DNA of 58,417 bases, filler included, from Sphacelaria rigidula (lineage: Eukaryota), in the NCBI GenBank assembly GCA_964200075.2. It is 10 parts of 10 records of this genome, joined end to end, with 100 filler letters (N's around TTAATTAATTAA, not from the genome) between each part and the next. Parts side by side here need not be neighbours in the genome. Positions count along the whole stretch, not along the records: positions 23,409 to 29,160 come from CAXNAA020024732.1; 9 more parts are not named here. The stretch is one strand, 5' to 3'. The notes beneath the pieces were generated by a model that saw only the letters and a list, made by a program, of their open reading frames with translations, had not been told where the DNA came from and did no database searches. The stretch's first letter is position 1. The number at the start of each line of letters is the position of its first letter. Of this stretch, positions 1-58,417 are shown piece after piece. Both the position numbers and the translations under genes were made by a program.

Positions 1-324
1 CTCGGAAAGAGGAAGGAACGGGGCCCCCCCTGAAAAGGGATGCGTGGTCAATGGTCAAAAGGGAAGCAACAAATGAGTCCCCCCCCCCCCCCCCCACGCT
101 CAATCCTCCACTACCAAAGCCTTGGTCGCAACCCGTCAATGGTCGCGTCGGCCGAAAAAGACGACACCCTCTATTTTTGTTTCTTTCTTGGCAACATAGT
201 TGTAAACAGCAGTAGCGGCAGTAGCGGCAGTAGCAGCAGCTGTAGCAGCTGTAGCAGCAGCAGCAGCATGTGTAAAGCGTTCAACCTGACATGTGCGAAC
301 AACACTGAACATTACGCCGACCAG

Positions 325-529
325 GTGGGCCGTCGCAGGCGACGGCATTGACCTCAACGACGACGGGTCCGCCGACCTGATCATGGGGGCGTTTCTCGCC
401 CCAGGGATACTGTACGGTCTTTTCGGAGGAGAGGAAGATGCTGACGGCCTGTCGAGCGCCGTTACCGCAGCGATCGTGACGGGCGTCATCGGGTGCCTCT
501 TCCTCACTGCCTTCGAGGCCAAAGGTTGC
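325..529 (+). CDS. Internal exon of an FG-GAP (integrin-alpha beta-propeller-like) single-pass membrane protein
   Basis: CAG acceptor at 322-324, ACTGAAC branch-like motif at about 303, GTGAGT donor at 530. Encodes WAVAGDGIDLNDDGSADLIMGAF (FG-GAP DxNxDGxxDLxxGA calcium-binding motif), then hydrophobic AVTAAIVTGVIGCLFLTAF. Confidence 0.72.
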
Positions 530-895
530 GTGAGTCAATACGCACAAATGTGCGCGCTTGCGTGCATGAATGCATACATGCGAGTGTGTATATATGTTCA
601 TTTCATGATATTGTGGCGATCTGTAAAAAGAACACGAAGCGCGCGCTGAGTGCATTACTACCACTGCAACCCCCCCCCCCCCTACACACACACACAGGCA
701 CACCTACGCATTTGAGAACAAAACATCGGTTCATACACGGTCGCATTTTGCATTGAAAGCAACACGATTGTACTTTTGTGCGGGAGGAAACACCCACCCG
801 GCCAGTCACTGACGTATATACGAGGTCAGGTGTATGTATCCCCGCCCTCGTATTGCTTTCGTAATGAGAACGTCTCAAATACCGCTAATACCTAG

Positions 896-2430
896 ACGGT
901 GCCGCTGGTAAAGAACCGGGAAGCTAGGGTTGCAGCAGTATGCACAATTGTCGAACACTAGCGGCTTGCGTGAATTACTCAGATGGGCACAAATGTATCT
1001 GGAGGGAAAACTGGCGGGTGCGTACAGGTTTTGTCGCACGGTGTCAGACAAACTTGCAAGTTTTCTCGAATTTTTTCTTTTGCTCTCGTGCAGTTTATTA
1101 TACGGAGTACATCATCCAGGGGGATGACGGGGAAACCCTACCTCATTCTTCTTTTTCACCAACCAGACCCTGTGCCACCATTTACTTTTTTGTTTCAAAA
1201 TATTTATTCATACTCTCAACCTTTCCCCTTTTTTTTGGGATGGGGGTACACAGTCTCAAGGGGTCAACCCGTCCCTCCACCGATGCTGTGCATGCCTGAC
1301 ATTTTGGCATCGCGGATTGGATCATGACCAACATTCCCGCATCGCGTCGAATTTTCGTCATTTGTTTTTTTGCTGCTCACGATGGTGAAAGTCATATTCC
1401 AATATATGCTCTTTAGAGACGTAACGTGTTTCCGTCAGCTGGGACTCGAAACCTCAATTTAGTTTAATATATATGTTGTCTTCCTCTTGTTCAAAAACAT
1501 CCTTCCCCCCCGAAAACAAAAAAAGAACCAAACAATCAAGATTCAAATTTATTATTACGATAATTATATATATAATATTCTACATCCGTTAGACCACAGG
1601 AGTGCGACGGCCGTGAAGTCATGTTTACCAACACACACATATATATCTATCTGTCGGTGAAAGCTTTCGAAATACGTGAACGTTTCGACGTGGCCGCCAC
1701 AGTTTGACGAGAAAGTTTGGCGAGGGCGCTTGTGTCCCCGAGCAACATAGATATTCCGCAGACTGTGACATGCGTAAATGCTCGACGATGTCTTTGAGAA
1801 ACAGTACGCGTTTAGCGTAATAAGAGCACGGGTCGGAGCGAAGAAGACGGAGGAAAATGAGTTGAAGGAGGAAGGCGAGAGGTACCAAGAGAAAGAGATC
1901 TGCACCTGACATTATTACTACTGTAAAAATGCGGTGTACTGTATGGCTTGTGGCGGAGAAGAAACTCACCACGATAAAGCCTCAAGAGAAAACGGAAAAT
2001 CGACGACAAGGGTTTACTTCGCGTTTCTAAAGTACTACTACGTTCATTTGATGTCTGTGAGGTATGGAATTCTCCGGCCAATGATCAATGCGGTGGAAGC
2101 TATGCCCATCTCGAAAGTTGAACTACGCGTATCTCGCAATGTTGAGATGAACTCAAATCCACGAATAATGCTGCATACGCAAATATGAGAGATATATCGC
2201 TTCTGGCAAAATATGTGAGCAGTATTGTCGCAACTATATCTATCGACGAACATGTTTCGTGTGGGCAGTGATTACCGGATACCATGTTCCTCTGAGTCAT
2301 GGTCAGATGTGTGGGCTGATATAGTCATAATCCCACGTTCGTTTTTGACGGATTGCATGTGTTTCCTATTGATGGTGTTCGTAGTGACGGCAGCCAGAAC
2401 CTCGTGCGGGAAAAACAACATGGATGATTG
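896..2430 (+). pseudogene. Decayed MULE/Mutator-like transposase, probably intronic in the FG-GAP gene
   Basis: Reading through stops and frameshifts gives, in MULE order: LRELLRWAQMYLEGKLA^VYYTEYIIQGDD (76-bp GT-AG intron 1018-1093); DHRSATAVKSCLPTHTYISICR*K (resembles second Asp plus C-x-W-H); IFRRL*HA*MLDDVFEKQY; STNNAAYAN at about 2158-2184 (TNNxxE-like); and a possible SWIM-like DCMC...CGK. Interrupted by a SINE at about 1200-1455. Confidence 0.5.
1200..1455 (-). mobile_element. tRNA-derived SINE, family A (diverged copy)
   Basis: Shares GTCTCAAGGG..CAACCC and CATTTTGG..TCGCGGATTGGATCATGACCAA..TCCCGCA.CGCGTC with 47750-48063. B-box-like GGTTTCGAGTCCC on the minus strand at 1441-1453. 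Confidence 0.6.
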
Positions 2431-2437
2431 AATGCAG

Positions 2438-2569
2438 GTGGAAAAGAAACAAAGAAGAGAGGCCGCGAGGTTGGCCAATCTTCCCCCGACGATGCCTCTC
2501 GCGAACCACCGCAAGACGAGCGACGCTGGCAGGCGCCCGTCTCAAGAGGTCATGAGAGACATCAACAAG
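2438..2569 (+). CDS. Candidate exon, possibly the cytoplasmic tail of the FG-GAP membrane protein
   Basis: TGCAG acceptor and AAG/GTATGA donor. 132 bp open in phase 0: VEKKQRREAARLANLPPTMPLANHRKTSDAGRRPSQEVMRDINK. Phase-compatible with exon 325-529, placing a basic KKQRR patch after the TM. Could instead belong to the upstream transposase. Confidence 0.42.
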
Positions 2570-2582
2570 GTATGATTGATTC

Positions 2583-2832
2583 CACGATATAGCCCCCCCC
2601 CCCTTCCGAACCACCCCCAAAACTGTCACGAATAAAATGGTCAAACAGCGCGTGATTGCTGGTTTCAGACCCCATGGAACGAACGCCTCATATGGGCGAT
2701 GTTGGCGAAAACGATCCCAAGCGTGGCAGTTCCCAGCTGCTCGGTGTGCTCGCTTTTTTTTGTCATGATTAAGAGCTACATGTAGGTTTTGCCTCCTCAA
2801 GCTAGCCACTTTTCTGGAGGAGGCTATCGCGA
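2583..2832. mobile_element. MITE with CGATAGCCCCC-type terminal inverted repeats
   Basis: Left ACGATATAGCCCCCC, right GGAGGAGGCTATCGCG. Same terminus as 49040-49295 and 29310-29340. Confidence 0.45.
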
Positions 2833-2839
2833 CAAGAGT

Positions 2840-2843
<4 letters not shown>

Positions 2844-2904
<61 letters not shown>
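2844..2904. repeat. (GT)n microsatellite
   Basis: About 30 perfect TG units. Confidence 0.97.
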
Positions 2905-2907
<3 letters not shown>

Positions 2908-3124
2908 AATCCTAATGGTGGTACCACCATACCCCACTCACACGGTATTTTTTTCCTCGTCTTTTTTCTCCATCATAGTTGCTTACGGCTTCATAGCTAC
3001 TACTGCCGATCTGCCGATCCGGGGTTGCAAAGGCTGGCGATGTGACGTAACGCCTCGGGGACTGCCTTGCATATTTCAAGAGAATGTAAACGATTTCACC
3101 ATTCCATTTCCGTCTGAAATTCAG

Positions 3125-3552
3125 CAATCCTACGATGGGGGAGGGGGGGAGGGGGGCGTACTCATTTGTTGCTTGCCTGAGCCGTTTAATCATTGACTTC
3201 GCATCACTTTCGAGACGATAGGGGGGCGGGGGCGGGGGAAGGTGTTTGATTCCACAAAAAAAGGGCTCATTGGTGAGCCAGATCATGTAACACACTCGAG
3301 GTGCGTTTGTATTTGGGTGAAAACGGTGTCAAGCAGTGCGACTTCGTGTTATTTATCGGTAACAAGCGCGTTCGAACAGCCGTTGCTGCTTTCAACAACG
3401 ATTTAAAGTGGAATTCTTGGAAAAAATGCCCCCCCCCGCCTGGTCCGGCGAAAACCCGGCGTGCTCCGTCCCGGCTTTGTAGGGATGCAAGGTCAATGGT
3501 TATATGACTATGACATGCATGATCATGAGTACACCCCCTCTCGTAGGATGAC
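3125..3552. mobile_element. Composite non-autonomous element with ATCCTACGA(T)GGGGG termini
   Basis: Left ATCCTACGATGGGGG, right CCCCCTCTCGTAGGATGAC. The middle (about 3215-3437) aligns with the MITE at 34329-34576. The arms align with the 170-190 bp repeat at 14600-14792, 15624-15805, 22570-22760 and 38720-38892. Confidence 0.65.
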
Positions 3553-4055
3553 AGGTTTTCAGTAACAAAGTCGCGAGTTAAACCTATGCACGAACCCCCC
3601 CGATGAGGGGTGTCGTTATGTCATGCAGTGCTTGTCTTGATGCACGTGGTATGCTTGTACGTATGGCTGTCCTTCGAGAGGTCGAACGATGGAACCTTGC
3701 GATTCTTAGTTCTTTGGTTGGTGGTATTTGGGGCCTTGAGTCGGACCCTATGTTTATTTCTACTTGGCCTCGCGCGTCGATTCGGAAAGCCGGGTGCCAA
3801 AAGTCCGAATGGCCGCTTGCGGCACCGGATCTTCTGAGATTAGCCATATCTATTCTCTTTCTTCTTTATTATTTATACCTGTTCTGTCTGTATCGTGTTT
3901 TGTGAGTTTTACTCTAGGTCTGCTTTTTTTGTCGGTTTTGTTTGATTCCCTCATACCTTATTATAGGTAGCTAGCCGGTGACGACTTGAGGCGTCCGCAT
4001 TAGATGGCCAGTACGAATGTACCGCGCAGATGTCGGAACGGTTTTTAATGTGAAG

Positions 4056-4067
4056 ACAACCACAACC

Positions 4068-4139
<72 letters not shown>

Positions 4140-4141
4140 CC

Positions 4142-4218
<77 letters not shown>

Positions 4219-4219
4219 C
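4056..4219. repeat. (CAA)n-(CAC)n-(CAA)n compound microsatellite
   Basis: Directly visible trinucleotide runs. Confidence 0.96.
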
Positions 4220-5752
4220 GTTTTTTTTTGTTTATACGCTGACAAGATATAATCGGACACACGACCACGGTGTACGTATCATACCGCTCGGAACAATCCA
4301 TGGAGGTTCCAACACCCTAAAAACTCCCGGCTCGAGGTAGTGCGCTAGCTTGTGCTCGCGAAAAAGCTGCTGAGAGAACGCAAAATGTGTCGGAGGTTAC
4401 GCTCATTTGTAGGGGTTTTCGCAGCGTAGTTTTGCAAAAAAAAAACTGATTTTCAAGTAATCTCTAATTGAACTCAACAGAATATGAGGGAATTTCAAAG
4501 CACCGGCGGAATGTGAACAAGTTATTATTTCTACCTTAGCTACACATTTGAGCGGCCGGGAATCTCGAAAAAAAATGAGTTTACTATGTTGGTACACCTC
4601 ACTTGTGACCTTAACTGGCGACAAAAATCAGGCCGGGAGAGATTCCGTTATAGGTCTTCGCAAGACGTATTTATCAGGTGACTATCATTCAGTATCCTGC
4701 GAGGGTATCTCATGCACGCGTCGTATACTGCAACATCCACAATATTCCGGAACTGGCAAGAGTTTATACAAAGTTTATTAGTTCACATTAACCAGCCCCG
4801 TCACAACAATAACACTCAAAACACGTCAAGATTTGGACGTTTCATACCGTATCCAAAGCCTTCTCGAAGATGCCCTCTGGCATAACCCGCGTGTCTCAGT
4901 CCTTCCAATGTACTCGCACACGGAGAAGACAGGAACACCGCAAGTTGTTCACTATTCGCTGGACATCATGGTGCACAAAATAATTCCAGAACAAATCGAA
5001 GGTCACGAGCGTTTTGCAGATCTCTCATCATTTCCTCTCCACATGGGGGTGCTTCATACTGCAGGAGACTTTCACCTGCTTACAGTATTATCGCTGCCGC
5101 TTGAAAATCCCCGATAAGCTACTGTGTGCATATCGTCTTACGGTCCATTAGCTTGGGGGTAAAAAATAGCTTATCTTAGTTTGCTCAGCAGACGTTTCTT
5201 GTCCGGTTGTACCTGGTGTTGTCCAAAGCTTACTTACACTACTTGCGTACTGCGACGATTGATTGCGATTGACGTATCCACATTGGCACTATCGTATTGC
5301 ATTCTGTCAGGCCTCTGACAACGGCAGGCTCTGAATTGTCTTTTGGGAATTGCATATACGTGGAGTTCCACGAATAACCAGTTGAAAGGAAGCCTAGGAC
5401 TCACGTGGTACACGCAAATACTGAACCTAGTGTGATGCAGCCTCGTTCGGAAAACAATATCCTAGTTATGTCCCTAATGAGCACACATGGTGATGTTGTA
5501 TGTGTAGTCATATACCACGGGAGCGACAGACAAAATCGGCAGATCTGGGGAAGATATTGATATGGACAAGACGATGAAATCCTTCAATGAAAACATTCCA
5601 CACCGACAGCGACGAAATAATTCGACCGCGATCAACGTGATCAATAACAAAGCGATACAGGCAGAAGTACAAAGTGGCACGTACTACTTACTGGTTGGTC
5701 GAAGAACCCCCCGACCCCCCCCCCCCCCCCCCCCCCCCCCCACCTTACCACA

Positions 5753-5852
5753 NNNNNNNNNNNNNNNNNNNNNNNNNNNNNNNNNNNNNNNNNNNNTTAA
5801 TTAATTAANNNNNNNNNNNNNNNNNNNNNNNNNNNNNNNNNNNNNNNNNNNN
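5753..5852. other. Artificial contig-joining spacer (N44-TTAATTAATTAA-N44); first of nine
   Basis: Identical 100-bp spacers with stops in all six frames at 5753-5852, 11605-11704, 17457-17556, 23309-23408, 29161-29260, 35013-35112, 40865-40964, 46716-46815 and 52567-52666. Intervening segments are exactly 5752 or 5751 bp. Confidence 0.98.
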
Positions 5853-5913
5853 AGACAGATATGCCACTTCAGCCCCATATTTTGTATGAACCCCAAAATA
5901 TAAAATCGGCTGT

Positions 5914-6149
5914 TATTTAGAGTTGGACCCTGAAATTTGATATGGACAGTGCATAGGGCATAAGAAGAAAAATCACTGAAGTACCAAAATGTTTTTTGTT
6001 TTCATGACTTAAGGGCATTTTGGTGATACCTGAAAACCGATTATTGCCCTTAACTCATGGAAAAAAAAAGAACTTTTGGTACTTCAGTAATTGTTTTTCT
6101 TATGCCCTATGCACTGTCCATACGAAATTTCAGGGCCCAACTCTAAATA
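5914..6149. mobile_element. Foldback MITE with about 85-100 bp inverted arms
   Basis: TATTTAGAGTTGGACCCTGAAATTTGATATGGACAGTGCATAGGGCATAAGA... pairs with ...TCTTATGCCCTATGCACTGTCCATACGAAATTTCAGGGCCCAACTCTAAATA. A homologous right arm plus GGCCCAGCTCGTAG end occurs at 24630-24739. Confidence 0.8.
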
Positions 6150-6204
6150 TATAAAAGAGCATGGGCCTGCAAACTTCAAATCCGCCTCCAGGCTGGCCCA
6201 GCTC

Positions 6205-6268
<64 letters not shown>

Positions 6269-6523
6269 CTGGTAGTAGCTGGTAGTAGCTGTAGCAGTTG
6301 TAGTAGTTGTAGTAGTGTTAGTAGTAGTAGTGTTAGTAGTAGTAGTAGTGTTAGTAGTAGTGTTAGTAGTGTTAGTAGTGTTAGTAGTAGCAGTAGCAGT
6401 AGCAGTAGCAGTAGCAGTAGCAGTAGCAGTAGCAGTAGTAATAGTTGTAGTTGTAGTAGTAGTAGTAGTAGTAGTAGCAGCAGCAGAAGTAGTAGTAGTA
6501 GTAGTGGTAGTAGTGGTGGTGGT
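6205..6523. repeat. (TAG/CAG/TTG)n compound microsatellite
   Basis: Directly visible; source of the poly-V/T/L/Y ORFs in the track. Confidence 0.95.
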
Positions 6524-6613
6524 ATGCATACCTGATTTTTTCGCACCAAGTTTGTTGCCTCGGTAATAGGGGGCACGCTTGCCCACGCATATGACTGTCT
6601 GTAAGGTGGTTTG

Positions 6614-7104
6614 TGTGATGAGGCTCAGAGACGTTGGAAGATATTCTTAGGTAGGATGTGCGAGTCTGCTCGTAGACCCCGGGTTCCGTGGCGCTTGTAT
6701 AGCGTTTGTCATTGTCGTTATGGCAGGATCATTCGGCGGAGTTAGGCCTAACCCTGCCGTGGCTAGATGCCACCCACACCTTACCACTTGTTGGCTTGCC
6801 TTGTTGGCTTGCCTTGTTGGCTTGCCTTACCTGCTAACTTCTGCTACTCTGGCACCAACGCCACACTCTGCTCCTATGGCTGCGCCACGAATATACTGAG
6901 CTAGAAATAATAATCTCCAACACGTGAGTGTCTCTTCCTCCTAGCAGTTTCATAAGAGCTTGCTGCGTAATTGTATAAGAGAGAAACTAGGTCTGTACAG
7001 TGCGCCCTCGTGGGAGCTTGGTTTAACTGAAACCATGAAATCTTCTGGCATTTTGTACTGAGAGACCCCAGCCAATGCTTTCATTTTACTTCATTTATAT
7101 AACA
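6614..7104 (+). mobile_element. Solo LTR (TG...CA) with 4-bp TSD TTTG
   Basis: Starts TGTGATGAGGCTCAGAG, ends ATAACA; TTTG at 6610-6613 and 7105-7108. Shares GTCTGCTCGTAGACCC, ACACTCTGCTCCTATGGCTGCGCC and TACTGAGAGACCCCAGCCA with 54090-54531 and 43029-43477. Confidence 0.82.
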
Positions 7105-7234
7105 TTTGCTCTCTAATATCACCCGCCATCCACGAGGGACAATTCCAAGGTCGGTTATGTTCTGTATAGTAGCTCTATGGATTGCTCTGCTTTGCATCGC
7201 GCTTCCAATTTTATTTTTTCCTTTTTCTTTGCCA

Positions 7235-7430
7235 GGCTACTTATTTTGTACCGAAAAATATAACTTGTTGGAAAGTGCTTTTATTACCCTCCTCCGTCGT
7301 TTTTGCCCCCAAAAGAGGGCTCAGCGGATGTTCACACCTTGGAATGACTTGCTCTACTCGCTGAGACCGTTGCAGAGCACCTTTGCGTTTTTCGTAGGTC
7401 ACAGTTTCGTTCTTGGCCGAAAATTGGGAT
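7235..7430. repeat. Dispersed repeat (CACCTTGGAATGACTTG.TCTACT family)
   Basis: Aligns with 24166-24300, its inverted partner 24340-24550, and 50830-51010 (reverse). Confidence 0.65.
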
Positions 7431-7434
7431 AGTA

Positions 7435-7568
7435 CAGCCTGTACTCGGACATGCAGTAGTACAAGGTTATAAGTATACCCTGCCCGCTGAGCATGTTCTC
7501 TATGCGTGTAGCTGTGTTCATGTGAACTATGTGCGTGCTGTTCACCTACCCTGTCCGAGTACAGGCTA
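7435..7568. mobile_element. Short Tc1/mariner-type MITE
   Basis: TIR CAGCCTGTACTCGGACA / TGTCCGAGTACAGGCTA, flanked by TA on both sides. Confidence 0.6.
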
Positions 7569-8339
7569 TACTCTGCAACCACAGAGAGTACAGTAGTGAC
7601 GGTGTTTGCGAAGACCAAATTCGGGTCAGGACTTGGATTTAGTAATTCCCCCCGAGTCCAAAGTCAGTCCAAAGTCCGATATCTCCCGATAACACGCACC
7701 ACACCAACCGCCTCGCTGCTCGCGCAAGCACCAGAGCACACGCTCAGAACATGGCGAATCAACGGGTGATGGTGTGGTTGTGGTGTTCTTTTCAGGTCAG
7801 CACAGCAACATATGCACAAAGAAATAATAGTATCTTGAGCACAACTTGACACAGACAGCGATTGACGTGACGTGTATCCAGTTTGCACAGAAGTTGTTGC
7901 AGACCAGGAGAATCATTCTGATCCCAAGTAATGAATCACATGGGCACAAATGACGTACTTTTTACTCGTGGCCTGTCTTTGCCGCCTGCCTGACCCCTCT
8001 TGTGTTGCCAACATAGTTTCACACTGTAGTGTTGCTGTGGAACACTAAGTAGAGACACCAGTAGCGTGCAGTAGACTGTGTTCAGTGGAGAACGATACAC
8101 GCTCACTGTTTCTTGCTGCTGAGTCCAGCGAAGATATACAACTGATACTGACTTTGTCCGCACTTGAGTGCGGGTGGGTGTAAAAGTCGTGAGGGTTTCT
8201 CCTATAATATTTTACCTATATTTGCGGAGCATCCAGGTAAACTCTAGGTAACAGGCAGTAGTAGGTCGTATTGCAAAGTGTATTATCGGTGTTCAGTCCC
8301 AAACCAAGTATCATTCCTCCAAAAGGCGATAAATAATTT

Positions 8340-10050
8340 GCCACCACCCCAACTCTGTGCGTACCGAAACACCGCATGCAGCACTACAACTGTTCAGGCA
8401 CTCTCGAGCGCCCATCGCACCGTGAACGTCGTAGAGTGTTTTGATGCACAACAGCACAGCGACAACTACAGCATATAAATGGTGGGTTGAGAAGCGCCTT
8501 GTTCGTTTGACTCGAGGCGAAATAGCCAACACATCATGAAGGTGTCAACAGGAACAATGAGGGCGCTACGTGTTGACAGCATGAGTTTCGAGGAGAGGAA
8601 CGTCACGACAGTAACGAAGCAACTCACGCAGTCAGTCCCAGCGGAGACCAAACCGTCTTGGAAAAGACCTGGAGACACCACAGCGGAGACAGCCCATGAG
8701 TGTGTTTGTGCTGCAGCACAGTGATATAGGACATGCCCCATGCGATAGTTCTTCCCCTGATTTCGGATGAGGTCGAGTTTGGTCGAATGACGGTTTACCA
8801 TCGATGGGCCATTATTGCGCTTTTCACGCGAAGCGCGATCATGGCCAAGCGTTCAAGACTTGGCACTCTGCAAAAAATGAGGACCCGTCTGAAATGGGGG
8901 GAAGAACTATTACATGGGACATCAAGGCAGACATCTCATGCCATCAATCGCTTGGGATAGAGCAGCTCTGTGCTGGCTCAGTTTGTTCACCCTAACCTGC
9001 ACGCGTCCGCCTTGCTTGTCTTCTCCTATCCCAGCACCCGGGTTTAGCTGAAGTACGGACGGAGGTGCAACAGACAGCTGCACAGTCGTCACGTGATTGT
9101 TTCATCGCTTCACCTTTGTGTACATACAGTAGCTAGTGTACAGCACTTTAATCTCACCCCACTTCTGTGCTTACCGGAACACCGCATGCAGCACTACAAC
9201 TGTTCAGGCACTCTCCAGCGTACATCACACCATGTTCGTCGTAGAGTGTTCAAATGCACAACAGCACAGCGACAACAACAGCATAGAAATGATGGGTGTG
9301 GGAAGCGCCTTGTTCGTTTGACTACATATTATGAAAAAATATTTTGCTGTGTTGTGTTCAGTGTAGTACTCTGTACTTCATATAATGGGGTCACGTTTTG
9401 GGCAGTCTTTCGAAAACTTCGTCTCTACTGTTCATGAGCGCGTATGCAATTCGATTGCCCACCCCAACACGCAGCTCAGTCGGTGGACCCTACCACAAAA
9501 TTAGACGCTCAAGTTTCCGCCAACAAGAAGAAACGCCAAAAGTATGGTGGTGTCGGTTCAGGCACACGTTTCACTGCAGTAAAGTTGATGTGTAGCGGCC
9601 ACGACCGCTGCAGTTCGTGTTCTTGTCTTGTTATATTCGCAATGACGGTAAACGTGGGGTGGCACCTCGAGGGCGTGTGCTTCCGTAGTAGTACAGCAGC
9701 AGCAGCTGGATACTGTCAATTTTGCAACAAGAGAAGTGGCGGCCACGACTGCTGCAGTTCGTGTTCTTTATCTTTTTATTGTTCGCAATGACGGTAGACG
9801 TGCGGTGGCACGTCGAGGGCGTGTGCTTCCGTAATAGTACAGCAGCAGCTGGACACTATTAATTTTGCAACAAGAGAAGCGGATGCATACTGTATACAGT
9901 CCGTGTTCAGGTTCAAAAGCTGATGCATACTAGCTAATGCATACTGCATACAGTCCGTGTTCAGGTTAAAAAAACACTGCAGAACTGTGTTGTGTTCAGT
10001 GTAGTACACTGTACTCCATATAATGGGGTCACGGTTTGGGCAGTTTTTCA
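8340..10050. repeat. Cluster of local direct repeats
   Basis: About 170 bp at 8340-8512 repeated at 9150-9323; about 145-bp tandem pair at 9595-9880; about 65 bp at 9348-9412 repeated at 9985-10050. Confidence 0.8.
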
Positions 10051-10959
10051 AAAAGTTCTGCTCGTTTTTTTAAAGTGTTCTGAAAAAATTGAGACAGGTT
10101 TCTGTCACAGAAGTCCAATGCCGAATCTGGAATAGCCTGAGACAACAACCAATTTGAAAATTGGAATGTTCTAGGTTGGTATACCGAACATTCCGGAATG
10201 TACATCGAACAACCCAGTATGGGATCGGCAAGGAATCAAGCCCTGCTTCGAACACTCCAGGTATGATTCGGAAGGGCGATCACCGAAAAAGTACCACCTT
10301 CATACCTCTCTAGAGATACCCTAACACGAAACTGTGTTTCACGGTCAATAACACCCTCCTGATGAACGGCATATACTCCTATTGCCCAATAACACCAACC
10401 ATCACTCACTTGGGCACTGTGTCTTGAGTGCGATCTGTTTATTGTACCAAACGTTTCGGACGCTAACACGTTTGGGTTCTATCGAAGAGTAGTACGCGAG
10501 AAAAACCCCAGAACAAGCCATGCTAGTTTGAACTAGAGGTACAACATCAGCAGACCCCCCATGAAACTTTCTGTTTGTTCGCGGGCTCCACCTCCTCGAG
10601 GAATCAGCGAATGAATTCGCAATAAAAATGATGATGATGATGTCCGTTTGTTTTCCTTCGCTTTTTTTTTTCCACGGCACTACTGTCGTCTTGGTCATGC
10701 CGTAGTACAACGCGGAAAATCAACTCTCCGACGGGCCTAGTCAGTTTTGGTGAGAGAAGCTCACTTTTCTTTTCCAATCATATCTCATGTCGCCTCCCCT
10801 TCCTTCCCAGGAAGGAGTCCAAAGTCTTTGGACACTAATCCACGTCTTACCTTGGTATCTGCCTCAAACGAAGGGCTGGGGTCACTATAGACTCCTCTGG
10901 GGCACCCCGTGGAGTGTAAGCTGTTACTTTCTTCTTCGACTGAAAGGTAGCGAAATTAT

Positions 10960-11190
10960 CGAGGCTGTGCTCTGTAGGGTACTTTTGTTTGTATGTCCGG
11001 AATATTTACCCGGGTAGTGCCCGTACCCGACAGTTTTGTGAGTTCTGTAATATACAAACTTCTCATACCGGTACCCGATAGTTTTGTAAGATCTGTACGA
11101 AATGTCCACCTCCCACCCGGGGTGCGAGTATATACCGCTGCAGAAATACCCGATCGCAGGTGAGGGTTTCTGTACAACCTCTGTCCACAA
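10960..11190. mobile_element. Partial copy of hAT-type MITE family
   Basis: Begins CGAGGCTGTGCTCTGTAGGGTAC and carries GTACCCGACAGTTTTGTGAGTTCTGTAA sub-repeats, as in 16553-16902. Confidence 0.6.
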
Positions 11191-12183
11191 TTCGGGATAA
11201 ATGCCACATCATGGAAGCAGATGGCCCAAGATGCTCCCAAGGTGGTGCCGAGTCGTGGAATAAGGGGACAAGAAGTGCACGACAGATTTGACCAACGCGC
11301 CCCCCGCAGATGAACGTTTTGCTGTGCTACGCCACCAGAGGTCCTACGTGTGTCGGAGGAAGGTCTCCGATACGTGGCGAGTAGCCACCACGTAGTATGC
11401 TCGCTAATGCGTTCGCCGTGTTCCTGGAATCTTTGCTGCTTCTTCTCTGTGGGTACATTGGGATGTTGTTGCTGTTATGGCTCCCGCTTGGTATCCGATT
11501 TAGTTTCTCACTTTTTTTTTTCTTTCTTTTGCTTGTTGAAACTATCTTGCTTATCACCCCATCGACACAGCAGCGATTATTGGCCTTTCCATGTGTGGAA
11601 AGACNNNNNNNNNNNNNNNNNNNNNNNNNNNNNNNNNNNNNNNNNNNNTTAATTAATTAANNNNNNNNNNNNNNNNNNNNNNNNNNNNNNNNNNNNNNNN
11701 NNNNTATGGTGCAGTCGTCAACAGGGCTGGGGAGGGATGGGGCAGGATGGGCAGGGGGGGAGGGGGGGGGGGGGGGGGGGTACTTTTTTGTTTCTTGCCG
11801 TAGTCATGTGTGTGATCATTGACCACGCAGCCCATTCGACACGGAGCATAAGTCGGGGGGGGGATACACTGTGTAAGCGAAGGTTGTAACGCCGTGTTGC
11901 CTCTTTCATCTACCCTGTGAATTAGTAAGGTCTAAAACTAAGTTTTTTTTCATAAGGACAAAAAAAAGTGCTTCCGAACATGTGTTCATAGTTTTCGCCT
12001 TGATTGAAGTAAACTTCGAAGGATTTGAGAGGGGAGGCAGGAAGTAGAGAGTAGGGGGGGGGGGGGGGGGGGGGGGGGGGACAAACTTTTGGCTGGAGGG
12101 GAAGGGGGGGGTGGGGGGGAGGGGGGTGGATCTCGGGGNNNNNNNNNNTTTTCTTTGTTTTGTTTGTATTGAGTGAAGGTGGA

Positions 12184-12248
<65 letters not shown>

Positions 12249-13101
12249 CGACAAACTTTTCGCTAGTGTACAGACCGAGGAAGGCTCCGAGCTCTCGAAT
12301 ATAGACTGCGAATGCGTGTTATTGGGGGGTATGCTCCACGAACACGTCCATATCCCGGCCGTTCATTCCCGTTCCTCAGGCAAATGACTTGTTTATCATG
12401 TCCCGATTCCACTGTCCAACGGGCTTTCCCACGCGGTTTGCTGTGAAGAACACTGGTTCGCGAAGGGTCAGGAGACCAACCTTTGTTTTCCGTAACTTCG
12501 CGGCTTCTCTTTTTCATGTTCTGTTCTTTTCGTCTCGCTGTATTTTTCTATTTACAGGTGGGCATAGTCACTCTTCACGCGAAGTGCGCCACTGCAAAGG
12601 GGGGGCTGCATCGTTACCATCCCCTCGTTTTCTCCCAGCCGTATCTTTGCGTATTGGACGTTACTTTTCACATGGTGAGCTGTGCTTGTAGAGGAAGACT
12701 GTTGCGCTAACGCATTATGAAGTGCACTGTTGCGTGGGAGTTTGAGGGGGGGGGGGGGGGGCTCATGTGTCGCCTGAGTACACATGTTGGCGGTCAGAGA
12801 GCTTGTCTCCTGTCTAGATCGCTACGCAAATGTTTCGGCCGATCGTCGTTGCTTCAGTCTCCCGCCTCGCCTCCTTCGCCCCACTCCTCATTAAGCCTCC
12901 TCGACTACTCTCGAATTTCTGTCATACGGTGCCACACCCGCTAAGGCATACCCAACTCGATGGTCATGTCGCGTATAATCCCCCTTCCGCTGCCCAATAT
13001 TCATTCCTTGGCCAAAATTTTCTCTCTATTTCAACACGATAAACGAAGACAAGAAGACAAAACACATACACATACACACACGTGCACGTCCCCACATACA
13101 G

Positions 13102-14297
13102 GCCCTCACGGCGATCAACCACCCGGGTGGACCCGCTGGAATAGCGGCAGCCATCGCAGGCAACGCCTTCCCGTCGGAAGAGACGCACCCGGCCCCAAGG
13201 GGACCCATATCCCCGTCCACCCCGACAGGAAACCGAACGCAAGCACGATCGGCGTCCGTCGGTCGCCTCTCTCATGGCTCCAGGGGCGCAGAAGAGAGAC
13301 CCGCGACGGTCCGACCGCGGTTTCAGACGCCGGGCCGTTTCCGTCGGCGAGTTTACGGTTCCCCCGCCGTCACCCCCAGTAGTAGTTCTGGCTGGGGCGG
13401 TGCCGCTACCAGCGCCCTTGTTCCATCTAGCCCTTCGAGCCGTCCACTCCGGCCGCGTGTTGCGATGACGCCCGCCGCGCTCGAGGCTGCGGGGAGCGCG
13501 ATTGGGCTGGCGACTGCCCTGGGCTGCGCTCCGGCGACTCTGGATTCGGATCAGGGCGAGGCGGCCCAAACGATATATAGGGCTGCGGAGCTGCTTTACA
13601 GCCGGCACGCGCTCGGATTGAAGTGGTCGCAGGGAACGTTAGCTGTGGCGGAAGCGGCGGCGACAGCGGCGGCTGCGGAAGCGGCAGCGGCGGCCGTGGG
13701 CGTGGCGGAGAAGGCGCTCGCGGCTGCGAAGAGCCGGGGCACTCCGTTCAGCAAGAGCACGAGCGCAACGGGCGACATCGGTGCCCCCCGTAGTCAAAGT
13801 AGCAGTAGTATATTTAGTAATGGAAGGCCGGCCGAGAGTAATCATGCCGTGGCGACGCGGGTGGGTGAAAGACCAGCGGGTTACTCTTCGGACGGCGGTA
13901 GCGGCGGCGGTAGCGGTCTACTAGGTCGGAGAAATTCCACCAACGCTGCGACGATTGCGCCGTCATCGGGCGGGCATCGTTACCGCAGGCACACGCACGT
14001 CCTGGATGGGGAGCGATCGAAAGGGAAACCACCGACATCGACGGGCAGCGGAAGTAGTAGTGCTGCTGCTCCCGTCTCCGATGGACAGGCCGGCGGAGTA
14101 AGGGCGGGGCGTTTGGGGAACAGTAACGGCAAGGGTAAAGGTATGAAGATGTCGATGATGGAGCGGGTGGACATGGATGAAGCCGAAGCCACGAACGACC
14201 CGTGGACTTGGGAAGGAGTAGACTCGGCGAAGGAGGGGGGGGGGAAGGGGAACACGAAGGGGAAGACTCTACCGTCGGATGTGCGTCAGCTGTCGAG
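13102..14297 (+). CDS. Large low-complexity internal exon of a FAM135-like protein
   Basis: CAG acceptor at 13099-13101. Frame is open from ALTAINHPGG... through the 13465-14301 ORF to DVRQLS-AG/GTAATG. GC-rich, Ala/Gly/Ser-rich. Its phase-2 end matches exon 16191-16341. Confidence 0.72.
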
Positions 14298-14599
14298 GTA
14301 ATGAAGGAAACCATGTCTGATTTGCGTGAGACCCCGCGCCGGCGCCCGACTCTGCACATCGTAAAATGAATGTCGACGTAAACCACAAAACGTTGAGCCT
14401 CAGCTCGTGCAGTATTGCAAGCCTACTCTTGAATTTGGACAGAGCGTTCAACATCTATGGTGTTCATACAAGAGTTGAAATGATGTCTAGCTCGCGGTCG
14501 CAGGACGAAGAGGTGGGAGCCACAAGGAGGCATCATGTGCTCCCGGATTACACACATCACATGGAATAGATGCGTCAAGAAGTGCATGCTGGAGCCCTC

Positions 14600-14792
14600 C
14601 CACGACAGGGGGGCGGGATGTACTCATGATCTTGCATGCCGTAGTCGTAAAACCGTTGATTTCGCATCCCTAAAAAGCCGGGACGGAGCACGCCCGGTTC
14701 TCGCCGAACCAGGCCCGCAATCAATCACCAAGCGCGAAGCGCCGTGATGTGTTCGGCAAGTGGTATCAAGGGTGAGCTGCATCCCTTGCTAA
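14600..14792 (-). mobile_element. 170-190 bp dispersed repeat (TTAGCAGGATGCAGCTCA...TCATGAGTAC family)
   Basis: Reverse complement of 15624-15805; also at 22570-22760 and 38720-38892. Variant arm at 14889-14970 and 45251-45300. Confidence 0.8.
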
Positions 14793-15033
14793 GGATGTCC
14801 GACCCGAAGCGTTCTCGTTATCTTGCGTGCGGATGACGGCCTCTAATGAGTTGCTTCATTTTCTGGTATCGGCACTTTCACGGCAGGGGACGTACTCATA
14901 CTCATTTGTTGCTTGCCTTAGTCGTTTGACCATTGACCACGCATCCCTTTCGAGACGGAGCACGGCAGGGANNNNNNNNNTTCCCTTGCTTTTTTGTTGC
15001 TTGTCCGCTTCTCGGCCCCGCCGCGCGGGGCGG

Positions 15034-15072
<39 letters not shown>

Positions 15073-15623
15073 GTATTTTTTTGCCCGAGAGAACGATGTT
15101 CGTGCGTGTGACGCATGAACTGCTCATTTGTGTACGCCCATTTTTTCCGGGCAGCTACCGAGGTGTCGCTGATTGCCGACATCAAGATGATGCTAGGTAC
15201 TCTTTACTGCATTCAGAAGCGTATGAAGAAGGTTGTTTTCGGGCAATGATTCGATCCAAATATCTCCTTCCACCCCCCACCAGCCATACCCCCTTCCCCC
15301 CCCCTACTCTTATCCACTTGAGGGTTGACCTCGGTTGGCAACGACGCTTTAAGACACGCCACTCACCACTTTTGCTAGGCAACCAGGTTACCGTTTTTTT
15401 TGCGGTAACCATGATAGTAGTCGGGCTAGATCATGTTGTGCGGGGTGGAGAACCTCGACTCCGCGCGAAGGGGATGGCCGTATGTAGTATTGATACGGTT
15501 AAACACTCATGGGGCGGTGTAATCCGTGGCCGTTCCTGGAAGTGGCGATACCAGAAAGGAAGCAGCTCATTGGAAGCCGTCATCATATGCGAGGTAATTA
15601 GTACGCTTCGGGCCGAACATTCT

Positions 15624-15805
15624 TAGCAGGATGCTGCTCATCCTTCATGCGACTCGCCGAGCACATCACGGAGCTTCGCGCTTGGTGGTTTGAGTGCGAG
15701 CCTGGTCCGGCGATAACCCGGCGTGCCCCGCCCCGGCTTTGTAGGGATGCGAGGTCAATGATCGTATGACTGCGGCATGCAACATCATGAGTACACCACC
15801 CCCTT
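15624..15805 (+). mobile_element. 170-190 bp dispersed repeat, forward copy
   Basis: TTAGCAGGATGCTGCTCA...CCCGGCTTTGTAGGGATGCGAGGTCAATGATC...TCATGAGTACACC. Confidence 0.8.
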
Positions 15806-16190
15806 CCCCACTATGGCCCGTCAATATGTTGATGGGAAGAGAGGGAAGAGTTGTAAGCGGTTGTACTACACTGAGGGACAACTGCACGCTAGTGATGAAA
15901 AGTATTTCGTGAGACCTGCAGTATTCCCGGTGGTTAAGGTGTTCGTGCCTGACTTTGTTGTTGCATAGCAGTATTTCCCTTCTCTTCCTCATGTCGCTCC
16001 AGTCCTGCCGCAGGGTAGATGTGCCGCTATGCTCAACACCTGACAAAACGAACCACAGCTTGCGTTCTAAATAAATCAAGGCTATATGGTCCTTGTACTT
16101 GAAAACAGCAGGTAGAATCCTTTGGTATTTGCTTTCATGGCCGTGTGACACAACGCGGCGAATTTCAACGGCTTTGTGTGAACTTGTCAG

Positions 16191-16341
16191 GGTGATCCAC
16201 ATTCGACTGAAAGAAGCGTCCAAGGTATGCTCCCGCTCGTGGGCCTCATTCGCCGCGGCAACGTTCGAGTGCGGGCGCCGGGGTATGTACATGCTGCGAG
16301 AGGAGTGGGTGCGGGAGACGCAGCGGGCGTGGAGCGGGCAG
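16191..16341 (+). CDS. Exon of FAM135-like protein (DUF3657/DUF676 putative lipase family)
   Basis: TGTCAG acceptor, CAG/GTGCGT donor. Encodes VIHIRLKEASKVCSRSWASFAAATFECGRRGMYMLREEWVRETQRAWSGQ. The W-x2-F-x14-L-R-x2-W-x7-W-S spacing matches the motif I recall from plant FAM135-like proteins; not database-verified. Confidence 0.6.
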
Positions 16342-16552
16342 GTGCGTCGTAGTTGTTTGTCGGGGAGATCCCACTTCCGTTCTCGGGTTGTGTTTCGAAA
16401 CATTCTCTTTATGGTGTGACTTCGACAACTGCTTGCGATGAAGACCTCGGTGCCGTAACGGCAGTGGTTTTACAAGTCTTGTTTTGGCCAACGGCGGACA
16501 CGGCGCACCCTCTCCGAAAGCCAGCTTACCACCAATCTCGCACGCAATTTCC

Positions 16553-16902
16553 CGAGGTTGTGTACCACAGGGTACGATTTTCTGTATACCCGGGATATTT
16601 AGTCAGGTATTACCCGTACCCCAAGTTTCTGTTGAATTTTGTAAGCCTCTCATACCAGTACCCGACAGTTCTGTTAGATCTGTACGAATTGTTTACCCTT
16701 TCCCGGCGCACGGGCATACCCTTGTAGAGATATACGGTTTGCGGGCTAGGGTTACTGTACAGCCTTCATACCATATCCGAGAGGTTCTGTGAGTTCTGTA
16801 AGTCTTCCATATCAGTACCCGACATTTCTCCAGGTACTGTACGACTTATATACCATCTCATACCCCACTGAACATATCCGTACCCTACAGAACACAACCT
16901 TG
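16553..16902. mobile_element. hAT-type MITE with 8-bp TSD
   Basis: Imperfect TIRs CGAGGTTGTGTACCACAGGGTACG / CGTACCCTACAGAACACAACCTTG. Flanks CAATTTCC (16545-16552) and CAATTTTC (16903-16910) match at 7 of 8. Confidence 0.72.
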
Positions 16903-17989
16903 CAATTTTCCCTCGCTTTACAGTTTGATTCACGGTGATCACCCTAAAAATATTAATGTGCAAAACTTCACGCGGTTTTTTAGGAGTTGGACCCTGGATT
17001 TTCGCACAAATGTGCTCTGGGTCATTACAAAATTTTCGACGGACCAGTGTTTTTTTTTACTTTTCGACTTTTTGAAGGGTTTTCGGGGGGTTCCAGGGGT
17101 TCTCGATGAACGCTAGATTTCGTGGGACCCCCGAGAACCGGTGAAGAATCAAGAAGCGAAGAAAAAATTCTCTCAAAGGTTTTGCAATAACCCATACCCC
17201 GTGTGTGCAAAGTTTCCGAGTCTGACTCCACAAGTCGTGGTGAAGTTTTGTGCATTTGTGCGATGAAGTGAGCTTGAAGCGTGCAAACTCCTCACTATTT
17301 GACGTGAGTAATGAAACAACCTTTTCGGGTATTCTCAACGTCAATGCGAGAGAAAGTGGAAAATATTTTTTAGTTTCGCAACCAAAAAATGTACACATAA
17401 CAGCCGATTCTCGAAAATGGGGTTGAAAAAAAAATGAGGTTCAACTCAAAAGCCGTNNNNNNNNNNNNNNNNNNNNNNNNNNNNNNNNNNNNNNNNNNNN
17501 TTAATTAATTAANNNNNNNNNNNNNNNNNNNNNNNNNNNNNNNNNNNNNNNNNNNNTGTTTTCGGTCTCGTTTCGGTGCGGCTTGTTAATTTCGTCAATG
17601 TTGAAAAGGGGTGGGCTCCTCCCCCCCCCCCCCCCCCAGGTTTTGCCGTGTGTACGTATGTACACTTGCTGCGTTCCTACCCATAACGTACCCGCGCTGA
17701 TACGGGCACGGTACAGCAGGTAACACTGGAGGAGTTCGGAATCCGTTTCATGTGACACATTTCTACTACAAGACTACTCGTTCCATATCGTACCCACCGG
17801 TTGTTCGAACACGGACGGAAATCTGTTGGATTTGTTTTCGAAACAGGGTTTGCTGGAGTCCATCTATTGCCCTCTGAGCGAACCATTCCAAGCCTTGCGT
17901 CCCTTTGAATCAGATCTGAAATTCACTTCAAACTCAGACGCTTTTTCCATGTCTCTACATAAGAGGCTCGTTGTGATTGTAGCGGCGCT

Positions 17990-18590
17990 TGATTGTCTCC
18001 GATTCTATTTTTCGCCCACGTTAAGATTGTACATTTTTTTCTGTAAGGCGTGTTCGATGTGCGATGAGCACACATCACGGTACGGCCGATCAACCGTAGC
18101 AACCCACTGTTTTTTTGCTATGTTTGCTGAAAAGAAGAAAGACGCGATCTTTTCTCGGTCACCACTCCTGTTTGCGCCATCCGAGTACTAGATCAACCTC
18201 CCCAATCCATGACGAGTTCTTTCAACTCCCCATGCAAAGCACGTGCAGGATTCTACCCCATAAACGGAGGTTGCGGTGCGCCTGTTGAATCACAGCGTGT
18301 CACACTTGCATTGAGTCTCCATGCACTCAAAATGCTATATATCATCCAACCGCCGGCAGTGTAAACGAAGGTTCACTGTCGGCAGGTGCCAGTACGTTGA
18401 TATCACTTTCAAGACGCCAAACAAAAGCGTGTATCTCCGTGTTCGCCCCATGTCTGATTGTTGGTCGAGCGCTATAAGCGATGTACAGGGCTGCCTACTC
18501 TACCGTGCACACAAGCAACATTTGCATCTCGTCCGTCTTGTGCATGCAGTCGATGACCGGGTTCAAGCCAAACGCCGATGTTCCTGCGAC
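17990..18590 (-). pseudogene. Decayed MULE-like transposase fragment
   Basis: Minus-strand pieces VIDCMHKTDEMQMLLVC (resembles DxT(Y/H)KTN), GDREKIA and VCSSHIEHALQKKM (CxxH), in MULE order, with stops and frameshifts. Confidence 0.4.
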
Positions 18591-19049
18591 AGGCTCGTAG
18601 TAGGCTACAGGGCCGCTTCACTGTCTTGCATGTAATTTCTTGTTACAGTCATTTATACAATTTGATTTCCACACTTCCACCCTACATAAACCAGTAGCTG
18701 CCAACGTTTTGCCCGCACATAGCATCATTTCTCTATTCTCCTGGTTTGAAGCTCCGTATCAATTCGCTGACCCAGAGAAATGAAATTTCCCCGCGAGCTT
18801 CGGAACACTCTCGCTCCCTGCATGATTCGCAGGCCGAAATGGCACGCACCAGCGACAAGAGCCCTGTAACACCTGTCTGCTCATCCTGAGCTCCTGCACA
18901 AAGCGCTCGATTGATTGGTCGACTGGTGATTGCTCGGTTGGTTAATTGCTTAATGGTTGAGTGTTCGATGATTCAGTGATTGATGATTGGTGATTTATGA
19001 TTTATGATCGATTCCCAAAATACCTAACTGTGGTCACGAGGTAGACGTG

Positions 19050-20250
19050 CCGAAGGTGAACAAGACGGAAAGGCAGAAGGTTAAGAAGGCTGAGAACGAA
19101 ATACAGAATACACGCAATTAACATACCAATAAATTGCATACCGATCATAATGCTCTGTCGGAGAAGGCCCGTCCAAGAGCACAGGTCCCGTTTCAGATGC
19201 ACCTTCGCGTGCCTTACCGTCATGGTTACATGTTTCCCTCCTATTGACGACGTGCTCAACTGCATGAGTATGCATAAGTATGCAGCTAGGTTTTGAAGAG
19301 ATTCGAAGTATGTACTGTACACTCCGTCCCGTTATCTACAGCGAACGATACCACGCAATGGACTGACGTCGACCGCTCAGTCACCATCTCTCGTACTGCA
19401 CCACAGCACGCTCTGCCAGCCAGGTGCGCTATGCATGCATGCTTTCTCCAAAAACCGGGCATGACGCACTCAGACGTTGAGGTCGAAATTTGATCGGTGA
19501 TATCAGACGCGACCGGGGTGGATGAGCGGCGGTGTATCCGTGATTCTCAAGTGCGTATGGTATGTTTCTATCGAAGGCGCAACGATTGATGGAGGGGTAC
19601 AGCTCGGGGCGACGAAGGAGTGCTAGTGCACCATCGAAGGGAGGAGGAGATATCAAGTCGCAGCTACCCGTCAGCTTGAGGGTTGCCGTTGTTCGCGCTA
19701 AAGTGAGATGCGTTGTAGCTAACGGCTATCCTCACTCATCATTGTCCACAAAGAGGAATAAGTATTTGCTTAGGTACCCAGGCGCCCTTACCTGACTATC
19801 ATCGCGCGAAATCCACCGAAGTCTCGGATATTTATGTTGTAATTCAACGAAGATAAAGCGATGGACCATATAATCTCTTGGAGCGGGTAGAGCAAACGTT
19901 GCCGATGGGATTAACGTTTCGATGCTACACGACGTGGCGCCGGTGATGACGTCCTTTCTCGTTCAGAAGAATGGGTGCATATCGCGTCGCTAGTGTCGTA
20001 ACTTTCGCCAGCAGGGTATTTGGGTATAACAAGCAACATGATGGTAAGTCTATACAGGGATACAAGTTGTAGCGATTAGAGTGACAGTCTCTGTGGAAAC
20101 CAAAAATCGCTTGGGCTTGAGCGGTCTTGTCTCTTTGTAGTTCGCCAGTGGAGGCTGATAGCATTTTGCATCGATCAACTCGCAGGAGTGGCGACGGCGA
20201 CGAGACCAGGAGAACGCTAGGAGAGCCTCCCAGTTGATTCCCGTGAAGGT
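19050..20250 (+). pseudogene. Decayed DNA transposase, possibly P-element/THAP9-like
   Basis: Fragments SDATGVDERRCIRDSQVRMVCF, EEWVHIASL (DxxH-like) and RRRDQENARRASQLIPVK (D-x-Q-N-like), ending at an AAG/GTGAGG donor. Many stops; motif matches are loose. Confidence 0.3.
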
Positions 20251-20984
20251 GAGGTACACATATCGTAGGCTAAAGGGTACACCGCACCGCGATTGCTACT
20301 TCGCATTTTCGAAGACTACGGCACATATATCCGCCCTGTTTTCATGGAACTGTTAGATAGATGAATAACTATCATTATCATTATGGTGCGCCTTATTTGT
20401 CTTGTTCCGCGTACAGGCACCCTCTGGACTCTGCTTAAATTTGCTCATAAGATTAGGCTCTCGGTTTCTCGACACATTAGTGCGTTGCGCCGCTCTCTCT
20501 CTCTCTTTTTCTCTCCGTGTGCGTGTATGTGTGAGCGCGTGCGCTAAGCGTTCACGATAGGTTTCCAGCACGACGCAGTTCCATACATGTGGAGTTTTCA
20601 CTATTGGGACAATCTTTCAAATACCCACACGACGACAAGATGTGAAGTTGATTGACGGGCTCTCAATATGCAAATAGTTGCACAGCTAACCAGCAGGGAG
20701 CATTGCCACAAAATACGAAACCTTGTTTCAGACGGCTATGTACCTTGAGACGGCAAGCAAACACGGGAATGTTTCGTCATTGTTTGACACGTGCTATACC
20801 ACCCCGCTCTGGGATTTACGTCAACAATAGCGCATTCGCCATGAGCATGTCACAGATAAACCACCAAATCAACTTATGGCTCGTCCGCGTTCACAACTTT
20901 CGCGTATCATTCAAGCATTCGTGCAAAACGTGACAATCTTATGTGTTTTGCACTTGTGATTGAAATGGCATGATTTCCAGGCAC

Positions 20985-22440
20985 TTCATTTCTCCCTGTC
21001 ATTCGTCTGGCACTGATTCAAGCGTTCGTGATTCCCACTCGAAATTCGTAGGGCAGGAGTCTTTCGCATATGTTTCCACCCGCCATCCTCACGGTACGAA
21101 TATTTTACACTGTCTTTCCACCTGTCATTCGTACGGCATGACGCTGTCGCGCATTGTGACAAACCTGTGATTCGTACGGCAGTTGTTTTTGCATTCTGAC
21201 ACCTGTTTTTCAAGTGGGAAGATGTGGGATATGCCGTGTGTTGTGTCTCTCGCAAGAACAGAGTACTAGCCGTGGCGAGCGACGCATGTGTGCCGTGGTG
21301 TGATAGACGATGGCTCTTTGGAGCGTTCATGGGTTATCAAAAGTCGTTCGTTGTCTTCAACTCACCGCTAATTCAACCTTCACGATTCCGAAAAATAGGC
21401 AACGGAAATGGAACGCAGGTAAGTATTTACAGATAACAGAACAAAGGACGTTTTTTGAACAAATCAAAAGCATGGATTAAAACTGCCGCATGACCATTAC
21501 CTTCTCACTGGCAGTGCATCGCACGGGATTGGTGACGGTACTCTGCGCTATACTTGCCTCTGCAGGTGGTGTAGGTTTCCCCCGTGAGGTGTGGGGGAAG
21601 GGGGGAAGGTGATGTCCTTCCATTTTCTGAGTGGTGCACATTTCGTTTGTACGCGGAGAGACACTTTGGCTGCGAAACAACGGTATATCAGTACATAATT
21701 TAACACGGCGGTGAAAGTGAAACCGATATTTTATCGCATATATAACTATTGCTCCATTTGCTCGGGCCAATGGTGCGATTTACATATGAGGGGTAATTTA
21801 TCATGACTCATCATTCCCACCGGTCATTTTTGTTGAACTTATCACAAGCACATTTTCCCCGCCCATCATTCGTACGGTACGCGTCAGTCGTACATTCCCT
21901 CCTTCCCATTTTTCATACGTCACAAATTAGATGAGTACTGTTACCACTCATCATTCGCACGGTGCAATCCAATCGTACGCGTCCCCTGCCCGTCATCCGT
22001 AGAAAAATCAAATGCATCATTTCCCCACCTGTCATTTGTATGGTACGAATCAATTGTACGTTTCTCCACAAATCATTCGTACGGTGCACACCAAAGATAG
22101 TGTTCCCTACTCATTATTCGCACGGTATAAATCAATCGCATATTTTCCTCGCCCGTTATCGACAAAACACAAATCAAGTGCATAGGGTTTCCACCTGTCA
22201 GTCGTACGGTACGAGTCGAATGTGGTTTCCCCGACTCATCACATTAATGACACTGTGATCACTCGCACGGTGCGAATCGAATATACTTCCCCTTATTCAT
22301 CGTGTGCACGGTGTAACTCAGACGCACTTTCCCCTCACCCATTGTTCGGATGGCGTGCATCATACGTACATGTCTACTTCGCCTGTAATTTATATGTCAC
22401 GACTATTTCCCACAGTTCCCCTACCAGCCATTCGTAAAAC
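20985..22440. repeat. Degenerate about 41-bp minisatellite in two blocks
   Basis: Recurring TTCCCC.C..(G/A)TCATTCGTACGGT(A/G)C core at about 40-43 bp spacing in 20985-21185 and 21805-22440. Confidence 0.7.
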
Positions 22441-22569
22441 TGTGGTATACCCATAAGGCAGTGTGGAACTCGTGGCTGTCTCTGGAATCGGCGAGACCAG
22501 AAATGAAGAAACTCATCGGAGGCTGTCATCTATATGTAAGATAGTCAGTTGACTTTGGGGGAAACAAGT

Positions 22570-22760
22570 TTAGCAGGATGCAGCTCACACTTCACGCGAC
22601 TCGCCGAACACACCACGGCAGTTCACGCTTGGTGATTGATGGCGAGTCTTGTCCGGTGAAAAGCCGGCGTGCTCCGTCCCGGCTTTGTAGGGATGCGAGG
22701 TCAATGATCACATCCCTATGGCATGCAAGATCATGAGTACCAGCGTACGGAAAGGATGAC
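22570..22760 (+). mobile_element. 170-190 bp dispersed repeat, forward copy
   Basis: TTAGCAGGATGCAGCTCAC...GTGCTCCGTCCCGGCTTTGTAGGGATGCGAGG...TCATGAGTAC...AGGATGAC. Confidence 0.8.
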
Positions 22761-23408
22761 ACGAATCTTGATTTACTCCGGAAAATATTCGTTATTTCAG
22801 ACACAAGAAAATTCATGGCCACTTTTGTCCGATACTAATATCTCGCTCCCCCGCTCTGCTCCCGCTCTTTACATCTGCCCTCCTCCCAACCTCCATATTC
22901 TCTTGAATCTACATGCGTATGTGTGACAGATACACACCTTCAGCTTTGATGCACCTTCAAGCGGCGGACAGGCGTAAGATGGGCCCCTGTTCCGCTGATG
23001 GTTGACAACACCTCATGTTTTCTCCGTACGCCGTACATGTACCGGACCAGCACCGTACATTTTGTATCTTGTAGCCGAGAAGTGCCTCCTAAACAATCAT
23101 TCCTTCACCATGACGGTTGCCTCCTGCTTTAACTACATCATGCGAAATAGACACACCGTTTCGTGCTATTTACCCAGGAGCAATGGCCGCACTAGCGTGG
23201 TCTTCGTATTCTTTCGGTTTTTGTTAGCTCCCTGTCTACAGCTTATAACAGCCAATCATCTATGTTGAGGATGGTGCTTTTGATTGAGGATGAGAACCCG
23301 GAAGATTANNNNNNNNNNNNNNNNNNNNNNNNNNNNNNNNNNNNNNNNNNNNTTAATTAATTAANNNNNNNNNNNNNNNNNNNNNNNNNNNNNNNNNNNN
23401 NNNNNNNN

Positions 23409-23500
23409 GACCCCGGCTGATGCGCCCACGTATCCCGAAAAGGGTAGACTGGCGCCCAGAATAAATGGGACGACAACTAAAACGCCCTGAATGGAAGGAA
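23409..23500 (+). mobile_element. 3' end of SINE family B
   Basis: GACCCCGGCTGATGCGCCCAC...ACTGGCGCCCAGAATAAATG..ACGACAAC matches 50231-50303. Confidence 0.6.
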
Positions 23501-23699
23501 CAAAAAACCAACCTGACCGCCTTTCTTTCGTTCATTATGCCCCAGCGAGGTTCTACACAAAATTTCAATAAATGAGTAGCAAAGCCTTGTTCACCGAGCT
23601 GACAGTTTACCCATCGGCGAACCGTGTGCCCGTTGAAACAGTGAGCGCTCACTGGTTCACTGGTTCAATGGGTCAGCTGTTCACTTCCTGAACAAAAGA

Positions 23700-23872
23700 T
23701 ATGCTGTGTGGTCCGTCCAGGCATGGCACAGCAGTGATCTCCGGGGCCTCTTGCCCCTCGCAAGCCTCGCTCTGTTCACATGTCCAACTCGTTCTTTCCA
23801 CAATAGGTCATGCCGGGACTCGAACCGGATACCTTGTGTTCCGGAAGCGGACAACCTACCCATTAAGGCAGG
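23700..23872 (-). mobile_element. tRNA-derived SINE, family C
   Basis: Minus strand GCCTTAATGGGTAGG (A-box-like) ... GGTTCGAGTCCCGG (B box), no complete cloverleaf. Flanked by about 45-50 bp direct repeats at 23644-23696 and 23874-23917. Confidence 0.55.
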
Positions 23873-24979
23873 GAGCGCTCACTGGTTAAATCGGTAAACT
23901 GTTCGCTTCCTGAACAACCTGGGTCGGTGAGTGACCCGCACGATACCGTTTCGAATTTCTGCCGGTCCGGCTTTCAAATGGCCCATTCGCATATTAATAT
24001 TCAGAGTTGTACCACGGAATTGAATATGGACAATGTATCTGAAGTCATGAAAAAACGTTTGGGTGAACCTAAATAAGTTATTCTTTCATGAAGTGAGGCC
24101 GCTTCTCATAACATACAAGGATGAAAATCTGAAAAAGGGCCTTTTGGGGTGGCTTCTACGTGGGTTTACGCCCTAAAAGAGACCAAGGCGGAGTTCGACA
24201 CCTTGGAATGACTTGTTCTACTCGTCGGGGCGGTTCCACGACATCTTCGCGTTCTCCTGTCGCCGCAGCTTGATTTTGGCCAAAGAAGCTTTTTGGTCCA
24301 AGAACGGTCAGGAATGGTCAGACCTAGGACGTGGTCATCTCTGGGCAAAAATGCCCGTTCAGCCGAATAAAACCTGGTGCCACCGGAGAACGCGAACATG
24401 CCCTCGAACCACCTCGATGAATAGGGCAGGTCATTCGAAAGCGTCAAAGTACACCTAACTCTCATTTGGGACGTGAAACGACGGAAAAGCTCCAAAAAGG
24501 TGCTTTCCAGGTTATATTTTTGTTTGGTATAAGGAACAGCCTGAAGGCAACGACGAGTTTTTAGGTCTTGGTGGAATACCGTCTGATTATGGGAAACAAA
24601 AATCTTGGTAATGACGCACACGTTTTTTTGTGATGCCCTATGCATTGTCCATACCAAAATTTAGGGTCCAACTCAAAATGATGCGGTGCGAAATGGCATG
24701 CAAACTACGAATCCCCTTCTAGGTTGGCCCAGCTCGTAGCTCTGAAGTCCCTCTGATCCCACGACTACAGCACCCAATGGCGAGCTCCGAAAAATTATTT
24801 GTTCACAACTCCTTGCTCATGCCGAAGGAGTCGATTGTCGCGTAATCCGCAGGGGGCACACCCAGGGTCGTTTTGCCGAATCTCGAGCCCAAATGGTCGG
24901 AGGCGGCGGAGGTATACACCGATTGTCTGCCTGTTCCAGGAATCGCGTTTGTAGTGGGAACAACGCAAAACTTCCACAC

Positions 24980-25680
24980 GTAAAACAGCTCATGAGCTAG
25001 CTCATCTGCCGGCGGTAGCTCACTTGTAGTCAAACATGTACATGTGAGCTACGTCCGACAGCTCAATGCAAGGTGAACGTGAGTTGATGAGCTACGAGTT
25101 GGCAGCTCACCTAGGACAAACATGCGTAGCTCATGCAGCTCATACGTCACCCAGGGCGAATATGAGCTGATGAGCAACAGGTTGGTAGCTCACGCAGGAC
25201 AAACATGCCTGGCTCATGCAGCTCTCAGAGCTCACCCAGGGCGAATATGAGCTGATGAGCTACGGGCTTATAGCTCACCTATTATAAATATGCGTAGCTC
25301 ATACAGATCCCGTAGCTCACTCAGAGCGAATATGAGCTGAGGAGCTACGGGTTGATAGCTCATCCAGGGTAAACATGCATTGCTCATGCATCTCTCATAG
25401 CTTATACAGGGCAAAATGCGTAGCTCATGCAGCTCTCGTGGCTGACACAGGACGAATATGAACTGATGAGCTACGGGTTGGTATAGCTCACCGATCACAA
25501 ACGTGCGTAGCTCATGCAGCTCTCATGGCTCACCCAGGACGAATAGGAGCTGATGACCTACGTGTTGGTAGCTCACGTACGGTAAACATGCATAGCTCAT
25601 ACAGCTCTCATAGCTCACTAGGGAGCTACGCTCAAAAAGAGCCAGCTCGAGCCATAGGGAGCTGATCTGTCCGACGTGTG
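24980..25680. repeat. AGCT-rich about 85-bp tandem array (about 6-7 units)
   Basis: Units GAGCTGATGAGCTACGGGTTGGTAGCTCAC..GGACAAACATGCGTAGCTCATGCAGCTCTCA..GCTCACCCAGGGCGAATAT start at 25081, 25164, 25249, 25334, about 25460 and about 25547. Confidence 0.9.
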
Positions 25681-26810
25681 CAAATTTCTGACTGAATTTC
25701 CCACGAGCCGACTTAACACGAATGACTTAGTATCAGTGACGAGAACAATCCTGCGTGTCCAACACTCTCAGCTTCGGCTAGTCCCAACCCTGCTCAAAGT
25801 ATTTTATTCAAGTGTCGGCTGCCAAAAAATCCGTTTCTGTGGGGATTTACTCGAGCTGTCCTATTTCAGCACTCATATTGCAGTTCGAAACTCGGCTCTA
25901 GTGTGGGTGATCTCTAACTTCACGACACTCACAATCTTTATATTCCCACAGGTGCAAGGCTTATGAGGGGACACGGGTGACACCCATCCTCACCCGTAAA
26001 TGGGCTGCGCGAGATCGTGCAATTACCCTGTACGTAACCGTCTCAAGTCAATATTCCCAAGCAGTTCGAAGCCTCGTGCTACCTGATGGGGATGTTGTAC
26101 CTTCCAGCTGCGTATTCGAGCCGCTAGGTACAAGTATCCGATCCTGTCTATCGAGAGGAAAACAATGGCTACACGAGCGGCGTATTGGCTGCGCTTCTCC
26201 TCATCCCACTCTCAACCCATCCCGTACCTCGGGACGAGCTCGTAATGTCGAGGGATCAACCCATGTTTTCCCTGATGCATGCCCAACATTTTGGTATTGC
26301 AGGTGAGATCAGCACTCCCACACCTTGTCGGCTGTCAACCATCCCCGGATACTCATGTCCTCACGCTTTTAAAGACGGAAGTCAGAGATATATAAGGAAA
26401 CGTATCCACCAGGATTCCAAGCCCTTTCGCCCTGATTGATTCAGTATGAAACACTTACATCACTGGGACGCGGCGGTGTTGCACATGGCTACAAATGCAC
26501 CTTTCCGCGCGGTGACGAGCCGAAAGCAGTGACAACCAGAAGAAAGGTGCCCATAGGAAATTCACCATGCTTCGGAAATCATTGCTGGAGACGATCCGGC
26601 ACCACACATATATCGAAGAAAACGACTCAGCGGCCTCCGCCTCCCCTGCCACCATCCGAACACAGCTGCATTACTTGACCTGAAAACAAATAAACTGATA
26701 TACACTACAAATATTCGAGCGAAATCACGACTCGCGCACCGCAGACATGGTAAAACACTCTCTGTCGAATATCAGCCGGGAAAAAGGCGTGCACGGGTCC
26801 TCCATTTAAT

Positions 26811-29160
26811 CTATCTCTTTCGCAGGCGGGATGAGGTCGCGGGCACGTGACGAGACGGGGAGAACATGTTCAGTTCAAACTTCACGTCGATTCTGTCGTC
26901 TTCAGGTATTGCATCATCCCCGGTTGCCACGTCAAGTACCGGCAGCACCTGGGCCGTCCGGCGAAGCCGCTTCGTGTTTCTTCCACCGGTGATACTACTG
27001 CTTCTGGGTGTTTTGCTGGGGCCGCTCATGCTGTCGCAACTGCTGGATCGCGCAGTGAATCGTTTGCTAGGTCGGATTCCCCTGAAAACTCGCGTAGGCG
27101 CAACAGTCGTTTCCATTTTGATTTTGATGCGCATCTCTGACCCCCCTAGAGTCATCCTATCTGCTGCCACCGCGCCAGCGGGCTGTCTCGAAGGGCTAGG
27201 CGATTTGGTCGTGAAATTTTCACCCCGTCGCCCAACACGGATGACACGCGAGCTGGCACGAGACTTAGCGTAATGATCATCACTCATGTTCGGACCGCCA
27301 TTCGGTGGATAGCCAGGTTTTCCACCTCTATCATCGATACCGACACCGGTCTCTTCCACGACCAAGCCATCATTCGCTGAGCTTTTTTCTCGGGAATGTC
27401 CTGTGGGATCAGACCCTCTGATCAAACCATATGAAGCACGATGGTAGATTTTTCCGTCCCCGCGAACCAGGTTCAAATGATGCAGCGAGGCGCATTCATC
27501 GCCGTTGATGAAAGCTATCCCTGCGCTGGCGTGTCTTGCGCAGAACTCCGCTTCCCTGGTGCCGGCTGCACCGAAGGATGCTCGTGCAGAGCAGCCCTCC
27601 TCACCGCATCGCTTGCTTACCACATCGAACGTGCCCGCTCGGGCGTGTGCGGCGCAGAACTCCGCCTTTCTGCTACCGGCTGCACCGAACGATGGGTACG
27701 TGGAGCAGCCCTCCTCGCTGCACGGCTTACTTTTCACATCGATCATGCTCGCTAGGGCATGTGCGGCGCAGAACTCCGCCTTCCTGCCACCTGATGCACC
27801 GAACGATGCGTATGTGGAGCAGCCCTTCTCGCTGCACCGCTTCTTCCTCACATCGATCATGCCCGCTCGAGCGTGTGCAGCGCAGAACTCCGTTTTCCTG
27901 CTACCGGCTGCACCGAACGATGCTCTTGCAGAGCAGCCCTCCTTGCCGCACCACTCGATTTTCACATTGACCATGCCCGCTCGGGCGTGTGCGGCGCAGA
28001 ACTCCGTTTTCCTGCTACCGGCTGCACCGAACGATGGGTGCGTGGAGCAGCCCTCCTCGCTGCACCGCTTGTGTCTCACATCGACCATGCCCGCTGGGGC
28101 GTGTGCGACGCAGAACATCACCTTCCTGGTACCGGCTGCACCGAAGTACGCTCTTGCAGAGCAGCCCTCCTTGCCGCACCGCTCGCTTTTCACATTGACC
28201 ATGCCCGCTGGGGCGTGTGCGGCGCAGAACTCTGCCTTCCTGCTACTGACTGCACCGAACGATGGAAATGTGGAGCAGCCCTCCTCGCTGCACCGCTTGC
28301 TTACCACATTGACCATACCCGCTGGGGCGTGTGCGGCGCAGAACACAGCCTTCTTGCTACCGGCTGCACCGAACGATGGAAATGTGGAGCAGCCCTCCTC
28401 GCCGCACCGCTTGCTCGTCATATTAACCATGCCCGCTCGGGCGTGTGCGGCGCAGAACTCTGCCTTCCTGCTACCGGCTGCACCGAACGATGAGTATGTC
28501 GAGCAGCCCTCCTCGCTGCACGGCTTCTTCATCACATCGACCATGCCCGCTCGGGCATGTGCGGCGCAGAACTCCGTTTTCCTGCTACCGGCTGCACCGA
28601 ACGATGGGTGCGTGGAGCAGCCCTCCTCGCTGCACCGCTTGTGTGTCACTTTGACCATGCCCGCTCGGGCGTGTGCGGCGCAGAACTCTGCCTTCCTGCT
28701 ACTGGCTGCACCGAACGATGGGTATGTGGAGCAGCCCTCCTCGCTGCACCGCTTGCGTACCACATTGACCATGCCCGCTCGGGCGTGTGCGGCGCAGAAC
28801 TCTGCCTTCCTGCTACCGGCTGCACCGAACGATGGGTATGTCGAGCAGCCCTCCTCGCTGCACGGCTTCTTCATCACATCGACCATGCCCGCTCGGGCAT
28901 GTGCGGCGCAGAACTCCGCCTTCCTGCTACCGATCGCACCGAACGATGCGTGTGTGGAGCAGCCCTTCTCGCTACACCGCTTGTTTTTCACATCGATCAT
29001 GCCCGCTCGAGCGTGTGCAGCGCAGAACTTCACCTTCCTGCTACCGGCTGCACCGAACGACGCTCTTGCAGAGCAGCCCTCCTTGCCGCACCACTCGATT
29101 TTCACATTGACCATGCCCGCTCGGGCGTGTGCGGCGCAGAACTCCGTTTTCCTGCTACCG
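26811..29160 (-). CDS. EsV-1-7 cysteine-rich repeat (putative zinc finger) protein, 5'-truncated at contig end
   Basis: Uninterrupted frame from the contig edge to TAG at 26811. Fourteen full and one partial 38-aa repeat, MV(N/D)VxxKRC-SEEG-C-STYPSFGAAGSRKAEF-C-AA-H-ARAG, i.e. C-X4-C-X16-C-X2-H, the motif of EsV-1-7 domain proteins (Ectocarpus virus EsV-1 ORF7; brown-algal IMMEDIATE UPRIGHT family). Followed by a 235-aa S/G/R-rich tail. Confidence 0.92.
27519..29160 (-). repeat. 114-bp coding tandem array (14.4 units)
   Basis: Exact 114-bp period with no indels; 27901-28020 and 29041-29160 differ at one base. Confidence 0.97.
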
Positions 29161-29896
29161 NNNNNNNNNNNNNNNNNNNNNNNNNNNNNNNNNNNNNNNN
29201 NNNNTTAATTAATTAANNNNNNNNNNNNNNNNNNNNNNNNNNNNNNNNNNNNNNNNNNNNCCGAGGAACATCGAACTGGTTGACGGCGGCCGACACTTTT
29301 AGCTGTTTTTGGGGGGGGCTATCGTAGAAAGTGTCGGCCATGTATCCCTTCACCTTTGCCAAAGCGTGTGCCTTCCTCGCCAAGCCGCAAAGCATGATGG
29401 GGCGAGACTTACTAACCACACAGGCGAGCATATATAGTGACCCGCCTATTGTCCGCACATGCGGTCCTGTGAGGTCGGGGTGGATGATGCCGAGGACCGT
29501 GGGTGACCGAGTACTTGAATGTGGGATCGCGGGGCGTCGCCCTTTTGACTCCACACACCCTGCGCATGGCGCCAGCTGCCCTGTGAGAGTAATACCCCAT
29601 TGGGCGGCGGTCGCTCGGAGAGTGGTCTCGTGAACATGGTAGAGGGAAACGTGAAAGTAGTTGATGTCCAACGTTTGTTGGGGTTTACCGACAGTGGATG
29701 GTCGACGGCCGGGGGCTATAACTGCAAGCGCCAGATCCAAAATCTCCTCCTCACTCAATTCCTGAAGGCTTAGAACTCGAAGGAAAAACGCTGGGGGACT
29801 ACACGTAGCAACCTCATCCTCCTCGGACAGCAGTAGGTCCGGTAAGTGCAAACCTGGAACAGCAGTCAATCCGGTGGGAAACCTATTGGGTGAGTC

Positions 29897-30212
29897 GACA
29901 GTACCACGCGAAGACGCCGTCGCAGTAGATTGCGCTACAGTATTCGAGGTCACACCGACAGTAGTACACGAAGACACAGCATTCGGGTTTCTTTTTACAG
30001 TAGCACGCGGAGACACCGTAGTCGGGGGAGCACTGACAGTAGCACGCGAAGGCACAGTAGTCGGGGGAGTATTGACAGTAGCACGCGAAGACTGTAGTCG
30101 GGGGGGGCACTGACAGTATCACGCGAAGACACCGTAGTCGGGGGGGGCACTGACAGTAGCACGCGAAGGCATAGAGGTCGGGGGAGCACTGACAGTAGCA
30201 CGCGAAGACACA
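29897..30212. repeat. About 39-bp tandem repeat inside copia pol (SSRATVSAPPTTV-like)
   Basis: GACAGTAGCACGCGAAGACACCGTAGTCGGGGGAGCACT-like units, about 8 copies, some with frame-shifting indels. Confidence 0.85.
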
Positions 30213-32879
30213 GCATGTGTAGAATGTTCCCCCATGGCGGAGACTGCAATCGAAGCATCATCCGATGTGGGCGGCAAACGTTTTGCTAAATGAGAAGAAG
30301 AACGCGAATTACGGTCGAATCGTAGTTGCCCGTTAAACAACGATATGCCTGCTCTGGTCACAGTAATGTCCTGTTTGTACTGTGCCTGATATAAAGAGAA
30401 GAATTTTGAACTTAATACCATCAAGCATATACACGTTAGAAAGCTTGACACAAAAACTAGTGCGATCAGCCCCGTCAGTGTGTCCCATGTAAAATCTGAG
30501 GTTGAGGCCACCGACCGCTCTTACTGGGAGTACAGTACCATCATCTCCAAAAATCACATTCTCGTCACCATGAGGGGGAACTCGCACATCAAACGGCCCC
30601 TCCATATTTTCAGTAGTATGGTGCGATGCCCCGGCGTCCGGTATCCAATCTTCCATCATCATCTCTACCCGACACCTCCCCACGATGCATCATAGCATAT
30701 CCCTGCAAATCAACATTACCAAGCCGAAACCGAGACTCGCCTTTTGACATGGAAAATGCCATATACGCTCGTGGGTGCTCCGAGGTGTACGTATCGGGAG
30801 GCGGAGCAGACGTAGCTGGGGGGGCTGCCGGCTGCCAGCTGCTGATGTTGTTGCTGTTCGTCGTGAGGTGGAGCTGCGGTTTGGTATTGTCGTTGATGAT
30901 GGCTGTTGTCCGGGTTAGGATAGCAGTAAGAGTGATGTTGCTGGCCCGGCGGGTGGTACTGTTGGGGATGTTGCTGTTGGTAGTGGTCTGTTGGTGGGGG
31001 ATGTTGATGTTGTTGGGTTGGTTGCTGTGGGTAATTGTCTGTTGTTGGGGAAGATTGGTAAGTGTCTTGTGGTGCGGGGGTTTGCAGTAGGCTGGTGGTG
31101 CTGCTGATATTGGGGCAGTGTTCGATGTGACGATGGCTCATGACGCTGCACGTGATGGGCATACCCAGCACCGTTGAAACCGTCCCTGCCCGGTAGGGTG
31201 AAGTCTTCGTTAGTATTCGGAGGCTCACACCACTGTACAAGGTTTGCGCACGAGCGAGACTCCTTCGAATGTCGGGAGTCGTTGAAGTGGTGAGGATTGT
31301 TGGTGTGATGGAAGTTGTTTGTGCAATGAGGGTTGTTTGTGTGATGAGGGTTGATGGTGTGATGGGAGTTGTTGGTGTGATGGGAGTTGTTGGTCTGAGT
31401 ATGGGTGTTGGAGTAATGGTTACGTAGGGGGTGGTTTTCCCCGTGATGCGGAGCACGCTGCTCGGAGTTAGGATATCGATTGCCCTGTCGGCGATCAAAA
31501 TGACTCCGCCCGTCGCCTCGTGTGTGGTAATAAACACCTCGATCATGGCATATGTTGCAATTGCCAACATTGCATGATGAGGATTAGGGGGCTGGATTGG
31601 GGTGGTTGTTGTGGGGCTCATGTGGAGATAAAAAATGTGATCGGGAATTAGACCTTGGCGACGCTTCATGGTCAGGGTGCTGGTGTGAGGTAGAACTCTC
31701 ACTGCGGTTAGAACCACACTCCCGGCAGTGGTGGTTTCGTCTGCCCCCCCCTGCCTCCGCGTCGCCTTCCTGATACGTCACTGTGAGATACATCTCGAGC
31801 TATGGCAGATATAGCATGGTTATTCAGAGGGTCTACCCTACTCCTTGACAGGTCCAATTCAGCATGAGCAGTTTTCACCGTTCGGTGTAGGGTCTCTGTA
31901 TCAATTTCTGACATGGCGAGGAGAATTCTTCTCTCAATCTCGTACTCTGAAGACAGCCTATGTGCATAATGCCTGTTGGCATCAAACTCCGAAATTACGT
32001 GATCGAACTGATGCCTTTTGTGGCGAATTAAATTCGCCCTGTTCAGAAACACGAGAGGGTTCTCGGCCGGGGACATCTGTAGGCATGTCCACTCTTGCTC
32101 CCGACGGGCCTTTTCTGTAGTGGGGGAAACAGTGTAGTACTGGACGGAGTAGTCCCACGACTCACTAGGTGACCCAAGAATCGCAAAGTTCTCATCCATT
32201 CCGGGAGCTATGATTTTTCCGAGTAATATTTCGTGGGTCCTCTGAGCTTTCTCTACTGCCCTGTATCCGTGCTGCGCTATCAACTCGTCCTCTGACTCAT
32301 GAAAAATGCGAATGGGGTCCTGAACAAACAGAGCATCGTAACATTTCTCGGCACGAAAATATCCGATCATTTGCACTTGAAACACACGAAACTTCGACTC
32401 CAAACTTACTCCTGCTTTCACAAAACCGTCCCATGGGTGAATACTCGTATTGTTACGTACTTTGACAAAGTTCGGTTGGGCACGTTGTCCTCCCGTGAAG
32501 ATATCGTTTCGGAACTCCTGCAAAAGACGTGGGTTGTTCTGCTGGTCGCGGTTTGCTCGACTCATCGTGGGATTACCTTGTGCGCCTGTGCCCAAATGTA
32601 TGCTTCTATCACTTTCGTAATCTACTATAGCATCGCGTTTTGCGGCCTCAATAAGCCCTACCTGTTTTCCTTCCATCTTCCCTTGTTTTTCTTCCATGAT
32701 TCGCAGTTTTTTTGTCTGCTGTACCTCCATAAGCCGAAGCTTTTCCGTGAACTCTTCCGTACTATACTCCTTCATGTTAGCCATTGATCAACTTTGATTA
32801 TCTATTACTGTTGCTTGTTGTCAAATTGATTATCTAAAAACATGTTGATTTCTCACTTATTGGCTCCCTTCCTCGGTGA

Positions 32880-33175
32880 CTCAAGCGCTATCAAATGCTG
32901 CTGCATTTTGCTCAAACGGTAACAAACGCTAATTGCGTGACTCTTCCCATCGGCTCAAGCGCTATCAAATGCTGCTGTATTTTGCTCAAACTGTAACAAA
33001 CGCTAACTGCGTGACTCTTCCCGTCGGCTCAAGCGCTATCAAATGCTGCTGTATTTTGCTCCGACTGTAACAAAACGCTAACTGCGTGACTCTTCCGTCG
33101 ACTCAAGCGCTATCAAATGCTGCTGTATTTTGCCTCGTGCTGGCTCAAGCGCTGTGAATGCTGCTGTATATGGCT
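32880..33175. repeat. 74-bp tandem repeat in copia 5' leader
   Basis: CTCAAGCGCTATCAAATGCTGCTG units start at 32880, 32954, 33028 and 33102, with a partial at about 33144. Confidence 0.92.
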
Positions 33176-34328
33176 CACAGTCGTGTCTTATTTCCCTTCT
33201 TTTCCCGGCTGCACTCAACCCGTTTCAAAATGGCGTAATTGATAAGGGGGCTGTCCCGTAGAGAACGCGCTCTGGATAGGGGATTGTGTATCCCTTCTTG
33301 TATTAAATTCTTATACCCTTCACTCATCAAACATCAACCGTGCACGCTCCACCCGAGCTACCCTTTCCAACTCAAAAGCAATGGCTGAAATGCACCAAAA
33401 ATAGAACTGAGCATGGAAGGTGGGACCGTATGCTGGGTTGCCTCATATGTCATACATCCGGTCATAACGCAATCCGTTGCCGTAGACGAAATCCGGTACC
33501 CATGATATGTCATCAATCTGCACCGCATGTACCCGAATTAACCCACGCACACATGCACTAGTGTTGAGCTCGACGAGATTAGATCAGTACGGTCCTGTAT
33601 CTACAAGGCTTGGGTGCGTAGGCAGTCTGTCCTGCAAAGCGACGTCTGTTCGCAACATCCTGTATGCAGAGACATGAACTAAGCTGAAAGTTTGCTGCAC
33701 TGTAGTACTCGGTTGTACGGGCAGCAAGTGCAACAGCACAGACACTACTACTGTTGTCTTGTATGCGTTGGATGTACTACAGTAGTAGCTCCACCTATCT
33801 TACAGTCTTGTGTGTACCGTCAGTCCGGTCCTGTCTCTACAAGGCTAGGGTGCGTGCTGTTCTCAACACGCTACGTGCACAGACCTGAACTGAGCTACAA
33901 TATTGTACGGAGGACATACAGCACGGACTGCCCTGTCTGTACAGCAGTCGTCATCGACCCTGCCCTCTGGTGTTCTCATGAGGTCAAGGGCCACCACGCT
34001 ACTGGTGAGCGAAGGACAGTGATGCAACACGCTGAATGCCCGCGAGCACCAGCGGCAGCAGTAGTAGTAGTGATGGCAGCCAAGCCATCACAGGTGCTGT
34101 CGTGGGCTGCAAGGCGTGTTCAAATGAGGTTCAAACGCTTTTTCGATAACATTTTTCGATGGCCCGAGGTTATGGGAAAACCCTGATTTCCTGATAACTT
34201 TGGGCTATTGGCAAATGTTATCAGAAACAATTCTATCAGAAAGCGCGCTTTCTGATCACACAATAAGTGGGTTTTTGGTAATTTATCAGAAAACGCGTTG
34301 TCTGACAGAGTTTTTTGATACACAAGAA

Positions 34329-34576
34329 GAGTCATCCTACGATAGGGGGGGGGGTGTTTGATTGCACGAAGAAAACGGCTTATAATTATTTCAAACGACC
34401 TGCTCCACTCGCGATGCGCTTGTATTTCTTTTTAAACGGTGCCAATTATCATAAGTGAGCGTTATCTGTCTATAACAAGTTTGTTCGAGCAACTGTCGCT
34501 GATTTCAACGACGATTTGCCTTGGGATTTCGTGCAAGAAATGGCCCGAACCCCCCCCCCCTATCGTAGGATGACTC
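34329..34576. mobile_element. MITE with perfect about 26-bp TIRs GAGTCATCCTACGATAGGGGGGGGGG
   Basis: Left 34329-34354, right CCCCCCCCCCTATCGTAGGATGACTC ending at 34576. Interior homologous to 3215-3437. Confidence 0.85.
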
Positions 34577-35168
34577 AGGAGTAGCCTTGGGACATTTTGG
34601 TATAGTAAATATTATATTTTCACGAGAACGCTCATACCTCTACAAAAACAAAAATGAAGGCCCATTTTTGTTTTTCGGTATGCCTTAGTGATTCTTCATG
34701 ACACGTTTCACATCTCAGCTCTAAAATTGAGCTGAAAAACTGAAATGAGGTCGGAGAGCTCTGTCCATTTCTCCCTTGAACTCCACTGAAAAATGAACAA
34801 AATGAAAGAAACTCCGACAAAAACGGAAAACGCTGAGTTTTTTTTCATTATGCACTACGAGCTGGTGTAATGATGAGCAAGCGGCAGTATAATGCAGGAG
34901 CACAGTGTGCAGCCCAAGGCACAAGCTTGGCAGACAAGTATACAACCGTCGGCTGTAATTACTTGTAAATACCGTATACCGCTATACGTCAGATAAGAGG
35001 CAATAACTCACGNNNNNNNNNNNNNNNNNNNNNNNNNNNNNNNNNNNNNNNNNNNNTTAATTAATTAANNNNNNNNNNNNNNNNNNNNNNNNNNNNNNNN
35101 NNNNNNNNNNNNCGGAAACATCTGCGAACGTGCTTCTTCGTGTCGATGTGCTGCGAGCATCTATCCTC

Positions 35169-35280
35169 ACACGCGTGGCCACTGAGGTGCCTGCAACCTC
35201 AAATTTGGACGTTACAGACCTTGTGCAAGATCTGTAACGTCAAAATTTGAGGATGCGGGCACCCCAGTGGCCACCCGTGT
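35169..35280. repeat. 112-bp near-perfect palindrome (mariner-like MITE or hairpin RNA precursor)
   Basis: 55-bp arms with 6 mismatches and a 2-nt centre; terminus ACACGGGTGGCCACTGG. Confidence 0.85.
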
Positions 35281-35477
35281 ATGTGAACAATTAGTTCGGG
35301 ATGGGTTGGCGAAACACGTGTTCGAGAGGAAACCAGTGTTCGATGCCGTGACATACCTCACCCAAAGCGCTCGGGTTTCTCAACTCTTGTGAATCGAAGG
35401 TCTGTTATAGTGCAGCTACAATCATCTGCTAATACGCCGCATTTACATCCTGTGTACGCTTGTGTTTCCCGCCACAG

Positions 35478-35564
35478 GCGCTATTGCATCAAGTGCCAGC
35501 GAAATTAGCATCGATGGCGATACGAGATTCACCAACAACACCGTCGGAATACGTGGACTGGGAG
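35478..35564 (+). CDS. Single-repeat exon of a polymorphic-membrane-protein-like (GGAI/FxxN beta-helix) adhesin
   Basis: CCACAG acceptor, GAG/GTGAGA donor, 87 bp, phase 1 at both ends. Encodes (G)AIASSASEISIDGDTRFTNNTVGIRGLG(G). Confidence 0.78.
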
Positions 35565-37269
35565 GTGAGACTCAACGTATGCCTGGGCTCAATGCACCAG
35601 TGAGCATTCCCATGGAGAATGAGAGAGCAAAGCACAGCCGGGTCGTCACCCTGCAGGTTGCTGATGATAGCTTGTGAGTTCACTGCAGATTTCACAGAAA
35701 GGATCGGCTCAGTTCGCCTCGCGAAAATGACTATAAAGGGCAACAAGCTCGTCCTGCTCCGCTAAATACGCTAATCATTTTGGAAAACACTGCCGATAGA
35801 GTTCAGAACCAGTGTGTATCACCATGAACATCTCGATTAATCGACGTATGTTGTGCAGTTTGGTTTTCTGCGGGGGTGCCGTGACATATGTTCACCCTGG
35901 ACAGCACGGATCATTTTGGCACGGCGTCGTTTCAGTTTGAACGTTGTCCGAGGGTAAACCCATCATCTCTCGGTGGTGCTCATACCTGTAGCTATATGTT
36001 GAAGTGGGACAGCCACATTTTGTTTTCACTGCAGAAAATACGGTCAGGGTTGTTCAATTCTTTTGCTTGGTGTGGTTTTGCATGCAGTCGACGCCAGCGG
36101 TTTAAATCAGCATTTTTCGCCGGGAGGAGCAGTTGCATCACGCAAGCCGAGCAATCCCGGATGAGGAAAATGGAACAATATGTGGTAATGGGGAAACATT
36201 CTTCTGTGTTGTAGTGTTGCTGTTTCGACATAAATCTGCGGTTGAGCACCGAGGTCTGACAAAAGATCTCTGAGCATTTCCAGGAATGTACTTCCTCTGT
36301 CACATAAGTAAAGGTACCTAACGGCGATACATTGTTTAGGTATGCCAGTGGTGGCGACGATGTTGTGGTTGTGTTCGTTAGAAAGGCAAAGCGCAGACGA
36401 CGCTGATGAAATAAAAACGGAAAGAAAAGCTTGTTTTTATCACTAAACCTACGTCGAAATATACCCCATTTTGACCCTTTTTTATCCATTTCCCCCCCAT
36501 CATTGACCGATTTTGGACATTTTCACGCCAAGCACTAGCAATCACATGCTAACAAAATGTTGGATGGGGCGTACGTAGGTTAATGTCACGGACATGTCCA
36601 AAATAAATTATGGTTTCGCAGCTTTCACATTTTTTGGCCCATTTTTTGCGATTTTTTGTGTTTCCAGGTCCATCATGCTTTCCTGGGAAAACTAGGGGAG
36701 AATAGCCGTTCTTGGACCGACCTACTTCTTCTCGGCCGCACGGCTGCATGGTTCAAGCACGAGCTTAAAATTTAAAACACATTTTCCCACTCCAAAAAAC
36801 ACCGTAGAGTTAGCTCATTAGAAAACAAATGAACGATCGGACATCGTAAAGGGCCCGTACAAATTTAGGCACCTCTACTTATGGGACAAAGAAAGTAAGA
36901 GGTGTTGACGATGCGGTTCGGACAATCCTCATCATCCATTAACCTCGTACGTCCGGGTTCGAACTAGAAACCTCTGTTCGCGTAAATGGAGTAGCCGTCA
37001 GAGCTCAAGATGCTGAGGTCTACAATACACTAGCGGCGCATTTGTGTCACGTGTTGTGACGCTTACACGCTGAGGGATTCACCACTGGAGTTGGCGTATC
37101 GCGGCCACACGTGAGCATGCAGTTCCACACCGTGTGCGTGGCCGTATCCTCGGCGTTCAGGTTTTTCCTCTGACTGGCAGTATTTCTGCCTTTCACCTGA
37201 CTCTAGCCGGCTATCAATCGTGTCCTCTAGAAATATGGAAGACGCGGACGTTGCCAACCCTCATTCATT

Positions 37270-37715
37270 ATTCTGGTACTAACAGCCGATCATCGAAATC
37301 GAGGATGAAGTTTTTCACGGAGGATGAGGATTAAAATATTCGTATCCACACCAAATCTTCGAAATATGGTTCCACTCGTTCATCTTCTGGTAGCTTTTGA
37401 CAACTGCGACACGCCTTGCAAGAACGGATTTCGATAACAGAAATCTTGGGGTCCTGGAGGATTTTCGATTTGGGGACTTTCTGTGATCCGATCGGATCGC
37501 TGAAATTCCCCGAAATTGGTTCTTTACCTAGGACCCCAACACTTCGATAATCGAAATCCATATTTGTGCGACGTTTTTCGTCAATAACTACCGCGAGTTG
37601 AAGCAATGGAACAATATTCCGAAGATTTGGTGTGGATATGATGCTTTTAATCCTCCGCGTTATCATCCTCAATGAAAAGTCCCGTCCTCAATTTCAATGA
37701 TAAGCTGTTTACTGA
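37270..37715. mobile_element. Non-autonomous element with about 65-bp imperfect TIRs
   Basis: AACAGCCGATCATCGAAATCGAGGATGAAG...GAGGATGAGGATT pairs with ATCATCCTCAATGAAAAG...TTTCAATGATAAGCTGTT. Right end also at 42700-42890. Confidence 0.55.
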
Positions 37716-38719
37716 TGTAAGTGTAAAGGTGTTCATGAGGAGTGTAAAGGTTCTCGTGCGAATGGCGCACTCAGCAGGGTTTACGATGCGGGGGTCTGGT
37801 CCTTTCGTGTCATGTGTATTGACGGCTACACGTGGCGGGATTCACTACAGTAGTTGGCGTGTCGGGGACATACGTGAGTATGTTGTCCTACGTTGAAGGC
37901 GTAGCCGTACCCTCAGCGTTCACCCCTCTCCCTAGACTCAGACGACACTACACCTTACTCTGGTTGGCCATCACAGTCGTCTACATTGAATCGACCCGCG
38001 GGAAATGCAGTACCACGTCAGCTTTCCCATGTTGGGCGGGATTTTGGCATCTTCCGTCTAGTCCAAACGTGAGCGCTCAGGAGGGTATGACTTGAAACGA
38101 TCTCCTAGACTATGTCCTGCTGCATCGTAATACCACAGGGCGAGCAAAGGAGATCCCTACGTGTTTGGACCACGGCAAACACACACCACACCAACATACT
38201 AGACTCGTCGTCTTTAGCTTACAGCCTTGTCGATGCAAGGCATTCCCTAGCTAGTTTGGATGCGGGATCGCAAACGAACGAGAGATAGCAGAGGCGGTGC
38301 TAGTAAACGTTGCAAAACCCCTCCTTGCTCTTCGATGCCATGATTAGTGACTTTTGAAAAAAATGCGAGGAAATCATTATATATGACAGGGGGTTCAAAA
38401 GTATGAGATTTTTACATGGAAGCAAGCTTTATGCATGGGATTCGAAAGAGTGCGAAAGCGACCTCACCTTTCCGCAGAACATGGTGGGAAGTTCGCAGAG
38501 TAGAGGAGGAGTAGTCGTAGAGCACTACCGAAAGATGTTAATACCAACAACCAACAAACCGTTCGACGCGGAATTCGAGAAAGAAACTAACATGTAGGCG
38601 AAGGCAAATTAATCGGCATCTTGACAGGAAATAGTTGTCCGACATAATTGCAAGCAGAGTCTTCGAGAGAGGAGGTAAAGGAGTGTGTAGCTGAAGTCGT
38701 GCATAGAAAGGCAGCAGGC

Positions 38720-38892
38720 GCGTACTCACGATCGTGCATGCCGTAGTCATATGACCATCGGCCTCAGATCCCCACAAAGCCGGGACGGAGCACGCCAGGT
38801 GTTCGCGGGACCCAGCTCGCAATGTATCACCAAGACCGAAGCGCCGTGATGTATTCGGCGAATCGCTTGAAGGGTGAGCTGTATCCCGCTAA
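38720..38892 (-). mobile_element. 170-190 bp dispersed repeat, reverse copy
   Basis: GTACTCACGATCGTGCATGCC...AAAGCCGGGACGGAGCACG...GGGTGAGCTGTATCCCGCTAA. Confidence 0.8.
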
Positions 38893-39029
38893 AATCGTAA
38901 GACCCCAATCGTACTTCTCATCTGGCATGTGAATGACAGGTTCAAATGAGTTGCTTTATTTTCTGGTGTCGCCACTTCGAGAGACAAGCACAGATTCCAA
39001 ACGGCCTCGTGCATGACTGCCTCACTGTA

Positions 39030-40430
39030 GCCGCTGTAGGGGTAGACGATGTTGTACATGGATTTACGAAGTACGGGGTGGAAGGAGTGATTACCATGAT
39101 GGCTATGTTGTGTACTTGGATATCGGAAAAAGAGTACTCACCCGACAGGTGAAGAAAATTAATAGTTAACCTCTCCAGGAAAGGATACGGCTGACCAAGG
39201 GAATTGCAGAGGTGAAACGCGCCAATGCACTGAGAAATACATGCTGTAAGATTCTATAGAAAATAGTAGGGGCGATGCTGGAGAAGGAACAAGCATCGAA
39301 GGGTGAGCAGGGCTGAGAGCATAGGGAGCTGCGAAGACTATGTGTCATATCAATGGGGATTACTCGAGGTCAGAGAGACGGGGCTAAGAACGTACCACTT
39401 TCGTTGCAGACGTACAGAAGACGTACGGTACAGTATGCAAAAATGGACTATGGAAACGGATGCGTGAAAAATACCTCAGGCGGAAGATGTAAAAAATGTT
39501 ACGGAAAGACGACAGAACGTGGAAGAGTGTAACGATGCTACACCTAAACATGCTGGCATTTTGCAAGAAGTTGCACCAGGATATACGTTGTCTACAGACT
39601 TGATTGCAAGTCATTTATCAATGAAGTGATGTTGTTCAGGAAAGGGGGGAAAAGATGTTGGGATCGATGTCCACCGATACTTTCGTGGGGATATCAGAAA
39701 CACCACAAGAGTTAAAGAAACAAGAAGAGGAGGTGCTCGAATAGACTAGGAAAAATGGGAGTGACAACGAATCTAAATAAAAGCACAGTAGTATAGTGTA
39801 AGGGCGATACGGAGAACCCGAGACAAAACATGAGAACTTGAGGAGGAGAAGAATCACCCATTTGGGACCAGTATGGAAAGCTTGACGTAGAGAAGGAATA
39901 ACTGTTCTTGGCGTTCTAACATACATGAATTGACTAGAAGGGAGATGGACAGATGGGCGAGATGGGCATAATTCTAAGAGCCTCGCACCTCAACACTAAG
40001 ATTGAGATATGCATTCCGATGAATGCAAGCGTACTAAAGCTAAAGTATGCTGGAGATTATGGAAAGGTGACGCAAAGTTGATGCAATAGCTGGGCACGGT
40101 ACTATTGACAGCAGCTGATGATATCCTTGGATGCTCAAAGACGATACGAGACTGGGAATGGAAATGCACCTATTTGGAACGAAGAGAGACATGAAAAAAT
40201 TGAGATGGCAACATTGCAAACGGAACACGCCAAGGAAGAGGCTGCCAGCCATGTTTTTTTGATAGGTCGAAATGAAAGAAAGTATCGGAAGGGCGGGTTG
40301 GAATAAGGTGGGGTAGCGTATCCCCGAAAATGTGTTCATGGGTATGTGGGGTAGATGATTGACAAGGAGATATGTGACCGACACAGTCGTGAAGGAAAAA
40401 CTCGCCTGAAGGGAAAACGTGATGAAATGG
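39030..40430 (+). pseudogene. Decayed non-LTR (LINE) reverse transcriptase
   Basis: RT blocks in order, with many stops and frameshifts: AAVGVDDVVHGFTKYGVEGVITMM; GKDTADQGNCRG (KGDxxDPGNYR); FVADVQKTYGTVCKNGLWKRM (FLDxxKAYD); ILQEVAPGYTLS (QGxxLSP); STDTFVGISETPQEL (FADD). Confidence 0.82.
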
Positions 40431-41884
40431 TCAATATTCCTTCCCTGGATCAATATTTCTTCATTTACTGATTGTGCGAATTCCTCGTCGGACGCTGTCC
40501 CAGTGGGAAAGAGCCCCTTGGTCCTCGTGTTATTGTACACCGAATACAGTTTGGGTAACCTTCTTTACATCATCCGTTCAGTGGCGTGATGGGTCGCTTC
40601 AGTCTCCCATCTTGGTTCACATCAAAGGACCTTGTGGCACGACGTGTACCCGACTCAAGGTTCCCGTTTCACCAAACTTGATTCCAGCAACGACGTCCTC
40701 GGCGATATTGGTTTAAATATAAGGGCAATGGCCTAGAGAAGGTATACCTTCTCGTTCTTTGCCTAAGAAAGGCACGAAAAATGGTCAGAAACGCGAAAAC
40801 AGCTCGACACGCCATTTTGACCGTTTTCGCTCCGGATGTTTCACGCACATCATTCGGGGGGGCCNNNNNNNNNNNNNNNNNNNNNNNNNNNNNNNNNNNN
40901 NNNNNNNNTTAATTAATTAANNNNNNNNNNNNNNNNNNNNNNNNNNNNNNNNNNNNNNNNNNNNCCCCCCGCGTGGGGGCCCCCTGACAGAGGCGGGGGC
41001 GGGGCCGCGGGGGTGTCCCCCGACCCGGGGAAGGGGGGGGGGGGGGGGGGGGGGGGAGGGATAACATGAAGGTTTCGGATGGTAACGATACGGCGAAAAT
41101 TCTCTAACAACATTTTTAAGATTGGATTAACTTGAGGAAGCTATGGACGTATTCCTCAGCGTTGAGAACTAAATGCGGCAAGAGAGCAAAAGCTCTGCTT
41201 TCAGGGCTGAGGGCAGACTGGACCTCAAAACGCTTCGAGCATATGGCAACCAATTCTCGATCCTGCAGGACAAAAGCACCCCAGTATGTACAAGGGAGCC
41301 AGGATGTCAACGAAAAATTAGAGAATCACCTCTTTCGTAAAATAGGCGTGTACGAGTAACCATCGCAGCGATTGAAAAACAAGAGGAAAACTCCAAGCCC
41401 TGAGGCTGTGCATGTTACAAGTGGTTGTTATTACGGAGTTTACAGCCTTGACAAGTTCAAGCCTTCTTCCATCGCAGCTGCGAGAGTTGACAGAGTCCAC
41501 AACTACATGCGAGTTACGTTTCGCGCAGATGGCTACGAGCTGGGCCAGCCAAAAAACCCGCATTATTCCCTTCGACACATGACAACTTTTTCAACTTCCC
41601 GAATCTGCCCGATGTAACTGCGTCGCTGCAAACTGCAGGCCAACCTGCTGATGACATGCTCTACCGGTCAACAATCAAAAGTTGAAAATTAAAATGCAAT
41701 ACTACTTCATAAAAAGTGATGTCAACTACAGAACCAGGTTCTGCAAAACAGGGGGGGGGGGGGGGATCCGTCGGGATTTAAACTTTTAACCTTCCACCCT
41801 GACAGACGCCTCCTGCNNNNNNNNNNAAAAGAAATGGGGCAACACCCAGACCGGGGGGGCGGGAGGGGGGGGGGGGGGGGGGGG

Positions 41885-41962
41885 GATCCGTCGGGATTCG
41901 AACTTGTGACCTTCCACCCTGACTGAAGCCTGCTGCACCGGTTAGACGATCGGGTGCAGCGG
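41885..41962 (-). mobile_element. tRNA-like SINE head
   Basis: Minus strand CGATCGTCTAACCGG (A-box-like) ... AGTTCGAATCCCGACGG (B box). Partly duplicated at 41765-41816 next to an N gap. Confidence 0.45.
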
Positions 41963-43028
41963 TGTTTAACACAAGTAGTAGAATGCTCTGCCCAATTTTA
42001 GGATTTTGGGCGCGACTTTTTACAAAAATCTTTCACAAGAAAGTTGAAATTTATTCAGGGGAGCAGTCAAATATTTGGTTTCCGTCTAGTTATTATTTTC
42101 CCCCCCAAAACAATTCGACCTCTCTGGGTTTTTTTTCTCTTGGCAGCTTCCGCCACTTTCTGCCGATTGATCCTATACATTTTGTCTCAAAATTTCAGCC
42201 CCCAGCCTCTAAGATTCGAAATTGGGCACGCGGGCGAAACTGTTCAACCTCCGACGGAAGTTCTTGACTGGCCAAGCTCGTTGGAGCGTTGATGTTAGCC
42301 AGTGCATACCACGTCCACAGTGAGTCTTTAATGGAGGAGCCCAGCAAAGTTTGCCGAAATCTGTGTGGCTGCCAACAAATACGGTAGACTCTCTCTTTAT
42401 ATATATCTACCCCGTTGTGGATGATGACGTGAAGGGTGCGGAGAGTGAACGCAGAACCGAACGAAAACCGAGACATGTATGTGAAGGTCGACAAGAGCAC
42501 AGAGGTTTACGTACTTGCTGCTTCATGACTATTATAGACAGAGTATTGTGGCGCCCCCGCTGATTCGCACAGGGTTTGTTTTCAGGGGGCACGTAGGTGC
42601 TGAATAAAATTTGGCGCCATCTAGATGGTTGAAACGCGTCAATTCAAGAAAGGCCAAGCATGTTATCACCATGTTTCTTCACCTGGGACCCCAACATTTC
42701 GGTTATCGAAATCCAAATTTGTAGGGCGTGTAGTAGTTGTCGATAGCTGCCAGGATGTAAATGAATGCAACCACCTATATTTCGAAAGAATTGTTGTTGA
42801 TACGAAGGTTTTAATTATCCGGGTTATCATCCTCAATGAGAAGCTCCATCCTCCATTTTGATGATCGGCTGTTTAATGCCAAAAGGTGATTTCGTCGACC
42901 GACACTTATACAAACAATTCTATAAAATATATGAGGTTGTACGATGAAATGAGGTTCAAGTCCAAAACAGTGCTTGCTCCACACTTTCAGCGATGGTGCC
43001 CAATGACTTTTTTTGTCGACCTTCTTCC

Positions 43029-43477
43029 TGTCATAGAGAGTGGAGTAGCTAATACAGTGGCTGGGGTCTCTCAGTATGAGTGCCAGGAGATACCATGGTG
43101 CCAACCCACCAAGCTCCCACGTGGGCAACCTCACACAGACCTAGCTATCCTTCCTTGACTATCACAAAGTAGATTCATTCATGTTCAGACTCTTGATAAG
43201 GAACTCACGTGTTTGCTTAGCATAATGTTTTATCTACAAGCCTCTCTTACTCAGTACAGCCGCAGGGCAGCCATAGGGGCAAAGCGTAGTGATGGCCCAG
43301 GGTAGAGACCAAGGCAAGCCGGTAACTGATCAAGATGGGGCGACGCGGCCTGCGGCCGCGGATGAACAACCCTAACTAATGGCAGTAGCAGATGCGATAA
43401 CAACGCGTCACGGAATCCAGGGTCTACGAGCAGACCCGCACAGAATATATCTTGCAACGCCTCTGAGCTTCATCACA
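43029..43477 (-). mobile_element. LTR, reverse copy of the 54090-54531 family
   Basis: Minus strand reads TGTGATGAAGCTCAGAGGCG...TAGCTACTCC...ATGACA, closely similar to 54090-54531. No clean TSD. Confidence 0.82.
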
Positions 43478-46232
43478 CATTGCTGTTTTTTTTAATGGAA
43501 TGTTTCATAGCGGTTTTGCCAATTATTGTCGATGGATATAATTGGACACGCTTCATCCGTTGCGTGGTATGAGTGGACAAACCTTACCCAAATTCTCCAG
43601 GGAGGACATTCTTCTTCGGGCTTCCATTATAAAAATGGTTGCAGTCGGCCTATTCTGTTTCCATGTTTTCCTCTGCGTCAGGGCTTCTCATAATAAGGCG
43701 TTTGGCCAGGGGACAGGAGGGGAGGGTTCCAAAAGGGTTAATCGAAATTCCAAGCCAAGTGCGCCGTGGTTTCCCCCTAGAAAATTGCCCCAAATTCAAC
43801 GTAGTTTTTAGCTCCAGTAAAGCCAAATCCCGTGAAAACGTGCCTCCGGCACGGCGCCTTCAGCGGGGCATTTCGAGGGCGCCTCCAGCGGGGCCCTCTC
43901 TGCCAGGGGGGACTTTTTGCCCGAGGCTTCGCCGCTCCATGACCATACCATTAACCACCATTTTACTGGTTAATGGTTGCGCTACCCGTTACCAATTAAG
44001 TGGTTAGTGGTTCAACAAACGATTTCCGAGCTCTACAAATTGGTCAAGTTCGAGCGAATAATAAGGACTCACTCTAGATCAACGCTAGCCTCTCGATTTG
44101 TTAACATGAACACGTGCGTGAAAAAACGCGGGTAAAAATCCGGACAAGTACGCAGAAAACTGCCGACCACGCGCTAAATTTGATGAAATTGACAACCTGT
44201 TTTTGCCATGTATGTGAAGAGTGCATTATTTTTGCAATACACCAGTTTTGACAGTGTGCATGACATGATCCCGTCACGGGTGAATGTGTCGATCAGAAGT
44301 GAAGAGCTTGTTACACATCGAGTGAGATCCCGTTTGTTCACCGTGCGCATGCTTTGCGCCCTCAAGTGACATAACACCATGCTTGCAAACGTTTGCAGAT
44401 GTTTCCATCAATTCGATTCACTTGGTGTCTTGTCGACAGCACGAAGTTGACGGGACAATCCCACCACGAAGTGTACATCGACGTATCATCATTTTTCTTT
44501 CACATTGGCGACACCGGTGAAATGATGATTCTGTGTGCTTGCTAAGCAGAAGATCTCGAGTTGATAGCCCGGACCCCACAATGCACCAACGCGACGAAAT
44601 GAATGAATATAAAGTACTTGTAGCGGAGGATCCCTGAAAAATGGTGCTGGGAATCGTGCGAAATGGTGTATGCCCCACGCTCACGTAAAAGGCGCAAACA
44701 CGCCCAACCTCGAACAGCCCGAAAGGTTGTAAACAACTGTTTGTGGCCCTCCTCGCAACTTGCCGGCAATTTTTTTCGGAAACCGTTCTCAATTTGTTTT
44801 CAAACTCAACAGTTCTCTAACGACCACGAAGGAAAAAATGCACGTGGAACATTCCTGGGATCGATTACCACCCATTGTGTTTACAATTCCGACCATTGTC
44901 CGTTCCCATATAGAAATCCCGATTGCATTCCCAGGATCTCCTGTCATCCCCTCAACAACAGCCGAAATCTGTCCAGCAAGGAGTGGCCAATCAGTCAAGA
45001 TTGCATCAGTCGTAGGGTAGTCCTCTTGAACCTCCAAAGCCAATATCTGAGTCGTTCGTCTCCGGACTAAAGCACTGCATGTTTGAGGCTCGGAGCTGTT
45101 TCCCCCCCGGCCCAAAAAGTCAAGGTATACTGTTGAAAAAAATGCTGAACACCTCGCAACCTCTTTGGGACCATGTTCTAGATGGGTTGGTCGAAATTGT
45201 AAAACAAATTGGGAAATGGTACCTTTTGGGGGGAGATTTACCCCACCATTTGCTCCGTCTCGAAAGATGCGTTGTCAATGGTAAAAAATGAGTACGCCGC
45301 CCTGAAGGTGGGATGGCTGAGATCAGAGGCAGGCGACATACTGACCTCTACATGTGCCGGGTACATCCCGGCAATACCAATGGTTGCGTTGTCGCGACGG
45401 GGATTGAACATGACTCGACATCGCGGGACCGGGGCGGTCACGAAGCCGAGTATTTGAGCGACCGAAAGAGATCAAATCGCGCCGTGATGAGTGCTTAGAC
45501 GGTGAAACTTGAACCTCCCCACGATCGTGGATAGTTGAAAAAAACGAGCACGAAGCAACAGCAGTTATCTAGCCAGTGGATCGATTGATGGATCCGCGAT
45601 CTGACGATGCAACGATAATTCAGTACGATTTTTGTATTTCAGTGAAACACCAGAAACAGACGCACCCAACCGCTCACACTGCAGCAGCAGCTGTGGAGTG
45701 CAGTGTTGTTATAGTGTTAGGCGGGATGCACCCTCTTGGTGAAAGCCGGTCGGGTCAGAGGTCAGATACCTTCAAGGCTCTGTCCTCACAAGGGATCGGA
45801 TTATAGACGTGTTCAGATCAGCTAACACCACAATAGCTTCACGCAGTAAGCCATACCCACTTGATACAAAAGACTCTTGTTCACTCGTATTCCTTATCGC
45901 TCCTTTCAATGCTCTCTCAGCTGCTCTCCGGCTATACCAATGGCTTAACAATCAGCTCCACCCGGGCGAGTATCGCAAGAGGACTGGAGGACCCATGTCT
46001 ATACCTTTTTATCAGTCTCACATCCGGCCTTGTGAAGCTCAATCAGACCCGCAACGTATAGAATCCCAGGTTTGATCATAAACGCCTTCTAGCTTCATGA
46101 CACTCGCCCATCCACAGGAACCTCTATTACAGTTGCGATGAGAAATCTCGAAAAGCGACGAAAATCGAGGTTTTTCTCTACGTCAAGTCATGAGCGACAA
46201 GGAAGGCGAACTCAATGCTATAAAAGCACTAG

Positions 46233-46319
46233 GGCGAAGTGGCTAAAAAGAGAAGGTACACCCCAGACGACGAGGGCAACATCCACTCCGTTGCCCGATC
46301 CTCCCACACCCCAAACAAG
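46233..46319 (+). CDS. Possible isolated exon, unknown protein
   Basis: TAG acceptor, AAG/GTAAGC donor, 87 bp open (GEVAKKRRYTPDDEGNIHSVARSSHTPNK). No recognised homology. Confidence 0.25.
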
Positions 46320-46534
46320 GTAAGCGAAATCTGCTACCGAAAAGCGCAAGTGCGCTTGAAGACGCAAGAGCACACAATGATCCTGCGGGCTAGCGAATTA
46401 AACAGACGAACACAAATGCTTCGACGTGCTAGCCAAAATAAAGGGGGAAAAGAGAAAACACACGAGGGGCACAACGCCTACGTGGGTGGTACCAAAGTCA
46501 ACCGCCGAAAAGTCAGTCACATGCGGCGAAGTGC

Positions 46535-46715
46535 GCTGAAGTGCCTGAGGGACGATCTCCACGCTTTCGGAGCCACAGACGGCTCTACGGACGACAACCG
46601 CCAGACATTCGGAATTGACCGCGCCCTTTGGACATCAGCAGCAAAGAAGGAGGGGGGGTTGCCGTGGCACGCGGGAGTGCTGCAGGGAACGGAGAGGTTC
46701 ATGACCTCATGGCAC
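46535..46715 (+). mobile_element. 3' fragment of LINE ORF (RTE-like C-terminus)
   Basis: LKCLRDDLHAFG...LWTSAAKK...WHAGVLQGTERFMTSWH fits the xxDLxxxG...WxxxA...W pattern at the end of RTE-type ORFs. Confidence 0.6.
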
Positions 46716-47749
46716 NNNNNNNNNNNNNNNNNNNNNNNNNNNNNNNNNNNNNNNNNNNNTTAATTAATTAANNNNNNNNNNNNNNNNNNNNNNNNNNNNN
46801 NNNNNNNNNNNNNNNACGTGCGGTCTGCAGCGTACTAGATCTTACAGTATTGAACGTGCCGAGTGTACGCAGCATGCGTTTGGACATCGCACAATGGCTG
46901 CCGCCGCAAATGCCCCTGACTACCGTAGAGCAATTGCTCTGCGATGGCGGTCGCCTCACCGTCGAAATACTTGTCTACATCTACGTGCATGGGGTACTCG
47001 TGGCCGCCGTTCGCGTGTTGCGCCATGACGTTTGATGCCAGATGGAGGTGTGGAGCTAGTACGACGCTCAGGCAGTGCACCGAAGTTGCTCAAACACCTG
47101 AGTGTTGGCTATACAATCTATTGTTGATTAGGAATGATCATACGGTAGAGGTAGACGCCTGGTAGACATATTGTCTGTCTACCCTCATAACTTGTTACTC
47201 TCCGAAAATGTTCGGTAGTAATGTTTTGACCATTCCGACTGTTGACCAATAGATCAACCTCCTGCAGTCACCAGGGTACAGTCAGTACCTCGTGTCTTGG
47301 AGCTTCGCAGGTGACCACAGGAGTGCGGAGTCTAGGTCTCACATCTCCTCTCCAAGTGAAAGAAAAAATACACTGCCCACGTCTAGAGGCCGGGACGCAC
47401 CGCAATCGATACAAACAGTACAGTGCAGCAAATCTACTCGAGTCGTCAAAAAATGGTTCGATTTACGTGGGCGATTTCTGTGCTAATTTTTACCGGGATA
47501 CGAGGCCCGGCAAATTGAAAGATTACGGATTTGCTGCACCCTCGGGAGGATTTCAATCACGCCTACCCGGTCTCGCGTTCACCCGGGTTCACTTTTTTTG
47601 GCCGGACTAGTGATTTTCTCAAAACATAAAAGTGTTGAATTTCTTCGCGATTCGTACGTGATATTTGGGACCGCTCAAAAGGTTTTCGAGGGTTGCGTGA
47701 GAAATCGCTAATCCGGCCAATATCCGATCTATCTGGGGTTATGGATCAG

Positions 47750-48063
47750 TATTTATTTTTTTGTCGCACTTCGAACCCCTCCCCTTCCTCGGGACGAGTC
47801 CGCGGTCTCAAGGGATCAATCCATCTCTTCCCGGTACACGCCTTGCATTTTGGTCTCGTGGATTGGATCATGACCAAACACTCCCGCACCGCGTCAACTC
47901 ACGTCAAACAAACTCAGTCAACTACTTTGTTCACTCACGTTCTCGTGCTTTTCACAGGGGAAATTAGGTGCTACGAAGAAAAAACCCAACGCATCGGGAA
48001 TAGAACCCTCGTTATCTCGACCCTAATGGCGACAGTCGGACGATTACACCACAGGGGTACGGC
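47750..48063 (-). mobile_element. tRNA-derived SINE, family A (near full length)
   Basis: Minus strand TGGTGTAATCGT (A-box-like), GGTTCTATTCCC (B-box-like), A-rich tail at about 47750-47762. Further copies at 52408-52566 with a (TA)n tail, 1200-1455 and 26205-26325. Confidence 0.72.
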
Positions 48064-48719
48064 AAAGTGTGCTTGAATGCTCTGGGAGAGTACAGCACGA
48101 AGCCGTATTTCCCGCGAAAAGTGGTGCTGAATCGCCGAAATAGGCATTTTTTACGAGATTTTCTTTTGACACTCAGGAAGCAACCCGGGATCTTGATGAT
48201 CTACCGTGCGTGCCGTTGGCAAAGTCAACAGTTAATTAATAACATGCTATGCAGAATATGCACTCTCACAATTTCTCACCGCTGGATGTATACAGTATCG
48301 ACACCGGAATTCCGCGGCGAACGCCTCGAGCGCTCCTAGCAAAACCGAACCATCAAGGCCGCCGTTAAGCTTTGCCTGTGTCGTCGTGCCGAGTAAATCG
48401 ATCGAGACATTGAAAGTGAGGCACACCGACTTTTCCTAAAAATGTCGGGAAGTAGGGCGATACACTGGGAAGCTGACGCCGGTGTGTATGTCGATCTTTT
48501 ATGTCAAGTTATCGTATCGTAGTGGGGGCTTCTTCTTGTAGGCATATAGTATGATTTTTTTTCTTTCCCCTCGATTCGTTTTTTTTCGCAAATTCTATCG
48601 GCGCGTGTGCTGAATTTTCTCTGTTTCGTGTCCCTGTACTCCATAGCATAGCCCACATCCTCAGTGTTGGGTTAGGTTTCCTCCTTCCGTGAGGAAAAGA
48701 AAAAACCTCAGCACCCAAC

Positions 48720-49040
48720 ATGTCACCACGAAAATATAGCAATGATTGGAGGGAGCTCGCTTGCGTAATGTACCGACAGCGTATGAAGTCTTTGGCCGCG
48801 AGGGTAGGTGACCTTCTTGATCGGCATCAATATTCAGTTTTTAAAAGTTTGCATGATCTAGATGGACTACCCGCACCGCTGTCCCTTAGGTCTTGGGTGC
48901 ATGGCTTGGACCAAGAATATATGATCGAGGCGAGATGTAGAAAGGTGGGCCCCGTCACCAACGTCAGCAGCATGATCCGCCCTATACTCCTGGACTTAAC
49001 TGAATGCTGTGATAGGTATGTCGGTAGGTTTTACAGTGGA
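48720..49040 (+). pseudogene. Possible N-terminal HTH region of a Tc1/IS630-like transposase, interrupted by a MITE
   Basis: MSPRKYSNDWRELACVMY...PAPLSLRSWV resembles the MxxxYSxDLR...Y...RW start of such transposases. No DDE core recognised. Confidence 0.3.
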
Positions 49041-49295
49041 CACTTTTTACGATAGCCCACCTCCCGAAAGTGCATGGTTTGGGGAGGCACAATCTTCACG
49101 TGAATCGAAATGGAAGTAGCCGAGTACAACGAGCAGCTGGGAATTCCCACGCTGGACTTCGTTCTCCCCAATGTCGTCAATATGGGGCGCTTCATGGAGC
49201 CTGAAGCCAAACATCAGGCGCTCTATGATTATTTTTTTCGTGACACTTTTGGGCTGTTTTTTTTTCGGAGGGGGGGGGGCTATCGTGAAAAGTGT
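49040..49295. mobile_element. MITE with ACACTTTT.ACGATAGCCC TIRs
   Basis: Left ACACTTTTTACGATAGCCC, right GGGCTATCGTGAAAAGTGT. Confidence 0.7.
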
Positions 49296-49950
49296 TAATG
49301 AAGCTGACCACAATCCTTACCATGATTGGAGGGTCCCGGACTATGAGGGAGCGCTTCATGGCCCAGCAGAATAAACACAGCGAAAACGGCATTTGTTGTG
49401 CCGATGAATTTCTCGCCGCGTATTCATAGGAAAAATCCACATGCCCACAAGATGGTGTCTCATCGAGGCATGTGAAATCTGTTCGCAAACATTTTCGTGC
49501 CCATGGCGACCACTTCCACTCTCATGCAGAGTACATATTTTCTGTCCAGATGCAAGCCAGATCTGCGCACAGGTTTAAAAATGCGGCGTTTCTTGCAGTA
49601 TTTGTAGTCGATGCGGTCCAACTTCTCTGTAATGGTACAGGCGGCCTGGCCGATACTCTTCCTGAACAGTCCACTTCCCACGCGCGGCGCAATGTTTCAA
49701 ATTTCAACACGACAATTGACGATGCAGAGGCCTATGTTCCGTCTGGAAGCGGACTTTTTTTCATTGCATTCAAATCCGCGTCTTGTCGGGACCAAAAGAA
49801 GAGGCGGGGAAATGATCAGGCGCGCAAAGTAGCACGTTGATTGATCGTCGGGCGGGTCTATCGTGGCGGCGACTAATGAACGTGATCATGATACTTTGTT
49901 CGAGCGCTTGTTCCTTTTCTCGTTTTTTTTTCTTTTCTCCTGATCTCAAC

Positions 49951-50320
49951 GGAGCCCGTCCCCCCGGTGGCTGAGTCGCTAACTTCGTCACTTATCGAAG
50001 GGTGTGTCGTGGGTTCGAATTTCGGAGCGATCTGGGGTTTTTTCATCACACAACGCCCAACAGTGGAGAGCGACTGTGTCGTGGGTGCACCAAAGTCGAC
50101 TTGACATTCGACGAGGGGAAGGGACTGCTGAACCCCTCTGGCGACAAGAAAAAAGGCAAGCACCGAAAAAGGAAGGTGAAGACCTAAAACAGACAAAAAT
50201 AAAACTCCTATGTTGGCCTTCCTCCTGTGTGACCCCGGTTGGTGCGCCCACTTATTATACCGATTAGGTGTGAACTGGCGTCCAGAGTAGATGATATGAC
50301 AACACAGTACACACAAAAGG
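49951..50320 (+). mobile_element. tRNA-derived SINE, family B
   Basis: TGGCTGAGTCGCTAA (A-box-like), GGTTCGAATTTC (B-box-like), about 370-bp body ending in an AC-rich tail. 3' end repeated at 23409. Confidence 0.7.
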
Positions 50321-50342
50321 ACATGGTCAAAGACGTGTCTTA

Positions 50343-50824
50343 GGCCGGATGTTACGATACACAGATTTCTGGCCCACGGGTTGTTCACTTATGGGATGTT
50401 TGACCCTCTTTTTGACCCTCAAACAGGGAAAATCGCCAGCACACGTATTGGACACTTTGCATCACCCCAAAGAGGGGAGCGTAGCCCACTTTTCAGATTC
50501 GCTTGGCTCCCAGATTTCGAGACTGGCCACTGAACAAAAATCTGTGTGCAACACAATCTACAGCGATCTCCACAGATTATTGGGCAAAGTGGCGGGGGTC
50601 AGCAAGCACAGATTTTTGCACACGAATTTTGTTCAGCGGCCAATCTCGAAACCTCGGGGCCAAGCCAATCGGAAAAGCAGGCTAGGCTCCTCTCTGTGGG
50701 GTAATGCAAAGTGTCCGAAACGTGTGTTGGCGATTTTCCCTGTTTTGGGGGGCAAAAAGGGAGTCAAACGTACCAAAAGTGAACAATCTGTGGCCCAAAA
50801 ATCTGTGTGCCATAACATCCGGCC
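50343..50824. mobile_element. PIF/Harbinger (Tourist-like) foldback MITE with TTA TSD
   Basis: GGCCGGATGTTA...TAACATCCGGCC termini, arms pairing over about 200 bp, TTA at 50340-50342 and 50825-50827. Confidence 0.88.
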
Positions 50825-52666
50825 TTAGGCCGCTTCTTATAACAGACGCGAAGATACCCTGGAACCGCCTCAACTAGTAGAGCAAGTCATTCCAAGGTGT
50901 CAAACGCCGCCTAGCTCTCTTTTGGGGCGCAAAACGACGTGAAAGCTCCCAAAAGACACTTTTCCAGGTTTTTATTTTTGTCTAGGATAATAAGTAAAAG
51001 CCTAGACAAGAGACGCCCTAACATCTTCTCTGGTCGATGCGAATGTTCGGGCTTTCTTCAGCGCCCTTGAGGCAGTAAAGGACAAGAGCGAAATCTGATT
51101 TCAGGTCAAGGGTAGGCCTGTCTGTTGTTTATCCGTTCTTGTCTTCACTCTACCCTGGTATTGAAAGAATAAAAAAACTCGCCTCCACGCATGGACGTTT
51201 TTCGCGTGAGCAGAAGTGCTTGAAGGCTACGTATTTGCGTGGAGAAAAGCGAACGGTGGTGCTGCCATGTAGCTTTGACTATGTAGCAACGTAGTCTCAC
51301 GCCGCTATCATGGCGAACGAGGTGAAGAATAATGTGGCAAAATGTCTTTTTTCTTTTTGGAGCTTCTGCGTCGTTTGACCCGTAAAAGAGAGCTAGCCGG
51401 ATGTTGATACTGTACCTTGGAATCCCTTCCTGTCCTCGTTGAGCCTGTTCCATCAACCCTGCCTCCGAAAAAATGGGCAGTCTCTGAGAAATATCCAAGC
51501 TTGGTCAAGAAAAAGACTGTGGCCACCGGATAAACGCACAGGTGTGCTCTAGTTATCTCAAGGAGTACAGCAGGGCATTCCCATGTATCAAAATCCACCC
51601 AGCTTTCTTTGAGGGCGCAAAGCAACGCAGAAGCTCCAAAAAAATAGTTTTACACGACTTTATTCCTGTTCGCCGTAAAAAGCGACCGCAACAGTCAGTT
51701 GTCCTTTCCTTTATCGCAAAAGATGATGTGGACAGAGGTCCTATGCCAGCGCTGATCGCTCGGCGGGCTGAACGCTATGTTCCAGAGGGTGCGCAGCGCG
51801 CAGGGATGATTCAAGCAAAGAGTTGCAACAGAGTCCTACGAATAGGCCTTTGCCCCGTAGACTCTTTTGGGCCAAAACCCAACATGTTCCCGCTCTAAGA
51901 GAGCATACGGAGCGAAGGTCTACCTATGAACGAAAGAGTTACGCCGCATTTTTTGTCGGTTTCGGCCGATACTTCATCCAAAATATTCCCGGTACGCGTT
52001 TTTTTTTTTTCTTGAGCATGCGTAACGTACTCCAGAACGCGGCAAGCTGTCGGGGCACGCTTGTGGCAATCTTCCTATCGTAGGCCTGTGTTCGAGTTGG
52101 ACATATATCGCCGCCGTCCTAGAGTATCCACCGTTGAAGAAGTGTCAGCTATTTCCTGGCTAGGCCGACCCCGATCGTGCAGGGAAGAGACGACGAGGAA
52201 GCACAACACCTACCCTTTACCCAAGTCCCGCAATAAACACGTACGTACACACCCATCGCTGACGCGCATTACCTCCACCGCTACGAAAGCCCTCGCTCAT
52301 GAACACACAGCAGTCTTTTGATGTTGACGGGAAACCGTTCAGCATTGGAAGAAGTGTGGCCGGGTGCGCCAGTGTTTTTCGGCGCGCGTCTGACACACTA
52401 TATATATATATATATGTATATATTTTCCTCGCACTTTGAACCCCTCCCCTTCCTCGGGATGAATCCGTGGTCTCAAGGGATCAACCCATCTTTCCCCCGG
52501 TACGCGCCTTACATTTTGGTCCCGCGGAATGCGTCAGCACTCCCGCACCGCGTCAACTCACGTCACNNNNNNNNNNNNNNNNNNNNNNNNNNNNNNNNNN
52601 NNNNNNNNNNTTAATTAATTAANNNNNNNNNNNNNNNNNNNNNNNNNNNNNNNNNNNNNNNNNNNN

Positions 52667-55600
52667 AAGAGGCACCTTGAACATCATCTTCTGTCTACAC
52701 TCCAAAGCAACTTGTCTGCTTGCTTGGCTTAAGTGCCATTGCGCCAACTCTAGCGATCACGTCAAAGGGTTCATCGCGACACTTTTCTAACACAGGGATC
52801 TGCGCACTGTGGTTTTAGTATGCTCCTCTGGACCTTGAAAAAATGCACTCGAATACAACAAAACAATCAAAACAAACTCACCTAACACAGGTAATTTTGC
52901 CGCGCGTTCTATATAATGTACGAGTATTACAGGCATCTGAAACCTACTTGGGTTCTTTTACTCAATCACATTTCTCAACAGAAGAACCAAAATCAAGTCA
53001 TTCAACATCCAGTGACCGCATTTGGGTCTCTATAGTAGATTGTTGGTCGATTCGGACGAAAAATCAACCGGGTCCCATAAAATCTGTCAATCAAAGCGTT
53101 GTATATCCTTCTCAACAGCAGGAAGTTGAATTCCAACGGGCATTCTATATGCCATGCTTTGGCTAAGAAGTTGGAGATCCTAACATCGATGAAAAAAGCA
53201 ACTCATTGTGTAGATACAGCTGTGGTAGACTCATTAAAATTTCAAGAATACTGAAAGACTCCTGAACATCGGTGAACTCGTACGTCCTGAGCGTGTCCGC
53301 CATACGTGCAAGCTCCTCGATTTGCTGTCCTGGGATGAGGATGTCCAGACAAATAAAAGCTCGGGCTCCCCAGTTGATGTAGGTCGTCGCGCGTCCTTGG
53401 AGTCGTAGTGGTGAATTACTCAGGTGGGCCCGTGCATTGGGCGTCACCCCGTGTTGTGGCCTCTGGCGGTGCGTAGTGCGGTGTGCGCGACCATGGGTTG
53501 CTGAGTTTTGTGCGACATGTCCGCGCGCGTTCCTGGTTCCGTTGTTGTGGGTGTCATTGCGGTAGCTCATTCTGATGGTGGGTGGTGAAGGTAGAGGATG
53601 CTGAAGGTTGGATTTTGGAAAACAAATTTTGGGAGTTGAGAAGTGATATGGTGTATTGCCCTTGGGATGGACGAGATGTCGCTTGGGTGATGACACTCGA
53701 AAAATTAGAAGGTCGAAGTTGAGCGTTGAAGATGATGATCGAGGTTCTAGCGTTGACGGTGATGATCGAAGTTGAGCGTTGACGATGATAATCGAAGTTT
53801 AGCGTTGACGATGATGCTGAAGATAAATATCCTGCCAGATTAACATGCGTTATCTCCCAGATTCGGTTATAGCCTTCAGCAGTCTCTAATGCACGATTCT
53901 GTCACAGCTTTTGGTGACAAGATCCGCTAATTGTTCTGAAGATCGTACATAGTTTATCCTTAGTTGTCCAGCTCGAATCATATGTTTTAAATTAAAGCAT
54001 CGTTATGCCACGTGTTTCGAGCTGGTGCTCAAGTTGGCGTTTGAAGACAGATGAAGTGCGCCTTGTGAATCCGAGTAGATAGTCGCGGGTGTGATGAAGC
54101 TCAGAGGCGTCGCAAGACATACGATGTGCGGGTCTGCTCGTAGACCCTGGATTCTGTGACGCGTTGTTATCGCGTTTGCTACTGTCAATAGTTAGGGTTG
54201 TCCAGCCTCGGCCGCATGCCGCGTTGCCCCATCTTAATCAGTTACCGGCTTGCCTTGGTCTCTACCCTGGGCCATCACTACACTCTGCTCCTATGGCTGC
54301 GCCCCGGACATCCTGAGTAAGAGAGGCTTGCAGATAAAACATGATGCTAAGCAAACACGTGAGTTTCTTATCAAGAGTCTGAACATGAATAAACCTACTT
54401 GTGATTATTCGGGATGGATAGCTAGGTCGGTCTTGCCCACTTGGGAGCTTGGTGGGTTGGCACCATGGTATCTCCTGGCAATCATACTGAGAGACCCCAG
54501 CCAGTGCATTAGCTACTCCCTCAAGATGACACGGGCTCAATAGATGACCATCCAAGCTCTCGTATCAGATTGAAGAGATACGTTCCGAATTTGCCGCATG
54601 TCGAAAGGGCTGTTAACTCGGCTTCTGTCGTTGAAGTAGCTGTTATACGTTGTAATCTCGGAGTTAAATGAACAAGCCCGTTAGAAAGAAAAAATAACGT
54701 CTCCGTTGTTGATTTCATTTTTTCCTTGAGCCCGGCATTACCATAGCTAGCATCGCAAAATCCCTTTGGAACCAGATTCTTATTGGAGGTTGAGTACGTT
54801 AGCGGAAGATCGGATTTTCCCTTCAGATACCGAAATATCCATTTAACTGCTACAAAGTTTTGACGACTCGGGCTGCTAATGTGACGTGCTACCTCGGAGA
54901 CACTAAATGCGATGTCGAATCTTGTGCTCTGAGCCAGGAAGATGAGGCTCCCAACCATTGCTTGGTACTTAGTTTTCTCTGACGGTTCCAGGAAGGTATC
55001 TTCAGGCGCGTCGTCGACGAGTTGAGTTGGTGTTCCCGGTGTGTGAACTGGATTGGATGACTCTATGCCGGATTTCTTGAGCATTGATTCTACGTACCTG
55101 TGCTGTGACAACTTGAGAATTCCTCGCGCTTCATCCCTGATGACCTCTATATCAAGAATAAGATAAACCGGCCCTAGCTCGGAGATGGACAATCTTGACT
55201 TCAGTGCATCCTGAACCTGTTGCAGTATACTGATTGACGGTCCTGTCATCAATACATCATTTACATACAGAGTAAGCATCACATATCCCTCATGGGATCC
55301 TTTCGTGTAGACACATGGGGCACTTGCCGTGGCTGAAAAAACATTTTCCGTTGCTCCGTATCCCTTGTAACGTTCCACACGTTTGGACTCTGGCGCAGTC
55401 CGTAGAGCGCGCGCTTAAGACGCATCACTTGTGGTTCTCCTGTCGTTGGGTCGAGCGTCTCGAAGCCAGGCGGTTGCCTGCAGAATACTGTTTCCTGTAA
55501 CTTGCCGTTCAAGAAAGCAGTTTGTACGTCAAGGGCTAAAATGGGCCAATTTTCTGCAGTAGCAATTGCCAGTAACAATCGCTGACTTTCTAACCTGCAA

Positions 55601-58417
55601 ACTGGAGCGAAAATACTCCCCCAGTCGTGTCCATGCCTCTGAGACCAACCTTGAACCACCAAACGGACTTTACAACGCCCGTCTGCTTTGACCTTAAAGA
55701 CCCACCTTGTACCGATGATGTTGTCGTTGCTGGGAATAGAGCTGACCGAGATGATATCGGCCACATCATGAGTTTTGATACTTTGAAGTTCGTCCAGCAT
55801 GGCTGCTTTCCATTTCTTCGAGTATGGTGAACTCGATGCCTGTCGATAGTTGGTGGGTACTGTAATTGACGCGGGTGGTGCAACTTGCTTAACTCCGATA
55901 GTGCATATGTACTGACATACCATCTCCAGTGTTGCTGCAGCATGAAAGACATGAAGGCTATTCGATTTCGCTCACTGGCTTGCCGTTTGTTAATAGGTCC
56001 AGAAGAATGTTGGTTGGGACCGCCGGCTGAACGCAACCTTCTTTGGGCGATAGGCGGCCCTGTAATCGGTGAATTGTCCCCCGTGGTGCTGTCCTCTAGC
56101 TGAGCTATACCATCGTAGATATTCATATTAAAGTTGTTTGTGTCGTCATGATGTTCCTTATCAACAGCAGATACGTCGGGTTCCTAGATATCCAATGTCG
56201 AAAAATCTTCATCACTGCGAGGAGCTCCTGTTATTTGTTCGATGAAAGTGACGTTTCTAGAGCTGGATATTTTTCCCGAGTAGCGGTTGTAAATGTGGTA
56301 CGACGGACAATCGGAATCATAGCCTACTAGCACTCCTTCCCAAGCTTTTTCTTCTAACTTACTGTGATGACGCTCCTTGTGCACAAGCGCCCTCGAGCTG
56401 ATCGCCCGCAAGGATGATAGCTTCGGTTGCTTAAGAAACATTCGAAAATATGGTGTATCGCCGCCGATGCTCGTGTGCGGTAGGCGGTTGATTTAAAAGA
56501 CCGTAGTTGCAGCAATTTCTCCCCAAAGAAATTTCGGCAAATTCGATTCGTTCAGCAGACAACGCGTGACGTTCAGGATGCTCCGCCCGTCTCTTTCACT
56601 GATGCTATTCTGCTGAGGAGCATGTGGACTGGTGAATTCTTGACGGATACCCGTAGTCTTGCAGTACCTCTTAAAATAGTCCGCGATGTATTCACCCCCA
56701 CGGTCTGAACGCAGACGGTGTACACGGAATCCTAAAGGAATAGCCAAATCTTGGATGAACCTGCAGAGCGTAGTTAGGGTCTCACCCTTCGTTTTGATGA
56801 AGTACATTGCCTTGAAACGCGAGATGTGATCCGTAAATTTTGCCATGTAGCGGTAACCCCCTTGCGCCATGGGCTTACTTGGTCCTGTTAGTTCAGTGCT
56901 GACCAGTTGCAGTCGTTCCGATGTGTTCGTGGAGTCTACGGTCTTTGGGTGATTCTGCTGTACACTTTTATTAAGCTTGCACGTTACACACGGTGACAGT
57001 GACCCCTCAAAGTTCACAGCTGATTCAGGAGTATTCAGTAGACGGCGCATGACCTGCTCCGTGGGATGTCCAAGTCGCCTACGCCAAATGTCTGCTCCTG
57101 TCGTGGTAGTCAAAGCTGTCGGTTCTGCTCCCACTGTGGCAGACATGGCTGCTGGAATTCCCGGCATGTCTTGGTGAATGGCTTCTGCAACAACGGCTGC
57201 CCCGATCCCCATAGATTCTCCTGACATAATTGCAGCTGTAAATGCTGAGATGTTGTTAATATTACCCGGTTTTCGAGAAACTCTCACGCTGATGTACCGT
57301 GACGCTCCGTTGTTGTCACTCTTGATTGGCACTTTAAACTTTTCGAGGTCGATATGGGACTCGTGAGAAAATAAAGTCGAAGCGCCCTTCGCAAGAGCTT
57401 GCACAGGGGAGAACAGATGCTTCTCCAAACCTGGGACAATTACGGCTAGGAGCCGTACAGGACGTTGGTACCCCTCAGAGCCAATGACCACGGTGTTCAG
57501 AACTCCTTTTGCTGTACCATGTAGTAGATGGCGTCCCGCTGTTAAAATAGTCATCGGTGGATCGAGTTTGACCAGCTCGATCATTTCACGTTCGATATCG
57601 GGTAGCAGCTGATCATCCAAAAGTGTCCAGTGCTGCCGCTATTCACGGTCAACTGAAAAGAAATTTGATCGGATGTATCAGTGATATATGAACCAGAAAG
57701 AAAAGAAAATACCATACCGTTTGGTGGTGAAGATGGATCTATCACTGTCGCAGCTGTTGATGAAGAAGTTTGTAGACCGTTGTTGTTCGATGGTGCGGTT
57801 GTAGAAGCTGGATCGGCGACGGCTGTGTTGGCTTGGCGTTGATGTCCGTCGGAGTTTTTGCTACCAATGTTGCTGTTGTGGTTGCTCCTACGGTTGTTGT
57901 TGCTGCTGTTGTCACGGTTGGTTTTTCGATGGCGGGGGTTTCTACGACGATGATGGTTATTGTTGTTGTTTCCAGCGTTGTTGGTCGCATTCCTGCGGTT
58001 TTGTTGAGATATACACTCAGTATCGTCGTGCTTGTCAGTATGATCGAAACTGCACCATTTTACCGGCCTGTTCCCACTGTTTGACTGCATCTGGGAGCGA
58101 CAGTCTCTGGCCTGATGTCCTGGTCTCCCGCAGGTGTAGCAATTTCTACGGAATTTCTGGGGTTGAGTCAAAGATCTCGACAGTCATGTCACCAGCAGTG
58201 ATGAATCGCGGCCATGCGATTTCCCGGGGGTATATCTTCGCGCCATGCGATAACCGTTCATATTTCACATTGAACAGTAGTTTCGTGAGATTAAGAGTGG
58301 ATGGTGCGATTGAGAGTAGGCTTTTCGAGGCTCTCTGCGGCGGGTTGTGCCTGCATTAATGGACACAACGCTTATCTCGTACAATGGTGCAATATTCTGT
58401 CGGCACAGCCAACAATG
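52667..58417 (-). mobile_element. Decayed Ty1/copia LTR retrotransposon (gag end, protease, integrase, RT, RNase H, 3' region)
   Basis: Zinc knuckle CYTCGRPGHQARDC; protease VNSGSTGHF (D to N); WRRRLGHP...CVTC; integrase LRSDRGGEY and PQQNSISER; RT KVRLVVQGWSQ, ALYGLRQSP, LYVNDVL (D to N); RNase H FCDASY, STTEAE, IYSDSQGA, QLADLVTK. Frameshifts and stops. Candidate PPT CCAGAGGAGC at about 52822-52831. Confidence 0.95.
54090..54531 (+). mobile_element. Solo LTR nested antisense in copia RNase H, 4-bp TSD CGGG
   Basis: TGTGATG...GATGACA with CGGG at 54086-54089 and 54532-54535. Removing the insert and one TSD restores GWSSIEP-ATIYSDSQGALHL. Confidence 0.93.

Follow-up and report, generated by a model that had tools for sequence, protein, structure and literature searches.

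TALE units are metal-free helical hairpins, and C2H2 zinc fingers place their ligands in the pattern C-x2-4-C-x12-H-x3-5-H. Tandem C2H2 arrays of the KRAB-ZFP and PRDM9 type hold a zinc in each unit, combine a constant scaffold with unit-specific residues beside the ligands, and evolve by duplication and turnover.

In brown algae the EsV-1-7 family is among the largest of all gene families and includes a developmental regulator. In the literature (10.1101/2024.02.19.579948) the EsV-1-7 motif is presented as a zinc finger of a possibly novel class whose ligand is not known, 2018 proteins are catalogued from brown algae at 95-335 members per genome, and the regulator IMMEDIATE UPRIGHT (IMM) is given five repeats. 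Our search of the EsV-1-7 literature found no description of the variable hot spots or of the nuclease fusion reported below; the paper that first described the family (Macaisne et al., 2017), outside the literature searched, might show a logo with the variable columns.

The EsV-1-7 array of Sphacelaria rigidula

The window is the whole stretch of 58,417 nucleotides that was analysed, which consists of ten pieces of ~5.75 kb with N linkers between them. Translation of positions 26811-29159 on the minus strand gave an open reading frame of 782 codons holding 14 complete EsV-1-7 units of 38 aa, a cut 15th unit and a basic tail of 235 aa, and ending in a stop codon (26811..26813). The repeat array itself (27519..29159, minus strand) comprises a 15-residue remnant and the 14 complete units (114 nt each), with C9, C14, C31 and H34 in each. 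It ends at 29160 because the artificial linker N44-TTAATTAATTAA-N44 between sampled pieces follows there (29161..29260), which is not biological. Since the remnant, which corresponds to columns 24-38 of a further unit (29115..29159, minus strand) cut at the piece end 29160, precedes unit 1, the number of 14 units is a lower bound. The interval 26811-29159 covers the 3' portion of a gene of the brown-algal EsV-1-7 family and encodes at least 14.4 units.

Translation and register extraction bore out the description in the sequence-only reading of 14 complete, indel-free 38-aa units, and the invariant columns are precisely those named there (C9, G13, C14, S15, F20, G21, A22, F30, C31, H34, A35 and A37). 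The residue pairs at columns 5-6, of which 10 are distinct, and the states of column 17 also agree unit by unit and are given here with the positions of the units, all on the minus strand. Three pairs of units are near-duplicates, namely units 3 (28773..28886; MK, Y17) and 6 (28431..28544; MK, Y17), which differ by 1 nt, units 5 (28545..28658; TH, H17) and 10 (27975..28088; RH, H17), which differ by 4 nt, and units 1 (29001..29114; KI, R17) and 11 (27861..27974; KI, R17), which differ by 5 nt. Unit 9 (28089..28202; KS, R17) shares the CGKEGCSARA subtype with units 1 and 11. Units 4 (28659..28772; VR, Y17) and 8 (28203..28316; VS, F17) are likewise 5 nt apart, with columns 6 and 17 among the differences, while the unit nearest to unit 2 (28887..29000; KN, H17) is unit 12 (27747..27860; RK, Y17) at 12 nt. 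The array further contains units 7 (28317..28430; TS, F17) and 13 (27633..27746; KS, Y17), and unit 14 (27519..27632; VS, R17) is the most divergent (25-34 nt from the other units). Units were recently duplicated within the array.

The array matched the Pfam model PF19114 (EsV_1_7_cys) in 15 stretches with 675.1 bits, as compared to a cut-off of 25, and with an E-value of 1.1e-208, and the match is therefore far beyond chance. The tandem period is exactly 114 nt across the 14 units and the ligand pattern C-x4-C-x16-C-x2-H is present in all of them (14/14), which suggests that every unit binds zinc as a Cys3His module, C9, C14, C31 and H34 being the predicted ligands. The net charge per unit is +2.4. 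The closest named relatives were brown-algal proteins, of Sphacelaria rigidula, with 45-58% local identity. Among 120 homologs (430-1369 aa) the 38-aa spacing was found in 373 of ~489 cases, and the maximum number of strict units was 11, as against at least 14 in the window array. Sequence at least 95% like the repeats was present in the sequencing runs at a depth of ~100-300x that of the flanks, and the family is therefore very large. Short contigs from four sequencing runs covered the open reading frame and the downstream spacer alike, and none of the data sets listed as carrying the sequence was recorded as RNA. A gag/pre-integrase reading of the neighbouring piece was not supported, two open reading frames there being without any Pfam match.

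The C-terminal tail (26814..27518, minus strand; 235 aa) is S/R/G-rich with a net charge of +15. Homologous tails occur in four EsV-1-7 proteins of Sphacelaria rigidula and in these only; the conserved KRLR motif forms part of an NLS-like GRNTKRLR. The Pfam search of the tail returned no family and it holds no E.DE..H motif, so that the window protein is without a nuclease domain. The nuclease is missing from the brown-algal proteins in general, and the Ectocarpus EsV-1-7 genes were described as having no additional Pfam domain (10.64898/2026.04.27.720984).

Variable columns, selection and covariation

The proposal of a rigid, invariant scaffold with variability focused on columns 5, 6 and 17 was upheld. 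Pairwise diversity between units was 0.82, 0.84 and 0.78 at these columns versus an array mean of 0.27; mean column identity was 82%, and columns 3, 8, 18, 28 and 36 were moderately variable. Columns 5 and 6 sit just before the first Cys and column 17 just after the second. The columns with the highest within-array diversity were 6, 5, 17 and 3 in 17 other (named) brown-algal arrays, 6, 17, 19 and 5 in 55 giant-virus arrays with the nuclease motif, and 17, 6, 19, 5 and 3 in the 77 arrays with at least five units. The hot spots at columns 5, 6 and 17 are family-wide and not peculiar to the window array. A total of 139 distinct pairs at columns 5-6 was counted in 573 units; column 6 was chiefly S, N, H or K and column 17 chiefly R, Q, I or K.

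Substitution rates within the window array were calculated by the NG86 method and gave a pN of 0.55 at the codons of columns 5, 6 and 17 versus an array-wide pS of 0.23, so that non-synonymous change at these codons runs at ~2.4x the synonymous rate of the array; the pN/pS at the other columns was 0.51. On a unit tree constructed without these codons, which takes no account of gene conversion, 25.5 non-synonymous changes fell on the three columns versus a neutral expectation of 10.5, while the remaining columns reached 0.42 of their neutral expectation. The excess over neutrality has a P of 3e-4 if the columns are regarded as pre-specified from other arrays and of 0.05-0.10 if they are regarded as chosen post hoc; taken singly and uncorrected for the 38 sites tested, the columns had P values of 0.0027, 0.012 and 0.068. 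The viral array L008 has six units that are 2-9 of 111 nt apart, and all of its non-synonymous differences lie within seven codons (columns 5, 6, 17, 19, 21, 32 and 33), where pN was 0.283 versus a pS of 0.077 (3.7x); pN at the other 30 codons was 0.

Between viral orthologs (seven independent pairs, 1398 codon comparisons, pS 0.36) pN/pS was below 1 at every column and no positive selection was seen. It was 0.09, 0.22 and 0.33 at columns 3, 5 and 6, respectively, where the within-array diversity is 0.60-0.85, and pN at columns 5 and 6 was 0 in L001-L004. The viral arrays keep columns 5 and 6 from ortholog to ortholog, although the residues there are specific to the unit. A search for brown-algal orthologs found none at 60% identity or more among the first 22 proteins. 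A second search yielded 13 pairs of brown-alga-type homologs with 65-86% identity, which were compared as protein sequences only; here columns 5 and 17 changed at rates of 0.20 and 0.24 versus a mean of 0.18, and column 6 was the fastest (0.37).

The sequence-only reading had also claimed that columns 6 and 17 co-vary. The raw association was indeed found (shuffle P 0.007) but was lost after the removal of three near-duplicate units (P 0.19), and is largely due to the near-duplicates 3/6, 5/10 and 1/11. With correction for phylogeny, both sites changed on only 1 of the 26 branches of the unit tree, and family-wide MIp placed the pair at rank 55 of 703. Neither MIp nor mean-field DCA on 569 units recovered contacts between hot-spot columns, the pairs 8-17 and 6-19 ranking 249 and 375 of 630 by mean-field DCA. 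The covariation of columns 6 and 17 is a by-product of unit duplication and not a code.

Viral nuclease fusion and candidate functions

In 80 of the 120 homologs, mostly from giant viruses, the array stands ahead of a domain of the Vsr/EDxHD homing-endonuclease-like type, in which PD, ExDE and H residues are invariant, and the clusters of proteins that look like this domain are from Nucleocytoviricota. An AF2 model of the viral C-terminal domain (pLDDT 91.5) had as its best match the catalytic domain of I-Bth0305I (Z 8.4, rmsd 3.2, 93 of 97 residues), followed by Vsr (Z 7.9) and then by McrC, Hjc and restriction enzymes; Vsr-like RAP proteins, which act on RNA, were also matched (9i05_Xr, Z 7.3; 9g6k, Z 6.6). 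A second fusion is reported in PMC12477816, namely the Tc1/mariner transposase TcMar-2_Ec32 with an EsV-1-7 domain at the N-terminus. The idea that the repeats bind nucleic acid thus gains support from the context of both fusions. The units are modelled as zinc knuckles and not as TALE-type helical repeats.

The AF2 model of units 2-6 (pLDDT 91.3) showed by DSSP a helix of three residues at columns 32-34 only, together with short bridges around the Cys3His site, and the placement of the hot spots on one face is read from this DSSP pattern alone. Foldseek searches of the array model against the PDB gave a best E-value of 2.0, which is not significant, and VIA-align against 48,161 chains returned only RING domains with a best Z of 3.1. 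No SBP, WRKY or GCM structure surfaced in these fold searches, which excludes none of these folds. The profile of the 14 units had one chance match of nine residues among PDB sequences (2l9d, E 0.18), the giant-virus fusion protein P0083 had no match there, and in PHROGs only families of unknown function were found.

We consider it about an even chance (probability roughly 0.5) that the EsV-1-7 array belongs to a nuclear protein and binds DNA in a modular and sequence-specific way. The units would be chained into a stiff rod in which columns 1-3 apparently pair with columns 20-21 of the preceding unit, and the zinc-knuckle hairpin would carry columns 6, 8, 17 and 19 on its two arms. DNA may be read by this surface, and we propose that each unit would therefore contribute a specificity of its own. 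The array may have originated as the targeting module of giant-virus proteins of the Vsr/EDxHD homing-endonuclease-like type, and brown algae may have kept it in nuclease-free form, in a family of nuclear DNA-binding regulators that has expanded. The wider proposal is tentative and on balance doubtful, namely that EsV-1-7 repeats add one more natural class to the modular and in principle re-programmable DNA-reading repeats. They would read a few bp per unit through columns 5/6 and 17 (in viruses also 19 and 32/33), would stem from the targeting module of Vsr/EDxHD-type homing endonucleases in giant viruses and, once the nuclease was lost, would have grown in brown algae into a large family of regulators resembling transcription factors, IMM included.

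An unlikely alternative is that the array is a scaffold for protein-protein interaction, comparable to tandem RING, B-box or LIM zinc domains, in which the variable residues would tune the choice of partner. Structural neighbours of the array model were confined to RING (Z 2.0-3.1) and, weakly, tandem B-box (Foldseek E 3.9-6), which would suit such a role, as would the ArfGap domain present in 20% of the members of one look-alike cluster. However, all of these matches lie under any meaningful threshold, the array is net basic, and the dominant fusion partner is the nuclease (80/120), beside the published fusion to a transposase (PMC12477816). Binding of RNA in the manner of PPR, OPR or FASTK-RAP proteins, with a viral C-terminal domain that acts on RNA, appears improbable. 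It would fit the matches to mitoribosomal Vsr-like RAP proteins (9i05_Xr and 9g6k) and the term Vsr-like RNA regulator used for FASTKD4 in PMC11879112, but these are outranked by DNA enzymes, from I-Bth0305I and Vsr to McrC, Hjc and restriction enzymes, and both the Tc1/mariner fusion and the SBP-like ligand spacing favour DNA.

The pattern of variation itself could have two further explanations. That the variable columns are merely surface positions under the weakest constraint in a family that duplicates fast, with no role in reading sequence, or that the window holds an inactive copy, we regard as rather improbable. The borderline post hoc test of neutrality (P 0.05-0.10), the very large family indicated by the repeat depth (~100-300x flanks) and the correlation of within-array diversity with the rate between orthologs (Spearman 0.83 for the viral and 0.76 for the brown-alga-type pairs) are what such relaxed constraint would produce. 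Against it stand columns 3, 5 and 6, which are kept between viral orthologs at a pS of 0.36 though they differ between units, the confinement of all replacements in L008 to seven codons with pN at 3.7x pS and a pN of 0 at 30 codons, the open frame of 782 codons, and a tail conserved in Sphacelaria paralogues. A strict TALE-like code, in which columns 6 and 17 would be coupled and specify one base per unit with virus-host conflict as the driver, is improbable, even though the hot spots are genuine and recur throughout the family, near-identical scaffolds that differ solely at hot spots exist (L008), and columns 6 and 17 each draw chiefly on four residues. The coupling is lost without the duplicates, on the tree and across the family, several more columns vary (19, 32, 33 and 8), and the viral orthologs show no positive selection; with 139 distinct pairs among 573 units, the alphabet at columns 5-6 is not small.

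Family-wide hot spots, conserved unit identity and the viral nuclease fusion together lead to a hypothesis that can be examined at the bench, namely that the arrays read DNA in a modular way through specificity positions that can be named. If true, the DNA-reader role would account for the growth of the family, connect a selfish element of giant viruses with developmental regulation in algae, and provide a new DNA-targeting scaffold.

Comparison with known repeat and zinc systems

Within the EsV-1-7 family (PF19114, which includes the Ectocarpus regulator IMM), the window array has the same motif, ligand spacing and 38-aa period. The viral C-terminal domain resembles the catalytic domain of I-Bth0305I of the EDxHD Vsr-like family, and in both (PMC3239194 for I-Bth0305I) a separate N-terminal region would supply the DNA recognition. 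The viral motif reads ExDExQH, by which it differs from EDxHD; the domain is a predicted nuclease and is confined to the viral relatives.

The ligand spacing CX4CX16CX2H of all 14 units is identical to that of the first zinc site (Zn1) of the plant and green-algal SBP domain (PF03110), as given in 10.1101/2021.08.22.457055, and the extended, antiparallel loops and the short helices after them that PMC10796333 describes for Zn1 resemble the DSSP pattern of the AF2 array model. In register, the Pfam SBP model aligned with an E-value of 1.1e-5 and 26.0 bits versus a cut-off of 27, and with a two-unit query the E-value was 0.059. The units nevertheless fall outside SBP, with a score under the cut-off and a match to half of the profile (positions 1-37 of 75). 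The second SBP site (Cys2HisCys, overlapping a bipartite NLS) is absent, each unit of the array holding four ligand residues, and the units are tandemly iterated, unlike the SBP domain.

The array is like TALE in its near-identical tandem units (33-38 aa) which differ mostly at very few positions, most clearly in the viral L008, and columns 5-6 would correspond to the two adjacent hypervariable residues of TALE. However, column 17 and columns 3, 8, 18, 28 and 36 also differ, so that there are more than two variable columns, with a large residue alphabet (139 pairs at columns 5-6), and the units are modelled as zinc knuckles around Cys3His rather than as two-helix repeats of 33-35 aa. From C2H2 fingers the array departs by its Cys3His ligands with a 16-residue spacer, which do not follow the C2H2 pattern, and by a model without the beta-beta-alpha fold. 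By analogy of function, the tandem C2H2 arrays would still be the closest counterpart of the EsV-1-7 array.

Location and family membership of the array

The 58,417-base window is split into ten pieces of ~5,752 bases by nine copies of the linker N44-TTAATTAATTAA-N44 (positions 5753-5852, 11605-11704, 17457-17556, 23309-23408, 29161-29260, 35013-35112, 40865-40964, 46716-46815 and 52567-52666); features at piece ends are artificially cut, and adjacent pieces are not necessarily neighbours in the genome. The EsV-1-7 array is located in the piece at 23409-29160, and since the window consists of joined pieces, the upper boundary (29160) marks where this sampled piece stops and not where the array truly ends. 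It belongs to an open frame on the minus strand (26811-29159, 782 codons; protein P0001), which encodes 15 residues of a cut unit, 14 complete units of 38 amino acids (u1-u14), a tail of 235 amino acids and a stop codon. The unit period is exactly 114 nt (14.2 copies of a 114-nt unit by Tandem Repeats Finder), and P0001 was matched by PF19114 (EsV_1_7_cys) over 15 stretches with an E-value of 1.1e-208. Unit extraction returned the same invariant columns (numbered 1-38 along the unit), ten distinct residue pairs at columns 5-6 and four states at column 17 as the sequence-only reading had listed. The net charge is +2.4 per unit in the array and +15 in the tail. A Cys/His pattern search found no EsV-1-7 motif in the other nine pieces of the window; the lone other match, near 4094 on the minus strand, was the poly-Cys translation of a simple trinucleotide repeat, one frame of which holds 17 or more Cys codons in a row, and not an EsV-1-7 unit.

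Four Sphacelaria rigidula proteins have tails homologous to that of P0001 (26814-27518, minus strand; E-values 1e-25 to 1e-41), with the conserved blocks R(M/I)K.K.ETT, GRNTKRLR and FDVA.GDD. The tail is a subfamily-specific region common to the five proteins, and its GRNTKRLR stretch resembles a nuclear localisation signal. Part of the stretch was present in nine sequencing runs from three studies. In four runs short contigs spanned the spacer downstream as well as the coding tail, and repeat bins reached ~100-300x the depth of their flanks, from which we infer that the genome contains very many near-identical units. About 1.2 kb downstream of the stop codon, at 25400-25650, summed contig depth was 200-600 (X1, X4, X5) and >30,000 (X7) compared with 10-60 in the flanks, with many alternative joints at position 25483 in the sequencing-run contigs; a dispersed repeat of high copy number or a small transposable element is the probable cause. 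The next piece carries a 39-nt (also 78- and 117-nt) tandem repeat at 29953-30213 (3.3-5.6 copies, 79-90% match), overlapped on both strands by open frames encoding repetitive peptides. The nearby open frames 29264-30055 and 30716-31717 (both minus strand) matched no Pfam family.

The array is an ordinary member of the known and functionally unexplained EsV-1-7 family. Its 38-aa period is, on the sequences compared, a family-wide property, being found in 373 of ~489 motif spacings (606 motifs, 117 proteins). The top of the 120 homologs listed consisted of unnamed metagenome and Sphacelaria rigidula proteins with 45-58% local identity, followed by Ectocarpus, Pylaiella and Scytosiphon; this ranking marks the source organism as a brown alga and, at such identities among the leading homologs listed, P0001 has no close ortholog in the database. 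Brown-algal genomes hold 95 to 335 EsV-1-7 members each, with 2018 proteins catalogued; the motif has been described as possibly forming a new zinc-finger class, and IMM is named as the sole member with a phenotype (10.1101/2024.02.19.579948). The available text of that study, of 10.64898/2026.04.27.720984 and of PMC12993054 reports no EsV-1-7 ligand, and the second states that other Pfam domains are absent from all Ectocarpus EsV-1-7 genes (10.64898/2026.04.27.720984).

Variable columns and conservation of unit identity

Pairwise amino acid diversity in the window array was 0.82, 0.84 and 0.78 at columns 5, 6 and 17, compared with a mean of 0.27 and 0.56-0.60 at the next columns. When 573 units of other proteins were pooled, entropy exceeded 3 bits at 17 columns, so that columns 5, 6 and 17 do not stand out at the family level; columns such as 10, 15, 22 and 25 vary between arrays but are homogeneous inside one array. 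Within single arrays of at least five units (77 arrays) the most diverse columns were 17, 6, 19, 5 and 3, with 6, 5, 17 and 3 leading in 17 named brown-algal arrays and 6, 17, 19 and 5 in 55 arrays of the nuclease-bearing type. Because other arrays show the same top columns, these hot spots are reproducible and independent of the locus. The core observation of the sequence-only reading, a rigid scaffold that is hypervariable at a few positions, holds and extends beyond this array.

The covariation of columns 6 and 17 noted in the sequence-only reading fared differently. The association across all 14 units, nominally significant (shuffle P 0.007), was lost (P 0.19) when u6, u10 and u11, near-copies of u3, u5 and u1 at 1, 4 and 5 nt, were removed. 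On the unit tree nine changes at column 6 and five at column 17 coincided on one of 26 branches; units 4 and 8, 5 nt apart, differ at both columns among others, and in the five units with S6 column 17 reads F, F, R, Y and R. Among 569 non-identical family units the pair ranked 55th of 703 by MIp and 43rd of 630 by mean-field DCA, and R17 co-occurs with the CGKEGCSARA unit subtype. Failing the duplicate, tree and family-wide tests, the covariation thus vanishes once the duplication history of the units is taken into account, an outcome that the sequence-only reading had itself named as counting against it.

Among the 14 units, pN at codons 5, 6 and 17 was 0.55 versus a whole-unit pS of 0.23, and pN/pS over the other 35 codons was 0.51 (NG86). 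Changes were also counted by codon parsimony on a neighbour-joining unit tree built without these three codons. They numbered 25.5 non-synonymous, 2.4 times the 10.5 that the synonymous rate predicts, and the remaining codons changed at 0.42 of the neutral rate. Two caveats apply: parsimony was used on synonymous sites close to saturation, and a tree was imposed on units among which gene conversion is probable. Single-site P values for the three codons, before any correction for 38 sites, were 0.0027, 0.012 and 0.068. In simulations P was 0.05-0.10 under a fully neutral null with the best three of 38 codons chosen post hoc, and 3e-4 with codons 5, 6 and 17 pre-specified from other brown-algal arrays. 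The giant-virus locus L008 (2-1375) has six units only 2-9 of 111 nt apart, with a 37-aa period (C-x4-C-x15-C-x2-H) and a nuclease-like domain after the array. All its non-synonymous differences fall in columns 5, 6, 17, 19, 21, 32 and 33 (pN 0.283 versus pS 0.077; pN 0 and pS 0.081 over the other 30 codons), a picture, in small numbers, of a homogenised scaffold with differences maintained at hot spots.

Four scans of viral contigs yielded 31 loci, and seven independent ortholog pairs were compared. Their proteins are 80-93% identical, and 1398 codons could be compared across units, with a pS of 0.36 and a pN/pS of 0.27 overall; no column had pN/pS >1 among them. Values at columns 3, 5 and 6 were 0.09, 0.22 and 0.33 despite within-array diversities of 0.60, 0.65 and 0.85, those at columns 17 and 19 were 0.54 and 0.43, and the loci L001-L004 showed zero replacements at columns 5 and 6 at a pS of 0.45. 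The residues that distinguish units are therefore kept between viral orthologs, which speaks against mere lack of constraint and, in these viruses, against an arms race. In 13 protein-only brown-algal pairs, which are 65-86% identical, may include paralogs and give 55 unit alignments, column 6 was the fastest (0.37 versus a mean of 0.18), with columns 5 and 17 near average (0.20 and 0.24). On giant-virus contigs the loci L013-L026, relatives of the homolog P0111 by tblastn (57-82% identity), carry 3 to 9 strict units before the same nuclease-like domain, so that unit number shifts quickly inside one viral gene lineage.

Fusion partners of homologous arrays

Of the 120 homologs listed, 80 bear an E.DE..H motif in a C-terminal domain; P0001 itself has no nuclease domain. 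In an alignment of 77 homologs (P0024, P0065 and P0068 excluded) P336, D337, E350, D352, E353, H356, R384 and N386 were invariant. The AlphaFold2 model of the viral homolog P0083 (pLDDT 91.5) returned PD-(D/E)xK nucleases in all top Foldseek rows, with weak E-values from 1.3e-3. The best VIA-align match was the catalytic domain of the homing endonuclease I-Bth0305I (Z 8.4, rmsd 3.2, 93 of 97 residues), then Vsr (Z 7.9 and 6.9) and Can2, McrC, AbaSI, BstEII and Hjc (Z 5-7); RAP-domain mitoribosomal proteins were also matched (Z 7.3). The EDxHD family has I-Bth0305I as its prototype, an enzyme with a separate DNA-binding region and a ~60 bp footprint (PMC3239194). Look-alike clusters of the domain belong to Nucleocytoviricota, the loci coming from giant-virus MAGs; ArfGap was listed in 20% of the members of one Atlas cluster. 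The metagenome proteins P0065 and P0068 combine arrays with N-terminal helicase-associated (HA, PF03457) domains and the C-terminal nuclease motif.

Both the nuclease fusions and the fusion of an N-terminal EsV-1-7 domain to the transposase TcMar-2_Ec32 (PMC12477816) put the array in the usual place of a DNA-targeting module. These fusions and the unit identity kept between orthologs give weight to the idea that EsV-1-7 arrays may act as nucleic-acid readers. The covariation argument of the sequence-only reading fails, and a TALE-like one-to-one code and a virus-host conflict found no support in the tests made here.

Predicted structure of the units

Units 2-6 were modelled with AlphaFold2 (120 homologs; mean pLDDT 91.3, pTM 0.60). 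By DSSP, columns 32-34 form a three-residue helix in every modelled unit, and strand or bridge marks fall at 2-3, 20-21 and 30, except that none stand at 2-3 in the first modelled unit; some units have additional paired marks at 8 and 17, and the P0083 model shows the same pattern. Because the marks at 2-3 are missing where no modelled unit precedes, columns 1-3 probably pair with 20-21 of the unit before, which would stiffen the chain. Columns 8 and 17 may form a bridge between the arms of the zinc knuckle, which would bring 6, 8, 17 and 19 to the same side of a short hairpin. Both contacts are read from the secondary-structure string, and coevolution in 569 units (MIp, mean-field DCA) does not confirm them.

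No solved structure matching the array was found by Foldseek or VIA-align. The SBP Pfam model gave a weak in-register match to the array (26.0 bits, cut-off 27). The ligand spacing of Zn1 in the SBP domain, which binds DNA, equals that of the EsV-1-7 units (10.1101/2021.08.22.457055), and Zn1 is described as consisting of extended antiparallel loops and short helices (PMC10796333).
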